64,000 nucleotides of DNA from Mageeibacillus sp. UBA6976 (GCA_002450155.1 DJYO01000032.1:74-64073), one strand, 5' to 3'; shown: positions 1 through 64,000, counted from the stretch's first letter. Program-made: numbers and translations. The notes: a model not told the origin generated them from the sequence alone.

Positions 1-14
1 TTGTTCTTTGGACG

Positions 15-59
15 CTCCTAAGCGGTAGGCCAGCGGTTCGAATCCGCTCACGATCACCA
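15..59 (+). mobile_element. 3' half of tRNA-Arg(CCT); putative att site (attR) of an element lying left of the window
   Basis: CTCCTAA loop, GCGGT, AGGCC, T-arm AGCGG-TTCGAAT-CCGCT, CACGATC-A-CCA. Bases 1-14 cannot form the 5' anticodon stem (ACCGC expected, GGACG seen) or a D-arm. Confidence 0.7.
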
Positions 60-65
60 AATATA

Positions 66-91
66 AAGGGATTAGATAAGTCTGATCCCTT
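66..91. terminator. bidirectional intrinsic terminator hairpin
   Basis: AAGGGATTAGA-TAAG-TCTGATCCCTT between the convergent tRNA fragment and the ORF ending at 101. Confidence 0.75.
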
Positions 92-100
92 ATTTAATTG

Positions 101-1231
101 TCATGATATTACCTCGATCAGCATAAGGACCAGGGATATCAAGACCAGGTAGAACGGCAGGCCTTCAACATATCTAATCTTCGGGACAAAGATAAGACGT
201 CTTCTGATAACGGCAAGAAGGCCTGTGATTATTATGTCTGTAAGTATGATTATGACCGCCCACTTGATTATAGTTACGATCTCAGGGAGTTCAGGAAGCG
301 CCGTCATAAAAGGCAGGACAAAGCAAACTGCTGAGAAAGATACTTCTGCCAAAAGATATCTGCTTCCAAAGATGGATTTACGGTCCCCTCCCCTGCCTGC
401 CAGGATCATGAGCACACCAAGACCTACTGCAATACCTGCCGTCACAGGAAACATAAGATAAGAAGCAACCCTGCCTGTAAAGATAGATATGGCAAGCAGA
501 GCTGCCACTACGCCTGCAAGCACAAGCCCGAGCTGAAGCCTTGTAAATACAAAACGTCTGAGCTCTTCGATATCCGATACCGGGATATTCCAGAATTCAG
601 TAAGGGACTTGGATGTAAGATAAGATCTCTTGCCTGTAAGCTTGTTCCTTAGATAAGCAAAAACCACAAGGAACATAGTTGAAGAAAGGAGCGAAATAAA
701 GACAAATACCCTCTCGAAGAGAAGAGATCCGAAATAACCGAACACGGCTGCAAAAACAGCGATTATAAAGGGTTTATAAACCTCTTCCCAAAGCCCGGCA
801 ATCGTATATTCCTCACTGCCATCTGCTTTGAATCTTCCCAGCATCATAATACCCATCGCCATAGGTACAAAGAACACCGGGGCGGTCCCGGAGCAAAGCC
901 CGTATCTTTGAGACAAAAGGCATAATCCGTAAAACATAAGCTCAAGGATAAACAATGTAAGCGGAGCCAGCTTACGGGGCATAAAGAACCTCATCGACAC
1001 TGCCCAGAGAGTAAGCACTATAAGAGCAGTAAGGACAGGCCACCAAAGGAAAGTATTCTCAAAGTGCCAGATAAGACTGAAAGATACGAGGGTAAATCCC
1101 AGGAATAAAGATGCCCTTGTAGTCATGTACATGGGCGCACTGACATGGAGCGCTGACGGAGCCTGCTTTATATGCTGTCTTCCTTCTTCTGTATCGAAGG
1201 GAGTATTGTATTTCTCGGTAAACAGTCCCAT
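101..1231 (-). CDS. polytopic membrane protein, divergent RnfE-RnfA-like fusion
   Basis: 376 aa with many TM helices. N-half 'MRFFMPRKLAPL...FFVPMAMGIMMLGRF' resembles RnfE; C-end 'GLLAVIRRRLIFVPKIRYVEGLPFYLV' resembles RnfA. Starts 1 nt after the rnfG-like stop. Confidence 0.6.
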   Translation of the reverse strand: MGLFTEKYNTPFDTEEGRQHIKQAPSALHVSAPMYMTTRASLFLGFTLVSFSLIWHFENTFLWWPVLTALIVLTLWAVSMRFFMPRKLAPLTLFILELMFYGLCLLSQRYGLCSGTAPVFFVPMAMGIMMLGRFKADGSEEYTIAGLWEEVYKPFIIAVFAAVFGYFGSLLFERVFVFISLLSSTMFLVVFAYLRNKLTGKRSYLTSKSLTEFWNIPVSDIEELRRFVFTRLQLGLVLAGVVAALLAISIFTGRVASYLMFPVTAGIAVGLGVLMILAGRGGDRKSIFGSRYLLAEVSFSAVCFVLPFMTALPELPEIVTIIKWAVIIILTDIIITGLLAVIRRRLIFVPKIRYVEGLPFYLVLISLVLMLIEVIS

Positions 1232-1232
1232 A

Positions 1233-2588
1233 TCACACCAACCAGTTAAGATAATCCTTGAGGAATTTGTAGCAGGTATTGCATATATGAACTACCTGTC
1301 TCGTCTCATCAAAAGCGTTGTTTACAGGAGTTATCCTGGTAACGATCTCAGACATCGGCAGATCATCAATACTGTCCGTAAGTATCTGGTCAGACTCCCT
1401 GCCCGTATTGATTATTCCGTCTTCACTTCCGTCAGGAGAAAGATCCTGTTCAACATATGGTGTAGGCGAAGGCAGCGCCGGGTCATTTGCCTCATTTCCT
1501 GAAGGCTGTTCGTTGGTTGCGATCTGTCTTATGCTAAGATAGCCGATCGCCTCTGCCTCTCCGTCTTCGTCGGGATCACCATATACCGTATAGACCTCGG
1601 GATAATCCTTGAATGAGAATACTATAAACCCGTCATCGTTAAGATATCCTAAAGTCTCGCTGTCAGCACCCAGAAGCTCTGTAAGGATCTCATCTATTGC
1701 CTTGTAGTACCTGTACTTATTGAAACCATATCTTGCATTCTCGATACACTCATTGGACAGTTGTACAAAAGCGGAGATATTGCATGTAACGCCTTCTATG
1801 ATCTCTGTAGTGCCGTCTGACTTCATGGCAAGTTTCTCCGGATCCTGCCACTCGAGCAGAGCATGGCAGACATTGTAAGACTGGGTGGCCCAGTCAAGAC
1901 CGGAAACTTCGTATGCACCTGATAAGGAAGCGGCGCTTCTGTTCTCCGTGGTAGGATCCATATTGAATGCATCCCATTTGACCTTGGTAATGACACCGCC
2001 CTCGATTTCGATCTCAACGTAGTCGATGTAGCCTAATTTGTCATCTACATATTCCTGAGCATAGTAAGTACCGTCTATAAGGTCAGTTGTCACCGGCTCT
2101 TCGGCGTCATCTATCACTGTATCTGCAGGCTCTTCTTCTGCAAAAGCAATGGGGATGGGCTTACCTATAAGCCTGTTCTGTATTGACTGCAATACAAGAT
2201 CCGTGATGGTATATGGGTTATCCGTATCGTTTAAATACCTGATACCCGTTATGCTGGCATTCTCATAGTCAATGCCGACCAGCATATGAAGCTGCCTTCC
2301 GTCAGGGCTGGTGGTTATGTCGACAACATAGCCCACAGCGGCTCCGTCTTTGTCATAGCCCATAAACACTGAATTGATGTCTGGATAGTCCTTGAGCACA
2401 GAAGTATTAAGTGGTTCGTAGCTGTCAGCTGTAAGGACAGATGAGAATCTGGCTATATATTCGTCCTGCTTACGTGCAGCCTGATTGCCGGAGGACAGGA
2501 AGAAACCGCCGATTACAACAAATACGGCCAGGAGAAGCAGTCCTAACCCCTCTAAAAGGAATATCCTCAGCTGAGCACGGGTCATCAT
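1233..2588 (-). CDS. elongated RnfG-like / FMN-binding domain membrane-anchored protein
   Basis: Start reassigned to ATG 2588 (GGGAGG RBS, ATGA overlap with rnfD stop). N-terminal TM helix, RnfG-like segment (MLVGIDYENASITGIRYL), a second FMN_bind-like domain (DGTYYA...YVEIEIEGGVITKVKWD), acidic tail. Confidence 0.65.
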   Translation of the reverse strand: MMTRAQLRIFLLEGLGLLLLAVFVVIGGFFLSSGNQAARKQDEYIARFSSVLTADSYEPLNTSVLKDYPDINSVFMGYDKDGAAVGYVVDITTSPDGRQLHMLVGIDYENASITGIRYLNDTDNPYTITDLVLQSIQNRLIGKPIPIAFAEEEPADTVIDDAEEPVTTDLIDGTYYAQEYVDDKLGYIDYVEIEIEGGVITKVKWDAFNMDPTTENRSAASLSGAYEVSGLDWATQSYNVCHALLEWQDPEKLAMKSDGTTEIIEGVTCNISAFVQLSNECIENARYGFNKYRYYKAIDEILTELLGADSETLGYLNDDGFIVFSFKDYPEVYTVYGDPDEDGEAEAIGYLSIRQIATNEQPSGNEANDPALPSPTPYVEQDLSPDGSEDGIINTGRESDQILTDSIDDLPMSEIVTRITPVNNAFDETRQVVHICNTCYKFLKDYLNWLV

Positions 2589-3547
2589 AAGACATCCACC
2601 TCCCTTGAGCGGCGGTTGCGGCGGGATATTGTCTTGGCAAAGTAGTCTATAACAAAGGACATATAGTTTACAGTAAGTACAGGGGCAAGGAGCGCTATAC
2701 ATATCCCGGTCCCGTTAATTATCAAGATCACGGTAAGTACAGCGCAGACAAAGCCTGCAAAGGCTCCTGCGGCAAATCTTGAAGGCATGGTAGTCAGGTC
2801 GCCCAGCATAAAGACTGCAACGAATACAACTCCTGAAGACATGAGGAATACTAAGAGTTCTCCGTCAGGTACAAAGATACGGTATAAAGCTGTCACCGAG
2901 ATCAGGTAGGATATGGGGGCATAGAGTCTCATCGAACCTTTGATGACCATGAATACGGCGCCTAGAAGAATAGTCAGAACGCAGGCAGTACCGATAAAGC
3001 TCGCATAATTACCGCCTAAGAGCTCAAGAAATGAAAGCCTGGAATAATCGGGAGCCTCCGCGGCCTTGGGAGACATGGATATGAGGCTCGCTACATCGAA
3101 CCATCTCTCCCTTCCGCCCTCGGCAAAACCGGACATATAGGAAGGATACAGAACTTCGACGATAAGCCTTGCGCCTGCTGCAGGATTAAGGATATTGCTT
3201 CCCGCACCGCCAAAGAGCTGCTTTATAACTACAGAGCCGAATAAAACTCCGGCCAGGACCACGATAAGAGGTGTATCCGGCGGAAGCATCAGGGCAAATA
3301 TGATCCCTGATGCAATAGAACTCAAGTCAAAATAATCCTTATCGTTATGGATATGAACTAACCTGGTAAATCCTATATCGGATAAGGAGAACATTATGGC
3401 AGAGAAGAGGATAAGCACCATGGCTCTAAGGCCATAGTAGAATATCGAATAGAACACACAAGGCAGCAGGGATACTGTTATCGTAAGGTAGATATAAGGT
3501 GCATTCTTGTATGTATGGATAAAAGGGGCAAGAGATCTGTCACTCAT
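2585..3547 (-). CDS. rnfD: RnfD/NqrB family membrane subunit (divergent)
   Basis: KQLFGGAGSNILNPAAGAR and FMLGDLTTMP motifs; ATGA overlap with rnfC. Confidence 0.85.
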   Translation of the reverse strand: MSDRSLAPFIHTYKNAPYIYLTITVSLLPCVFYSIFYYGLRAMVLILFSAIMFSLSDIGFTRLVHIHNDKDYFDLSSIASGIIFALMLPPDTPLIVVLAGVLFGSVVIKQLFGGAGSNILNPAAGARLIVEVLYPSYMSGFAEGGRERWFDVASLISMSPKAAEAPDYSRLSFLELLGGNYASFIGTACVLTILLGAVFMVIKGSMRLYAPISYLISVTALYRIFVPDGELLVFLMSSGVVFVAVFMLGDLTTMPSRFAAGAFAGFVCAVLTVILIINGTGICIALLAPVLTVNYMSFVIDYFAKTISRRNRRSREVDVL

Positions 3548-5064
3548 ACGCTCTTACCTCCGTCAAAGGGCAATATTATGGAATCAGGATCAGTCTCGTC
3601 CCTGGAATCTTCCTTATCCGGGAATTCCTCCAAAAGCGATGCCTGCCCTACCATGGCTGCCTCAACTCCTGCTTCTTCTCCGGGTTCTTCGTCTGTGTTA
3701 TGCAAAAGCGAATTGACCTCAATGATCCTTCCCTCATTTGCAAATCTTGCTATGGAAGTTGCAAGGTTTATTCCTGCAGGACAGATATAAGAGCAGCTTC
3801 CACAGGATATACAGTCTCTTGCGCCTTCCTCGGCAGCCTTCTGAGTTAGGCCTTGTACCAGCATCTCGTATACGATATTGGGAGACAGCCCCATAGGGCA
3901 GCACTCAGAGCAAAGACCGCAATGGATACATGGCGTTGTAGGAATCTCGGTCTTGCGGACTATTGAGATTACCGATGTCATCTTTATGATAGGAGTATTC
4001 TCCGGGTCTTCTATCTCTATACCGGTGAGACAGTTGCCCCAGATAACCCTGCTCTCAGTCTTGGTAGATTCATATGCACTGGTAAGGACTTCTGACACCG
4101 GGGTTCCTATGGGAACAAGCATATTATGTCCGCCGGATTCGTTACCCGAGACGGAGATTATCCTGTTCATCATGGGTATGTTATCTGATAAAGCCTCCCA
4201 GCAGGCAAGCATCGTGGAACAGTTAAACAGGACTGCGCCGCAAGTCTGCTCAAGAGTATCACTCATCTCCAGCTGTTTACCGTATAAAGCCTTGGCAACA
4301 AGTCTGTAGTAACCCTGGGGAAAACGCTCACGGAACAATACAACTTCAAGCTTAAGATCCTTGAAGGAGTCCTTTGCCTTCCTGATAGAATTCTCAAGTG
4401 CAGAGCGCTCCGTCTTGCGGCCTAAGGATATAAGGAATCTGACTCTGGTGGCACCGCAGGCTCTGGCACAGGCCAAAGCTCCGAGGACTACATAGTCAGG
4501 GTATTCTACTATAGCCATTAGATCACAGGTCGAATAGGGCTCGCTCTGAAGGCAGTTTACGAGCAGCTCGTTAACTGCATAGTTCCTTGCCCTGTTAAGC
4601 TTGGCATAGGTAGGTATGCCCTCACCGCCCATACCGCATATACCTGCATCTCTTATAACACCGATAGTCTGTTGGGCTGAAAGATCAATGCTCCCTCTGG
4701 ATTTAAGCGAATCAAGCCTGGTCCTCTTCATGTCGTTGTTTATAAATACGGCAGGGGTCTTAATGCCGTTTGGAAGAGTAATGTCTCTTATATCCGTTAC
4801 TCTGCCCGATATTCCTGTGTGCACCGGAGATGAGAAAGACTTTGAATAAGGGATGCCTACGCACTGCCCTACCTTGACAAGATCGCCTTCCTTTACTGTG
4901 GGTACTGCAGGGACGCCATAGTGCATCTTCATGGGGAGAATAACTCTTGAAGGATTTATCTGCTCGAGCATTATCTCCCTGACAAAAGGAGAACGTTTTG
5001 AAAAATTCAAAACGTCCCCTGAAAAAATACCCTTATAAAACGAATGGATCTTGCGTCCTGCCAC
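3544..5064 (-). CDS. rnfC: RnfC/RsxC family subunit (divergent)
   Basis: PTVKEGDLVKVGQ, PVHTGISGRV, AGICGMGGEGIPT, EPY, and two CxxCxxCxxxCP ferredoxin motifs. Confidence 0.85.
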   Translation of the reverse strand: MAGRKIHSFYKGIFSGDVLNFSKRSPFVREIMLEQINPSRVILPMKMHYGVPAVPTVKEGDLVKVGQCVGIPYSKSFSSPVHTGISGRVTDIRDITLPNGIKTPAVFINNDMKRTRLDSLKSRGSIDLSAQQTIGVIRDAGICGMGGEGIPTYAKLNRARNYAVNELLVNCLQSEPYSTCDLMAIVEYPDYVVLGALACARACGATRVRFLISLGRKTERSALENSIRKAKDSFKDLKLEVVLFRERFPQGYYRLVAKALYGKQLEMSDTLEQTCGAVLFNCSTMLACWEALSDNIPMMNRIISVSGNESGGHNMLVPIGTPVSEVLTSAYESTKTESRVIWGNCLTGIEIEDPENTPIIKMTSVISIVRKTEIPTTPCIHCGLCSECCPMGLSPNIVYEMLVQGLTQKAAEEGARDCISCGSCSYICPAGINLATSIARFANEGRIIEVNSLLHNTDEEPGEEAGVEAAMVGQASLLEEFPDKEDSRDETDPDSIILPFDGGKSV

Positions 5065-5081
5065 AAATAATCTCCCGCGTC

Positions 5082-6164
5082 TTAGTCGGTGTAACCTTCC
5101 AGTTTCTTGGATCCTGAAGATCTGGACAGTTTCCTTATGGCCTTGGCCTCGATCTGTCTGATACGCTCTCTTGTAACGCCTAACTTCTTACCGACCTGCT
5201 CAAGTGTCATGGGCACGCCGTCCTTAAGACCGAATCTGAGCTCAATAACCTTACGCTCACGGTCTGTAAGTGTATTGAGAGCCTTGATGAGATCTTCCTT
5301 AAGGAGATTTCTTGCAACTTCTTCGTCAGGAGATGCGAGTTCATCATTGGAGATAAAGTCGACTAAATGGGAGTCCTCCTCTTCGCCTACAGGCTTATCA
5401 ATGGAGATAGGATCCTGAGATATCTTCTGGATCTCACGGATCTTGGCAGGCTCCATGTTCATGGCCTCTGCCAGCTCCTCAGTAGTAGGTTCTCTGCCGA
5501 GATCCTGAACAAGCTGTCTCTGTACTCTGGTGAGCTTGTTAATGGTCTCTACCATATGTACAGGGATCCTGATGGTCCTGGCCTGGTCAGCTATAGCTCT
5601 TGTAATAGCCTGTCTGATCCACCATGTTGCATATGTAGAGAACTTAAATCCTTTGGTGTAATCGAACTTATCAACTGCCTTGATAAGACCGATATTACCT
5701 TCCTGAATAAGATCAAGAAGGGACAGGCCACGGTTCATGTACTTTTTTGCGATGGAGACAACCAGTCTTAGGTTGGAGTTGATAAGCGTCTCCTTGGCAT
5801 CCTCGTCGCCCTCAGCCATACGCTGTGCAATCTCGCGCTCCTCATCTGCCTTGAGCAGCTCGATCTTACCGATCTCCTTAAGATACATCTTGACCGAGTC
5901 ATCAACTACGTTAGCATCATCTGTGCTCTCTTCAATATCTGCATCTGTGGGAACGTCATCGTCGTCGATCACGATATCCATCTCCACTTCAGGCTCGCTT
6001 ATAACGATATTGACCTTCTCCAGTTCTGCTCTGAGATTGAGCATATCGTCCGGGCCCATCTTGTAATTATCTGTGATGGATTCGAGCTCTGCGTCTGTAA
6101 GAGTCTTACCGTTCTTCTCTGCAAGCTTCTGTGCTGCCGCTATTGCCTTCTCAAAATCTGTCAT
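5082..6164 (-). CDS. rpoD: primary RNA polymerase sigma factor SigA/RpoD
   Basis: [65 protein letters not shown]. Confidence 0.97.
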
Positions 6165-6182
6165 AGAATCACCTTTCTGCCG

Positions 6183-6908
6183 TTACTCAACCAAGGTTAC
6201 GCCCTCCTGCGTAACTCTGAAGATGTTTGTGGGAGTGTAGATCTCTATCATGATATCTTCTGTCTTATCAGAAGAGAAATCACCCTTGCTGTTCCTCAAA
6301 TCGCAGTAGTTAACGTAGATCTGCTGTGCCTGTTCCCTTGTAATCTCATCTGAAGTCTGCACCTTGATATTCTGGCAGTTCCTTCCATAAATGTTGTAGG
6401 CACAATTCCCGTTATCGTCTGCAGTTGTGTCAACCTCACATATTCCGGCAAAGACTCCGTCTATATCCTCACGGACTGAAGCTGCGAGCTTGGTCCTGAA
6501 GTTGTACATAGGAAGAGCGACCGCCAGAACGATACCGACTATTACTACTATGGCTGCCACAAGAGCTACCACATATTTAACAGGGGCCTTGACATCTCCC
6601 GGAGATACCTCAAACTCACTGGGCTGGATCTTAAGGGAGTCCTTGGAATTGGACTTGGAGATCTTATCGCGCTCAACAGCCTTGGTTACTACGTCCGGAG
6701 AGACAGGAGTAGCATAGTAATGCTTACCGCCCTCTGTCTTATCAAACTTCTCATTCTTGAATTCATGTCCCTCAGAATCCTCGAGAAGCGCTATGGCCTC
6801 CTGGGAAGGGAAAACGCAGTGACAGAATACGCATTCACAGTTCTCGTCTCTATCATCAAAGATAACGAGAGCGCCGCAGTTTCTGCACTTACCTTGTTGT
6901 GTTGCCAT
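6183..6908 (-). CDS. hypothetical single-pass membrane protein with N-terminal zinc ribbon
   Basis: CRNC...CVFC at the N-terminus; hydrophobic helix YVVALVAAIVVIVGIVLAVAL; 241 aa. Confidence 0.75.
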   Translation of the reverse strand: MATQQGKCRNCGALVIFDDRDENCECVFCHCVFPSQEAIALLEDSEGHEFKNEKFDKTEGGKHYYATPVSPDVVTKAVERDKISKSNSKDSLKIQPSEFEVSPGDVKAPVKYVVALVAAIVVIVGIVLAVALPMYNFRTKLAASVREDIDGVFAGICEVDTTADDNGNCAYNIYGRNCQNIKVQTSDEITREQAQQIYVNYCDLRNSKGDFSSDKTEDIMIEIYTPTNIFRVTQEGVTLVE

Positions 6909-7050
6909 CTAAAACTGTCCTTTATTATAATATAGCTGCTACAAATAGGCATAATTGTACTTATAGCAAATGTCAAGTATACTCGCCTGATCAGGTCTTG
7001 TCAACTTCCCTTTAGTTTGAATTATCCAATCTTTATCCTATAATACTCAC

Positions 7051-7527
7051 ATGCAGCGCGCTTATGAGGAAAGATTTATGCTTGAGGCCCTTAAGGAGGC
7101 CCGCAAGGCATTCGCCAAAGACGAATGTCCTATCGGCTGCGTTATCGTCAAGGACGGCAAGGTCTTTGTAAGGGCTCATAATCTGAGACTCACCCACAAT
7201 AACGCCCTGGCCCATGCTGAAATAGTTGCCATTAATAAGGCCTGCAAAAAGCTGGGAGACTTCCGTCTCGAAGACTGCGACATGTATGTAACCTTAGAGC
7301 CATGCACCATGTGTGCCGGAGCCATAATCCAGAGCAGGATCCGCAATCTGTATTTCGGAGCTTACGAGCCCAAGAGCGGAGCGGCTGTATCCTGCAACGA
7401 TATCTTCAATGTAGCTCACGGCCATAACCACAAAGTGGAATTCGAAGGCGGCCATATGGAGGCAGAGTGCGCCAAGCTTATGCAGGAGTTCTTCCGCAAT
7501 ATAAGAAAGCGCGACTCCGGCAAGTGA
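7051..7527 (+). CDS. tadA: tRNA adenosine(34) deaminase
   Basis: AHAE, TLEPCTMCAGA, FGAYEPKSGA motifs. Confidence 0.9.
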   Translation: MQRAYEERFMLEALKEARKAFAKDECPIGCVIVKDGKVFVRAHNLRLTHNNALAHAEIVAINKACKKLGDFRLEDCDMYVTLEPCTMCAGAIIQSRIRNLYFGAYEPKSGAAVSCNDIFNVAHGHNHKVEFEGGHMEAECAKLMQEFFRNIRKRDSGK

Positions 7528-10500
7528 TCAAACCTCAATAAATTGTCCGTATCTTACAAGGTAGATCAGCTTGCGGCTTACCTTCATGTTTGAAGCTTCG
7601 CAGGCAAGAGCATAACTCTCAAGCTGGAAAGCATGCCGCTTTGCTGCCTCTGCAGCCCTAAGTTCCTTATCAGGGAAGTCCGAGAGATCATCTGTCTTGT
7701 AATCCAGGATGACATATCCGTCATTATCCTTGTAGATAAGATCGATGATACCCTGGACCAGAGCAAAGCCGTCGCTTCCTTCTATTACTCCGGAATCTTC
7801 TGTTACAGGGGGCACTGCAAAGAGGATATGCTTCTCTGCAAATGCCTCGTCCCGTTCTTCTGCTTCCAATAGTTTTGCGGCTACATCACTTTCTGCGAAA
7901 AGGACTATCCCCTTCTCAAATTCAAGAGCAACCTTGACCGGATTCTCATCGCCATATTCCTTAAACAGGCCGGCATCTGTAAGTTCCCTTATCTCAGCTT
8001 CGAGCTGCTCGGGATGCTCCCTGATCCTGGCAAGATCTATAAAAGACATTATCCTGTGGAGGATCGTTCCCTTGGATGCGGCAGAGAGCCTGTCTCCTAT
8101 ACTCTCAAAATCTGAAGGAGGAGTGATCTCAAGATCCACATGAGGCGTTCTTTCTATCTTGCCTTCATTCCTCTCGAAAGATGTAACGGAGGTCTTGAAC
8201 GGAATACTTGTCTCGGAATCGTATTTATATTTCCCTGCCTTCAATTTACCTTTATCGTCAAACTGAACCAGTTCTATCAGAGGATCCATGCCCTTGTCTT
8301 CTATCTTCACGGTATCAGGCTTTGTCTCAACAGGATCACTTATCAGTACAAATTCAAATCCCTTATTCAGCACATTGCCTTTGCAGTCTTCATAATCAAC
8401 TTCATGCTCAACAGAAGTCTCATCAGATAACAGCCCTGTAAGGCAAAGACTGTTACTGGCTCTTGCTATACAGCTATAGAATGTGTAACTCATCTTTGTA
8501 TTCCCGAAGAGCCAGTATTCTCTGTCAAACTTCTCCCCCTTATAGTCAGAAGCCCTTGATATGGCATTTGCAAATGATTCGGGGATGAGATTGTCCTTGC
8601 TGCCATATCCATAAGCGGATACTACTGATAAAGCCTTCTCCGCTCTGGTGAGTGCAACATAGAGAAGTCTTTGTTTCTCCGCGTTGGATGCTATCTTCAG
8701 CTTGTCCTGATATACGACTTGCTCAAATGAAGGATGTCTTGCGATCTTATCGTAGTCATAGGCATCGATAATGAAACCGTCGTTCTTATCGAACATCAGC
8801 TGGGTAACACCATCTGTCTTATCATCCTTATCATCAAGAGCAAAGATAAGATACTTGAATTCCAGACCCTTACTCTTATGAACATTCATAACGGTTATCT
8901 TGTTCTTGTCATTATCCTTGATCTCGATATTGGCATCTGTCTTGATAACTACCTTCATCTCCTCAAGGCCGTCTGCTATGCCTGATATATCTGTTCCAAA
9001 CCTCTTGAAATTAGATGCGAGCCAGTCCTTAAGGAAATCAAGCTTGGAAGAGTCTCCTTCCTTTGCAGCGACTGTCGCCTTGATATTAGTCTCGGCAAAG
9101 ATAAGCTCGATTATTCCGTCGATATCCATGGTCATGCACTGGGAACGGATATCGTCATAGGAGTTAATAAAATCAGAAACCTTGATCTTGAGTTCTCCGT
9201 CAGGACCTGATGCCGCATACTGCTCAAGCCTTACCTTAAGAGGCGCTCTGAGATATTCAGAGTGCTTCTTATCGGCAAAGAATGCCTGCAGGCTGCCTAA
9301 TTCCTTGACCGAGAAATTGGATATGCTGTAATTAGAGAGCATAACGGATACCAGATAATCATCGCGAAGCTCATTGCCAAGACTTATTATAAAGTTGATC
9401 AGTCTATGGATATCAATATCCTCGAAGATGCTTGTTGTAGTCCTGCCTGCTGCCTTAAGCCCTCTGTCATTAAGATAATTGGTTATAGTCTCTGCCTTGC
9501 CCTTGGTGGTTGTAAGAACATAGATATCCTTAAGCTCTACGCCGTCCATCTCAAGATAATGTCTTACCTCAGACTCTACTCCGATACAAAGAGCCTTGGT
9601 CTCGGGCTTCATGTGTTCGTAGTCTTCTGCATCGTTTTTGCCGTCACCTGTGTCGCCGAAATAATTGCCTGCAGAATCTTCTATCTTGGAGTGATCTACC
9701 AAAACAACTCTGGGTATGGGACCGTTCTTAACTTTCTCCGGGTCTGATGGGATATTAAAGCGCTGTGTGCTGTCATATTCGATCTCTGAGCCCTTCTCGG
9801 TCATGGCCTGTTTAAAGATGAAGTTGACGAAGGATAAGATCTCCTCAGTGCTTCTGTGATTCTCTGTAAGCAGCAGGAGCTTACCCTTGGACGGGTCTTC
9901 TAACTGCTTCATCTTGCTGGCAAACATCTCCGGGTCTGCATGTCTGAACTTATAGATGCTCTGCTTGATGTCACCTACTCTGAAGATATTGCCCTCAGGT
10001 CTTGATATAAGCTCGATTATCTTGTCCTGAAGTCTGGTGTTGTCCTGGTATTCGTCGATAAAGATCTCATCGAATTTATCGCGGTAGAATGTTGCGGCTT
10101 CTTCCTGTTTTACTATGGCATGGGCAGCATGCTCCTGGTCATTGAAATCCATACCATGGATCAAAGCCTTGCTGCTTGCAAAGATCTCATCCATACGTCT
10201 GATTATACCTGCCAGCGCTCTGATAGCCCTGGTTCCGTCCTTCTGGGCCTGAAGCAGATTATCGGTATCAAGCTTAAGAAGGAGCCTGCATGAAGGCGGA
10301 AGCTCGTATCCGGTCTTCTTACCGCTACACTTATCTGCCCCGAAACTGAAGAGAGCATATAAGGGTTCGTAGATCTTATCCATAAGACCAATATCGAGAT
10401 CCTTGCTCCTGGAAATAGGCCCTATGCTGAAATCCTTAAGCTCACGCGCCCTTGCAACAGCCTTGATCTTATCCTGAATATCAGCATCGCTGTCACATAC

Positions 10501-11382
10501 GGATATAACACTGTCCAGGTAGTCTGAGATCCAGTCCAGGAGTTCGTCTGCCTCCCTTGCCTGATCGTAACCATCCCTATTCTTGTTAGTTTTGGTAGTA
10601 ATATAGTAACGGGGGTCAGCATAGTAGAAGTCTCTTGCGCCTCCTGCTCCGAATATCCCCTCTCTTATCTTCCTCAGATGATCTACAGTCATTGTAAGAG
10701 GAGACTCTTCGTCATCTGCATAGTGAAGCTCTCCCTTGCTGTCCCGTTCTTCTCTTATGGCAACAAATCTGTCAACCTCATCAAGATAGTCAGGGATACT
10801 CCTTAGAGTGTCGTAGCAGCTGTTAATAAAATCCAACAGAGAATTATCGCTTCTGCCGTCACCGAATCTGCGGGACAGATAAGAGAAATCATCCCCTTCT
10901 GTACTGTTAAATGCTGCTTCCTGAACTGCTAAGTCTGCAGCTGCGTGCTGAAGCAAGGCTCCTATGTTCTCATCAAGAACGATATTACCCGGCTCAAAAA
11001 GCTCTGCATCGTCTCCATCTGCGATGCAATACCCCTTCTCCTTGATAACTCTGGCACAGAAGCTGTCGAAGGTCTGGATATAGCAGCTTGGGAGAAGATC
11101 TATCTGGGCAGATAAAAGCCTTGCGACCTCCATATCGCCTCTTGTCTTGGCTTCCTCTGCTGCCTTCTTAAGACTTGCTTCCAGCTTCTCAAGCATATGA
11201 GCTGCAGCGTCAACAGTAAAAGTAACTACCAGCATACGGTCGATGGATAAACCCTTATTCAGGATCTCGTGGATTATCCGGCCTACCATCGAGGTCGTTT
11301 TTCCCGAACCTGCCGCAGCTGCTACAAGTATATTGTCCCTGTTGTTTTCAACTACATTCTTTTGTTCGTTCGTATATTCCAT
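7528..11382 (-). CDS. addA: ATP-dependent helicase/nuclease subunit A
   Basis: AAAGSGKT, DEYQD, VGDIKQSIYKFR, HKSKGLEF, LLYVALTRA, C-terminal GIIDL...ILDYKT nuclease motif. Confidence 0.92.
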   Translation of the reverse strand: MEYTNEQKNVVENNRDNILVAAAAGSGKTTSMVGRIIHEILNKGLSIDRMLVVTFTVDAAAHMLEKLEASLKKAAEEAKTRGDMEVARLLSAQIDLLPSCYIQTFDSFCARVIKEKGYCIADGDDAELFEPGNIVLDENIGALLQHAAADLAVQEAAFNSTEGDDFSYLSRRFGDGRSDNSLLDFINSCYDTLRSIPDYLDEVDRFVAIREERDSKGELHYADDEESPLTMTVDHLRKIREGIFGAGGARDFYYADPRYYITTKTNKNRDGYDQAREADELLDWISDYLDSVISVCDSDADIQDKIKAVARARELKDFSIGPISRSKDLDIGLMDKIYEPLYALFSFGADKCSGKKTGYELPPSCRLLLKLDTDNLLQAQKDGTRAIRALAGIIRRMDEIFASSKALIHGMDFNDQEHAAHAIVKQEEAATFYRDKFDEIFIDEYQDNTRLQDKIIELISRPEGNIFRVGDIKQSIYKFRHADPEMFASKMKQLEDPSKGKLLLLTENHRSTEEILSFVNFIFKQAMTEKGSEIEYDSTQRFNIPSDPEKVKNGPIPRVVLVDHSKIEDSAGNYFGDTGDGKNDAEDYEHMKPETKALCIGVESEVRHYLEMDGVELKDIYVLTTTKGKAETITNYLNDRGLKAAGRTTTSIFEDIDIHRLINFIISLGNELRDDYLVSVMLSNYSISNFSVKELGSLQAFFADKKHSEYLRAPLKVRLEQYAASGPDGELKIKVSDFINSYDDIRSQCMTMDIDGIIELIFAETNIKATVAAKEGDSSKLDFLKDWLASNFKRFGTDISGIADGLEEMKVVIKTDANIEIKDNDKNKITVMNVHKSKGLEFKYLIFALDDKDDKTDGVTQLMFDKNDGFIIDAYDYDKIARHPSFEQVVYQDKLKIASNAEKQRLLYVALTRAEKALSVVSAYGYGSKDNLIPESFANAISRASDYKGEKFDREYWLFGNTKMSYTFYSCIARASNSLCLTGLLSDETSVEHEVDYEDCKGNVLNKGFEFVLISDPVETKPDTVKIEDKGMDPLIELVQFDDKGKLKAGKYKYDSETSIPFKTSVTSFERNEGKIERTPHVDLEITPPSDFESIGDRLSAASKGTILHRIMSFIDLARIREHPEQLEAEIRELTDAGLFKEYGDENPVKVALEFEKGIVLFAESDVAAKLLEAEERDEAFAEKHILFAVPPVTEDSGVIEGSDGFALVQGIIDLIYKDNDGYVILDYKTDDLSDFPDKELRAAEAAKRHAFQLESYALACEASNMKVSRKLIYLVRYGQFIEV

Positions 11383-11383
11383 G

Positions 11384-14300
11384 TTATTTTTCCCCGCTTA
11401 ACTTCTTCCTCATATAAATGAATGCACCGGCCTCGTCCTTCTTAAACGAACGGTTATAAGGAGCATAATCAGAAGCTTTGATATCATCCCTTTTGGCATC
11501 AGCTTCCTTGATCTCCTCGGAATAGTCAGGAGCTTTCTTAAACTTCGGATTTGAAGGAATATTGCCACATGTTCCAGCAAACGGACAGTAAGAACAGGTC
11601 CTGTTCTTGGGTACTGCGGTAACAGCCTGGGCCTTGCCTTCGATTATATCTGCAACGCCATCCTTGACCATCTTGTCTGCATAAGCCATAGCAGTCTTGA
11701 TCTGCGCGGGTGAATACCCGGCATTATTAGGTCTGCACTTAAGTTCCTCACCATCCGGGGGAGTCTTGATACCCAACAGGGAATATCCGTAATCATCGAC
11801 TTCTGAACCATTGATCCCGAGTTTCAGAGCGTATGAATAAAGAGGGAGCTGTATCTGTATTCCGGCAAGCAGATCCTTGATATTAACCTTCTTATCACCG
11901 GTCTTATAGTCTTGTATCCTCAAGTGCTTGACGCCATCAATGTCCTTCGAGTCAAATCTGTCGATAAAACCTCTAAAGAGGATCTCTTTGCCATCTGATA
12001 CAAAGTTAAGGTCTGTGAGAGGCAGTGGCGAATCAGGATCTCCTATCCTCTGCTCAAAGCCTGTAGGCAGATAACCGCTCTCTATGCATTCTGACAGGAT
12101 ATCACCTATCATTACATCCGCCATACGCCTGATCTTTACTCCTCTGTTAGTATCAAACTCACGGGTAGCCTCAGTCTTATCTGCATTCATAGTGCCGGGA
12201 ATATCCGCGTCTTTCAAAGAGAAGAGATATCCTTCTGCTATGATCTCACGCCTGTCTTCCTCGGAATCTATTATCTTCCTGGCGTTCTTCTCGAATTCTT
12301 CAAAACTGCAGCCTTCGGGCGCCAGCTTACTAACCACATATTGGAATACCGCATGAGCGAAAGTACCGAAGTCTGATACTGCCGGCTTAGTGTGATCCTC
12401 TCTCTCATCGATCTTAAGCATCTTCCTTAACATGTAGCTGAAAGGACAGGTATAGTAACTCTCGATAGCGGACACGCTGGTATTAAGGCCTGCTGTCTGG
12501 ACCTTACTACCGTCTTCTTTCTCTGTGGTAAAGACAAGGAGCTTATCCATATCGGCCTTGTCTATAGATGCAGTGGCATAGTTGTGAATGGACTTGACTG
12601 CAACGCCGATACTAGGATTGGTAAAGGTGTTTACGGGGACCTTACCGGGGGTTACAAACCTCAGAAGATGCTCATATACCCTGCTGTATGCCTTGCCGAA
12701 CTCACTGCACATATAGATGATATCGCTTACGCAGCCTAACATCTGGCAGCAGGATACAAACTCTTCGCGGTTCTTAAGCTCTGATTTGTCAGGCAGCTTA
12801 ATAGACTCGCTGGAATCTGACAGTCTCTTAAGCTCATTGCGGCTCAGGAGTCCTTCGTTATAGCGCTTATAAGGGAAGTTATCCCTTGTAGCTCCCAATA
12901 TGAACATAACCTTACATGGTGTTGTAAAGGCATGTTCCGGCGTTGTAATCTCAATGGAATCCACCTTAAGCGGGATGGTGCCCTCGATCTGATTCCTCAT
13001 GTCTATCCTTATAAGAGATAAAAAGGCCTTCTGGGTGATCGCCACATCGTTCATCTCGTGTCTGAAAGCTGTAAGCAGGCTTACCATCTCCTGATATCCG
13101 CTCTTAAGAGCGACAGACTCAGAATGATCCTTCTTGTCATCTAATTCCTCGATAAGTGCCTTGATATATGCCTGCCTGTCCTCGCCTCCGAGATAGTCCA
13201 GCAACAGATCTGCCTTGGATGCTATGGTGGGAGCATCATTAACGTCCTCGCAGATCTGCCTTAGTTCCAGAAGTTTCGGGAGGACTTTAGCTGCAAAGAA
13301 CTCCCCTGCCGGTACCATATAACCGCCGTCATCAGCTATTCTTATCTTATTGTTAGCCTCCCCGTGGTAATTAGCTTCATTAAAGATCCTGCTGCCATCT
13401 GTAAGACACATTGCCACACAGTAATTATCGAAGCCGTCAGCTATACGGGGAGATATATTGAGCATACCGCAGCGCATTGCCTTAAGGAGCAGATCCAAGG
13501 GATAGCCACGCATGGGCAATTCCAGGATAAGCCTGATGAACAATGGAACAATGGTTCCTGCGAGCTCTATCTTCTTATCTACAAAGATCTCAAGACCGTA
13601 TTTCCTGGAGCAGCTCCTGAGCCTGCCTACCAGTTCCTCGTCGCAGCAGACAACTCTTATATCCTTATATCGGTATGCATTATCGCCACGGGTGAGATTG
13701 ATTATCTCGTTGAACATATAGCAGATACGGTCGTCAACACCTGCAAATTCAGCAAGCTTAATATTGGCATCAGCGTTTATACCCTTAAGATCAGTATCAA
13801 ATGCAAAGGACTCCACTATCCTCCGAAGGTCCTCTGAAGTATCAGGCTTATATTCGAAGACCGATTCCACGGCACCCTCCTCAAGGAGCCTGTCTGCAAA
13901 CTCGCTTCCGCATTTATAGAAAGGAGATGTCTGATCTGTCCTGGGATCACCAGTGGATAGAGGATAGAAATCAAGAACTGCTCCAAGTCTGGAGAGATTC
14001 TTGACCAGGCGCAGCTCCTGAGGTGTAAAGAGTCTGTTGTTGCCAAACCCGATAAATACATATCTTGCCTTAAGATACTGCCTGATCTGCCTGTATCTTC
14101 TGGATTTAAGGATACCGGGATCTGAAATTATCTCACCTGTTATATCTGCTGCAACAGCTATGGGGTCTGTCAGGAGCAGGAGTCCATATTCGGAATTGAT
14201 ATTCTCGATCTCGCTCATAAGGAGCCTGATATCCTGGAGTTTCTTGGTATATTCATCCGGTTCATCCGGCGAGGCAGAAGCCTTGATCGCTTCATCCAGT

Positions 14301-14758
14301 TCCTTGATACCTATGCCGTAACGGGAGAAATCTCCCATGAGAGCGATTATGGAATTAATATATTCAAACCTGTTCGCGAGTTTACCGAAGGTCTTAAATT
14401 CCCCCTTACGCCTAACAAAAGAAGCATATATCGCATTGCGGAGGATTATATCGCTGCCGCTTCCGGCAACGGACCTGCCACAGCAATCCAGCAGGCATCC
14501 AGCAAGCCTGTGAAAACTGAGGATATCTCCGTTTGTAAGAGACGATATAACTGTAATACCACCGCTTGTAACTCTGGAGTCCGGTTCCTCAGAGGATCGG
14601 TATTCTATAACCTCTCTCTCGATCTGAGCCTTGGCAAACTCGGGAACGATAAAGATAAGATCCCTGTTATCTGATGCACATTCACTGAAAGCCTGTTGGA
14701 TAATGCCACGTGTAATACAGCCAATGCCGCTGTAGCGATGAATATTGATCATAAGCAA
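11384..14758 (-). CDS. addB: ATP-dependent helicase/nuclease subunit B (PD-(D/E)xK nuclease, Fe-S)
   Basis: SVSAIESYYTCPF, FRGFIDRFD, IQDYKTG, QIQLPLY, CSYCPFAGTC; directly upstream of addA. Confidence 0.88.
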   Translation of the reverse strand: MLMINIHRYSGIGCITRGIIQQAFSECASDNRDLIFIVPEFAKAQIEREVIEYRSSEEPDSRVTSGGITVISSLTNGDILSFHRLAGCLLDCCGRSVAGSGSDIILRNAIYASFVRRKGEFKTFGKLANRFEYINSIIALMGDFSRYGIGIKELDEAIKASASPDEPDEYTKKLQDIRLLMSEIENINSEYGLLLLTDPIAVAADITGEIISDPGILKSRRYRQIRQYLKARYVFIGFGNNRLFTPQELRLVKNLSRLGAVLDFYPLSTGDPRTDQTSPFYKCGSEFADRLLEEGAVESVFEYKPDTSEDLRRIVESFAFDTDLKGINADANIKLAEFAGVDDRICYMFNEIINLTRGDNAYRYKDIRVVCCDEELVGRLRSCSRKYGLEIFVDKKIELAGTIVPLFIRLILELPMRGYPLDLLLKAMRCGMLNISPRIADGFDNYCVAMCLTDGSRIFNEANYHGEANNKIRIADDGGYMVPAGEFFAAKVLPKLLELRQICEDVNDAPTIASKADLLLDYLGGEDRQAYIKALIEELDDKKDHSESVALKSGYQEMVSLLTAFRHEMNDVAITQKAFLSLIRIDMRNQIEGTIPLKVDSIEITTPEHAFTTPCKVMFILGATRDNFPYKRYNEGLLSRNELKRLSDSSESIKLPDKSELKNREEFVSCCQMLGCVSDIIYMCSEFGKAYSRVYEHLLRFVTPGKVPVNTFTNPSIGVAVKSIHNYATASIDKADMDKLLVFTTEKEDGSKVQTAGLNTSVSAIESYYTCPFSYMLRKMLKIDEREDHTKPAVSDFGTFAHAVFQYVVSKLAPEGCSFEEFEKNARKIIDSEEDRREIIAEGYLFSLKDADIPGTMNADKTEATREFDTNRGVKIRRMADVMIGDILSECIESGYLPTGFEQRIGDPDSPLPLTDLNFVSDGKEILFRGFIDRFDSKDIDGVKHLRIQDYKTGDKKVNIKDLLAGIQIQLPLYSYALKLGINGSEVDDYGYSLLGIKTPPDGEELKCRPNNAGYSPAQIKTAMAYADKMVKDGVADIIEGKAQAVTAVPKNRTCSYCPFAGTCGNIPSNPKFKKAPDYSEEIKEADAKRDDIKASDYAPYNRSFKKDEAGAFIYMRKKLSGEK

Positions 14759-15008
14759 AACACCTCAATAAAGATATTGTAATGCACATTAGAAATATTT
14801 CTATATTTTCTTCTAGAAGTTAACAGTGATATGACCTAATATTAGTTCACTTAAAGATCTACAGGATATCCTGTTTCAAAATCCTGCATGATCATTCATC
14901 CTGTTCCGGATATAACCTTGGGTTTGTATTGCATTTTTGAATATAATTTGGGGTACATTTAATCTTCCGTGTATAATTGCTTTATATCTATTTTTTACGG
15001 AGTTATCT

Positions 15009-16661
15009 ATGTCTCTTAAAAATCTCTTCAGGCATATCTCTGCCTTGCTCATAATAGCTCTATTGCTCGGCCTGTTTTCCGTTCCTTCTTTTGCAGAGAG
15101 CAGCGATATATCCCTAAGTGGCACATGCCATGTTCAAAATATCGGCGATACGAAGGGAGAGTGGGACGAAGACTCCGGCACTCTTACCCTGGGCACCCGG
15201 GGCAGGTCATTAAGAGTAGAAGCCGTTAGCATTAACCTTAATAACCAGACCGGTATCGAAGGCTCCATAAGATACAGAGTACACATACAAAACATCGGCT
15301 GGCAGGAACCAAGGAATAACGGGACTGAAGCAGGAACAAGAGGACGGGCGCTGAGACTTGAAGGCATCAGAATAGAGCTTACGGGAGAACTTGCCAAGTA
15401 CTATACGGTGGAATATGCAGTTCATATACAAGACTATGGCGACGCCCAGGGTTTTGTATCTGACGGTGCTCTGGCAGGAACCACAGGAGAATCCAAGAGG
15501 CTGGAGGAATTAAAGATAAGGATCATCCCCCGGGGCAGCGGTAACGATACATCCGTAAAGTACAGGGTCCACAGACAGGACCTGGGCTGGGAGACTTCCT
15601 GGAAAGCTGACGGCGATCTGTCTGGAACGACAGGTCAGGCAAAAAGGCTTGAAGGCATAGAGATCCACCTGGCTGGCAATCAATACGAAGGCGGCATTAC
15701 ATACAAGACTCATATCCAGAACATAGGCTGGGAATCAACCTGGCAGTCTGACGGCGGCATGAGCGGCACCCAGGGCCAAAGCTTAAGACTGGAAGCAATA
15801 GAGATCATGCTGACGGGAGAAATAGCCGGCCATTACGATGTCTATTACAGGGTCCATGCCCAGGATTACGGCTGGCTGGGCTGGGCAAAGAACGGCGAGA
15901 TGAGCGGAACTTCAGGAGAGAGCAAAAGACTTGAAGCGATACAGATAGTTCTGGTCCCCAAAGGAGAACCTACTCCCGGCGATATTCTCGGTATTAAGAG
16001 CACAATAGACCTCCCTGTACCTCCAAAGGGCCTTTCACCTCAATGGGTGCGGGATCTGCCCGAAGCAAAGAATAAAGATGTGACAGAGCTTGTTATCGTA
16101 TCCTGCAGCGGGATGAACAGCTCAGACTGCACGGTATCCTTACATATAAGAGACAATAACGGCTATTGGATCTGTCTTCTTGAGACGCCGGGCTATGTAG
16201 GAAGATACGGCCTTATAGATCCTGATATCCGGGTAGAGGGCTGCAAGAGGACTCCTACCGGGACCTACAGATTTACTATGGCCTTCGGCATAGCATCTGA
16301 CCCGGGAAGCGCACTTCCTTACACCAAAGTTACGAGCGACCTTTACTGGTCTGGTGACGGAAGGCCCGGCTGGCACTATAACGAGATGGTAAGCATCAAG
16401 GATTACCCGGGGCTTAATACATCAAACAGCGAGCATCTTATCAACTACACCAAGGCATATCAGTATTGCCTTAATATCGGATTCAATGAGGAGGGTATCT
16501 CCCCCAGGGGCTCTGCTATCTTCCTGCACTGCTTTGGAAACAACCGCTACACCTCGGGGTGCGTTGCAGTATCAAAGGATTCAATGATAAAGATCCTGCA
16601 GACTGCAGGACCTCATAGCCTTATCGTTATAAATACAGCTGAAGCTCTGGGAGCTACCTGA
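15009..16661 (+). CDS. secreted protein with ChW (clostridial hydrophobic W) repeats and a C-terminal L,D-transpeptidase (YkuD-like) domain
   Basis: Start reassigned to ATG 15009 (GGAG RBS, signal peptide MSLKNLFRHISALLIIALLLGLFSVPSFA). Repeated HxQxxGW / RLE(G/A)IxI motifs; IFLHC...TSGCVAV catalytic motif. Confidence 0.85.
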   Translation: MSLKNLFRHISALLIIALLLGLFSVPSFAESSDISLSGTCHVQNIGDTKGEWDEDSGTLTLGTRGRSLRVEAVSINLNNQTGIEGSIRYRVHIQNIGWQEPRNNGTEAGTRGRALRLEGIRIELTGELAKYYTVEYAVHIQDYGDAQGFVSDGALAGTTGESKRLEELKIRIIPRGSGNDTSVKYRVHRQDLGWETSWKADGDLSGTTGQAKRLEGIEIHLAGNQYEGGITYKTHIQNIGWESTWQSDGGMSGTQGQSLRLEAIEIMLTGEIAGHYDVYYRVHAQDYGWLGWAKNGEMSGTSGESKRLEAIQIVLVPKGEPTPGDILGIKSTIDLPVPPKGLSPQWVRDLPEAKNKDVTELVIVSCSGMNSSDCTVSLHIRDNNGYWICLLETPGYVGRYGLIDPDIRVEGCKRTPTGTYRFTMAFGIASDPGSALPYTKVTSDLYWSGDGRPGWHYNEMVSIKDYPGLNTSNSEHLINYTKAYQYCLNIGFNEEGISPRGSAIFLHCFGNNRYTSGCVAVSKDSMIKILQTAGPHSLIVINTAEALGAT

Positions 16662-18555
16662 TCTTGCGCATACAGCGCATGGCATTGATTATCGCGATTA
16701 TCAGGACACCCACATCGCCGAATACAGCAAGCCACATGTTGGCAATACCTAATGCGCCGAGGATAAGGATTATGGCTTTGACGCCCAGCGCGAAAACGAT
16801 ATTCTCCCATACTATCCTCATGGTCTTGCGCGAGATCCTGATGGCATCTGCTATCTTGGAAGGCTTGTCATCCATAAGGACGATATCAGCTGATTCGATG
16901 GCTGCATCCGAACCCATGGCGCCCATGGCAATGCCGCAGTCTGCACGCATAAGTACAGGCGCATCGTTAATGCCGTCTCCTACAAATGCCAGTTTGCCTG
17001 AAGCTTCATTAAGGAGCTTCTCTACCTTGTCGACCTTGTCCTGAGGAAGGAGCTCGGCAAAGTAGCCCGTTAGACCGAGTCTGGAAGCTACGGCTGATGC
17101 TACGCCCTCCTTATCGCCGGTGAGCATTATAAGATTCTTAACACCTAGAGACATAAGGTTCTTGATGGCAGACTCCGAATCCTCCTTGATCTGATCGTTG
17201 ATAACAATATGACCAAGATACTCTGCTCCCGAAGAGGTTTCTCTTGCTATATGGATGATGGTTCCTGTCAGGTGGCAATCGTGCCAGTCGGCTTTGCACA
17301 CATCCATAAGCTGACCGTTGCCGCAATAGTATGTTATGCCGTTAACATCAGCCTTAACGCCCTTGCCTGCTATCTCAGAGACATTGGAGATACTGTCTTT
17401 TGCTATATGGCCTTCGTGAGCTCTTACGATAGACTGGGCAACCGGATGGCTTGAATAGCTCTCACAGGCCGCAGCAATATCAAGGAGTTCAGCCTTATCT
17501 ATAAGGTTTGGATGTATATCATCTACCGCAAAAACACCCTTTGTAAGTGTACCTGTCTTATCGAATACAACAGTATCTACCTTGGATAAGACTTCCATAT
17601 AGCCTGCGCCCTTTATGAGGATACCATCCTTTGAAGCTCCCCCTATTCCGCCAAAGAATGACAAAGGAACGGATACTACCAACGCGCAGGGGCATGATAC
17701 GACAAGGAAGATACAGGCTCTGTTAAGCCATGTGGACCAAACAGGCCAGCTTGTAATACCTGTTATGACAGGCGGGATTATCGCAAGGAGCAATGCGCCT
17801 ATTACAACGCAAGGCGTATACCACCTGGCAAATTTGCTTATGAAATTCTCTACCTTGGCTTTCTTGTCCGAAGCATTCTGGACTAATTCCAGGATCTTAG
17901 ATACTGTGCTCTCGCCGAATGTAGAAGTTGTCCTGCACTTTATGACACCGGTAAGGTTTAAAGTACCGGATATTACTGTATCACTTACTCCGCAATTGAC
18001 AGGCGCAGATTCTCCCGTCAACGCTGCCTGGTTTACCGAAGTATCTCCCTCGAGGATCACACCGTCCAAAGGTATCTTCTCTCCGGGATTTACTACTATC
18101 GTCTCACCAACCGAGACTTCATCAGGAGATACAGTTACCTGCTGACCATCTCTTATTACATTTGCCGAGTCAGGTCTTATATCCATTAATTTGGCTATGG
18201 ATTTACGCGACCTTCCTACAGCAATACTCTGGAACAGCTCACCCACCTGATAGAAGAGCATGACCGCAGATGCTTCCGGATACTCACCTGTTCCGAAAGC
18301 ACCTACAGTAGCTATCATCATGAGAAACTTCTCGTCAAAGAACTGTCCGTGACATATGTTTATAATAGCTGTCCTGAGCACATCATATCCCGATACGATA
18401 TACGGTATCAGAAAGAGGATAAGCTCAAGATACCACGGCATTTCGAAAAGGTGCTCCAAGACCATAAATACCGCGAGCATAACGGCTGCGATGATTATGC
18501 GCCAGAGCATCTTCTTCTGTTTGCGTGTCAGATTAAACTTCATATTTTTTAACAA
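16654..18555 (-). CDS. cadA: heavy-metal (Cd/Zn) P1B-type ATPase
   Basis: TGES, VVSCPCAL, DKTGTLT, VGDGINDAP; alternative start ATG 18543. Confidence 0.93.
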   Translation of the reverse strand: MLKNMKFNLTRKQKKMLWRIIIAAVMLAVFMVLEHLFEMPWYLELILFLIPYIVSGYDVLRTAIINICHGQFFDEKFLMMIATVGAFGTGEYPEASAVMLFYQVGELFQSIAVGRSRKSIAKLMDIRPDSANVIRDGQQVTVSPDEVSVGETIVVNPGEKIPLDGVILEGDTSVNQAALTGESAPVNCGVSDTVISGTLNLTGVIKCRTTSTFGESTVSKILELVQNASDKKAKVENFISKFARWYTPCVVIGALLLAIIPPVITGITSWPVWSTWLNRACIFLVVSCPCALVVSVPLSFFGGIGGASKDGILIKGAGYMEVLSKVDTVVFDKTGTLTKGVFAVDDIHPNLIDKAELLDIAAACESYSSHPVAQSIVRAHEGHIAKDSISNVSEIAGKGVKADVNGITYYCGNGQLMDVCKADWHDCHLTGTIIHIARETSSGAEYLGHIVINDQIKEDSESAIKNLMSLGVKNLIMLTGDKEGVASAVASRLGLTGYFAELLPQDKVDKVEKLLNEASGKLAFVGDGINDAPVLMRADCGIAMGAMGSDAAIESADIVLMDDKPSKIADAIRISRKTMRIVWENIVFALGVKAIILILGALGIANMWLAVFGDVGVLIIAIINAMRCMRKIR

Positions 18556-18774
18556 TTAGACCAGAACTGTGCAGTCCGGCTCTACCTTCCCTATCTCCTT
18601 AATTGCGGCCTTGAGCACCTTGTCGAAAACGGCATCATCTGCCTCAAGTGTCATCTTCTGTGTCATGAAGTTGATCTGGCATGATGTAACTCCGTCAAGC
18701 TTCTCAACTGCTTCCTGCATCTTTCTTGCGCAATTGGCGCAATCGAGATCTTCGAGTTCAAATGTCTTTTTCAT
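18556..18774 (-). CDS. stand-alone heavy-metal-associated (HMA) domain protein
   Basis: LDCANCA motif; start reassigned to ATG 18774 after GGAGG. Confidence 0.88.
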   Translation of the reverse strand: MKKTFELEDLDCANCARKMQEAVEKLDGVTSCQINFMTQKMTLEADDAVFDKVLKAAIKEIGKVEPDCTVLV

Positions 18775-18806
18775 AAATATATCCTCCAAATATTATATAA
18801 ACCTGT

Positions 18807-19136
18807 TTATTCGGTAATATGCTCGTAGCCCTGGGCGATGATGGACTTAACGTGTTCATCAGACAGATGGTAATAAATAGTCTTACCGTCTCTCCTGCTC
18901 GCAACAAGGTTTGCAGACTTAAGAGTCTTAAGCTGATGAGAAATTGCTGATTGTGTCATCCCAAGGAGCTCTGCAATGGCACAAACGCACATCTCGTCTT
19001 CGTGCAGTGCATACATGATCTTGATCCTGGTGCTGTCACCAAAGATCTTAAACAGATCCCCCAGGTCTTGCAGGATCTCATCAGAAGGCATATCACTTTT
19101 AATATGCTCAAGAAGCTCAGTGTGATTATGAGGCAT
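18807..19136 (-). CDS. ArsR/SmtB family metal-sensing repressor
   Basis: FKIFGDSTRIKI, EMCVCAIAELLGMTQSAISHQL, HVKSII...EH. Confidence 0.93.
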   Translation of the reverse strand: MPHNHTELLEHIKSDMPSDEILQDLGDLFKIFGDSTRIKIMYALHEDEMCVCAIAELLGMTQSAISHQLKTLKSANLVASRRDGKTIYYHLSDEHVKSIIAQGYEHITE

Positions 19137-19159
19137 AACAGATCTCCTTATCGCTTATT

Positions 19160-19184
19160 ATATGAACGGTTGCTCATATGTTCA
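19160..19184 (-). promoter_or_regulatory. ArsR/SmtB-type operator
   Basis: Inverted repeat ATATGAAC-GGTT-GCTCATAT just downstream of a TTGACA (19217-19212) N16 TATTAT (19195-19190) promoter. Confidence 0.75.
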
Positions 19185-19318
19185 CTTAAATAATATCAAA
19201 GATTCTTCTAATGTCAACTATGAATTAACGGCGACCTCTTCTGCTTTCTCAAACGGAGTTAGTAGAGTTCCTGATATACCAGTATCTCGTCAGTATCCTT
19301 GCAATAGATATAAGCAGC

Positions 19319-21631
19319 TTATCTGTATGAACCGTACTTCTTACGTCTCTCGTTCTTCTCTTCGTACAGAAGACCATCAGCAATATCCAATACCTCATAG
19401 ATATCGACCTTGGGGCTGCTGGAGAACTTATAAAGACCGACGCTCATTGCTATCGGATAGGGTTTATTGGCCATCTTGTTATATCTCTGGCTTACCTTCT
19501 CGATACGGTTCTTGATATCCTGGGTATCACAGTCAGATCCGATTATCGCAAGTACAACAAATTCGTCTCCGCCCATTCGGCCGATTATATCGTTGCCGCG
19601 GAAGGATTCTCTTAATACCTTGGCGATGGTCTTAAGTGAGAAGTCACCCTCGTCATGACCGAACTTGTCATTTACCATCTTGAGGTTATCCATATCTGCA
19701 TAGCAGACGACAGCTGTCTTACCGATGTTAAGTGGATCGCTCAATGCTTTCTCTGCATTGAAGAGGAAACCACGTCTGTTAAACAGTCCGGTCAGCTCAT
19801 CCTTCTTGGCGATCTCATCAAGCTTTGTATTATCTCTAATAAAGCGCTCAAGCGAGTTCTGGAGATTCTGCTTAGCCTTATTCTGTTCCTCGATCATGAT
19901 CAGGGACTTAAGGGTCACAGAAAGCTGGAATGCAACTGTGGATACATTAGACAGATTGCTTGCGTCAAGCTCATTGACCAGGAGACCATAGAGATCGGCA
20001 CCGACGAACAGCGGGAATACTACCATGGTCCTTCTGCTCTCACCCTCGATAAACTCATTGGTAAAGAGAAGCTCAGTACGCAGGAGCTGCTGCTCATCAC
20101 TCATGGTCCTTATACCCCTGTCGTCACTTATTGCCTTAAGGAGCATGGAGTTAGGACACTTCCAGTTTGTCTCTCCGGAATTATGGATATTTCCCTGGAA
20201 CAGGTAGAGCAGAGACTTCTTAAATCCAACGGAATAAAGGCCGCCCAGCAAGTGCTCAAAGGGGATATCGCTGTCAGAGGACATGAGGAATATATCTCCT
20301 GTCTGCTGATTGACCATACGGGAGAGACGCTCGCTCTTATTATTGATATCTCTTGTAATAGAGAGTCCGGAGAATGACAGCATCCTGTAGAAATCAGAGA
20401 AAGTATTATTCATCAGGGCCTCATCCTTATTATCTTTAAGGATGCAGGCTGCTTCATACTGCATGGTCTGCAGGACATTAAAGAACTTCTCAGGTGTTGT
20501 ATATGCCAACAGGTCCGTATGGAGTATGTGAGCAAAACTCTTATCCATCTTCTCTGCTACGGACTGCCTGTCTGAAGACTTGATGAACTCAGAGAAGGCA
20601 TGGCAGAAATCTGATATCCTGTCCTTGATCTCAGATATCGGACCATCGTCAACAAAGATTCCGAAGAGATACTTCTTAACATGCTCTATGAATTCGGTCT
20701 TCCCTGTCTCAAGATCAGTAAAATGGAGCCATTTGCTCATATCCTCGACATCGAGACCGTCACAGCCGCAGGAGCTCCTCTGGACAAGATGAGTCTCAAC
20801 TGACATATCTGTAAGATCCTTATGTTCTAAGTAATTGGGCGCGTTCAAAACAGCCTTGTAAGTAAGATCTGCAGAGCTTGCCTCAACTGTGGTAAGGGGC
20901 GGATGCATGGAAACAGAGAAACTGTCGTCATCAAATCCCGTTACAAGGATATCCTTGCCCGGCAGGATACCTCTGTCATAAAGAGCCTTATAGCCGCCGA
21001 TGGCCATAGAATCATTGGCAAATACGATGGCATCCAGCTTTCCGTTCCTGTCAAGGAGCTCATCTACGACATCGGAGCTTCTCTCAGTAAAGTCGCCGTA
21101 TGCTATTCTGGATTCATCAACCTCGATACCGCGGTTTTGTAAACACTCCTTATAGACTTCAAGTCTCTCATTGGCATCACGGTTTGTAATAGGACCTGAT
21201 ACATAGCCGATATTGCGTGCATTATGCTTGTCTATCAGGTGATAGATAGCAGAGCTAAGTCCGGATCTGTTATCGAATGTTACGGAATTATAGCCCTCAA
21301 AATTAGAAAACAAACAGACAATAGGCACCTTAGGAAGAGTCTTAAGAAACGCCTTCTGCTCTTCAAGAGTTGCTCTGGAACATATCGTGCCCTGAAGGAT
21401 GTAGATGATATCCACATTCCTCGTTGTAGGCAGACCGAATATGGAATTGTACTGATATTCATATTCCTTATCAGCATACTTGCTGTCGGGTTTGCCTATA
21501 TAATGTCCCGGGAAGATAAAAAGGTTTGCATCAAGTGCCTTGGCAGCGAGCTCGGCGCCTTTGCAGGCCTGGTATGAGAAGTAGTTATCTATATCATCGA
21601 TCAAGAATCCGATATTAAGACGCTTAGACAT
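19319..21631 (-). CDS. diguanylate cyclase with N-terminal LacI-type sugar-binding domain
   Basis: Periplasmic-binding-protein-like N-half (IGYVSGP, DAIVFAND, LVTGFDD, LTTV); RGND-IIGRM-GGDEF; start reassigned to ATG 21631 after AGGAGG. Confidence 0.9.
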   Translation of the reverse strand: MSKRLNIGFLIDDIDNYFSYQACKGAELAAKALDANLFIFPGHYIGKPDSKYADKEYEYQYNSIFGLPTTRNVDIIYILQGTICSRATLEEQKAFLKTLPKVPIVCLFSNFEGYNSVTFDNRSGLSSAIYHLIDKHNARNIGYVSGPITNRDANERLEVYKECLQNRGIEVDESRIAYGDFTERSSDVVDELLDRNGKLDAIVFANDSMAIGGYKALYDRGILPGKDILVTGFDDDSFSVSMHPPLTTVEASSADLTYKAVLNAPNYLEHKDLTDMSVETHLVQRSSCGCDGLDVEDMSKWLHFTDLETGKTEFIEHVKKYLFGIFVDDGPISEIKDRISDFCHAFSEFIKSSDRQSVAEKMDKSFAHILHTDLLAYTTPEKFFNVLQTMQYEAACILKDNKDEALMNNTFSDFYRMLSFSGLSITRDINNKSERLSRMVNQQTGDIFLMSSDSDIPFEHLLGGLYSVGFKKSLLYLFQGNIHNSGETNWKCPNSMLLKAISDDRGIRTMSDEQQLLRTELLFTNEFIEGESRRTMVVFPLFVGADLYGLLVNELDASNLSNVSTVAFQLSVTLKSLIMIEEQNKAKQNLQNSLERFIRDNTKLDEIAKKDELTGLFNRRGFLFNAEKALSDPLNIGKTAVVCYADMDNLKMVNDKFGHDEGDFSLKTIAKVLRESFRGNDIIGRMGGDEFVVLAIIGSDCDTQDIKNRIEKVSQRYNKMANKPYPIAMSVGLYKFSSSPKVDIYEVLDIADGLLYEEKNERRKKYGSYR

Positions 21632-21728
21632 ACAAACAATCCTCCTATGATAAATACATCTTATCATAAGAGGACTGGTAAAGAATTAACAAACCAAAAA
21701 CAAATTTAAGAATTACAAAGGCTATCCT

Positions 21729-22364
21729 TCACCACGAAGGAGTCTTGAAGACCATAAACTTATAGCAGTCATCCGCGCTCGTCTCGAAGGCCTTAAATAC
21801 CAGCCTAACGGTATCATAGACAGACTTCCAGCGGATAATATCCACTGTATCAAGATCAGATGTAAAGAGCTCATTAATAAGAAGATCATACATCTTCTCA
21901 AAATTTACTCCATAGGAATCAAAGTTATTTACGGCCTTGATAAATGCACCCTTATTATTGCTGTCATAGACTCTTAAGACATTGATGAGATGAGAAAAGG
22001 ATCTGACAGCGCCAACGATGCAGTTTACAGATGCCTTGTACCCTTCTGTTGCCTCAGTGATATTGTATCTTGCAAGGCACTTGGCAAGCTCATTAAGCAT
22101 ATCTATGGTCTCTTCAAGATGAGACAGCATACGGTAGATATTCGCACGCTTCTCAGAAGGAGCGATCTCAATACCGCTGAACTTATATCCAAACTCATGG
22201 AAAATGGAATCACCCTCACTCTCAAGGGCACCGATCTTTAAGACAATCTCGTCCCTCCTGTCCATCTCATCGATCATCTCAAGCAGAAGATCGCACTGAC
22301 GGTATAAGACATCAGCCAGATTTAAGGCATTATCAAATATAAAATCTCTTTCTTCTGCTGTCAT
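21729..22364 (-). CDS. DUF47 / PhoU-like helical protein
   Basis: LESEGDSIFH, DIIRWKSVYD...FE..ADDC pattern typical of DUF47. Confidence 0.7.
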   Translation of the reverse strand: MTAEERDFIFDNALNLADVLYRQCDLLLEMIDEMDRRDEIVLKIGALESEGDSIFHEFGYKFSGIEIAPSEKRANIYRMLSHLEETIDMLNELAKCLARYNITEATEGYKASVNCIVGAVRSFSHLINVLRVYDSNNKGAFIKAVNNFDSYGVNFEKMYDLLINELFTSDLDTVDIIRWKSVYDTVRLVFKAFETSADDCYKFMVFKTPSW

Positions 22365-22423
22365 CGCAATTATCCTCCCTGAAACTGGGATAATTATACA
22401 TTATCAGCAAATATAAAGGCAAT

Positions 22424-22452
22424 AAAAAATGAGCCGCCGAAGGCAGCTCATT
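22424..22452 (-). terminator. intrinsic terminator after sepF
   Basis: Minus strand TGAGCTGCC-TTC-GGCGGCTCA followed by TTTTTT. Confidence 0.85.
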
Positions 22453-22474
22453 AATTACTTAGTTTTATCTGATA

Positions 22475-22939
22475 TCAGAGTGCGGAAACTTTAGTTCCAA
22501 CAGCTGTCTCATCAGCAGACTCAACAACGAGATCGACAGACTTAGGTGTGCAGACGAAAGTTGTCTTTACAGGTGTAGGCTCAACTCTGCCGCCGAGTGC
22601 ATAAACACCACCGGAGATGTAGTCAACTACGCGCTGATTCTTCTCTGTGTTTGTGAGATTGCAGATTACGATGTGACCTTCACGGATGTGATCGCAAACA
22701 ACCTGGCTTGTTCTGATGTCATAGGGAGTGAGCATGATGACTGTAGGATTCTTAACTGCTACAGGTGTTGTTACTGCAGGTGCAGGCTCCTGAACAAAAG
22801 TATCCTCGGGCTGATAATCTTCGTAGTATGTCTCGCCCTCATCATAGATCTCTTCATTCTCATCAAAGTATTCATTCTCGTCTTCTACAGGCTGCTCGAT
22901 TAAGCTGTTCCAGAATGACTTGATGCTAAAATTTCCCAT
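22475..22939 (-). CDS. sepF: cell division protein SepF
   Basis: VVCDHIREGHIVICNL, RVVDYISGGVYALGG; downstream of yggS. Confidence 0.88.
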   Translation of the reverse strand: MGNFSIKSFWNSLIEQPVEDENEYFDENEEIYDEGETYYEDYQPEDTFVQEPAPAVTTPVAVKNPTVIMLTPYDIRTSQVVCDHIREGHIVICNLTNTEKNQRVVDYISGGVYALGGRVEPTPVKTTFVCTPKSVDLVVESADETAVGTKVSAL

Positions 22940-23113
22940 TGTTATTTCCTCCTTAAATTTCGCCCGACCAAGGACATTTGTTTAACATAAACAGATAATA
23001 ACTCAAAGGGTTTTTATCGCAATAAAATTGGTCAAAGTGACACAAGACAGTAACTTAAGAAGGGTTTTTATGACAAAATGTAACAAAATTTGACAAATAA
23101 CTGCAAAAAAGTG

Positions 23114-23851
23114 TTATGTGCCGAGATATTTAGCCCTGTCTCCGAATATGGCAGTGCCTATCCTTACATGGGTCGCGCCTTCCAGGATAGCAGATCTGTA
23201 ATCCTGGCTCATGCCCATAGACAGTACGTTCCAGGCCTGTCTCTCCTTACAGTAGGAAGATAGATCTTCAAATATCTCACGGGTCCTTGCAAAGACTTCT
23301 CTGGCCTCTCCCTCATATGTCTGGATAGGAGCCATTGTCATAAGACCTCTTATCCTTACATTAGGAAGATCTCCTATCTTATCCAGGGCAGGCTTTAGTT
23401 CGTGGGGAGCAAAGCCATGTTTGCTCTCCTCTCCAGACACATTGGCCTGAAGTAGGATATCCGTTGTAACATTATTGTTCAAAGAGCGCTTTGAGATCTC
23501 TTCTGCAAGTTCCAGAGTGTTGACTGAATGGATGAGAGAGGTCTTGCCTATAATGTATTTAACCTTATTCTTCTGGAGAGTTCCGATAAGGTGCCAGTTG
23601 CATTTAAGATCCAGAGCACTGAAGCGCTCAACTTTTGGAAGAAGTTCCTGTACCCTGTTCTCACCCAGGTCTTCAAGACCGCAGGCTACAGCTGCCTCTG
23701 CATATTCCACGGGGAAGACTTTGGACACCCCGATAAGGGTAACAGAGCCCGGCTCTCTTCCGGCCAGCTTAAGGCAATCACTGATAGACTCCCTGCACAT
23801 GGCTATATTGATCTTAAGTTTCTCGTATAAGGCCTCGTCGTAATCAGGCAT
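23114..23851 (-). CDS. yggS: PLP homeostasis protein YggS
   Basis: LIGVSK, LGENRVQE, WHLIGTLQKNK, SGEESKHG, LSMGMSQDY, ATHVRIGT. Confidence 0.95.
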   Translation of the reverse strand: MPDYDEALYEKLKINIAMCRESISDCLKLAGREPGSVTLIGVSKVFPVEYAEAAVACGLEDLGENRVQELLPKVERFSALDLKCNWHLIGTLQKNKVKYIIGKTSLIHSVNTLELAEEISKRSLNNNVTTDILLQANVSGEESKHGFAPHELKPALDKIGDLPNVRIRGLMTMAPIQTYEGEAREVFARTREIFEDLSSYCKERQAWNVLSMGMSQDYRSAILEGATHVRIGTAIFGDRAKYLGT

Positions 23852-23852
23852 A

Positions 23853-25877
23853 TCAGTCCACCTTCTCTCCAGGACCTACAGTCTCAGGATTAGTAATGAT
23901 AACAGTATCAAGATCCGGTACATTGGATCTGCCGATCGGACAAACTATGGCAAACTCTCTGTCGTGATCCAGGATAATAACCCTTGTTGCATCAACAAAC
24001 CCCTGGTTATTGACATAGAGAGTACCGATGCCGTCATATTCCGTACATGTGATCTTTGTGCAGGAATTGCCGAGACCGGTCGCCGTATCTATAAATGTGG
24101 CAGTATAGCCGTCAGGATAGAGCCTTGCGAGCTTGAGCATATTGGAATAATCGTTCATAGTCTGGAATGAGACTAACATGGTGCCGTCTTCGAAGGATTC
24201 GCAGTGAGCGACAGTTGCAGCGCCGACGGTGGTATTCTCCTTTTCGACAGGCAGACCTTCGTCATCATAGACGGGATCCGGAACGATATTGATATTGAAG
24301 ATAGCTCCTTCGCCGAATGCCTCGGGAGAGATACCTGCATCAGCCGGGAAGAATACTGAGAATGCAGGAGAATCGTCCTTAACATATTCAGAATCAACGA
24401 GGCTGGACGAAGATACTCTCATGCCGTTTGTCTCAGAGATAACGATCTCGATATCGACAGTACGAAGGTCTAAAAGATCCTCTACACACCTTGATGTTTC
24501 GAATGTAATGAGCATGCCCTGGCCGTCGCTTTCAAATCTGACGACTTCGCAGTTATCAATGGAGATACCCTCGGATCTTACATTGATATCGTGATGAGTG
24601 CCGACGGCAAAGTCAGTAATGGCAGCATCTCCGGAAGACAAATAAACGGTAATGTACTGGCTCTCGTTCTGTGCAAGCCTTACAACGGGCGATCCGGCCT
24701 CGATCTCAAGATCTGAAGGGATGGCACCTACCGAATTAGAGATGGCATTCTTGACATCAACTATGTTCATGCTGAGGAATGTATCGTAATCGAGGATCTC
24801 CTCCTGACCATCAAGCCTGAATGATGCAATACCGGGACGGTCTGCAAATACTCTGTTGGCATCACGCTCTAACTGTGCCTGATAGATGCTCTCATCGTCA
24901 CGGAGAGCTGACAGCCTCTCATCGTTAAAATCTATGTTGGATAATTCTGACTCTCTCTCATCAAGGATAACGTTGATGGAAGATGAATAAGAGGACAGAT
25001 CCGACATATTGCCCGTCATGGAATCAAGTCTTATGGAATCTATAACAGAGGACAGATTCTTGTCGAAATTGTTATAGATAACGTCTGCCTCGGTAACGCC
25101 GCCTGCAGTAATGAGCTCCTGCTGGACATCAGAGATCTGGGACTGGACATTTCTCAGATCGGATACGACTGACTGCATATCGTCAGGTACTACCATGGCA
25201 AGCTCCTGAGCCTTGGCTACGCGGGAACCCTCTGTGATCCTGGTAACAAGAGAGCCGCCGTTATCAGAGGATATGACGACCTCATCTCTTACTATGAGAG
25301 CCCTTGCACCTATCGTATGCTCCACAGAACCAGTCGTAACAAAGGAGAACTTAGGCTTCTCTGCAAAATGGTCATATAAGTGATGTACGACAAACATAAG
25401 AACGAACAGAGCGGCGATAACTGCCACTGCTCCCAGGATACCGTTGCGGATAGCCCTTCCTTCAGCACTCTTATGGGCGGCACTCTTGGAAGAAAGCCTC
25501 TTCTTATCCATCTTAGCCTGCTCGGCAAGGACCTTGCGCTCGTTCTCTTTTGCAAGTTTCCTGGCTTCTTCGGCCTTCTTCTGCTCCCTTGCCATGATCT
25601 TCTGCTGTTCTGAAACAACAGCCTGGTAATTGGATGACTTCTGTGGCTTCTTTCCCTTAACCGGCCTTGGCTGCTTCTTGTTTAGAGGCTGGGTCTGAGC
25701 CTTGGGCTTGTTTCTTCCTGAAGGCATCTTCTTTAAAGCAGGATCAGCTTCAGCCTTAGAGCTATGAGATGCAGGCTTTATCTGCTTGCCCTTTGGCTGC
25801 AAAGACTTGTCACCAGTCTTCCTCTTCTTAGGTCTTTTGTTGTTATTTGCGTTATACCACTGATCGTTATTAGACAT
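23853..25877 (-). CDS. HlyD-like periplasmic adaptor domain protein with Lys-rich N-terminus
   Basis: Basic low-complexity N-terminus, one TM helix, lipoyl-like halves (EGSRVAKAQELA; ADRPGIASFRLDG) around a coiled coil; usual clostridial position upstream of yggS. Confidence 0.7.
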   Translation of the reverse strand: MSNNDQWYNANNNKRPKKRKTGDKSLQPKGKQIKPASHSSKAEADPALKKMPSGRNKPKAQTQPLNKKQPRPVKGKKPQKSSNYQAVVSEQQKIMAREQKKAEEARKLAKENERKVLAEQAKMDKKRLSSKSAAHKSAEGRAIRNGILGAVAVIAALFVLMFVVHHLYDHFAEKPKFSFVTTGSVEHTIGARALIVRDEVVISSDNGGSLVTRITEGSRVAKAQELAMVVPDDMQSVVSDLRNVQSQISDVQQELITAGGVTEADVIYNNFDKNLSSVIDSIRLDSMTGNMSDLSSYSSSINVILDERESELSNIDFNDERLSALRDDESIYQAQLERDANRVFADRPGIASFRLDGQEEILDYDTFLSMNIVDVKNAISNSVGAIPSDLEIEAGSPVVRLAQNESQYITVYLSSGDAAITDFAVGTHHDINVRSEGISIDNCEVVRFESDGQGMLITFETSRCVEDLLDLRTVDIEIVISETNGMRVSSSSLVDSEYVKDDSPAFSVFFPADAGISPEAFGEGAIFNINIVPDPVYDDEGLPVEKENTTVGAATVAHCESFEDGTMLVSFQTMNDYSNMLKLARLYPDGYTATFIDTATGLGNSCTKITCTEYDGIGTLYVNNQGFVDATRVIILDHDREFAIVCPIGRSNVPDLDTVIITNPETVGPGEKVD

Positions 25878-25888
25878 AATCCCCACCT

Positions 25889-27157
25889 CTAGCTTAAAGC
25901 TAACATACAGGCAAGCTTAACCTGTTCCTTGACCAAGCCGCCCTGCATATATGCAATATAAGGAGGCCTCATCGGTCCGTCGCAGGAAAGCTCTGTGGTT
26001 GCTCCCTGAACGAAAGCGCCTGCGGCCATAATGACCTTATCATTATATCCCGGCATATCCCAGGGCTCCGGTGTAACAAAAGAATCCACCGGTGCGCAGG
26101 ACTGTATCTTGCCGGTAAAGCTTACCATCTTATCTTCCCTATCGAAGATCAGGGTCTGAACGATGTCTCCCCTAACCTCCTCAGCCGAAGGGCTTGTCTT
26201 TATCCCCTTAAGCTCAAACAGCTTGGCTGCAAAGACCGCCCCCTTAAGGCATTCTCCCACGCACTGGGGCGCAGTAAAAAGGCCTCTTGCTATCATGCTG
26301 TTAAACCCTAATGTAGGTCCGACCTCCGAACCGAGTCCCGGAGTAGTAAGATGCCTAGCGCACTCCTCAACAAGATCCTTGCGCCCCGCTATATAGCCGC
26401 CGGTCTTGCATATACCGCCGCCGGGATTCTTGATAAGGGACCCGGCAATGATATCTGCGCCGCATTCTGTAGGCTCCTTCTTCTCCGTAAACTCACCATA
26501 GCAGTTATCTACGGCAACTATAATCGAAGGATCGATACCGTGAACGAGCTCTGCTATAAGCTCTATATCGCGTGACAAAAGGGCTCTCCTGCCGGTATAG
26601 CCTCTGGATTTCTGAATGAATACCATGCGTGTCCTGGGATTAATCGCGCTCTTTATCCCTTCGATATCAGCCTCGCCGTCCGCCTTAAGATCCACCTGCC
26701 TGTAGGTTATCCCGTAGGAAGCAAGAGACAGGTGTACAGGATCATCTATTCCTATGGTGGATGCCAGCGTATCATAGGGCTTGCCTGTTACTGAGAGCAT
26801 CTCATCACCCGGCCTTAAGCAGCCGTAGAGCATTGCTGATATCGCCTGGGTGCCGGAACTGATCTGCAATCTTACATAAGCACTCTCTGCGCCAAAGACT
26901 CTGGCAAAGATCTTCTCGATCTTATCCCTGCCTATGTCATCGTAGCCGTAACCTGTAGTAAGGCCCATATGCACATCGGAGAAATGCTCCTGTCTGAAGG
27001 CATCTAAAACCTTGAGCTGATTGTATGTGACTATATCATCTATCCTGTCATATACGGAGGCCACCTGGGTCTCAGCTTCATATGCCAGATCTATAACACT
27101 ATCTGATACGCCGTAACGCGCGTAGCTTGCGAGAGCATCTCTGCCGGACAGTTCCAA
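25889..27157 (-). CDS. methionine gamma-lyase family PLP enzyme (YnbB / aluminium-resistance family)
   Basis: GYGYDDIGRD, VDNCYGEF, GSLIKNPGGG, YIAYMQGG. Confidence 0.9.
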   Translation of the reverse strand: MELSGRDALASYARYGVSDSVIDLAYEAETQVASVYDRIDDIVTYNQLKVLDAFRQEHFSDVHMGLTTGYGYDDIGRDKIEKIFARVFGAESAYVRLQISSGTQAISAMLYGCLRPGDEMLSVTGKPYDTLASTIGIDDPVHLSLASYGITYRQVDLKADGEADIEGIKSAINPRTRMVFIQKSRGYTGRRALLSRDIELIAELVHGIDPSIIVAVDNCYGEFTEKKEPTECGADIIAGSLIKNPGGGICKTGGYIAGRKDLVEECARHLTTPGLGSEVGPTLGFNSMIARGLFTAPQCVGECLKGAVFAAKLFELKGIKTSPSAEEVRGDIVQTLIFDREDKMVSFTGKIQSCAPVDSFVTPEPWDMPGYNDKVIMAAGAFVQGATTELSCDGPMRPPYIAYMQGGLVKEQVKLACMLALS

Positions 27158-27214
27158 TTTATAATACTTCCCTTAAATATTATTTTTATTACCAGGTAAT
27201 TATATCACAAGGAA

Positions 27215-28201
27215 CTATTTGTAAAATGCCAGCTTGAGACCATCTTTAACAAGAGTGAACCTGCACTCTCTGCCACTGAAGTCCTCTCCGTCATAATTAC
27301 CCCTGAGCTCCTTGTCTCCTGTGGCAGTGACAGTAACCTCTGTCGTGGTAAATATATCGAAGTCCTTCATGCCGTAATGCTTGCCGTTCTTATATTTAAC
27401 GATAAGATATATCGCCTTCAGCAGATTCACGTCATTTACGGCGCAGACGTTCATCAATCCGTCAGATACGTTTGCGTCAGGAGCAGGATTAAAACCACTC
27501 CCATAGAAGCCTCCGTTGCAAATGCTTATCAGGGTATATCTCGGACTTGAAGATTCAAAAGCCTTACCATCGCCTCTTATGGCCTTATACTTGAATTCAG
27601 TGCTCCTGTTTCCGAACAGGGCAGAAAGAGCGGATGTAATATAAGCTGTCTTCCTCACCCAGTTTGAATCGGGCTTTCTCAGGACTTTATTCTTGGCAGC
27701 AAACTGCACTTCGGTATCCAGGCCAATGGATGCAACATTATTGCACCAGGCTGAGCTCTCCTTGATAAGGTTTCCGTTACCATCGAAGGATTCAACCTTG
27801 ATAAGATCTATGCCCCTGATCTCGTAGTCGTTGTTGATTATCTCACTGACGCAATACTCGGCACTCTTACGGTGGTGCTCATCCATTATGCTCCTGGCAA
27901 AATCATTGCCGGTGCCCATAGGGATAACTGCCATAGGCACCCCGGTCCCGGCAAGACAGTTAGCTACCTCGTGAATCGTACCGTCGCCGCCACAGGCAAT
28001 AACCAGGGTATCGCATATGCCGTCCTCAATCTTCGCTTTGGAAACAGTATCCCTTGCTATATCAGACGCATGTCCTGCATACTCGGTATAGACAAACTCA
28101 CAATCAGAAAGATGTGAAGGATCGAAAGCACCTATGGCATTCTTAAACATTGCCATAGTCCTGGAATTTGATCTTATGTTGATTATGAATACTTTTCTCA
28201 T
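27215..28201 (-). CDS. diacylglycerol kinase family lipid kinase
   Basis: CGGDGTIHEV, IPMGTGNDFAR, SIGLD, NGGFYGSG, DGE. Confidence 0.9.
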   Translation of the reverse strand: MRKVFIINIRSNSRTMAMFKNAIGAFDPSHLSDCEFVYTEYAGHASDIARDTVSKAKIEDGICDTLVIACGGDGTIHEVANCLAGTGVPMAVIPMGTGNDFARSIMDEHHRKSAEYCVSEIINNDYEIRGIDLIKVESFDGNGNLIKESSAWCNNVASIGLDTEVQFAAKNKVLRKPDSNWVRKTAYITSALSALFGNRSTEFKYKAIRGDGKAFESSSPRYTLISICNGGFYGSGFNPAPDANVSDGLMNVCAVNDVNLLKAIYLIVKYKNGKHYGMKDFDIFTTTEVTVTATGDKELRGNYDGEDFSGRECRFTLVKDGLKLAFYK

Positions 28202-28479
28202 GTTAGCCTAACGATCAGGTCTACTATGTCATCGATGCTTGACACATTATCAAGATCCTCATCGGAGATCCTGATATCATATGCTTCCTCAAGATCAATG
28301 ACCATCTCGTACAGCTGGAGTGAATCAAAAGGCAAGTCGGTGCTCAGGTTGAGGTCAGATGTTATCTCCATGGGAGAAAGCTCCATGTTCTCTGATATGA
28401 TCTTGATCACATCGTCAAAGACTTTCTCTCTGCGTTTGTCCTCACCTGTCTGGGTACCTCGGCTGTCTGCGTCATCCAT
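28198..28479 (-). CDS. acyl carrier protein
   Basis: FDSL phosphopantetheine Ser motif, LEEAYDIRISDEDL. Confidence 0.88.
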   Translation of the reverse strand: MDDADSRGTQTGEDKRREKVFDDVIKIISENMELSPMEITSDLNLSTDLPFDSLQLYEMVIDLEEAYDIRISDEDLDNVSSIDDIVDLIVRLT

Positions 28480-28996
28480 TGCTGTTATTCTCCTTTTTGC
28501 TGGTCCTTGCCACTTCGGTGGCAGTTTCTCTTATATTGCTTGTATTGTCATATTTATGGAGCTGTTCCTCGACATAGGCATCTATCTCGCCCACCAGTCT
28601 TATAAGGTGCTCCCGATCTTCCTCGTTATAGCCCTCAAGGATCCTCTTGGCAAGGACCCTGTGGAATTTGGAATTCATCCTGCAGGCAAGTTTGCCGTTA
28701 CGGGTAAGAGATATCCTGACTACTCTCTTGTCCTTTGTATCTCTCTGCCTGATAACATAACCCTTCTTGACGAGTCTGTCGATGGCAACGGTTAGAGTAC
28801 CGGTGGTGATCCCCAGATCCTCCGCAGTCTTCGTCATCGTGCGTGACTGATAAGGACCGATGGCAGTAAGAGTATGCATCTCTGCAATCGAAAGATCAGA
28901 GAAATAACCCGCCTGAAGCGATTTCTCCTCGGTAAGAACGACATTCTCGAATATCCTTACGAGGCTGTCGGACATGATCTGTTCTTGATTATCCAC
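28472..28996 (-). CDS. MarR family regulator (FabT-like)
   Basis: DLSIAEMHTL, GTLTVAIDRLVKKGYV, DKRVVRISLT; overlaps the acp start. Confidence 0.85.
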   Translation of the reverse strand: MDNQEQIMSDSLVRIFENVVLTEEKSLQAGYFSDLSIAEMHTLTAIGPYQSRTMTKTAEDLGITTGTLTVAIDRLVKKGYVIRQRDTKDKRVVRISLTRNGKLACRMNSKFHRVLAKRILEGYNEEDREHLIRLVGEIDAYVEEQLHKYDNTSNIRETATEVARTSKKENNSNG

Positions 28997-29062
28997 CTAT
29001 ATTCTCCCGTTCTATTTTGACCAAAATATTTTACTATAGAATTGTTTGACTTTCAAACAATT

Positions 29063-29905
29063 TCAAAGAGCAGGCGCACCCTTATCCTCCATAAGATAAC
29101 GGAGAGCAAGTAAGATCACGGGCACAAAGATCGCTACCAATAAAAAGGGAGACAGCCTGTCAGCCAAGGGAAATACTCTGTCAGCAAATATGCCCCAGAT
29201 ATTAAACGTGATATGTGCCAGGACAGTATAGAATAACTTGCCGGTCTTAAGCATTACCGCACCTAACACCAACCCCAAAACGAAAGTATATGTAGACTGG
29301 ACCAGATTCATATGTAATATGCCAAAGAGCAGGGCCTGCACAGTAGCAGCGATCAAGCAAGGCAAACCGCCCCTTATAAGATACTTAAGGGATATGGCCC
29401 TGAATGCCAGCTCTTCTGCTATAGGTGCGAGGATAACTCCATAAACTACACTTACCAGAAGATCACTTCCGAGCCCTGAAGAATCGATAAGCTCTATGTA
29501 ATCTCCAAAAGCATCAGGGATAAAAGTCTCATATAAGCCAAGGATTCCCAGGGATACGTAATTTGCGGCGACAGCTATAACTGCTATACCGGCGATATTC
29601 CTGACACTAAACCCCGGGGTGAGCTCTATTATTCCCTTGCCGAAAACCTTTTTGTCCCATATGAGAAGAATTAGGATCGAGGCTATTGCATATAAGATCA
29701 TTGCATAGCCAATATGGGCAGAAGCAAAGCTAACAGCAGCATTAACCGCATCTTCCAGGCTCCCTGCGCCCTGCCTTATTGCCAGGACCAGACCTATAGT
29801 TGCAGATAAGATCAATACCGCATACATTACAAGGACCAGGAGAAGAAGAGGCGATATACTTAGGAATATGTTTAACAGCTTATTTTTTCTATTCTTGCCA
29901 TCCAT
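29063..29905 (-). CDS. CPBP/Abi (CAAX) family intramembrane metalloprotease
   Basis: APIAEELAFR, FGILH, HITFN. Confidence 0.9.
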   Translation of the reverse strand: MDGKNRKNKLLNIFLSISPLLLLVLVMYAVLILSATIGLVLAIRQGAGSLEDAVNAAVSFASAHIGYAMILYAIASILILLIWDKKVFGKGIIELTPGFSVRNIAGIAVIAVAANYVSLGILGLYETFIPDAFGDYIELIDSSGLGSDLLVSVVYGVILAPIAEELAFRAISLKYLIRGGLPCLIAATVQALLFGILHMNLVQSTYTFVLGLVLGAVMLKTGKLFYTVLAHITFNIWGIFADRVFPLADRLSPFLLVAIFVPVILLALRYLMEDKGAPAL

Positions 29906-29906
29906 A

Positions 29907-32384
29907 TCAGTAGAAACTTACGATAGTAACGCCGCTGTCGCCTTCGCCCTGGATACCGTCCCTATATTCCTTAACAAAATCACAGTTAGACAGTCTCTCC
30001 CTCACACAAGCTCTGAGAGCGCCTGTTCCCTTGCCGTGGACTATCCTTGCAGACTTAACACCTGAGAGTTTGCAGTCCTCAAGATATCTCATCAGAGCAG
30101 ATTCAGCCTCAGCGGTAGTCATGCCTATAAGCATTAATTCTGAACTATGCGAGCTTACTGCATCAAACCTCGCCTGGGATATCTTTTTGGCAGGACGTGA
30201 AGGATTCCTGCCGGAATTCTTATTCTTATTGAGCTCACCTAACTGCTCTGCCGTGGGCATCCTGAGCTGATCCACCTTGACATTAAACTTCATGGAGCCG
30301 GATGTTATCTGAAGGGATCCGCTCTTATTTGGGAGCGAAGAAGCCGTGCCCGTGATATCGAAGGCCGGAACATAGTAAACCTGCCCTACTACCACATCTC
30401 TTACAGCCTCACCTGACAAGGCTACTCTCTGGGCAAGCTCGTCATCAGCATCAGAGCCAAGATCCTCTATTCCGGACCTGAGCCTCCTCCTGATCTTATT
30501 AAGCTCATCTATAGTTTCCTGACGGCTTAGCTCCTTGGACTTTTTCTTAAAGTCTTTGAGCATCTGGTTTATTTCTTCTTCCCGGTCTTCAAGAAGCTCT
30601 CTTTGCTTTGCCCGGGACTCATCGAGTATCTTGGATTTAGAAGATCTGAGCTTGGCTTTCTCCTCTTCGAGCTCGGTCTTAGCCCTCTCAAGTTCGATCT
30701 TGAGCATCTCGGATTCTTCTCTTGCTTTAAGAGCCATCTTGGAATCCTGCTCTGCCTTGATAAGGAGAGCTTCGTAAGATATCTCCTCTGAAGACAGTTT
30801 GGTCCTGGCATCTTCAAGTATGGCAGAAGGAAGTCCCAGCTTACGGGAGATGACAAAGGCATTAGACGAACCGGGCCTGCCAATTATCAGCCTGTATGTC
30901 GGAGCCAGTGTTTCTGTATCGAACTCACAGGAAGCATTCATTACCCCTTCGGTATCAAGGGCGTATGCCTTGAGCTCCCTGTAATGGGTCGTAGCCATGG
31001 TAACGCAATCTTTGTTCCTTAATGCGTCTATTATCGAGATCGCAAGAGCGGCACCTTCTGCAGGGTCCGTGCCGGATCCTAATTCATCCAGAAGCACCAG
31101 AGCTCTGCCCTTGATGTTCTTTAAAATAAAGACGATATTCGATATATGGGCAGAGAAGGTTGACAGGCTCTGTTCTATGCTCTGCTCATCTCCGATATCC
31201 GCCAGCACTCTGTCAAAGATGCAGACTTCGCTTCCACTTTTTGCCGGTATCGCAAGTCCTGCCATGGTCATGAGTGTCAAAAGGCCGCAGGTCTTAAGAG
31301 ATACGGTCTTTCCGCCCGTATTAGGACCTGTGACTATCAGGGTGTTATAATCCCTGCCTACCTGGATATCTATCGGAACCACTTTATCCTTAGCGATAAG
31401 GGGATGTCTTGCCTTGAGGAGCACTACCCTGCCCTCTTGATTTGTTATGGCGCAGTACGAATCAGTCTCTACCGCATATTCACCCTTGGCCATAGCAAGA
31501 TCCAGGGCAGACACGATCTCTATGTCTTCGCGGAGGAGCTGTTCGTTCTTTGTGACATTATAGGTTAGAGCCGAGAGTATCCTCTGGATCTCAAAAGCCT
31601 CCGAAGCTTCGAGCTCGGCAATCTTGTTGTTAGCCTCAACAACAGACATAGGCTCAAGGAATATGGTCTGCCCCGTTGAAGATGCACCGTGAACGATACC
31701 GGGAATCCTGCCCTTAAAATCTGATTTGACCGGGATACAGTACCTGCCTTCACGCATGGTAATGATCGTATCCTGGAGCATATCCTCGTTGCCGGATATA
31801 ACCCTGTCAAGAAGAGCTCTTATGCCAGAAGCAGTAGACTTGAGTTCCCGCCTTATATCGTACAGTTCCTTACTGGCCCTGTCAGATACTTCATTCTGAC
31901 CTAATATGCATTCATCTATGGATGCAAGAAGAGATGAGACCTCATTAAGACTGTCTATCGCCTGCATAATGAGAGCCTCTTCCTCATCTGCCAAAGGCGA
32001 TCCTGCAGATCTTGCCTTAGCGGCAGCTTTGCCAAGTTCAGATACAGCCTTGAGGAAAGAAGATACATCAAGCAAGGCTTCGCAGGAGAGAGTACCCCCT
32101 GCCTTGGCATAGGACAGATGCTCGTCAAGATATCTGATCCCGCCCAGAGGAAGAACGCCGAATCTCCTTATGTGTGTTATCGCTTCGCTGGTCCATTCCA
32201 GATTCGCTTTAACATATTCCGGATCCGTACAAGGCAACATATCAGCAACAAGACTCCTTCCGTAAGGAGTCCTTGCATGCGATGCCACCTTGTCCCTGAT
32301 CTTTACAAATTCAAGAGTCTCGAGAACTCTTCCGTGTATCTTGCGTTTCTCGAGTCTCTCGTCAAATGTAAGGTATTCGTACAT
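29907..32384 (-). CDS. mutS2: endonuclease MutS2
   Basis: TGPNTGGKT, DIGDEQSIEQSLSTFS, DELGSGTDP, C-terminal Smr domain (IVHGKGTGALR). Confidence 0.96.
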   Translation of the reverse strand: MYEYLTFDERLEKRKIHGRVLETLEFVKIRDKVASHARTPYGRSLVADMLPCTDPEYVKANLEWTSEAITHIRRFGVLPLGGIRYLDEHLSYAKAGGTLSCEALLDVSSFLKAVSELGKAAAKARSAGSPLADEEEALIMQAIDSLNEVSSLLASIDECILGQNEVSDRASKELYDIRRELKSTASGIRALLDRVISGNEDMLQDTIITMREGRYCIPVKSDFKGRIPGIVHGASSTGQTIFLEPMSVVEANNKIAELEASEAFEIQRILSALTYNVTKNEQLLREDIEIVSALDLAMAKGEYAVETDSYCAITNQEGRVVLLKARHPLIAKDKVVPIDIQVGRDYNTLIVTGPNTGGKTVSLKTCGLLTLMTMAGLAIPAKSGSEVCIFDRVLADIGDEQSIEQSLSTFSAHISNIVFILKNIKGRALVLLDELGSGTDPAEGAALAISIIDALRNKDCVTMATTHYRELKAYALDTEGVMNASCEFDTETLAPTYRLIIGRPGSSNAFVISRKLGLPSAILEDARTKLSSEEISYEALLIKAEQDSKMALKAREESEMLKIELERAKTELEEEKAKLRSSKSKILDESRAKQRELLEDREEEINQMLKDFKKKSKELSRQETIDELNKIRRRLRSGIEDLGSDADDELAQRVALSGEAVRDVVVGQVYYVPAFDITGTASSLPNKSGSLQITSGSMKFNVKVDQLRMPTAEQLGELNKNKNSGRNPSRPAKKISQARFDAVSSHSSELMLIGMTTAEAESALMRYLEDCKLSGVKSARIVHGKGTGALRACVRERLSNCDFVKEYRDGIQGEGDSGVTIVSFY

Positions 32385-32386
32385 AT

Positions 32387-33448
32387 TTAACCAAGTCGCT
32401 TGGCGTTATCGATAAGATCCTGAGTGATGGTCTTGGTCATGTTAAGACCTTCCTCAATATCGATATCACCGATCTTGCCATCCTTCTCGATAATGAGTCT
32501 GTTGAATCTCCTGTCCTTGAGGCAGTCAATTGCCCTGATACCCATAAGAGATGCAGTTGCCCTGTCTCTTAATGTAGGAGAGCCGCCTCTTTGGAGATGG
32601 CCTAAGATAGTAGGTCTGGATTCAATACCTGTTGCTTCTTCTATCTGTTTTGCAATGTCATCTGCATGTCCGACACCTTCGGCAACGATAACGATGTAAT
32701 GCTTCTTACCTCTGTTGCGGCCGTCCAGAATAATCCTCAGGACATCCCTGTTAAAGTCATAGGGAACCTCAGGGATAAGGATGCTCTCAGCACCTGTTGC
32801 TATACCTACATTAAGGGCGATCCAGCCTGCGTGCCTGCCCATTACTTCGATAACGCTGCATCTCTCGTGCGAAGATGCGGTATCTCTTAACTTATCGATG
32901 CACTGCATCGCAGTATTCATTGAAGTATCGTAACCTATTGTATATTCGGTCGAAGCAATATCGTTATCGATAGTGCCCGGGATACCGATCACAGGCATAC
33001 CGATCCTTGCAAGTGCTCTTGCACCCTTATAAGATCCGTCCCCACCGATCACAACCAGTGCGTCAAGCTCATATGCCTCCATCATGCGGGCACCCTTGAG
33101 AACACCCTGGTCTGTGGTAAATGTCTTGGACCTTGCAGTCATAAGGAAGGTACCGCCGCGCTGCAGAGTCTCTGATACGGATCTGCCGTCAAGCTGCTTT
33201 ATCTCACCCTTCCAGAGTCCATGAAATCCACGCTGAACTCCGTACATCTCAAATCCCGCATTAAGACCGGCTCTTACAACTGCCCTTATTGCGGCATTCA
33301 TTCCGGGGGCATCGCCGCCGCTGGTAAGAACACCTACACGTTTTACAGGCTCAACGCCTTCCTTATCTATATTGTCATAATTGGGAGCTACCAAAGAATT
33401 GATCTCAGGAAGATTGCTCTCATCGTATAATAGTCTGCTCATAAGCAT
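32387..33448 (-). CDS. pfkA: ATP-dependent 6-phosphofructokinase
   Basis: TSGGDAPGMNA, GGDGS, PGTIDND, EVMGR, LGHLQRGG. Confidence 0.96.
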   Translation of the reverse strand: MLMSRLLYDESNLPEINSLVAPNYDNIDKEGVEPVKRVGVLTSGGDAPGMNAAIRAVVRAGLNAGFEMYGVQRGFHGLWKGEIKQLDGRSVSETLQRGGTFLMTARSKTFTTDQGVLKGARMMEAYELDALVVIGGDGSYKGARALARIGMPVIGIPGTIDNDIASTEYTIGYDTSMNTAMQCIDKLRDTASSHERCSVIEVMGRHAGWIALNVGIATGAESILIPEVPYDFNRDVLRIILDGRNRGKKHYIVIVAEGVGHADDIAKQIEEATGIESRPTILGHLQRGGSPTLRDRATASLMGIRAIDCLKDRRFNRLIIEKDGKIGDIDIEEGLNMTKTITQDLIDNAKRLG

Positions 33449-33579
33449 TTCCTCCGTAATTCGCTAACAGGCAAATTATACACTATCACGCTTAAAACAG
33501 ACAGTTTAATAAATTAATTAAATAAGAACATATGCAAATAAAGGTTCTTTACGGAATCAGTGGGAATAAGTGATTATGT

Positions 33580-34236
33580 TCACGGATCGCTATGATCCTT
33601 TAAACCTTCGGCGCCCGTCCAGAAACCGGCTGACGTAATGTTAGGATACTTAGAGCGATTGCTGACAACGCAGAGCGTTATTTCTGTCCCTTTGTTTGGT
33701 CCGACACCAATTACATTGGGTTTACCTGCCCCACCGGTTATGGACTTGTCGTCCCACGGATAACTGTATGTCCAGGTTCCGTCTACATAATAAACTGCCG
33801 GTGCATTCTCATCGGCTACATAGGCAACAAACAACACAGTGTAAGGAAGCGTTGATTTGTCTGCATCATCTTTATATTTATTATAACTTCCGACGCCAAA
33901 AATCAGAATATACGGCTCGTTATCGCCACGCTGAAATCCCATATATGAAAGTATCTGATCACCGTACTCATTGCTTGTCCAGTCGCTATCCTTACTGTTA
34001 GTTATCGGAACTAGCACCTCGCCTTTTGAATATAATTCGGTCATTGCCGACTGTGCAGCAACTCTGGCATAATAAGCTTGGTCATAACACTTCTCTCTTT
34101 TGGCCCTCTTAATATATCCTGTCAGAGCCGGTACAAGCATAGCAGCCAAAACAGCAAGAATAACAAGAACCACAATAAGCTCAACGAGCGTGAACGCCTG
34201 TCTTCCGGATCTCATTTTGTTATTCAATCTTTTCAT
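33580..34236 (-). CDS. prepilin-type (type IV pilin / T2SS pseudopilin) protein
   Basis: Class III signal RQA|FTLVELIVVLVILAVLAAMLVP with Glu5. Confidence 0.9.
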   Translation of the reverse strand: MKRLNNKMRSGRQAFTLVELIVVLVILAVLAAMLVPALTGYIKRAKREKCYDQAYYARVAAQSAMTELYSKGEVLVPITNSKDSDWTSNEYGDQILSYMGFQRGDNEPYILIFGVGSYNKYKDDADKSTLPYTVLFVAYVADENAPAVYYVDGTWTYSYPWDDKSITGGAGKPNVIGVGPNKGTEITLCVVSNRSKYPNITSAGFWTGAEGLKDHSDP

Positions 34237-34340
34237 CTAAAAGCTCCAACATTATGTTTTTAATTGTTCTCTGTCTAATTATTCCCTGTCTGTATAATAC
34301 TATGATACTCGGTAAAAATCATATCCTGATTTATGAATGC

Positions 34341-34373
34341 GGACTGACTCCTTGCCTGGCAAGGAATCAGTCC
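34341..34373. repeat. 16-bp-arm inverted repeat (terminator-like or REP-like hairpin)
   Basis: GGACTGACTCCTTGCC-T-GGCAAGGAATCAGTCC, one mismatch; no clear U-tract. Confidence 0.7.
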
Positions 34374-34442
34374 TTATACTCAGTTTAAATCGTCCAACAA
34401 AGTGGGTTCACTTCATTTACGGGCGTTTCCAGGGTTTTGCAA

Positions 34443-35186
34443 CTATTCGAGTTCTATAGCGTCCAATACCTTAGTAATATTCTCATGGAACACAAGAGTG
34501 GCACCTCTGTCCCTCGCTGTCTTGTCTCTGTTAATGATAACAAGATACTTGCCGGGGAAATCATAGGCAAGAGAAGCTGCAGGCTGCACAGCAAGAGATG
34601 TCCCTCCGATGATAAGCAGGTCCGCATTATAGATCAGCCTCTTGGATTCGATCCAGGCAGTCTGAGGGAGACCTTCACCATATAAAGTAACATCAGGCCT
34701 TACCATGCCGCCACACTTGGGGCAAATAGGGATAGGGCCTTCGGACTTAAAGATAAAATCAGCAGGATATTTCTCATGGCACTTCATGCAGTAATTGCGA
34801 AGTGTGGATCCGTGTATCTCCTGAACATTCCTGCTCCCTGCCCTCTGATGTAGGCCGTCTATATTCTGAGTGATGACTCCGTCTAACTTGCCTGCCTTCT
34901 CCATCTCGGCAAGCTTATAGTGGGCACGGTTAGGCTCTATACCTGCAGTATTAAGCTTCTGTCTGTAGAATTCAAAGAAAACATTAGGATGGTCTACGAG
35001 GCAGTCGATGCTGAGGAGATATTCCGGCGAGTATCTGTCAAATTTGACATCGTGCTGGTTATAAAGGCCGTCCTTGCTCCTGAAATCAGGAATACCGCTC
35101 TCTGTGGATACACCGGCTCCTCCAAAGAAGACAATGTGCTCTGACTGCGCTACAATGGAGTTTAGCTTTGCATATTCATCTGCCAT
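34443..35186 (-). CDS. cobB: NAD-dependent protein deacylase (sirtuin)
   Basis: GAGVSTESGIPDFR, TQNIDGLH, HGS, CxxC...CxxC, GTSL. Confidence 0.94.
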   Translation of the reverse strand: MADEYAKLNSIVAQSEHIVFFGGAGVSTESGIPDFRSKDGLYNQHDVKFDRYSPEYLLSIDCLVDHPNVFFEFYRQKLNTAGIEPNRAHYKLAEMEKAGKLDGVITQNIDGLHQRAGSRNVQEIHGSTLRNYCMKCHEKYPADFIFKSEGPIPICPKCGGMVRPDVTLYGEGLPQTAWIESKRLIYNADLLIIGGTSLAVQPAASLAYDFPGKYLVIINRDKTARDRGATLVFHENITKVLDAIELE

Positions 35187-35204
35187 ATATAAACCTCCTT
35201 CGCT

Positions 35205-38200
35205 CTACTTAATGATTATATTACCTTCACCCGCAAGTTTGGCAAGCTCATCCAAGACCTGAGGATCAGGGTCTATATTACATACGCTGTCTAATCTTAT
35301 GACACTGGAGTCCTTGGTAAACTCAACTTCAACCGGGATATTGCCGTGGAAGTAAACAAGGAAATTGAGAAGTCTGTCAAACCCCTTGCTGTCAGGAGAG
35401 CCGCCATATCTTATATGTATCAGAGAAGTCTTGGGACTCTCGATCTTCCTACCCGCTTCCTTAAGTGCGAAGAAATAGTTCTTATCCTGCCTCAGAGCAG
35501 TTCTAACAGCGTTTATATCCTTGGTGATAGGTATAACGCTGTCTGCAAAGAGTGTGAGCAGCTCACCCTCACGCATCTGCCTTCTGCCGATAAAGAAGAA
35601 TGGCTTGTTCTTATCAACGATCCTGTTGAAGTTATCGAAACTCTTGCCGTATAACAACACCTCGAAAGCGCCTGACATATCTTCGCAGCTGATCGTTGCC
35701 AGCATGGACTTACGCTTGGTATAACCGGTCTTTTTGCCTGTAACGAGACCTGCCATACAAACCATGGCATTGTCATCTAAGGCATCGTAGCCTCTCATGG
35801 TAACTATGTCCTCGATCTCACTTGTATTGAAGGTAACTGAATCGAGGATCAGATCCTGGTAAGCCCCCAGAGGATTGCCTGACAGATATATGCCTACCAT
35901 ATCCTTCTCAAAGCCAAGCCTGACTTCATCGGGATATTCATTTACTTCAGGAATATATATAGATGTATCCCCACCTATATCGTCAGACAGATCGAAGAGG
36001 GTCATCTGACCCTCAATATTGCTGCTCTGCGAACGGGTCAGTTTCTCAAACTCAGTCTGAACACAGGCAACCATTCTTGCCCTGTTAAGCCCGAAGACAT
36101 CAAGAGCTGAAGCAAGGATAAGGGACTCCACCGTATTACGCTTGACTCCTATAACCGATGCTCTGGTAAGGAAGTCTTCGAAACTCCTGAACTCGCCATT
36201 CTCGTCCCTGTTCTTAAGGATGGTGATAACCGCTGCCTCACCGACATTCTTTATTACAGACAGACCGATCCTTATACTGTCTTTGCCCTCAGTAGTAAAT
36301 CTCTCCCGGCTCCTGTTGATATCCGGAGGCAGGACCTTGATGCCCATGCCAGGAAGAGTCGCTATATAGTAAGAGGCCTTGCCCAGATCGTCTCTGTAGG
36401 AATTAAGGGTCGCTGCCATAAATTCTGTAGGATAGTGGTACTTAAGATAAGCTGTCCAATATCCTACCAGGGCATAGCAGGCTGCATGGGATTTGTTGAA
36501 GGCATATCCTGCAAATCCTGATACATCGTCAAAGATCTTGGAGGCTGTCTTCTCCGGGACACCGCGGTTTACTGCACCGTCTATCGTCCTGCCCTTGTCA
36601 TCTGTGCCGCCGTAGATGAAGAGTTGTCTGTACTTCTCCATCTCTTCTCTCTTCTTCTTGCTCATGGCGCGGCGTATCATGTCAGACTGACCCATAGTAA
36701 AACCGGCCAGATCTCTTACTATCTGCATAACTTGTTCCTGGTAGATCGCGCAGCCGTAAGTTACGTTCAATATCGGTTCGAGCAAGGGGTGGTCGTATGT
36801 AATATGTTCCGGATTGTGTCTGCAATCGACATATTTGGGGATCTGATCCATAGGACCGGGACGATAGAGGGAGATACCGGCTATAATATCTTCAAGACTC
36901 TGGGGCTCTAGCTGCTTCATAAAGGAAGTCATACCCCTGCTCTCAAGCTGGAATACGCCTATCGTATCACCACGACTTATCATCCCGTAAACATCTTTGT
37001 CATCAAGAGGTATACGGCTTAGCTCTATATTCCTGCCGTAGTTATCAGATATAAGATCTATGCAGTCTCTAAGTACGGTAAGGGTCCTGAGTCCAAGAAA
37101 ATCGAATTTAAGAAGTCCTATACTCTCAACACTATATTTATCGAACTGCACTACAGTCGTATCGTCGTTGACTGCAAGAGGAGCGTAGTCCGTTATATCG
37201 CTGCCGGATATTATGATACCAGCCGCATGGGTGCTTGCATTGCGCGGGAGTCCTTCGATCTTCATGGCCATATCGATAACGTTACGGGCTGCATCGTCGG
37301 TATCGTAGCATTCCTTAAACTCCCGGCTTATCTCCAGGGCTCTTGTTATAGTCATGTCAGGAGAGAAAGGTATCATCTTTGTTATCTTGTTGCTGTCAGC
37401 GATCGGCATGTTGAGGACCCTGGCAACATCCTTGATAGCAGCCCTTGCGGCAAGGGTTCCGAAGGTTATTACATGGGCAACTCTTGATGCGCCATACTTG
37501 CGGATAACATAGTCGATGGCATCCTGTCTCCTGGAATCATCGAAATCAACGTCAAAGTCCGGCATAGAAACACGCTCGACGTTAAGGAATCTCTCGAATA
37601 CCAGCGAATACTTGATAGGATCTATATCGGTAATACCTATTGCATATGCCACCAGAGATCCTGCACCGGAGCCTCGGCCGGGTCCTACCATAACGCCATG
37701 GGTCTTAGAGTAATTGATAAAATCCCAGACTATAAGGTAATAGTCCGTATATCCCATATTGATTATTACCGACAGCTCATACTCGGCTCTCTTATAGTAA
37801 TCCTTGATATCTCCGGTGGGAGGCAATACTTCAAACCTCCGTTCAAGTCCCTTATAGGTCAGATCGGTGAGATATGCTGCAGCATTCTCATAATCTGCAG
37901 GTATCTCATATACCGGAAGATGGATAGTATCGAAATCGTATTCCGCCCGGCACATATCAGCAATCTTTGCCGTGTTATCTATGGCTTCAGGAAGCTCCGG
38001 GAAGAACTGTCTCATCTCTGTCTCGGATTTAACGTAGAATTCATTACAGGACATACGCATCCTGTTCTCGTCATCTATCCTGGCTCCCGTGGATATGCAC
38101 AGGAGTATGTCCTGAGCCTCGCTGTCAGATTTCTTAAGGTAGTGACAGTCATTAGTGGCGACAAGAGGTATCCCGGTCTCTCTTGATATCCTTACAAGAG

Positions 38201-38774
38201 CTGAATTGACCTTGGCCTGCAAAGGTGTGGTGTTAGCCTGGACCTCAAGATAGTAATTCCCTCTCCCGAAGATCCGGTCGTATTCCAAAGCAGTCTTAAG
38301 CGCGCCCTCCATATCCCCGTCAAGTATCTTCTGGGGGACCTTGCCCGCTACGCATGCCGACAGGCAGATCAACCCCTCGTGCCATTTGACAAGCAAGTCC
38401 TCATCAATTCTGGGTCTCCTGTAGAAACCTTCGGTAAAGCCTGCCGATACCAGTCGGTTAAGATTAACAAGGCCCTTGTTATCCTTGGCAAGCAGCACCA
38501 GATGGTTATAGTATCTGTCACTGTCTGACCCTGCCCCCTGCTTATCGAAACGGGAAGAAGGAGCTACATAGACCTCGCAGCCGATTATAGGGTGAATGCC
38601 GTTAGCCTTCATCTCCTTATAGAAAGAAACAGCACCATACATCACACCGTGATCCGTAATGGCGCATGAATCCATCCCCATCTCCTTGAGCCTTACAGCA
38701 AGATCCTTGATCTTGATGGCACCGTCAAGAAGTGAATATTCCGTATGAAGATGCAGATGACAGAAGCCGCCCAT
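35205..38774 (-). CDS. dnaE: DNA polymerase III alpha subunit
   Basis: PHP HLHLHTEYSLLDG, GPGRGSGAGS, SMPDFDVDF, KFDFLGL, AFNKSH, QMTLFD clamp motif, OB fold. Confidence 0.97.
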   Translation of the reverse strand: MGGFCHLHLHTEYSLLDGAIKIKDLAVRLKEMGMDSCAITDHGVMYGAVSFYKEMKANGIHPIIGCEVYVAPSSRFDKQGAGSDSDRYYNHLVLLAKDNKGLVNLNRLVSAGFTEGFYRRPRIDEDLLVKWHEGLICLSACVAGKVPQKILDGDMEGALKTALEYDRIFGRGNYYLEVQANTTPLQAKVNSALVRISRETGIPLVATNDCHYLKKSDSEAQDILLCISTGARIDDENRMRMSCNEFYVKSETEMRQFFPELPEAIDNTAKIADMCRAEYDFDTIHLPVYEIPADYENAAAYLTDLTYKGLERRFEVLPPTGDIKDYYKRAEYELSVIINMGYTDYYLIVWDFINYSKTHGVMVGPGRGSGAGSLVAYAIGITDIDPIKYSLVFERFLNVERVSMPDFDVDFDDSRRQDAIDYVIRKYGASRVAHVITFGTLAARAAIKDVARVLNMPIADSNKITKMIPFSPDMTITRALEISREFKECYDTDDAARNVIDMAMKIEGLPRNASTHAAGIIISGSDITDYAPLAVNDDTTVVQFDKYSVESIGLLKFDFLGLRTLTVLRDCIDLISDNYGRNIELSRIPLDDKDVYGMISRGDTIGVFQLESRGMTSFMKQLEPQSLEDIIAGISLYRPGPMDQIPKYVDCRHNPEHITYDHPLLEPILNVTYGCAIYQEQVMQIVRDLAGFTMGQSDMIRRAMSKKKREEMEKYRQLFIYGGTDDKGRTIDGAVNRGVPEKTASKIFDDVSGFAGYAFNKSHAACYALVGYWTAYLKYHYPTEFMAATLNSYRDDLGKASYYIATLPGMGIKVLPPDINRSRERFTTEGKDSIRIGLSVIKNVGEAAVITILKNRDENGEFRSFEDFLTRASVIGVKRNTVESLILASALDVFGLNRARMVACVQTEFEKLTRSQSSNIEGQMTLFDLSDDIGGDTSIYIPEVNEYPDEVRLGFEKDMVGIYLSGNPLGAYQDLILDSVTFNTSEIEDIVTMRGYDALDDNAMVCMAGLVTGKKTGYTKRKSMLATISCEDMSGAFEVLLYGKSFDNFNRIVDKNKPFFFIGRRQMREGELLTLFADSVIPITKDINAVRTALRQDKNYFFALKEAGRKIESPKTSLIHIRYGGSPDSKGFDRLLNFLVYFHGNIPVEVEFTKDSSVIRLDSVCNIDPDPQVLDELAKLAGEGNIIIK

Positions 38775-40786
38775 TATCTTGTCCCCTTAAGCTCGATTAT
38801 TATGTCTCTGATCTCAGCAGCCTTCTCGAACTCAAGATCCTTGGCTGCCTGCTCCATCTCACGTGTAAGCTTATTAATAAGCTTATCCTTATCTTCGCTG
38901 CTGCCTGCAAATTCACCGCTTGATATGATGCGGACAGGATCAGCCTTGGCCTTGCCTTTGCCCCTGGTCTTGGATGAAGACTCCTCGCAAGACTTGGCAA
39001 CGATATCGAATACATCGCGCACCGCTTTCTTGACTGTATGGGGAGTTATGCCGTGCTTCTCATTGTATTCCTGCTGAATGGCCCTTCTGCGGTTGGTCTC
39101 GCCGACGGCGTTCATCATGGAATCCGTGACTTCATCCGCATAGAGTATGACCCTGCCGTTCTCATTACGGGCGCAGCGTCCTATTATCTGAACAAGGGAA
39201 GTCTCGGATCTTAAGAATCCTTCCTTATCAGCATCAAGTATCATGAGCAGGGACACTTCCGGCAGATCTATACCCTCTCTCAGGAGATTGATACCTACGA
39301 TAACATCGATCTCATCATTCCTAAGACTGTTTAATATCTGCATCCTCTCTACTGCCTTGATATCAGAGTGGAGATAAGTGACTCTTATATTCTCTTTGGT
39401 AAGGAATTCGGTAAGGTCTTCTGACATGCGTTTGGTCAGTGTCATTATAAGACTCTTCTCTCCCCTCTCCTTCTGATACTTGAGCTCACTCAATATATCT
39501 TCGATCTGGCCGTCGACCGGTCTTATGAATATCTCAGGTTCAAGGAGTCCCGTAGGTCTTATCATCTGCTCGACGACCTGCTCGCTCCTGTCACGTTCGT
39601 AACCTGCAGGAGTTGCAGATACAAATATAGTCTGTCCCATCTTTGACTCAAATTCATCGAACTTAAGTGGCCTGTTATCAAAGGCCGAGGGCAGACGGAA
39701 CCCGTAATCAACCAACATCTCCTTGCGGGCACGGTCTCCGTTATACATAGCCCTGACCTGCGGGATAGTCTGATGGGACTCATCTATAAACAAAAGGTAA
39801 TCCTCGGGGAAGAAGTCCATAAGCGTACACGGAGGTTCACCCTCCGCCCTGCCTGCTATATGTCTTGAATAATTCTCGATACCCTTGCAGAAACCGGTCT
39901 CATTGAGCATATCCATATCGTATCTTGTACGCTGCTCCAGTCTGTAGGCTGCAACGGGATCCCCCTTGTCCTTAAAGAAAGCAAGGCGTTCGTCCAGTTC
40001 TGCGTCTATGCGTTCTATGGCTCTTGCAAGCTTGGCCCTGCCTGTAGCATAGTGGGAAGCCGGGAATATCTCTACAAAAGACCTGGTAAACTCCGTTCTG
40101 CCGGTTATTGCATCAACAAAGCTTATCTTGTCTATCTCGTCTCCAAAGAAGCTTATGCGTGTTACGACATTCTCTGAATCGGGAGTCCAGATATCCAGGA
40201 TATCTCCCTTGCATCTGAAGCAGCCGCGCTTAAGCTCAAAATCATTCCTGTCGTACTGCATGTTGATGAGCTGCCCCATAACGGCATCACGGGGGATCTC
40301 AAGACCTACCTCCAGCATAAGCATGAGGGAGAGATAATCACTCTTCTCACCTATGCCGTATATACAGGATACAGAGGCTACGACTATAGTATCCTCCCTG
40401 GTAAGCAGGGACTTGGTCGCCTCGTGCCTCATACGGTCGATCTCATCGTTTACAGAAGAATCCTTCTCGATATAGGTATCAGTAGCTGCTATGTATGCTT
40501 CAGGCTGGTAGTAATCGTAGTAGGAGATAAAATACTCTACTGCATTCTCCGGGAATAATTCCTTAAACTCAGCATATAACTGGCCTGCAAGAGTCTTGTT
40601 GTGGGCAAGTATGAGAGTAGGTCTCTGGACTCTCTCTATAACATTAGCCATGGTAAAAGTCTTGCCCGAACCGGTAACACCCAGAAGCGTCTGGGCTCTC
40701 ATTCCCTTATTGATCCCGTCTACGATCTTATCGATCGCCTGCGGCTGGTCGCCTGATGGTTTGAAGTCTGAAACAAGTTTAAACAT
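38774..40786 (-). CDS. uvrB: excinuclease ABC subunit B
   Basis: GVTGSGKTFT, YYDYYQPEAY, DESH, GFRLPSAFDNRPL, C-terminal UVR domain. Confidence 0.98.
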   Translation of the reverse strand: MFKLVSDFKPSGDQPQAIDKIVDGINKGMRAQTLLGVTGSGKTFTMANVIERVQRPTLILAHNKTLAGQLYAEFKELFPENAVEYFISYYDYYQPEAYIAATDTYIEKDSSVNDEIDRMRHEATKSLLTREDTIVVASVSCIYGIGEKSDYLSLMLMLEVGLEIPRDAVMGQLINMQYDRNDFELKRGCFRCKGDILDIWTPDSENVVTRISFFGDEIDKISFVDAITGRTEFTRSFVEIFPASHYATGRAKLARAIERIDAELDERLAFFKDKGDPVAAYRLEQRTRYDMDMLNETGFCKGIENYSRHIAGRAEGEPPCTLMDFFPEDYLLFIDESHQTIPQVRAMYNGDRARKEMLVDYGFRLPSAFDNRPLKFDEFESKMGQTIFVSATPAGYERDRSEQVVEQMIRPTGLLEPEIFIRPVDGQIEDILSELKYQKERGEKSLIMTLTKRMSEDLTEFLTKENIRVTYLHSDIKAVERMQILNSLRNDEIDVIVGINLLREGIDLPEVSLLMILDADKEGFLRSETSLVQIIGRCARNENGRVILYADEVTDSMMNAVGETNRRRAIQQEYNEKHGITPHTVKKAVRDVFDIVAKSCEESSSKTRGKGKAKADPVRIISSGEFAGSSEDKDKLINKLTREMEQAAKDLEFEKAAEIRDIIIELKGTR

Positions 40787-40824
40787 ACATCTCTGCCTTG
40801 ATATGATTTATCCTATAGAGATTA

Positions 40825-40840
40825 TAGAACATTTGTTCCA
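40825..40840. promoter_or_regulatory. LexA (SOS) box upstream of uvrB
   Basis: AGAAC-ATTT-GTTCC matches Gram-positive GAAC-N4-GTTC, about 40 nt upstream of the uvrB start. Confidence 0.85.
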
Positions 40841-40858
40841 AAGCTTCAATAAGAGATA

Positions 40859-41770
40859 TCAGACCTGTTCTATCACGATCCTGCCGATAAAGCTCTTAAC
40901 CGAGGCTTCATCCGGGGCATCGGTTCCGTCTGTAAGAGCAGCTGCCTCGGAGCATGCCATGGCAAATTCAAATGCAGCTTTGCTGTCAAATCCGTTCTCC
41001 ATGCTGTAGCACATACCTGCGACCATGGAATCGCCGCATCCTGTGGTGCAGACAGGAGTAATAACCGAAGTCTCTGCCATATAGCAGACTTCCTCGTCGC
41101 AATATACAGCGCCCTTGCCTCCCAATGAGATTATCACCTTATCAAGACCTGATGAGACAAGCTCTCTTGCCTTGGATATCGCAGATTCAAAGCTGTCATC
41201 TATTCCCAGCTCTTCGTTATTGGGCTTTGCAAAGTAAGGCCCGGCCTCAAGAGCCTTGAAAAAAGGCTCGCCGGAACAATCGAGTATGGTCTTGCAGCCT
41301 TTTGACTTGAGCTCGGTTATAAGATCAGCGTAAATACTGTCCGGAGCACCGACAGGGAGACTTCCTGACAGGACGACCAGATCGCCTGCCTTGATACTCC
41401 CGAACAGTTTATCCTTAAGTCCGTTAAAGCCGGTCTGATCGAATCCGGGACCTACTTCATTTATCTCTGTAGTAACTCCCGTATCGTCAGATATCTTGAT
41501 ATTTGTTCTCGTAGTACCGGTAATGGGCTCTGATATGCAGTTCATGCCATATGAACCGATCATGGCATTTACTTCGGCACCTGCCCTGCCTCCCAGAAGG
41601 CAGCAGGCACAGTTATCTGTTCCGAGTTTGCCCAGAAGCTTGGATACATTTATTCCCTTGCCGCCCGGGTCCTGCCTAAGCAGAGTTACCTTATTAACGC
41701 TTCCTGAACCGAATTCAGGTGTTCTGTATGTCTTATCCAATGCAGGATTAAGAGTTAATGTATAGATCAT
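40859..41770 (-). CDS. 1-phosphofructokinase family (PfkB) hexose kinase
   Basis: TLNPALD, PGGKGINV, SGSLP, KPNNEEL, TTGCGDSMVAG. Confidence 0.92.
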   Translation of the reverse strand: MIYTLTLNPALDKTYRTPEFGSGSVNKVTLLRQDPGGKGINVSKLLGKLGTDNCACCLLGGRAGAEVNAMIGSYGMNCISEPITGTTRTNIKISDDTGVTTEINEVGPGFDQTGFNGLKDKLFGSIKAGDLVVLSGSLPVGAPDSIYADLITELKSKGCKTILDCSGEPFFKALEAGPYFAKPNNEELGIDDSFESAISKARELVSSGLDKVIISLGGKGAVYCDEEVCYMAETSVITPVCTTGCGDSMVAGMCYSMENGFDSKAAFEFAMACSEAAALTDGTDAPDEASVKSFIGRIVIEQV

Positions 41771-41771
41771 A

Positions 41772-42233
41772 TCAGCCTACCAAATGTATAACTATAGCAA
41801 CTACAAGGCCCAGCGCGCATCCTGCTGCGACCTGCGTAGGTGTGTGTCCCAGGAGTTCCTTAAGTTTCTCATCGTTGTCTATATCAGTACCGGTAAGCCT
41901 CTCTAAATGCTCGGTCATGATATTGAGGAGATGAGCCTGCTTGCCGGATTCAAGTCTGACGTTCATGGCATCGTGCATAACGATGATCGCAAGGATCGCG
42001 GCCAAGGCAAATATGGCGCTGTCGAATCCGCATTCAAATCCCACGGAAAGCATAACGGCAGATACAGTGGCAGAATGTCCGCTGGGCATACCGCCGTCAC
42101 CGAACAGACGCTCAAAACTGAATTTGCCCGTGATGATTATATTATTGATAGCCTTGAACACCTGAGCGATTATCCAGGAGATAAGGCCGGCAAATAATAT
42201 CTTATTGCTCAATAACTGCATTAAGTAATCCAT
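41772..42233 (-). CDS. divergent PAP2 family protein (DUF212)
   Basis: GGMPSGHSA, IVMHDAMNVR, ELLGHTP. Confidence 0.92.
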   Translation of the reverse strand: MDYLMQLLSNKILFAGLISWIIAQVFKAINNIIITGKFSFERLFGDGGMPSGHSATVSAVMLSVGFECGFDSAIFALAAILAIIVMHDAMNVRLESGKQAHLLNIMTEHLERLTGTDIDNDEKLKELLGHTPTQVAAGCALGLVVAIVIHLVG

Positions 42234-42256
42234 AAGGATATTTTACTCCAATCACC

Positions 42257-43531
42257 TTAATCGTAATAGTCAAACTCAAGATCGCATATCTTGACTGTAT
42301 CCCCTTCGCGGCAGCCTGCTTTCTTAAGATCAGCAATTATACCGGAATCCTCAAGCGTTCTCTGGAAGAAATTCATGGATTCGGTATCTTCAAAGTTCGT
42401 AGAGTTGAATATGGTCTTTATCCAGGCACCTGTAACTTCATAAAGATCATCGTGATAGACGATCTCATACTTCTTGGTCTCTTCAAAGCTGTATACCTTC
42501 TCCCCTGATTCAGCCTCATCATGAAGCTTGGTGGGAGGGAGCTTGCTTACCATCTCGGTTACCTTGTTGGTAAGCTCTTCTATACCGATACGGCCGGCTG
42601 CAGATACAACAAAGATATCCTCATATCCAAGGTCTCTTACCTCGTTTACGAACATCTCTATCTCCTCTTCGGAGGCAGCATCGCATTTGTTGGCAACAAC
42701 GATCTGCGGCCTTGAACCAAGCTCGGGATTAAACTCCATAAGCTCGTTATTTATCGCCTTGAAATCATCAATAGGATCTCTGCCTTCACTGGCAGATACA
42801 TCGACCACATGGATAAGGAGCCTAGTCCTCTCGATGTGGCGAAGGAAATCATGTCCAAGACCTGCGCCTTCGTGAGCGTTCTCTATGATGCCGGGGATAT
42901 CAGCTATAACATAGCTCATATCATAATTGGATACTACGCCTAATACAGGTTCAAGTGTAGTAAACGGATAGTCTGCGATCTTGGGCTTGGCTCTCGTCAT
43001 AACAGACAGGAGCGTAGACTTGCCTGCATTTGGGAAACCTACAAGTCCGCAGTCTGCAATGAGCTTAAGCTCAACATAGAGATTGCGCTCCTCTCCCGGA
43101 AGACCGGGAGTTGCAAATTGGGGGGCCTGCCTTACGGAGTTGGCATAATGCATATTGCCAAGACCGCCCTTGCCTCCCCTTGCAACGACTATTTCCTGAC
43201 CATCCTCGGTAAAGTCGGCAACTATCCTGCCTGTCTCGATATCACGAATAAGAGTTCCTACCGGAACACCTATAACAAGATCCTTGCCGTTCCTGCCGTA
43301 CATCTTGCGGCCGGAACCCTTAACACCATTCTCAGCCACGAACTTGTGCTTGAATCTGAAGTTTGCAAGGCTGGTAAGATTAGAAGAAGCCTTGAATACG
43401 ATATTACCGCCCCTGCCGCCGTCGCCGCCGTCAGGTCCGCCGTTGGTAATATATTTCTCAGTGTGGAAGCTGAGAGCTCCCGCTCCGCCGTCACCGGCCT
43501 TAACATAGATCTTAGAGTGGTCTATAAACAT
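42257..43531 (-). CDS. obgE: GTPase ObgE
   Basis: Gly-rich Obg fold, GFPNAGKS, YPFTTL, DIPG, ANKCD, C-terminal DUF1967. Confidence 0.97.
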   Translation of the reverse strand: MFIDHSKIYVKAGDGGAGALSFHTEKYITNGGPDGGDGGRGGNIVFKASSNLTSLANFRFKHKFVAENGVKGSGRKMYGRNGKDLVIGVPVGTLIRDIETGRIVADFTEDGQEIVVARGGKGGLGNMHYANSVRQAPQFATPGLPGEERNLYVELKLIADCGLVGFPNAGKSTLLSVMTRAKPKIADYPFTTLEPVLGVVSNYDMSYVIADIPGIIENAHEGAGLGHDFLRHIERTRLLIHVVDVSASEGRDPIDDFKAINNELMEFNPELGSRPQIVVANKCDAASEEEIEMFVNEVRDLGYEDIFVVSAAGRIGIEELTNKVTEMVSKLPPTKLHDEAESGEKVYSFEETKKYEIVYHDDLYEVTGAWIKTIFNSTNFEDTESMNFFQRTLEDSGIIADLKKAGCREGDTVKICDLEFDYYD

Positions 43532-43541
43532 AATTCACCTT

Positions 43542-43582
43542 AAAAAAGAAGAGCAGCCTTCAAAAATTGACAGACTGCTCTT
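43542..43582 (-). terminator. intrinsic terminator after rpmA
   Basis: Minus strand AAGAGCAG...CTGCTCTT followed by CTTTTTT. Confidence 0.65.
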
Positions 43583-43606
43583 AAGAATCACTTTAAAGCT
43601 TTATCC

Positions 43607-43888
43607 TTAAGCTACAGGATAAACGCTTACCTGCTTCTTATCCTTGCCGAGACGCTCGTACTTAACTGCACCATCAACCTTGGCATAGAGTGTATCGTCA
43701 GAACCGATACCAACGTTTGTGCCGGGATGGATCTTAGTGCCACGCTGTCTTACAAGAATGTTGCCGGCGAGAACGAGCTGTCCGTCGCCTTTCTTCGCAC
43801 CAAGTCTCTTGGACTGGGACTCACGACCGTTCTTGGTGGAACCCATTCCCTTCTTATGAGCGAAGAGCTGTAAATTCATCTTAAGCAT
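43607..43888 (-). CDS. rpmA: 50S ribosomal protein L27 with Prp-cleaved N-terminal extension
   Basis: MLKMNLQLF|[15 protein letters not shown]. Confidence 0.98.
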
Positions 43889-43890
43889 TG

Positions 43891-44262
43891 TTACACCTCC
43901 GGTGTCTTTGAGTTAATAATCTCAATAAATCTGTTGTCCTCTTCGTTGTAGGAAGATGCTAAGGTTATAAGTCCTAACTCCAGTGTCCTCATTATGACCT
44001 GTGCTCTGGACTTAGCCTCTTCGTTCCCCTTATCAGGGAGCACGATCGAAGCATTTACCTCATTTGTGTCCTCACCGGATAACCGGAAGAATTCCTCGTT
44101 ATCGTAGCCGCAGATATCTTCGAGAGCATTAGCTGCCGTATAGATAAGAGCAGAAGCTGCGGCACAAATGATATCATTGCCTGAACTGGCATAACCTGAA
44201 TGTCCGTTTAAGCTTATCAGCCTTATATCCGAACCTTCCCTGTCAACGATCGCTTTAATCAT
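43891..44262 (-). CDS. prp: ribosomal-processing cysteine protease
   Basis: GHSGY...DIICAAAS; lies between rplU and rpmA. Confidence 0.92.
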
Positions 44263-44564
44263 TAAGCATTGATCGCGGATACGCGAACTCTTGTGTAAGG
44301 CTGTCTGTGGCCGTTCTTACGGCGGTAGCCCTTCTTTGCCTTGTACTTAGCTACAACGATCTTCTTGTTCTTGCCCTGCTTAACGATCTCACCTGTTACG
44401 GTAGCCTTGATGTCACCGGCCTTGATGCCGTTATCATCAGAAATAGCAAGAACTTCATCGAAAGTAACCTGGCTGCCCTCGTCGCCTTCGAGCTTCTCAA
44501 CGAAGATCTCGTCACCGACCTCAACCTTGTACTGCTTTCCACCAGTCTTGATTACTGCGTACAT
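44262..44564 (-). CDS. rplU: 50S ribosomal protein L21
   Basis: [14 protein letters not shown]...GHRQPYT. Confidence 0.98.
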
Positions 44565-44579
44565 TTAAGTTTCCTCCTG

Positions 44580-44665
44580 TTCTTCCAGTCTCGCTGCTAT
44601 CCTAAGGCAGTGTCTGAACACATAAATTCAGGCACATTTAGACGCCCGGCACATGCGGTCACCTG
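44580..44665 (-). ncRNA. L21 leader (putative autoregulatory 5' UTR)
   Basis: Structured UTR GACCGCATGTGCCGGGCGTC...GCGAGACT between the promoter and the rplU RBS; position and motifs resemble the Firmicutes L21 leader. Confidence 0.65.
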
Positions 44666-44668
44666 CGT

Positions 44669-44697
44669 ATAATACACTTTGGAACCTTTAAAGTCAA
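44669..44697 (-). promoter_or_regulatory. sigma-A promoter of the rplU operon
   Basis: TTGACT-N17-TATTAT. Confidence 0.75.
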
Positions 44698-44987
44698 TTG
44701 TTAATTGCTATTTCCAAGCAAGTCATTAACTTGTACTTGTGAAACCACCCCACAAGCCTTCATTTATCGATTGTTTTTCCCGAGAACTAAGGACAATGCA
44801 TTTAAAGCATTATGGCACAATCGTATCAATATTCATTATTAAAGTATTAATTCTTATTCTTATTGACAATTCTTCACAGATATTAATCATGTCATTTCTC
44901 TACCTTTATAATAATACTATAATAAACCCAAAAATCATACAAATAAGCGCATATCAAATTAAGCAAAGCGATATTCCCACCTATACT

Positions 44988-45527
44988 TCAGGTCGGAAAT
45001 ACTATTCCACGAGGTATATATGTATCTATCGCATATTCAAGAAAATATCTCTCATCATCGATTATTGTTTGGATATAAAGATAGTACACTGCGCCATCTT
45101 GAACCTGCAGAACCTCATTATTAATCACAAAGCATTTTTGCCTGTAAGTTCCATACTCCGTATCATGACTCCATTCTTCGTTTATATTGCCCTCACCTTC
45201 AGAAATAGTATTACCGTCTTCATCTGTTAATGTATACTTCTCAATCACTATTCTGCTATCAATATCATCATATTCTTCTTGTGTAAACACTTCTATCCAA
45301 AAAGTATAATCGTTATTAGTGTCATCAGAACTTGTACTTTTAATATAAGGAAGCACTGTATAAGAATTAATATTATATTGAGTTGGTATTTCATATGTTT
45401 TGTTCGGGTCTTGATATGTTATAGGGTAACCGTCAACCGAGAACTGTGCAAAATAACTAGTAACTTTACAACCAACACATAGTAAGCCGAAAATTAAGGG
45501 GAAAAACACAATCATTTGTTTTCTCAT
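44988..45527 (-). CDS. AT-rich hypothetical lipoprotein
   Basis: Start reassigned to ATG 45527 (AAGGAG RBS); MRKQMIVFFPLIFGLLCVG|C lipobox-like; AT-rich codon usage. Confidence 0.75.
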   Translation of the reverse strand: MRKQMIVFFPLIFGLLCVGCKVTSYFAQFSVDGYPITYQDPNKTYEIPTQYNINSYTVLPYIKSTSSDDTNNDYTFWIEVFTQEEYDDIDSRIVIEKYTLTDEDGNTISEGEGNINEEWSHDTEYGTYRQKCFVINNEVLQVQDGAVYYLYIQTIIDDERYFLEYAIDTYIPRGIVFPT

Positions 45528-45617
45528 GATTAATCTCTCCTTTCGTTGCCCCAAAGCCAGTATGGGAAAACATCAAACAAGAAATGACCTATGTATTGAA
45601 TTATTAAATTTGTATAG

Positions 45618-47708
45618 TCAGTCAACATAAGAAGCGGTAGATACTGCATGGTCATCTACGAGAATGGATATCTCATTACCGTTAGGGCTTACATATACTC
45701 CGATGGAGTTGCTGTCATATGTGCTCCCATGAGGAACGACATAAAACCCTAACCAGCCGCCTGCATCTCTATTGTCCAAAGACATAGTAAAACGGCCGTT
45801 AAAGGAATAGTCAGGAGAAAACTTGCGGCTGCCAAGGAATCTTGCAGAGGCACTTGTCCAGTTAACTGCGTTCAAAAATGAGATCCTTGTCTCATTCATG
45901 GTAATACTGCCACTTAGATTCCAGTCTTCGTCGTCAAAGAGTTCTCTATATCCGCAAACCTGCATATCTCCTTCAGAGAATGGATAGTATCCGATATCTA
46001 CAGGAGTAGGGGTTGGCATTTCAGTGGGTTCCGCTGTCGGAGTCAGTGTATCAGTTACTGTGGGCTCACTTGTAGGCGTGGGAGTATCAGTTGGGATCAC
46101 TGTTGGCTCTGGTGTAACAGTGGGTTCTTCCGTCGGTGTCGGTGTTGCGGTTGGTGTATCTGTAGGAGTAGGCTCTTCAGTTGGTGTCGGAGCTTCAGTC
46201 GGTGTTGACGTAGGCTCTGCTGTAACAGTAATGGTATCACTGTCTAATACGAAAGTTCCATAAGGAAGCTCTACATAAGCTTCTAATGTATATATTCCGT
46301 CAGAATCAGTATTAAGGTTATATCTGATCGGATCTTCCTCGTTATCGGGTATCGTGACTTCTACATTGGTTCCGTTAAGTCTATAAAAAATCTCATATAC
46401 ATTATCCCGCGGTATCTCTATCGTGAAGTATGCTGTCTGTCCTTCAGTTACCTGACTGCTTGAAGCAGTTACGGTCACCTGCGGAAGCTCTGAAACCAAT
46501 TGCAGATCTGACGGGTCTGCCGTTACATTAAGGATAGAACCGTTATAACTGAACTTATCAGCTACTATTCTTCCGTTCAGTGTAGTGTTGTAAGCATTAA
46601 TAGAGACTCTGCCGTTAGGTGCATAGAGGATACCGTTTACTTCTATCTGTGTTCCGTTTATGGTTATATTTCCTTCTTCGGAATACAGAAGTATCCTTCC
46701 GGTTGCTTCTTCGCCTGCATTAAGTGAGTTTACGTTATAAGTTATATCTCCATGTGCTACTATAACGGCATCACCTGTAAATTCAGCACCGTTTATGGTT
46801 ATATTACCGTTCGTATAGTAGTAACCGTTAGCTATTACGCTGTCCTGAGCTGTAAGGTCTGTCTCAGATATAGAGGGCATATCGTCTTCTTTAGCAAAGA
46901 TAGATAAAGACCAATCAGGTATCGTTAAAGGCTGAATATGCTCTTGGGCGCCTGTCATGGAGGTTTTCCAGCCGGAAGGATTTACGATACCTACTGTTCT
47001 GGCGAAACCTGTCATGGTCAGTTCTGAACCCTGATACAGAAAGTCCTTACCTGAATAGATATCTCCTACGATATCTGACTTCCAGCCTTGGAATACGAAA
47101 TCGTCTGTTGTACTTGCAGAGAAGATAGCATAAGGAAATACTTCAGTCTGCTCTTCAGACGGAGTAGGAGTTACTGTGACTGTAGGCGTGTTTGTAGGCT
47201 CTTCAGTCGGTTCACTTGTAGGTGTAGGATCTTCTGTAGGAGTTGGTGTCGGAGTGACATTTGGCTGAGAAGATACATAATCTAATGCCGTGACAGATAC
47301 AGGAGATATAGGACTACTGTCCTGACCTTCTACTATTAGTCCGAAAGTATAAGTCTGACCTGACTCAATAGTGGAATTACTTGATACTATTACATTACCA
47401 TCTGTGACTGCACCTGAAACATTCCAGATATTTGTAAGTGATACATCGTAAAGATAATCTATCTCAAGAGACCAGGATGTAATGTCGTATGCTGAAGTAT
47501 TTGTTACTTCAAACTGACCTTGTGTGCTATTGCCCCAGGTAGAGTTTTGTTCATATGTGACAGTAAAGGGTGAAGATGTATATTCGCCGTGGGTAGCTGA
47601 ATCTGCAGAAAGCTCGCGCCAAGGGAGAAATCCTGCAAGGAGAGCTGCAATGAGGATGGCACTGACGATCCTGATTTTTCTGCTGAAATAACTATCCATG
47701 AATAACAC
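45618..47708 (-). CDS. secreted CBM2-containing multidomain protein, probably C-terminally truncated
   Basis: Signal peptide; CBM2-like domain (W..S..G.F.VTN...SW...IWN...TFG); two PT/PTE linkers; beta-helix-like domain (NGILYAPNG); Ig-like domain; partial lectin-like domain at the end. Confidence 0.75.
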   Translation of the reverse strand: MLFMDSYFSRKIRIVSAILIAALLAGFLPWRELSADSATHGEYTSSPFTVTYEQNSTWGNSTQGQFEVTNTSAYDITSWSLEIDYLYDVSLTNIWNVSGAVTDGNVIVSSNSTIESGQTYTFGLIVEGQDSSPISPVSVTALDYVSSQPNVTPTPTPTEDPTPTSEPTEEPTNTPTVTVTPTPSEEQTEVFPYAIFSASTTDDFVFQGWKSDIVGDIYSGKDFLYQGSELTMTGFARTVGIVNPSGWKTSMTGAQEHIQPLTIPDWSLSIFAKEDDMPSISETDLTAQDSVIANGYYYTNGNITINGAEFTGDAVIVAHGDITYNVNSLNAGEEATGRILLYSEEGNITINGTQIEVNGILYAPNGRVSINAYNTTLNGRIVADKFSYNGSILNVTADPSDLQLVSELPQVTVTASSSQVTEGQTAYFTIEIPRDNVYEIFYRLNGTNVEVTIPDNEEDPIRYNLNTDSDGIYTLEAYVELPYGTFVLDSDTITVTAEPTSTPTEAPTPTEEPTPTDTPTATPTPTEEPTVTPEPTVIPTDTPTPTSEPTVTDTLTPTAEPTEMPTPTPVDIGYYPFSEGDMQVCGYRELFDDEDWNLSGSITMNETRISFLNAVNWTSASARFLGSRKFSPDYSFNGRFTMSLDNRDAGGWLGFYVVPHGSTYDSNSIGVYVSPNGNEISILVDDHAVSTASYVD
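45995..46229 (-). repeat. Pro/Thr/Glu-rich linker repeats (TPTEEP-like)
   Basis: TAEPTSTPTEAPTPTEEPTPTDTPTATPTPTEEP...; a second, shorter linker near 47150-47265. Confidence 0.85.
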
Positions 47709-47775
47709 CCTTCAATAATCTTTGATTATTAGATTATAGTTAGGGGGCAGTAAATAAGTCAACAATTATATATGC

Positions 47776-49287
47776 CTATTTCCAAGCAAGAAACACAAGC
47801 ATTGCAGAGATGATGCCGTGAACAATGCCTGCCAGGAGACAAAAGTCTGAGCTGCGCTTGATGGTCTGGGATGCAAGATAAGGCAAGGAAGCTATGGCAA
47901 GTCCTGTGAGAGATACTGTAAGGAAAGCCTTTTCGCCCAGGGCTAATGCTGCGATAATCCCTGCAGCAGAGGGAAGCATGGTATCGAGCAGATACAACGG
48001 ATTCCCGAAATAGGATGCAGCGCCTTCGCCGCTGAACCTGGATTTCTTGTCGACCGCAGCAAGCGCATAGACAGTGAATGTGTTAAGGAGCAGTATAGCG
48101 CCTGAGATAAGCCATGCATGCGTGGGCTTACTCTCCTCTGCGATATCAGTGAACACAAGGAGCGCTGTTAGGACCAGGAGCACCTCGAGTATGGCAGTTA
48201 TGAGATAGTTCGTGATCTTCTCCTGTCTTCTCTCAAAACTCGTCTTGTTTGAAAGATAATACCCTGCCCTTAAGATAAACATCAAAAAGATGAGGCATGC
48301 GGGAGCCAAGATAACAATATAAGGCGCAAAACGCTTTGTCTGCGGAATGATATCAAAGACAACGGTGCAAAGTGCAAGCCACTCCCCGGCTCCTGTTACG
48401 ATTATCAAAGCCAGGCTGTCCTTGCCCTTAAGCCTCTTCTCGCCTTTATCCGGTGTCGGTACAGGAATAAAGAACAGGAATACAAGAAGCGCGGCAAGAC
48501 CGATAAAAAGGGCAAGTATTCTCAGGATAAACCAGCTGTTTACCCCGGCAGGATCATAATCCCCGTCAAATCTCAAAGCCAGAAATCTTGCGATCTCTGT
48601 CTTAAAGCTCGTAGATTCCAGCATCGAAGTGAGATCCTTCGTATCCGTTGCAAGGTAGAGGAACCTTTGCATATCAGGTGAAGCAAATATCTTATATGAA
48701 GAAGCCCCTCCGGTACCGGCAGGCTCCCCGTACACCGTATCAACACCTGATATCCGCTCAAAGATAAGGGCCGGATCAGGAAGAGTTGCCGGATCTTCCA
48801 TATCTGAGTCAAAGCCAAATATAGCGATAGGAACATCAGGAGAGACGGTTGAATATCCTTCTGTAGCTGCATTGCCGGGGTAAGAAGGGTCTATAAGGCA
48901 AAAGCCAAGAGCATTTATCTCTGCGTTACCTAACATCGAATCCATTATCCCAAAGCTGTCAGGACCTATGGCTATCACAACAATGCTGTCGTCCTTTACT
49001 CCGGATATGTCATCAGCTTCGTCTATAAAGACAGGCTCAAAGCCCGCACTTGCAATAGCATACTTAAAAGACAGCTCCTGAATGTTATATCCGTCCATGC
49101 CGATCACAACGGCAGTCTTACTGCCGGACAAACTCCCCTTTGCAATAAGGAAGAGTATCAGCATAAGGATACACATGGCAAAGGATACACCTGCAGCTAT
49201 CTTTGCAATAAGCGGTATCTTCTTTGTCCTGAGCCTTCTGGCTCCGCTCTTTGTAGTATTAAACTGGGATTCCTGGTTTTTCTTCAT
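47776..49287 (-). CDS. hypothetical membrane protein (N-anchor, soluble alpha/beta domain, about 8 C-terminal TM helices)
   Basis: 503 aa hydropathy pattern; TAAATG junction with murC. Confidence 0.75.
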   Translation of the reverse strand: MKKNQESQFNTTKSGARRLRTKKIPLIAKIAAGVSFAMCILMLILFLIAKGSLSGSKTAVVIGMDGYNIQELSFKYAIASAGFEPVFIDEADDISGVKDDSIVVIAIGPDSFGIMDSMLGNAEINALGFCLIDPSYPGNAATEGYSTVSPDVPIAIFGFDSDMEDPATLPDPALIFERISGVDTVYGEPAGTGGASSYKIFASPDMQRFLYLATDTKDLTSMLESTSFKTEIARFLALRFDGDYDPAGVNSWFILRILALFIGLAALLVFLFFIPVPTPDKGEKRLKGKDSLALIIVTGAGEWLALCTVVFDIIPQTKRFAPYIVILAPACLIFLMFILRAGYYLSNKTSFERRQEKITNYLITAILEVLLVLTALLVFTDIAEESKPTHAWLISGAILLLNTFTVYALAAVDKKSRFSGEGAASYFGNPLYLLDTMLPSAAGIIAALALGEKAFLTVSLTGLAIASLPYLASQTIKRSSDFCLLAGIVHGIISAMLVFLAWK

Positions 49288-50742
49288 TTATGCCTTGGGG
49301 CAGAGCTCGTCGCCTAATGTTCTTATGTCTTCAGGACCTAAGATAAGGATGATATCTCCGGGCTTAATAAGCTCGTCTATCCTTGCCTTAAGCTCTCCCC
49401 TGTCCTCAAAGAACTCGGCATCTCCGCCGCGTCTGTTGATCTCATCGCTTATGTCCTTGCTGGATATCTCATGAGTATTTATCTCCCTGTCTGAGAATAT
49501 CTCTGCGAAAAGGATCTTTTTGCAAGGGAGAAGACTTGTTACATAGTCTTCGAAAAGGAGCTTTGTCCTGTTGAATGTAAGCGGCTGGAATACCACGAGG
49601 ATATCTCCGTGAGGCATATTGGATGCTGCCTCTATGGTAGCTCTTGCGGCTGTGGGATGGTGAGCATAGTCAACTACTACATCGCACCCCTTATATTTAC
49701 CCTTGACCGTATATCTTCCGTCAGCGCCGCCAAATGAATTAAGTGCGCTTATGACAGCTTCAGGTGATGCACCGTTAAGAAGAGCTGCCGCTGCAGCATT
49801 AAGGCTGTTGCTGATGTTGTGGCTGCCGGGGATCCTTAAAGCTACTCTGCCTATATCAGCTCCCTTATAGATGATGCTGAAATTAGGAAGTCCGTTTATA
49901 AATTCGATATCTGATGCGATGATGTCTGCTTCCTTGCCTGTTGCTTCGCAAGGTTCGCTGTCAAGAGCGCAGGTGATGATATCAGGGAAAACTCTCCCTG
50001 CTTCTTTGAACTTAGCTTTTGCCTCTGATATGGCAAGAGCGATATTGTGGTCGTGACCGGATACCACCAGATTACCGTTATCGCCTATAAGCTCCATGAA
50101 CCCGGCAAAAACGTTGATAACATCCTGTATGGTAGGATAGCAGTCTACATGGTCGTGATCTATATTGGTTATTATGGCTGTTGTAGATGTAAAGTTCAGG
50201 AAGGATCTGTTGAACTCACAGGCCTCAGATACAAGAAGATCCGGAGAACCGGTCCTAACAGTACCTCCGAAGATATCAAGATCTGCGCCAAGATGAACTG
50301 TAGGATCCATGCCGGAATCAATGAGCATAAGAGACAGCATTGAAGTAGTTGTCGTCTTGCCGTGGGTACCGGATACATTGATAACGCTCTTATAAGTCCT
50401 TGTAAATGCACCGAGGAACTCTGCCCTGTCAAAGATCTGAAGCCCAAGCTCACCTGCTCTCCTGACTTCTTCGTTATGAGGCAGTATGGCAGCTGTCTTG
50501 ACCAGATAATCAGGAGCGAAATCGTCTATATTATCTGCAGTCTGGGCGTTGTATATCTTTATGCCCTCTCCTGCAAGCTCCTCTGTCCTCTCTGAAGGAT
50601 GGTTATCCGATCCTCCGACAACAAAGCCTGCAGCCTTCGCAAGCTTTGCAAGTCCGTTCATAGAGATGCCGCCTATACCGATAAAGTAGATCCTGGAACC
50701 CTGTCCTATATCACTAAGCTTAAAAGTCTTGCTGTCTAACAT
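49288..50742 (-). CDS. murC: UDP-N-acetylmuramate--L-alanine ligase
   Basis: FIGIGGISM, GTHGKTTTTSM, EACEF, NIDHDHVD, DYAHHPT, FQP. Confidence 0.95.
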   Translation of the reverse strand: MLDSKTFKLSDIGQGSRIYFIGIGGISMNGLAKLAKAAGFVVGGSDNHPSERTEELAGEGIKIYNAQTADNIDDFAPDYLVKTAAILPHNEEVRRAGELGLQIFDRAEFLGAFTRTYKSVINVSGTHGKTTTTSMLSLMLIDSGMDPTVHLGADLDIFGGTVRTGSPDLLVSEACEFNRSFLNFTSTTAIITNIDHDHVDCYPTIQDVINVFAGFMELIGDNGNLVVSGHDHNIALAISEAKAKFKEAGRVFPDIITCALDSEPCEATGKEADIIASDIEFINGLPNFSIIYKGADIGRVALRIPGSHNISNSLNAAAAALLNGASPEAVISALNSFGGADGRYTVKGKYKGCDVVVDYAHHPTAARATIEAASNMPHGDILVVFQPLTFNRTKLLFEDYVTSLLPCKKILFAEIFSDREINTHEISSKDISDEINRRGGDAEFFEDRGELKARIDELIKPGDIILILGPEDIRTLGDELCPKA

Positions 50743-50763
50743 ATATACACCTTCTTATATTGA

Positions 50764-51267
50764 TTATGTAATCTTATCACTTGACTGCCTTTCCGCAAAA
50801 TCGCCAACTGTGGCATTTGTGAAGCGGATAAGATCTTGGGATGCGAGCCTGATCTGGAGTCCTCTCTGTCCTGCACTGACACTTACATAGTCCACGAGCT
50901 CGATCATCTCATCGATAAAGGTCCTGTATGTCTTCTTCATACCTATGGGAGAGCAGCCTCCCCTTATATATCCGGTTACATTAAGCAGGTCTTTAACATG
51001 TATCATGTCGACTCTCTTGACGCCTGCAAGTCTGGCCGCCTTCTTGAGATCTACCTCATCATCTACAGATATGCAGAATACGAGATACTCCCCCTTGTCA
51101 GATACGGCGGTAAGGGTCTTAAACACCTCCTCATAGGCAAGGCCGAGATAGTCTGCCACATGATGTCCGTCCAGATCATTCTCGTCAAACTCGTATTCGT
51201 GGTATGTATATTCGATACCTGCCTTATCAAGTATCCGCATAGCATTAGTCTTCTTTATTCCTGACAT
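50764..51267 (-). CDS. ybaK: Cys-tRNA(Pro) deacylase
   Basis: KTNAMRILD, VFKTL, TGYIRGGCSPIG, SAGQRG; start reassigned to ATG 51267. Confidence 0.93.
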   Translation of the reverse strand: MSGIKKTNAMRILDKAGIEYTYHEYEFDENDLDGHHVADYLGLAYEEVFKTLTAVSDKGEYLVFCISVDDEVDLKKAARLAGVKRVDMIHVKDLLNVTGYIRGGCSPIGMKKTYRTFIDEMIELVDYVSVSAGQRGLQIRLASQDLIRFTNATVGDFAERQSSDKIT

Positions 51268-51368
51268 AACTGTTATTCTCCTAATTTCCAAGCTTTCATT
51301 AGTTTACCCCATTTAGCAAGATACTTGTAATTTATGCCGTGTAAAAATAGAATAATGAAATAAATCTT

Positions 51369-52208
51369 ATGGAGAAAAATATGCTGAGCAAAGAATACCC
51401 CCAACACGATATGAACCGTGTCTTCGAGATGATCGAGGAGACTATAGCAAGAGGCGGCGTTGACGATAAGTGCGCCAATGAGATGAACCTTCTTATGCAC
51501 CTGTATGCAGGACTCCCCGCCGAGGCAGTGGAATGCGGCATGATGTATATCCACGGCAAGGGGAACTTAGTACCTGAGTCGGATATAACAGCTCTTCATA
51601 TAAGGCTCCTGAACCTCCTTGAATACTGTGAGAAAGTAGATTCTCTCAGGCACGTCCCTTCTAACCTTACTAACGAAGAGATCACGAAGAGATCTGATTT
51701 GCTAAACTCTCTGTCAGAACACGAGAAGTATTTCGGCAGCACGCTCCTGGGATATCAGTATAACGGCAAAGTAAGTGAATCAAAGGGTGAGGAAGAGCCT
51801 TCAGGCAGGCTCCTTCTTATGAACAGCCAGGCAGCGGTCTTTGCCTGCGAAGATATCTATAAGACAGCGCTGTTCTACGAAGATAAGATGGGATTTAAGG
51901 CTATACACCTTGACGACGAAGCCATGCCCCACATCAAGCTCACGAGAGACAATATAGCCATTGTCCTTGTCAAGGGCGAGGGTGCCATCCTTAAGTGCAG
52001 CAGAGAATTCGGGATCAAGTACGATATGTATATCTATTGCGGAGAGCCCTTCCTGCTATATAACGAGCTCAAGGGACAGGGCGTCAGGATAGCCGAGGAT
52101 CTGCCTGAGGCAAACATGGCTCAGGGGCAGTCCACAAACCGCCAGTTCGTAATAGAGGATATAGACGGCAGGCATATCTGCATATCACAGTATATGGGCG
52201 AAGTGTAA
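51369..52208 (+). CDS. hypothetical protein with C-terminal VOC/glyoxalase domain
   Basis: C-half 'VFACEDIYKTALFYEDKMGF...RQFVIEDIDGRHI' is VOC-like; N-half not recognised. Confidence 0.7.
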   Translation: MEKNMLSKEYPQHDMNRVFEMIEETIARGGVDDKCANEMNLLMHLYAGLPAEAVECGMMYIHGKGNLVPESDITALHIRLLNLLEYCEKVDSLRHVPSNLTNEEITKRSDLLNSLSEHEKYFGSTLLGYQYNGKVSESKGEEEPSGRLLLMNSQAAVFACEDIYKTALFYEDKMGFKAIHLDDEAMPHIKLTRDNIAIVLVKGEGAILKCSREFGIKYDMYIYCGEPFLLYNELKGQGVRIAEDLPEANMAQGQSTNRQFVIEDIDGRHICISQYMGEV

Positions 52209-52213
52209 CTCCC

Positions 52214-52411
52214 CTACTCTGCTATCGCAGTTACTGCCTTCTCCAGTGTCTCCCTCTTCATTATGGTGAGATGACCGCAGCCTGAGCACTTAAGCTTGAT
52301 GTCCGAACCCACGGACATGACCTCCCAGATGTTGCTCCCGCAGGGATGCTTTTTCTTGAGCCTCAGTTTCTCTCCTTCGGTGAATCTGTATCTGTAAAAC
52401 TTACCCGGCAT
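52214..52411 (-). CDS. DUF951 family protein
   Basis: LKKKHPCGSNIWEV...DIKLKCSGCGH. Confidence 0.9.
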   Translation of the reverse strand: MPGKFYRYRFTEGEKLRLKKKHPCGSNIWEVMSVGSDIKLKCSGCGHLTIMKRETLEKAVTAIAE

Positions 52412-53252
52412 ATTTTCTCCCTAAAGTAACTCTGTCGTTACCGCCATAATCCTTAAGTGTCATAACATCCACAAATCCTGCATCAATGCATATCTGTCTG
52501 ACTCTTTCGCCCTGCATATACCCGTGCTCGGCAAAGACCATTCCCCCTTCTCTTAAAGCCTTATAAGCCTTGGAAAAGACCTGCGGGTAGAATTCCAAGC
52601 CATCCATGTCCGCCCTTAAGGCAAGATGAGGCTCATATAAGGAGATATCCCTGTCAAGTTCTCTCATCTCGCAGTCACTGATATAAGGAGGGTTTGCCGT
52701 AATAAAATCAAGCCCCTCAAGAACAGGATCATCTTTAAGGATGTCGCTCTTTATGGCAGAAAGCCCGTCTTTAAGAGCAAGATTGCTTATATTCTCCCTT
52801 GTAACGGTAAGGGCTCCATCTGATATATCCGTAAGGATTCCGGTGGCTTTAATACCCTTCCTGGTAAGCTCATTAAATACAGATATACCGACGCAGCCTG
52901 ATCCTGTGCAGAAATCTGCAAAGCTCAGAGCATCTCCTATATCACCGGAAGGTATCTTAAGCACATCACCTGTCGGGATATCGAGTGCGCCTGTAAACAT
53001 GAGGGCAGATTCGACCAGGAGCTCACTGTCAGATCTGGGGATAAGGACATCTGGAGTTACCTTATAGTCTTCTTTGTAAAAATGCCTGTGACCCAGGATA
53101 TAAGCAAGAGGCTCGCCTTTTGCACGCCTTGCGGCAGCAAGAAGCAGAGCCTCTCCTTGTAATTCTTCTTCCAGAATACGGCTGTCTAATAAAGCCTCTT
53201 CATCCCCTGCATCGGCAAGCAATGAGTATATGGACTTATCACCACTTGTCAT
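52401..53252 (-). CDS. prmC: release factor glutamine methyltransferase
   Basis: GEPLAYILG, VLIPRSDSE, DFCTGSGC, NPPY, EHGY. Confidence 0.94.
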   Translation of the reverse strand: MTSGDKSIYSLLADAGDEEALLDSRILEEELQGEALLLAAARRAKGEPLAYILGHRHFYKEDYKVTPDVLIPRSDSELLVESALMFTGALDIPTGDVLKIPSGDIGDALSFADFCTGSGCVGISVFNELTRKGIKATGILTDISDGALTVTRENISNLALKDGLSAIKSDILKDDPVLEGLDFITANPPYISDCEMRELDRDISLYEPHLALRADMDGLEFYPQVFSKAYKALREGGMVFAEHGYMQGERVRQICIDAGFVDVMTLKDYGGNDRVTLGRKYAG

Positions 53253-54303
53253 CTTCTTGATTCTCAGGGATAACTGCCAGCATCGAAGCTATGGCAACTT
53301 CGCAGATGGGACCGTCAGGTTCTGCCGTAGTAAAACGCTGGAGCCAGAGACCGGGTTTTGCGAACAGATGCCAGAACTTGTTGGAATCGTGCCTGCCTAT
53401 AAACCTTAAGATCTCGAAAGAGATACCGCAGATAAGAGGAACTGCGATGATCCTGACAAGAAGGTTAAAGAGCATGGACTGATTGCCTGTAATTATGCCT
53501 ATAACAGTGTAGATCAATATAGAAATGGCAAGTACGATAAACATGAATGCAGTGCCGCAACGTGGGTGGAACCTTGTGTACTTGAGCACGTTCTCAACAG
53601 TAAGGGGCTCACCTGCCTCGTAGCACGCTATAGTCTTGTGCTCTGCTCCGTGGTAACGCCATACTCTCTTGATATCAGGCAGCTTGGATGCATTGATAAG
53701 ATAGATGAGGAAGAACAGCAGTCTTAATATACCCTCTACCAGATTAAGTACAACAGACATCCATTTTGTCTGCATGAGATCATCAGGAATGAACTTGGCA
53801 CCGACATCGACTATAAGTCTCGGCAGCAGGATAAAGAGTCCTACACTGAGAAGGATGCCAAGGACGGCAGAGATAGTGATCATGAGGTTATAGTGTTTGC
53901 TCAGGAAACTGTCGAGTCTTGACTGCTTCTTATCCTCACCTTCGGTCTTAGTCTCCTCCTTGCCCTCTTCGGAGATATCAGCTGACTTCATGAGAGCGCC
54001 CGTACCTGTTACGAGCATCTTGTAAAATCTGATACACCCTCTGATGAACGGGACAGTCTCAAAATAAGATACTCTCTCATCCTGCTTGACTTCCTCAACA
54101 TGGATAGAGCCGTCGCCCTTCCTTACTGCAATACAGGTCCTCTTGGGACCTACCATCATAACGCCTTCGATAAGAGCCTGACCTCCTATGGTAGTCTTCT
54201 TTATCTCAGGCTTGATATCATTCTTCTTGGCAGTCTCCTTCGGATTCTCGGGGAGAGCTTCGCCGCCAGCAACATTGATCTCTTTGATCTGATCGTCAGC
54301 CAT
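53239..54303 (-). CDS. DUF1385 domain membrane protein
   Basis: IGGQALIEGVMM, YHGAEHK, HPRCGT, PGLWLQRFTTAEP. Confidence 0.93.
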   Translation of the reverse strand: MADDQIKEINVAGGEALPENPKETAKKNDIKPEIKKTTIGGQALIEGVMMVGPKRTCIAVRKGDGSIHVEEVKQDERVSYFETVPFIRGCIRFYKMLVTGTGALMKSADISEEGKEETKTEGEDKKQSRLDSFLSKHYNLMITISAVLGILLSVGLFILLPRLIVDVGAKFIPDDLMQTKWMSVVLNLVEGILRLLFFLIYLINASKLPDIKRVWRYHGAEHKTIACYEAGEPLTVENVLKYTRFHPRCGTAFMFIVLAISILIYTVIGIITGNQSMLFNLLVRIIAVPLICGISFEILRFIGRHDSNKFWHLFAKPGLWLQRFTTAEPDGPICEVAIASMLAVIPENQEDDKW

Positions 54304-54393
54304 AATGCCTCCTATATAAAATAATAACCATTCACGGCAATTATATCATTTATTCTCCCGACTGATATTACAGTCTGATGTAATACTTGGGCA

Positions 54394-54429
54394 AAAGAAA
54401 AGGACTGGCCCACATATGTGAGTCAGTCC
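54394..54429 (-). terminator. intrinsic terminator after rpmE
   Basis: Minus strand GGACTGACTCAC-ATAT-GTGGGCCAGTCC followed by TTTTCTTTT. Confidence 0.8.
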
Positions 54430-54459
54430 CGGTATTGTTCTTGCAGGAGAAAAAGCAAA

Positions 54460-54663
54460 TTAAGCCTTTGCTTCCATTCTTCTCTTGAACTTGTCAACGC
54501 GTCCGCCTGTGTCAACGAGCTTCTGCTTACCTGTGTAGAACGGGTGGCAGTTAGAGCAGATATCTACTCTTAAGTCTTCCTTTGTAGACAGAGTCTCAAA
54601 GGTTGCTCCGCAAGCGCACTTAACTGTTACCATGTGCGTTGTAGGATGGATTCCTTCTTTCAT
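54460..54663 (-). CDS. rpmE: 50S ribosomal protein L31 (zinc-binding type)
   Basis: MKEGIHP...CACG...[13 protein letters not shown]; start reassigned to ATG 54663. Confidence 0.97.
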
Positions 54664-54764
54664 GTATTTCACCTCTCAATCAAAGATATGGCGCGTAACC
54701 TCATGCACGTATGCCATACCGGACTTGGTTAGCCTTGCTATATTACCTTTTTAGACCGCAGTTG

Positions 54765-56447
54765 TCAATCGGCTGCAAAAGATTTCTTAACAGACAGGAT
54801 AAAAGACCTGTTGGACGAAGTCTTCTCCATGAAATTGATGACTGCATTGGTGGCAGAAATGGTATCTGCATCAGCGATCCTTCGCCTGATGAGCCATACG
54901 GCATCAAGCTCTTCCTGGCTGAGGAGCAGGTCTTCCCTTCTGGTACCGGACTTATCCACGGCAATAGCCGGGAATACACGTCTGTCAGCAAGCTTACGGT
55001 CAAGGGTAACTTCCATATTACCGGTACCCTTGAACTCCTCGAAGATAACTTCATCCATCCTTGAACCTGTCTCGATGAGAGCTGTGGCAAGGATAGTAAG
55101 GCTTCCGCCGTTCTCGATATTACGGGCAGCACCGAAGAAACGCTTAGGACCATAGAGTGATCCCGGATCGAGACCGCCGGATAAGGTTCTTCCTGTGGGG
55201 TTGATAGTAAGGTTATATGCTCTTGCAAGCCTTGTCATGGAGTCAAGGAGGATAACTACATCCTTGCCGAGCTCAACAAGACGCATTGCCCTCTCAAGTA
55301 CCAGCTCAGTAACTCTGACGTGGTTCTCGGGACGCTTATCAAATGTGGAATAGACTACCTCACCCTTGATATTGCGCTGCATATCCGTAACTTCCTCAGG
55401 ACGCTCGTCTATAAGGAGAACGATCAGAACGCAATTGGGATTGTTGGTTGTAATGGAATTTGCGACCTTCTGGAGCAGGATAGTCTTACCTGCCTTCGGA
55501 GGTGATACGATCATACCTCTCTGGCCCTTTCCTATAGGCGAGAAAAGATCGATTATCCTGGGTGATATATCTTCTTTCTCAGTCTCAAGAGTCAGTCTCT
55601 CATCAGGATAGATGGCTGTGAGACTCTCAAACTTAGGTCTTCTCTTGATATTATCGTAATTATCCTCAGTAACCTCGATACCATTAACGGATACAACTCT
55701 TCTGAGGGGTGCATACTTATCCTTGTTTCTCTTGGGAGATGCGAATCCCTTGATATAATCGCCTCTCCTAAGGCCCATTCTCTTGATCATCTGTCCGGGA
55801 ACATAGGCATCTTCCTCACCGGGCAGGTAGTTATGTCTGTGAACAAAACCGCAGTAATCGTTCCTGTTGTTATCAGGATTACCAATGGAGAGTACACCCT
55901 CGACCTCGAATTCCACGGGAGCTTCGGGGATCTCCTCCTGGGGTTGTTCCTCAGTCTCTTCGGAAACTTCTATCTGCTTTACATCCTGGCCGGGACCAAA
56001 GGAAAGCTTTCTCTTCTTGGACTTGACCGGCTTGCGCTTAGCAGGTTCTGCCGGAGCCTCCTCTGCTTTCGCAGGTTCTTCTGCCTTTGCTTCCTGGAGA
56101 GGCGCTGCTTCAGCAGGCTTCTCCTCTGCTTTTGGAGCTTCCTCAGTCTTCTTCTTTCTGCCACGCTTCTTAGGGGCAGGCTTAGCTTCTTCTGCAGCGG
56201 GTTCTAGGGCCTTCGCTTCAGCAGGCTGCTCTTCAGCTTTGGGAGCTTCCTCAGTCTTCTTTTTTCTGCCACGCTTCTTGGGAGCAGGCTTTGCCTCTTC
56301 TGCAGGAGCAGCTTTACCCGAGATAGCCTGGATCAATTCTTCGCGCGTCTTAGCCTTAGCTTCTTCTTCGGTAAAATCACCGAAAGCTACAGCTATCTGC
56401 GCAAGGTCGGCATCGCTCTTCGATGCGAGACTCTCTAATTCATTCAT
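54765..56447 (-). CDS. rho: transcription termination factor Rho with low-complexity N-terminal insertion
   Basis: [45 protein letters not shown]; Ala/Glu/Lys/Pro-rich insert. Confidence 0.97.
56107..56312 (-). repeat. 108-bp-period tandem duplication inside rho
   Basis: GGAGCTTCCTCAGTCTTC at 56134 and 56242; encodes [25 protein letters not shown] twice. Confidence 0.9.
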
Positions 56448-56595
56448 AAAAACCTACCTGAAAATATTCTGATTGTCTAAAGGTTAAATGTTCTGATCTG
56501 TAATCTGCCAGGGAACTATTAAACAAACGCATCCGTCTGATGCTGCGTGAATATTAGCATTAGTTTCGGGGTGCGTCAATACTTTGAAAGATATT

Positions 56596-56630
56596 AAAAA
56601 TAAGATCCGCTCTTTGCCGAGCGGATCTTA
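56596..56630 (-). terminator. intrinsic terminator after the adhesin gene
   Basis: TAAGATCCGCTC-N6-GAGCGGATCTTA with a T-tract on the minus strand. Confidence 0.85.
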
Positions 56631-56637
56631 AGTGTTT

Positions 56638-59600
56638 TTACTTATTGGATGTATCCGACATTAGTCTTCTGCGCTGTATCCAGACGGCTCCTGCTATCAG
56701 AATCAGAACAGCTCCTGCAATACCTGCGACGCTCATTGTCTCACCTGTTGATATGAGTGAGGTCGAATTATTCTGCGCCGTAGTATTTGTATCTGTTCCG
56801 GCATTTGTTCCGCCTGCTGCTTCTTCAGTCGGCACCGGGGTCTCCGTGAGACCGGGCTCAGTAGTAGCTTCAGGAGTTGCTGTCGCAACCTGTGTAGGCG
56901 CCGGCGTTGTTGTAGAAGTCGGAACCGGAGTAGATGTAGGTGTGGGGGTTACCGTAACCACAGGTGTTGGAGTTACATAATTCTCATTACGGTAATTACC
57001 AAGCACTATAGTAGAACCATAATATGAACGCGTGGTGATATTTTCGGGATCTAAACTCTCATACAACGTTCCGTTAGGTCCGATCCTGAAGCAGTAAGTT
57101 TCCCAACCCTGGATCACATCATATCCATCGGGGGCCTGTACCTCAGTGATGTAATAGCATCCCGGACAAAGGTTAGTGATCGAAGCAGTTCTGTCAGTTT
57201 GGGTTGTAAATGAGATCGTGTTGTCAGAAGCATTGTATCTGAAGTCATCAACATTAGAGATCCGAATCTGACTCAGATCACGGTGAGGATAGCCGGATAC
57301 TCGGGTATCCAGACATCCCAAAACGAACTTTGCTCCTCCAAGAAGAGTGTAACTATTGGCATCGTATTTCTGGAACAAGAGACTGATACTGCCCTTTGCC
57401 ACATCAGTCATTGTGACAGTATTTGAGCTCACGCTGTTGCCGTCTGCAAGAACTGAACCGTCTCTTCCGATAGTTACCGTAATAGGATTTGCCGTCTCAT
57501 AACCTGAGGGAGTGCCGGTCTCAGTAATGATATATGTTCCTGCGGGTATATTGGACACCGTGATCCTTGTACCGGAAGTTATAAATGAAACTTCACCTGA
57601 ACGCTTTACCGCATTGCCCACTCCGCTTACAGAGATCCTGCTCAGGTCTGTATGCGTTCCTGAAGCATTTGTAAGTGTTATTCCTACTTCGGGGATGTGT
57701 TCTCCGTTTACGGAATCGATCTTCACAAAATCGAATGAAAAGAGCAGCTCAGCATCATACATTACAAGAATACCATTAGAATCAAGAGCGCTGCTGGAGA
57801 TATTACCTGCATCGTCTATCGTAAACTCGATATTCGATGATGTCTGATAGCCCAAAGGAGTGGTATCTTCGCTAAGGATATAAGATCCCTCGGGAATACC
57901 TGTAACTACAGTCTGATAGTTGCTTACCGTCGTAAACGAAACTGCATCAGAAGTTACATTAAGTCCCTCAGCAGGATCCGTGCCCTGCGTTGCCGTTACT
58001 GCTGAAAGATCATTTGTCTGACCATCAACATTCTTGATCGTAAGCACAGCACCTGCAAGCTCCGCGCTGCCGCCTGTCACCTGCTTACTGATGGCAAATC
58101 CGGAAGTAACTGTCTGTATTTGCTCGTCTAACATGGTTACAGTAGTGCCCTTATCTTCGCCACCTATAATGACATGACCCGAATCATCAATAACAAATGA
58201 TATGGGTGATGCAGTCAAGTATCCGGGCGGAGTTTGAGTCTCAGCAAGGGTATACTCACCTGCAATAAGTCCAGATACGACCGTATCACAGTCAGTTGCG
58301 GTATTGAAAGAAATGCTATTTTCGGAATTGCGGGCGTTTATAGCAGCAGCTCCATTCTGTGTAGCCTCGGGACTGACTGAACCGCTTCCTGTATATGTAA
58401 GCGTAAGCTCAGCACCTGAAACAAATCCTGAACCATCATTCTTTGCAATTGTGATCTCATACGTTTCAGGAGTAGGTGAAGGCGAAGGACTCGGCGTAGT
58501 GTTGTACCAGATAACCTGAGTATTAGTAATCCAGTTAATGACTTCTAAATTAGAATCAACTGTAGCATAGTAAATGGGGTCAGCAACAGAAGATGGATCA
58601 TCGCTCATTCCAATTACAACAAGCACGACACCATAGAACGGCTGAGCCACATAACCTTCCGGAGCCTTGGTCTCTCTGAGAAGATACGTACCCTGAGGCA
58701 GATTGTTAAAGATAACCGTAGCTTCCTCCAGAGTCGTAAAGGTTATCGTGTTATTATCCTCATGGTATTCAACAGTTGCAGCTTGATCTACAGTTACAGT
58801 TGACAGATTTACAGGTTCGGTACCTACGCCATATGTAGGAACAGGATCAGGTGATGAGAGTTCAAACTCGGCGCCACCTAAGAGAATAGCAGCTGTCTCA
58901 TCAGTCTTTGAGAAATTAACTGTACGAGGAAGCAACTGAGGTGTAGGAGTAGGCGTCAGATTGGCGATGCTTATACTATCTACAGACTGAGGATTGGAAA
59001 GAGATGAGTTTGTGTACCTGATCACGCTGCCATCATCCTTGATCTCAAAGAAATACCTGGATGCTGCAATATATCCTTCAGGTGCAGAAGACTCGATAAG
59101 AACATAATATCCGGTATAGATATTATCAAATGTTATCTCTGAGCCCTTCGTCTTAAATCTAACTAAGCTGGCTGTCTGAGATAAAACATCAGCTCCACTA
59201 ACCTGTATGTTAGACAGTACTACATTAGGGCGCGATGAGTTTACATAGCGCATCGGACGGAGCTCGAAAGTTGCTCCTTCAAGATCAAGACCTGCGCCAT
59301 CAGTCTTATTGAACTTAATACCATTAACCGCAGTGGGTTCCACTGTAGGTGTAGGAGAGTTTGTAGCAGTAGGAGTATTTGTGGCCGTAGGTCCTGGAGT
59401 CGGAGTACCGTTTACAGCCGTGAAGATATTGGCCTCAGCGCTCTGAACTGAGGGTGCATTCAAGGGTGTCCCATCTTCATTTATCGATAGTACTCTACCA
59501 TCGCCTAATACTTTGAAATAATATACTCTCTCGCCAAAGCCATTAGGTGCAAATGTCTCACGGAGACGGTAATTACCCTGGGGGAGATTCTTGAATACCG

Positions 59601-60453
59601 TGTCATAATCAGCGACAGTCGTAAAACTGATCGTGTCAGTTGTATTGTTATAACTATAGTCTGCAGCTGTGGCACCATTCTGCAATACCTGAACAGTCTC
59701 AAGGCTGTCAAGCTGAGGGATCGCACTTACATATTTGGGAGCATATGAGAGTTCAAACTGTGCGCCTGCAAGTTTTGATAAATCATCGCTTTCAGGATCT
59801 GCATGATATACTTTAGAGAAGGTGACATCGAACTTCGGATAGCTGGCGAATACGAGAATACCGGCTGACTGTTTGCCAAGATTTCCTGTAGTAAGGAATT
59901 TCATCTCGATATTATCAGGGATCTCAATTGAATCATTCTCAACATACTGGATCAGTTTATTGTATGCGGTAGCCTGTGCTGATGTACCTGTAACACCGCT
60001 ACCACCATTAGTATAATGCCAGATCGCAGACTGCGTCATACTTCTCATAGAGGATTCTGTAAGATTGAATTCCTGCATCAACCCCAGCGGATCATAGGGA
60101 TATCCATAATACAGAACTTTCTTAATATGCTTAAGCAGATCCGGAGAATTGTACCTGCTGATATAAGGAGAAAGATTGGATGTATCATCGGGATCTATCG
60201 GTATCTCGGTAAAAGTATCACCTGTACTCCAGGATGATTTACTACTGTTAAGACAATAACCTCGGAATGTAGACCCGCTACCATCCTCACTGATGTTTAC
60301 CAGAGTACTGTATCCACCCAAAGCAGTATAAGTATTCTCATCTGCCATAATAGACTTGGAATCAATACCTATAATACCTGTAAGCAAAACAGATACTACC
60401 ATCAATGCGGATAAGGCTCCGGCAACAACCTTAATAATTCTTCCTTTAAACAT
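56638..60453 (-). CDS. cell-wall-anchored adhesin: thioester domain plus seven SpaA/Cna-B-like domains
   Basis: Signal peptide (start ATG 60453 after GGGGAGG); GYCLN, YYGYP, TQSAIWHY; seven K-D...GA-F-L...G-Y-L-E-AP-GY repeats; LISTG plus TM helix plus RRR tail. Confidence 0.88.
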   Translation of the reverse strand: MFKGRIIKVVAGALSALMVVSVLLTGIIGIDSKSIMADENTYTALGGYSTLVNISEDGSGSTFRGYCLNSSKSSWSTGDTFTEIPIDPDDTSNLSPYISRYNSPDLLKHIKKVLYYGYPYDPLGLMQEFNLTESSMRSMTQSAIWHYTNGGSGVTGTSAQATAYNKLIQYVENDSIEIPDNIEMKFLTTGNLGKQSAGILVFASYPKFDVTFSKVYHADPESDDLSKLAGAQFELSYAPKYVSAIPQLDSLETVQVLQNGATAADYSYNNTTDTISFTTVADYDTVFKNLPQGNYRLRETFAPNGFGERVYYFKVLGDGRVLSINEDGTPLNAPSVQSAEANIFTAVNGTPTPGPTATNTPTATNSPTPTVEPTAVNGIKFNKTDGAGLDLEGATFELRPMRYVNSSRPNVVLSNIQVSGADVLSQTASLVRFKTKGSEITFDNIYTGYYVLIESSAPEGYIAASRYFFEIKDDGSVIRYTNSSLSNPQSVDSISIANLTPTPTPQLLPRTVNFSKTDETAAILLGGAEFELSSPDPVPTYGVGTEPVNLSTVTVDQAATVEYHEDNNTITFTTLEEATVIFNNLPQGTYLLRETKAPEGYVAQPFYGVVLVVIGMSDDPSSVADPIYYATVDSNLEVINWITNTQVIWYNTTPSPSPSPTPETYEITIAKNDGSGFVSGAELTLTYTGSGSVSPEATQNGAAAINARNSENSISFNTATDCDTVVSGLIAGEYTLAETQTPPGYLTASPISFVIDDSGHVIIGGEDKGTTVTMLDEQIQTVTSGFAISKQVTGGSAELAGAVLTIKNVDGQTNDLSAVTATQGTDPAEGLNVTSDAVSFTTVSNYQTVVTGIPEGSYILSEDTTPLGYQTSSNIEFTIDDAGNISSSALDSNGILVMYDAELLFSFDFVKIDSVNGEHIPEVGITLTNASGTHTDLSRISVSGVGNAVKRSGEVSFITSGTRITVSNIPAGTYIITETGTPSGYETANPITVTIGRDGSVLADGNSVSSNTVTMTDVAKGSISLLFQKYDANSYTLLGGAKFVLGCLDTRVSGYPHRDLSQIRISNVDDFRYNASDNTISFTTQTDRTASITNLCPGCYYITEVQAPDGYDVIQGWETYCFRIGPNGTLYESLDPENITTRSYYGSTIVLGNYRNENYVTPTPVVTVTPTPTSTPVPTSTTTPAPTQVATATPEATTEPGLTETPVPTEEAAGGTNAGTDTNTTAQNNSTSLISTGETMSVAGIAGAVLILIAGAVWIQRRRLMSDTSNK

Positions 60454-60520
60454 AATAGTCCCTCCCCTGTATCTCAAAATAGTTTAACACCTGTTAACTA
60501 AATTTGAACAATAAAATAAA

Positions 60521-60553
60521 CAGGTTTCATTGCAATAATGCAAATGAAACCTG
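60521..60553. terminator. hairpin after fprA
   Basis: CAGGTTTCATT-GCA-ATAA-TGC-A-AATGAAACCTG. Confidence 0.65.
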
Positions 60554-60589
60554 ATATTTAACAAAAACAGAAGAAATGTGACAAGCAGA

Positions 60590-61789
60590 TTACAAAAGTA
60601 TATTCCTTGCCAATTCCTCCAACTGGTATACAGCATCTTCATCAGGAGTAGATCTAAGCGAGACTACAGGTTCTACTATGGTAATATCCTTCAGCTCCTC
60701 AAGTTTAGCTCTCATACTCTTACCTGCCACAGGAGCCCATGAACCGTTCTCAATAATTGCGACCTTTCGGCATGACAGATTCTTAGCCTTAAGCTCAGTC
60801 ATAAGGAATTCCATCTCGGAGAACAGATTCATATCCTGCGTAGAAGATGCAAACACAATCGTGCCACACCTGAACGCTTCACCTACAAGATAAGAGTAAT
60901 GCTGCCCTGACACATCATATAACTTAACATTCTTTGCTCCGGCCTCTGCAAGTTTGGAAGCCAGGATCTCGCTTGCATTCTCCGTTCCCCCATAAATGGA
61001 TGCAGAAAAGATCACGATCGAATCATCCTCGGGAATATATTTGCTCCAATTATCGTAATACGAGATATATTTATCAAGATCACCTCTTAAGACCGGTCCG
61101 TGGAGCGGAGCAATAAGATCCAGCTCTGCCCCTGCAAGTTTCTTAAGCAGCATCTGAACGTTATTACCATACTTTCCTACAATGTTTGAATAGTACCTTC
61201 TTACTTCAGCAAAACCAGCTGTCCAGTGGTCTGTCTCGTCTGAATAGAGGTTTCCTGACAAAGCCCCGAAAGTACCGAAGGCATCAGCAGAGAACAAAAT
61301 CTTTGCCGCAACGTCAAGAGTAACCATTACTTCGGGCCAGTGAACCATAGGCGCAGTAATGAACTTAAACGTATGAACTCCAGTATTAAGAGTATCCTGA
61401 TCCTTAACAGGTACAAAGGCATCTTGTACATCTCTGCCACAGAACTGCTTGATAAGAGCAGATACCTTGGCGGTACCATATATCTTAACATTTGGAAATC
61501 TGTCCAGAACAAGACCTAAAGTTGAACAATGGTCAGGCTCCATGTGGTTGATCACTATGTTGTCGAGAGTTCTGCTGCCCAAAGCATAGACAAGGTTATC
61601 CATAAACTGACGTCCGCAGGACCAGTCTACCGTATCGAGCAAAGTAGTCTTGTCATCCAAGACAACATAGGAATTATAGGACATACCCTGTGGTATGGGA
61701 TAAGCATTCTCAAAAAGAGCGATCCTCCTATCAGAGGCACCTACATAGATAATGTCATCTGTGATCTTTACTGTGTTATGCATAGTCAT
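60590..61789 (-). CDS. fprA: FprA family A-type flavoprotein (flavodiiron protein)
   Basis: SYNSY, NHMEPDH, MVHWPE, FSADAFG, APLHG, C-terminal flavodoxin domain. Confidence 0.93.
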   Translation of the reverse strand: MTMHNTVKITDDIIYVGASDRRIALFENAYPIPQGMSYNSYVVLDDKTTLLDTVDWSCGRQFMDNLVYALGSRTLDNIVINHMEPDHCSTLGLVLDRFPNVKIYGTAKVSALIKQFCGRDVQDAFVPVKDQDTLNTGVHTFKFITAPMVHWPEVMVTLDVAAKILFSADAFGTFGALSGNLYSDETDHWTAGFAEVRRYYSNIVGKYGNNVQMLLKKLAGAELDLIAPLHGPVLRGDLDKYISYYDNWSKYIPEDDSIVIFSASIYGGTENASEILASKLAEAGAKNVKLYDVSGQHYSYLVGEAFRCGTIVFASSTQDMNLFSEMEFLMTELKAKNLSCRKVAIIENGSWAPVAGKSMRAKLEELKDITIVEPVVSLRSTPDEDAVYQLEELARNILL

Positions 61790-61831
61790 TCTCCCTCGTT
61801 AAGTCTTAAGTAATTATACAGGAATGCAAAT

Positions 61832-61854
61832 AAAAAAGCGGGACAATGTCCCGC
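61832..61854 (-). terminator. intrinsic terminator after mreB
   Basis: GCGGGA-CATTG-TCCCGC-TTTTTT on the minus strand. Confidence 0.8.
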
Positions 61855-61875
61855 AAAGATTAATCTTAACTAAGC

Positions 61876-62886
61876 TCAATTCTCGCTTAAAGCAGAGAAC
61901 TTGTCCATCATGTCCAGAGCCTTACCTGTTCCTATAACTACGCAGGATACAGGATCCTGAGCGAGATATACATCGATACCGATACGGTTGGAGAGCATGT
62001 GATCGAGACCATAGAGCATTGCCCCACCGCCTGTCATTACGATACCTCTTTGTGAGATATCAGCCATGAGTTCCGGAGGTGTTCTCTCAAGAACATTATG
62101 TACGGCTTCAAAGATCTGTGTTATAGGCTCCTCGAGAGCTTCGAGCATCTCGGTGGAGGATACTGTAACTGTAGAAGGAAGACCTGTGATTATATTACGG
62201 CCCTGAACATCGAGGGTCAGCTCCTCATCTCTAGGATAAGCACAACCGATCTCTATCTTGAGCTTCTCAGCTGTCTTCTCACCGATGAGGATATTATGTC
62301 TCTTTCTTACATGCTTGATGATAGCTTCATCGAACTTATCGCCTGCAACCTTAAGAGATGCATCAACAACAGGTTCGCAGAGTGAGATAACTGAGATATC
62401 AGTTGTACCGCCGCCAATATCAACGACCATGGAACCACAAGCCTTGGTGATATCGATACCTGCACCGATGGCCGCGGCAATAGGCTCTCTTATAAGGAAT
62501 ACATCTTTGGCACCTGCATGACGGCATGCATTCTCAACTGCCTGCTGCTCAACAGGAGTGATTACCGAAGGAACACATACAACGATAGTCGGCTTAAAGT
62601 AAGAAGCGCGAAGCCCCGTACATACTCTGCCGATAAATGCCTTGAGCATGACCTCTGTTGCTCTGAAGTCAGAGATAACGCCCTCTCTTAAAGGTCTGAT
62701 AGCCTCAACAATCCCGGGAGTTCTTCCGAGCATAAGGCTTGCAGACTCACCTACTGCCAAGACCTTACCATTCTTACTGTTTACTGCAACTACAGAGGGT
62801 TCCTTAAGAACGATGCCTTTGCCCCTGATATATATCAACACGCTGCTGGTGCCAAGATCGACACCTATCTCCATGCCTAAACCCAT
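61876..62886 (-). CDS. mreB: rod shape-determining protein MreB/Mbl
   Basis: DLGTS, EPSVVA, RPLREGVISDF, VDIGGGTT, TGGGA. Confidence 0.95.
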   Translation of the reverse strand: MGLGMEIGVDLGTSSVLIYIRGKGIVLKEPSVVAVNSKNGKVLAVGESASLMLGRTPGIVEAIRPLREGVISDFRATEVMLKAFIGRVCTGLRASYFKPTIVVCVPSVITPVEQQAVENACRHAGAKDVFLIREPIAAAIGAGIDITKACGSMVVDIGGGTTDISVISLCEPVVDASLKVAGDKFDEAIIKHVRKRHNILIGEKTAEKLKIEIGCAYPRDEELTLDVQGRNIITGLPSTVTVSSTEMLEALEEPITQIFEAVHNVLERTPPELMADISQRGIVMTGGGAMLYGLDHMLSNRIGIDVYLAQDPVSCVVIGTGKALDMMDKFSALSEN

Positions 62887-63094
62887 AATTATTCACCTCA
62901 TTTATATCGATAGGCACACAAAAGTGCCAATTAAGTCTTCTTAAAACACCTAATTATTACATTCAAGCTATCAAAAATCAACATAAAACGAGGCAAATAT
63001 GGTGACAATCATATTTCACTATAAAAAAACCGCAGAGCGTTCTCGGCTTCAATTGCAAATAAAAAGATTTACGGATATAATCTACTACGATTTT

Positions 63095-63170
63095 CGAGGT
63101 GTAGCGCAGTTGGTAGCGTACGTGCTTTGGGAGCATGGGGTCGCAGGTTCGAATCCTGTCACCTCGACCA
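63095..63170 (+). tRNA. tRNA-Pro(TGG)
   Basis: Full cloverleaf CGAGGTG...CACCTCG-A-CCA; anticodon arm CGTGC-TTTGGGA-GCATG; GGTTCGAATCC. Confidence 0.97.
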
Positions 63171-63277
63171 CACTTTTTATACATGTCGTGGGAAGTCAGT
63201 AATTTCAAGGGTTTCAAGGGATTCCAACTTCTAAGAAAACACAACTTACGACAAAATAGAAAGAAGCGTCCTACGAT

Positions 63278-63309
63278 AAACGCCTAGAGTTGATGCTCTA
63301 GGCGTTTTT
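63278..63309. terminator. bidirectional intrinsic terminator
   Basis: AAACGCCTAGAG-TTGATG-CTCTAGGCGTTT. Confidence 0.85.
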
Positions 63310-63364
63310 AAATCTATATGAGCCAGCTAAAAAATAAGGGACAGTGCCCTTCTCTCGATGAGAT

Positions 63365-64000
63365 TTAATATACCACTAATAATACATTACAATCGTCAGC
63401 TCTATCAGGGAGATTCTCCGGTCTGTACCAGGAGTATACGAAAGATGTCGATCTGTTCATATCGATGTCTATGAGGATGTCATCTTCGTCGCCCGTGAGC
63501 CAGAAGTATGTCGTATAATCCAGATCCTCATCATCGGGATCAAAGTAGCAGGGGATTACCTGAACTGTTTTCTCATAAGCGAAACACAGATCTCTTATCT
63601 CATGCAGAAAATCATTTATCTGATCGAGTTCAGTTTGCTGAGCATCTCTTGAGATATAGATCAGGAGAACCAGGTCATTACCGGCTTCATCACTTACGTA
63701 ATCGAAGTTGATATCAGCGATATCGAATTGATGCCTGTCGAGGCACGCCTGTACTTCGTCTTCCCACTCACCAGTGTAATTCTCAACAACCTGTGCTCGC
63801 TCCATCTGATTAATCTCATTCTGGGCTTTTCTCACATAAGAGGAAAGAATTACGGCCAGCACTATCGTTATAAGTACAGGTATAGCGGAGATAATGATGC
63901 ACACAGTCGCATATATGCTCTTGGTGTTGATGCTTTTCGCGATGATGGCAAGGACAAGACTTACAAAGAACCCGAAGCCGCCGGCTAAGATGAGGGACGT
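63365..64000 (-). CDS. hypothetical membrane protein, 5' end outside the window
   Basis: The frame of the 63904 ORF stays open to base 64000 (TSLILAGGFGFFVSLVLAIIAKSINTKSIYAT...), adding a further TM helix; acidic C-domain. Confidence 0.7.
   Translation of the reverse strand, partial: TSLILAGGFGFFVSLVLAIIAKSINTKSIYATVCIIISAIPVLITIVLAVILSSYVRKAQNEINQMERAQVVENYTGEWEDEVQACLDRHQFDIADINFDYVSDEAGNDLVLLIYISRDAQQTELDQINDFLHEIRDLCFAYEKTVQVIPCYFDPDDEDLDYTTYFWLTGDEDDILIDIDMNRSTSFVYSWYRPENLPDRADDCNVLLVVY

Follow-up and report, generated by a model that had tools for sequence, protein, structure and literature searches.

Canonical Rnf, the ferredoxin:NAD+ oxidoreductase encoded by rnfCDGEAB, is represented here by the structures 7ZC6 (C. 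tetanomorphum), 9ERI (A. woodii) and 8AHX (A. vinelandii). In 7ZC6 the N-terminal arm of RnfD is buried in RnfC, and NqrA, an RnfC homologue docked on a D/B-type membrane subunit, has lost FMN binding (PMC9588780). Partial ‘NQR/RNF-like’ systems have been read as one-way conduits from NAD(P)H to the outside, with a D-like subunit that also lacks a flavinylation site (PMC8238504; bioRxiv 10.1101/2024.03.13.584918); in these an NqrB/RnfD domain and an NqrF-type NAD-binding domain (PF00175) form one fusion protein, encoded in ApbE/FMN_bind clusters mainly of Actinobacteria and CPR (Meheust et al. 2021, PMC8238504). RnfG proteins carrying extra FMN-binding domains have also been described (PMC8238504).

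The window (the whole stretch of DNA analysed, 64,000 nt from Mageeibacillus sp. UBA6976) contains four co-directional minus-strand ORFs, here C, D, G and X (Table 1). ATGA overlaps at the C/D (3544-3547) and D/G (2585-2588) junctions, a 1-nt gap at G/X (1232) and the terminator beyond X can all be read from the sequence, and the tight coupling of the four genes described in a first-pass annotation therefore stands. The canonical C-D-G-E-A order given there is correct for C-D-G; the E-A part presumed an E/A fusion, for which HMM and fold searches gave no backing. C starts 17 nt past the stop codon of sigA, has its own GGGAG ribosome-binding site and is always the gene that follows sigA, which shows 57-88% identity across the family. 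The operon most likely does not start at C: the unit would comprise the zinc-ribbon gene, sigA, C, D, G and X, read from 7004-6976, with C-D-G-X most likely sharing a transcript with sigA, the gene for the primary sigma factor. The promoter-like site at this position is the probable operon promoter, identified as a consensus match alone, and such sites are no commoner in the region than in shuffled sequence. The zinc-ribbon protein has no significant Pfam match, and the terminator is common to the operon and a convergent tRNA fragment.

Table 1 Features of the C-D-G-X locus, in window coordinates.
Feature	Coordinates	Strand	Description
Promoter-like site	6976..7004	-	TTGACA, 17 nt, TATACT; upstream of zinc-ribbon gene; best consensus match in region (11/12)
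Zinc-ribbon gene	6183..6908	-	241 aa; N-terminal CxxC...CxxC zinc ribbon and one TM segment; first gene of conserved unit
sigA	5082..6164	-	Primary sigma factor (SigA/RpoD type); Pfam Sigma70 regions 1.2, 2, 3, 4
C	3544..5064	-	506-aa RnfC paralogue, GTG start; RnfC_N barrel, NuoF-like domain, two CxxCxxCxxxCP motifs
D	2585..3547	-	320-aa RnfD/NqrB-family membrane subunit
G	1233..2588	-	451 aa, rebuilt RnfG
X	101..1231	-	376-aa polytopic membrane protein, about 11 TM helices; occupies rnfE-rnfA position
Hairpin terminator	66..91		11-bp stem, 4 GC pairs, T-rich tail; closes operon 3′ of X stop codon

C scores as rnfC (NCBIfam TIGR01945, 274 bits; cut-off 246), also matches PF01512, PF13375 and Fer4 families, and finds RnfC 7zc6_C in the PDB at E 9e-54. 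It combines the NuoF-like domain with the two [4Fe-4S] motifs expected of an RnfC, and the eight Fe-S cysteines are invariant in 30 sequences; FMN/NADH binding is predicted at most. The flavin/NAD signature is altered (GMGGEGIPT, LQSEPY and FPQGYYRL in the window), the glycine loop, ECEP and YPQGAEK being replaced by a conserved C-specific signature, GGEG[IVY]P / QSEP / FPQG[YC], whose conservation argues that a ligand site has been kept rather than lost. The A-to-E and E-to-Q changes in this loop may mean that C, like cofactor-free NqrA, no longer binds FMN. A genus-specific C-terminal tail ends LPF(E/D)GGK.

D matches PF03116 (167 bits) and the PDB chains 9eri_D and 7zc6_D (E about 1e-20), scores 107 bits against rnfD TIGR01946, under the cut-off of 207, and has a sub-threshold match to PF23022 (E 0.0034) and no match to PF00175. 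The N-terminal arm (APFIHT) is among its best-conserved parts. In an alignment to ten canonical RnfD proteins from the same order (VSSATP), with sites counted over 21 genus members, the covalent-FMN Thr column held T in a single member (1/21), and neither the Glu (IGE) nor the Asn90 equivalent of the FMN pocket was retained (0/21 each). The RnfD threonine flavinylated by ApbE (S/T-x-A-T-P-L) and the FMN pocket around it are thus gone from D, in line with the altered threonine noted in the first-pass annotation. In the riboflavin pocket, Asn (Asn121) is kept in 15/21 and replaced in 6/21, and Asp is kept in 18/21 and replaced in 3/21.

G has an N-terminal TM helix, an RnfG beta-domain (about 40-150), an acidic linker, a PplA-like FMN_bind-type domain inserted at about 168-290 and carrying the motif TEIIEGVT, an alpha/beta region, a disordered linker and a C-terminal helix (426-450), the counterpart of the RnfG helix, without SGAT. 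Foldseek with the AF2 model (pLDDT 74.6) retrieved RnfG (7zc6_G, E 2e-5, prob 1.0; 8rb9_G/8ahx_G, prob 1.0), NqrC (8evu_C, prob 0.97), 2kzx (E 1.5e-6) and 3o6u (about 1e-4), and the model indicates a true RnfG/NqrC fold. Although the fold matches, G has neither a scoring FMN_bind domain nor the SGAT acceptor of RnfG: the helix positions aligned to DAVSGATVTS of homologues are variable in the genus, with F in the window, and DAVSGATVTS is still present in a related C-D-G variant of another family. The RnfG flavin site, suspected from the start of being altered, has lost SGAT altogether.

The G profile matches canonical RnfG ORFs as well as stand-alone lipoproteins of EET-type loci. The inserted domain, unscored by Pfam FMN_bind, matches lipoproteins from Ndh2/ApbE/polyprenyl-synthase (flavin-based EET) loci at profile E 1e-22 to 1e-10 and aligns with them end to end, TEIIEGVT standing opposite TD(A/T)I(A/T/S)G(V/A)(T/S) at the acceptor position. 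The G-V-T threonine is invariant in the window's genus, where ApbE is lacking, whereas K, E, D or Y takes its place in most sister genera, which have ApbE; this pattern argues that G-V-T is not a flavin anchor at all. The earlier statement that all cofactor motifs are altered is thus correct for the FMN Thr of D and SGAT of G, and fails for the eight Fe-S cysteines of C, the riboflavin-pocket Asn/Asp of D and G-V-T of G.

X (AF2 pLDDT 81.8, pTM 0.82) carries a conserved cytoplasmic TPFD N-terminus, an LTEFW-IP loop and an RRRLIF...DGLPF motif. It has no Pfam or NCBIfam match and nothing significant in Foldseek, and its family HMM, run against 1.84e9 representative proteins, returned 48 clusters, all X-like, with no RnfA/E and no PF02508 signal. 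Judged from these sequence searches X is restricted to this lineage; in sister genera a weakly detectable homologue occupies the same position. X has no invariant Cys and no conserved cysteine pair for a [2Fe-2S] cluster, and PF02508 is missing from the genome; both fit the altered RnfA/E cluster cysteines of the first-pass annotation.

No rnfB is present in the operon or after X. tblastn of the genome with three same-order RnfB proteins gave generic 4Fe-4S ferredoxin stretches only, the N-terminal RnfB domain remaining unmatched, and RnfA, RnfE and RnfG queries gave no match; the absence of rnfB from the operon is borne out, and neither a remote rnfB nor a second rnf cluster was found in the genome. 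PF02508 (RnfA/E), PF02424 (ApbE) and PF04205 (FMN_bind) have no match in the window's genome. Across the genus PF02508 was found in 0/61 genomes, and ApbE in 0/61 in one sample and 3 of about 79 in another; sister genera have ApbE in 42/42 genomes. The reading of the locus as a conserved Rnf-derived module distinct from a canonical ferredoxin:NAD+ pump is upheld by this genome without RnfA/E, RnfB, ApbE or an FMN_bind match.

The zinc-ribbon gene, sigA, C, D, G and X follow one another in this order in all 20 same-genus loci (20/20) and all sister-genus loci (9/9), with the -4 overlap at C/D in 21/21 loci. Because the junction pattern and gene order are repeated in 20 other genomes of the genus, the operon layout is not due to chance. 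The G profile matches 55/55 family genomes and, outside the family, just four other genomes in the order. Sister genera carry canonical rnfCDGEAB elsewhere in the genome, beside the sigA-linked paralogue, and the RnfC tree places paralogue and canonical sequences in separate clades (support 98/99 for the paralogue and 100/99 for the canonical clade). The C-D-G-X module is an old, separate, deep paralogue of RnfC-RnfD-RnfG plus a lineage-specific X, conserved throughout the Saccharofermentans-like family; in the window's genus (rumen Clostridia) it is the sole Rnf relative left, canonical rnfCDGEAB and ApbE having been lost. ‘Degenerate’, the term used in the first-pass annotation, does not suit a deep paralogue found alongside complete rnfCDGEAB and ApbE in sister genera. 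Its suggested check on selection, dN/dS, gave 0.04-0.3 for all four genes (dS saturated), all of which are under purifying selection, and the scenario of decay through frameshifts is contradicted by reading frames that are unbroken in all 30 loci examined.

C-D-G-X is a stand-alone Rnf-derived membrane complex. Given that only the paralogue has been retained, that the Rnf pump has been lost and that X is new, gene content implies that the complex must do something besides classical ferredoxin:NAD+ ion pumping. Tentatively, and somewhat short of probable, it may be a non-pumping transmembrane electron wire with non-covalent flavins, equivalent to the NADH-side half of Rnf. C would oxidise a cytoplasmic reductant at its remodelled, conserved NuoF-like site and relay the electrons over its two [4Fe-4S] clusters to a flavin bound non-covalently in the riboflavin pocket that D has retained. 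From there they would leave for extracytoplasmic G; its RnfG fold and PplA-like domain would reduce flavin or hold it non-covalently, since a covalent link cannot be made in the absence of ApbE. The place of RnfA/E would be taken by X, which would gate or stabilise the membrane portion of the complex; as X has no [2Fe-2S] cluster, electrons would have no way back and ferredoxin no point of entry. The eight cysteines of C, the docking arm and riboflavin-pocket residues of D, the RnfG fold and the EET-type inserted domain are consistent with such a wire. Against it, the Asn and Asp of the D pocket are not invariant, FMN binding may have been lost in the C loop, the threonine pattern of G is unfavourable, and no acceptor gene is linked to the operon; with the FMN of D and G missing, the outer face lies too far from the riboflavin pocket for electron tunnelling unless non-covalent flavins bridge the distance. 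A respiratory role would also leave the tight linkage to sigA unexplained.

That linkage, invariant and shared with the zinc-ribbon membrane protein, speaks for a second explanation, a redox-inert or sensory scaffold in which D, G and X carry no electrons, the clusters of C do no more than sense redox state or oxygen, and the role is an envelope or regulatory one tied to sigA expression. Parallels exist in NqrA, a cofactor-free RnfC homologue, and in Rsx, which services a transcription factor. Loss of both the D FMN pocket and G SGAT together with ApbE, the loose conservation of canonical cofactor and ion-site residues in D, the dispensability of the PplA-type threonine in sister genera, and genus-specific peptides that look like protein-docking elements (the C tail LPFEGGK and X N-terminus TPFD) all point the same way. 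However, the eight Fe-S cysteines and the strictly conserved nucleotide/flavin signature of C would be costly to retain in a scaffold, the riboflavin-pocket Asn/Asp are mostly kept and no regulator domain is present; this explanation is rather unlikely.

A broader proposal, which we consider doubtful, is that C-D-G-X represents an undescribed class of Rnf descendants without covalent flavins or the RnfA/E Fe-S centre, X being a fused, cofactor-stripped RnfE-RnfA remnant (6 + 5 TM) and the complex having been recruited to some housekeeping role regulated together with the primary sigma factor. If so, candidate tasks would be that of a redox-state reporter, or of an electron outlet between the pool of NAD(P)H/ferredoxin in the cytoplasm and the cell surface, important enough for the complex to stay as the sole Rnf relative once the genus dropped the true pump.

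An ion-translocating Rnf-type pump, with X as a fused, extremely diverged RnfE-RnfA and another ferredoxin-like protein in place of RnfB, seems improbable. X lies at the rnfE-rnfA position, is about as long as E plus A, and its 11-TM N-in/C-out topology, inferred from predicted secondary structure, fits RnfE (6 TM) followed by RnfA without TM1 (5 TM). In hhalign the C-terminal part of X (last two helices) resembles RnfA marginally (P 6e-4 to 3e-3, controls P 0.1-0.8; alignment spanning RnfA residues 34-195), and the Foldseek entry of lowest rmsd for X is RnfA 8ahx_A, although it is not significant. However, the N-half of X shows no similarity to RnfE, and the lack of a PF02508 signal even against 1.84e9 proteins, of a conserved Cys pair, of an RnfB N-domain in the genome and of covalent flavins all argue against a pump, as does retention of a normal Rnf beside the module in sister genera, with which the module is thus not redundant. 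The ‘RnfE/A fusion’ of the first-pass annotation accordingly stays unproven, with marginal RnfA resemblance of the last two helices in its favour and no match by family, fold or the large protein set. Simple decay, the operon being a remnant of the lost Rnf of the genus on its way to pseudogenisation, would account for the missing canonical cofactor motifs and the absence of rnfA, rnfE, rnfB and apbE, but is scarcely credible given the intact frames, conserved translational coupling, low dN/dS and separate deep clade of a module that, standing beside complete Rnf in sister genera, predates Rnf loss.

Compared with canonical Rnf, C, D and G are homologous by sequence and fold and retain the C-D-G gene order, both [4Fe-4S] motifs of RnfC, and the RnfC-docking arm and riboflavin-pocket Asn/Asp of RnfD. 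They differ in the flavin/NAD loop signature of C, in missing the FMN-Thr, Glu and Asn of RnfD and the SGAT of RnfG, and in the PplA-like insertion of G; a novel 11-TM X replaces E and A, linkage to sigA is a trait of this operon, and the module is without RnfA/E (PF02508), RnfB and ApbE. In sister genera the two coexist as separate paralogues. NqrA is, like C, an RnfC-like peripheral subunit and provides a precedent for lost FMN binding, but lacks Fe-S clusters too, whereas all eight cysteines persist in C, which is scored as rnfC rather than nqrA. PplA-type EET lipoproteins stand alone and are flavinylated at the acceptor by a cognate ApbE/FmnB, whereas their counterpart in G is inserted within an RnfG fold, in a genome without ApbE, and its acceptor Thr is not conserved in sister genera; the extra FMN-binding domain of multi-flavinylated RnfG proteins is comparable with this insertion. 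From the NQR/RNF-like systems the locus differs in its separate RnfC as cytoplasmic module, the absence of ApbE and of a recognisable FMN_bind match, a G without the canonical acceptor site and the extra membrane protein X; D carries no PF00175 domain, and an ApbE or FMN_bind gene is found neither in the cluster nor in the genome. The two are alike in keeping one of the two Rnf/Nqr transmembrane paths, formed by a D-like membrane subunit and a G-like outer subunit, and in a D-like subunit that lacks a flavinylation site and for which non-covalent flavin binding is proposed.

The four coupled genes on the minus strand 3′ of sigA encode a conserved four-protein, Rnf-derived membrane module, composed of paralogues of RnfC, RnfD and RnfG (C, D and G) and an 11-TM protein (X), which cannot be the canonical ferredoxin:NAD+ pump. 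Junctions between these genes, read in the sequence, are as given in the first-pass annotation (ATGA overlaps at C/D and D/G; 1-nt gap between G and X), and C, preceded by a GGGAG ribosome-binding site, has its start 17 nt downstream of the stop codon of sigA. Judging from this spacing, sigA and C-D-G-X are probably co-transcribed, in a unit starting two genes upstream of the operon originally delimited.

Features of the sigA-C-D-G-X region (window coordinates)
Feature	Position	Strand	Remarks
Promoter-like site	7004-6976		TTGACA, 17 nt, TATACT; before zinc-ribbon gene; best such site
Zinc-ribbon/TM protein gene	6908-6183	minus	241 aa; first of six co-directional genes
sigA, primary sigma factor	6164-5082	minus	Sigma70 regions 1.2 to 4
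C	5064-3544	minus	506 aa; GTG start
Hairpin within C	4989-5019	minus	14 pairs plus T-rich tract
D	3547-2585	minus	320 aa
G	2588-1233	minus	451 aa
X	1231-101	minus	376 aa
Closing hairpin of unit	66-91
tRNA-like stretch	15-59	plus	3′ half of tRNA-Arg(CCT) only

The hairpin within C lies at the 5′ end of the coding sequence (codons about 15-25), 45 nt past the sigA-C junction. Given the frequency of terminator-like sites (9 versus 5.1 +/- 2.5 in shuffles) it could be due to chance, or it could be an internal attenuator uncoupling expression of C-D-G-X from that of sigA. A second sigA-like copy is found in tandem, directly upstream of the sigA-C-D-G-X unit, at two loci of the same genus (L028, G025:C21; L036, G153:C8). 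The zinc-ribbon/TM protein has no family assignment; its gene is tied to sigA as firmly as the Rnf-like genes throughout the family, and for this reason the protein may be functionally part of the module. ARAGORN called no tRNA at the tRNA-like stretch beside the closing hairpin, which was considered together with positions 1-132 of contig C30 and 2715-2791 of contig C23; on C23 there is a complete tRNA-Arg(CCT) whose 3′ half is identical. A whole tRNA-Arg(CCT) in the same orientation as X was found immediately 3′ of X in 3/6 related loci scanned, whereas the fragment in the window is inverted. This arrangement fits an integration or a rearrangement whose breakpoint falls in the anticodon loop.

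In the window's genome (2.18 Mb, 98% complete; Saccharofermentans-like judging from the best matches of its proteins) D is the only gene of the RnfD family, no RnfA/E-family gene and no match to ApbE (flavin transferase) or FMN_bind was found, and tblastn identified no RnfB, RnfA, RnfE or RnfG. RnfA/E and ApbE were each found in 0/61 genomes of the genus; in a second sample ApbE was present in 3 of about 79 genomes (e.g. G021:C1:472827-473642), all three lacking RnfA/E. RnfA/E is present in 40/44 genera of the order, all other genera of the family among them, and ApbE in 42/42 sister-genus genomes. A profile of G detected the module in 55/55 sampled genomes of the Saccharofermentans-like family and, outside it, in only four genomes, from one genus of a neighbouring family. 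The order zinc-ribbon gene, sigA, C, D, G and a gene for a 375-390-aa membrane protein is seen at 9/9 sister-genus loci, with canonical rnfCDGEAB located elsewhere in the genome. Placement of canonical Rnf at the sigA site in sister genera was considered and rejected, no sigA being found within 5 kb of their canonical operons. A maximum-likelihood tree of RnfC places the sigA-linked proteins in one clade (98/99) and canonical proteins of three families in another (100/99). Since sister genera carry both systems and the RnfC clades are separate, the module is an old paralogue that existed alongside true Rnf; the window's genus later dropped the latter and, almost always, ApbE.

Cofactor sites were compared with those of canonical proteins of the same family. 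C scores 274 bits against NCBIfam rnfC (cut-off 246), contains RnfC_N, NuoF-like Complex1_51K and ferredoxin motifs, and matches RnfC of solved Rnf complexes with E values of 1e-54 to 1e-46. Both CxxCxxCxxxC motifs are invariant in 30/30 sequences, paralogous and canonical. At the flavin/NAD site three motifs are systematically swapped with respect to canonical RnfC (GGA[TAG]FP to GGEG[IVY]P, AECEPY to xQSEP[YF] and YPQGAEK to FPQG[YC]xx) and then kept within the paralogue. Members from the window's genus have an added C-terminal tail ending in LPF(E/D)GGK.

D matches PF03116 (167 bits; below the rnfD cut-off) and RnfD of the A. woodii (9ERI) and C. tetanomorphum (7ZC6) complexes (about 1e-20). 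The canonical VSSATP loop, containing the flavinylated Thr, has no counterpart in D (T in 1/21), and the Glu of IGE and the equivalent of Asn90, both lining the FMN pocket of 7ZC6 RnfD (PMC9588780), are each found in 0/21. Residues corresponding to those that flank riboflavin in 7ZC6 are largely retained (Asn 15/21, Asp 18/21) and the N-terminal arm, buried in RnfC, is strongly conserved. Ser154, which in a single pairwise comparison lines up with A. woodii Thr156, was rejected as a shifted flavinylation site: it is unaligned in the family-wide alignment, variable (G or P in some members) and has no preceding G-A.

No Pfam family was identified in G, and in Foldseek its AlphaFold model (pLDDT 74.6) matches C. 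tetanomorphum and A. vinelandii RnfG (probability 1.0) and NqrC (0.97), with the middle domain matching two structural-genomics proteins (2KZX and 3O6U). G is an RnfG in which an insertion, containing a PplA-like domain, splits the beta-domain (about 40-150) from the C-terminal helix (426-450). This helix opens with DAVSGATVTS in neighbouring-family homologues; residues at the equivalent position are variable in the family (F in the window), which means loss of the RnfG-type acceptor. The inserted domain aligns from end to end with lipoproteins of 155-190 aa encoded beside genes for a type-II NADH dehydrogenase (DoxD/DoxX tail), ApbE and polyprenyl synthase, which are loci for flavin-based extracellular electron transfer. 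Their acceptor motif, TD(A/T)I(A/T/S)G(V/A)(T/S), aligns with TEIIEGVT of G. Thr268 of G is invariant in the window's genus, whereas most sister genera have K, E, D or Y instead. Retention of this Thr thus goes with absence of ApbE and its loss with presence of the enzyme, and we read the residue as probably structural, not a flavin anchor. An extracytoplasmic Cys241-Cys281 disulfide was rejected as a family-wide feature, the first Cys being missing in sister genera.

A related C-D-G cluster, not linked to sigA, is found in the neighbouring family (L090, G170:C1; L091, G139:C106), in genomes that also have canonical RnfA/E. Here G carries a pair of PplA-like domains and has kept the C-terminal DAVSGATVTS acceptor intact, and the FMN-loop deletion in D is even larger. 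The cluster may represent the same module in a flavinylated, redox-active state.

Our tentatively preferred reading is that the module corresponds to the NADH-side half of Rnf alone, acting as a non-pumping transmembrane wire. A cytoplasmic donor would give electrons at the remodelled site of C; two [4Fe-4S] clusters would relay them to D, where the riboflavin pocket would hold a non-covalent flavin, and from there they would exit to G. This follows the logic published for partial "NQR/RNF-like" systems, in which the D-like subunit also lacks the flavinylation site (PMC8238504; bioRxiv 10.1101/2024.03.13.584918). Its weak point is the cofactor gap in the outer half of the membrane. The main rival, that the membrane part is redox-inert and the complex has a role in sensing or in the envelope, co-regulated with sigA, seems less likely. 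The fixed sigA linkage is unusual and may point to a regulation or housekeeping role.

It is less probable still, and poorly supported, that the complex continues to pump, with X as a fused RnfE/RnfA, the identity first proposed for it. X has no Pfam or NCBIfam match, and its AF2 model (pLDDT 81.8, pTM 0.82) gave nothing significant against PDB in Foldseek (best E 0.8; RnfA at rank 50, E 9). A family HMM run against 1.84 billion representative proteins matched only 48 clusters, all of X's kind and length class, with no RnfA/E or NqrD/E among the matches; X is restricted to this lineage. It diverges fast (22-49% identity within the window's genus), and its sister-genus homologue is barely detectable (E 3e-8 to 2e-5). 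In hhalign comparisons of X, whole and in halves, with same-order alignments of RnfA and RnfE, the match to RnfA was confined to the last 57-62 columns (P 6e-4 to 3e-3, probability 10-29%; controls P 0.1-0.8, reversed controls 0.4-0.8) and paired RRRLIF..k.rY.DGLPf.L with GVR.R....P..lkGlPi.LI. This C-terminal match is reproducible but marginal. The N-terminal half gave no signal against RnfE or RnfA (P above 0.2), and an internal repeat between the two halves was unconvincing (P 0.02). The 11 predicted TM helices would fit RnfE (6 TM) plus RnfA minus its first helix. X has no invariant cysteine, and therefore the RnfA/E iron-sulfur centre is absent whatever X is.

Simple decay is effectively excluded, since reading frames are intact in 30/30 loci examined, translational coupling is kept and dN/dS, where calculable, is 0.04-0.3 (synonymous sites saturated, pS 0.62-0.81; pN 0.05-0.38). 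The description "degenerate" is accordingly not upheld, nor is a decayed copy of an only Rnf: sister genera carry both the paralogue and canonical rnfCDGEAB, the paralogue forms its own clade, and its dN/dS values fall far below 1.

Rnf has a central role in energy conservation by anaerobes, and its presence is routinely called in genome annotations from matches to rnfC and rnfD. Throughout a rumen genus such matches identify a different conserved machine, the real pump and flavin transferase being absent, so metabolic reconstructions of these abundant fibre-degrading Clostridia would be wrong on ferredoxin re-oxidation and ion-motive force. As a natural experiment, an RnfC-RnfD-RnfG half-complex strongly selected after loss of every covalent-flavin site, the module can be used to test non-covalent flavin use by the RnfD riboflavin site and the RnfG fold or, alternatively, re-use of Rnf scaffolds for non-redox tasks.

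Partial systems derived from Rnf, and RnfG proteins with several domains, are already known, and no description of the C-D-G-X module was found in the literature searched. Apparently new is the combination of a separate RnfC-RnfD-RnfG paralogue lacking covalent-flavin site and ApbE with an 11-TM partner specific to the lineage, constant linkage to the gene of the primary sigma factor, and retention by a genus as its only Rnf relative.
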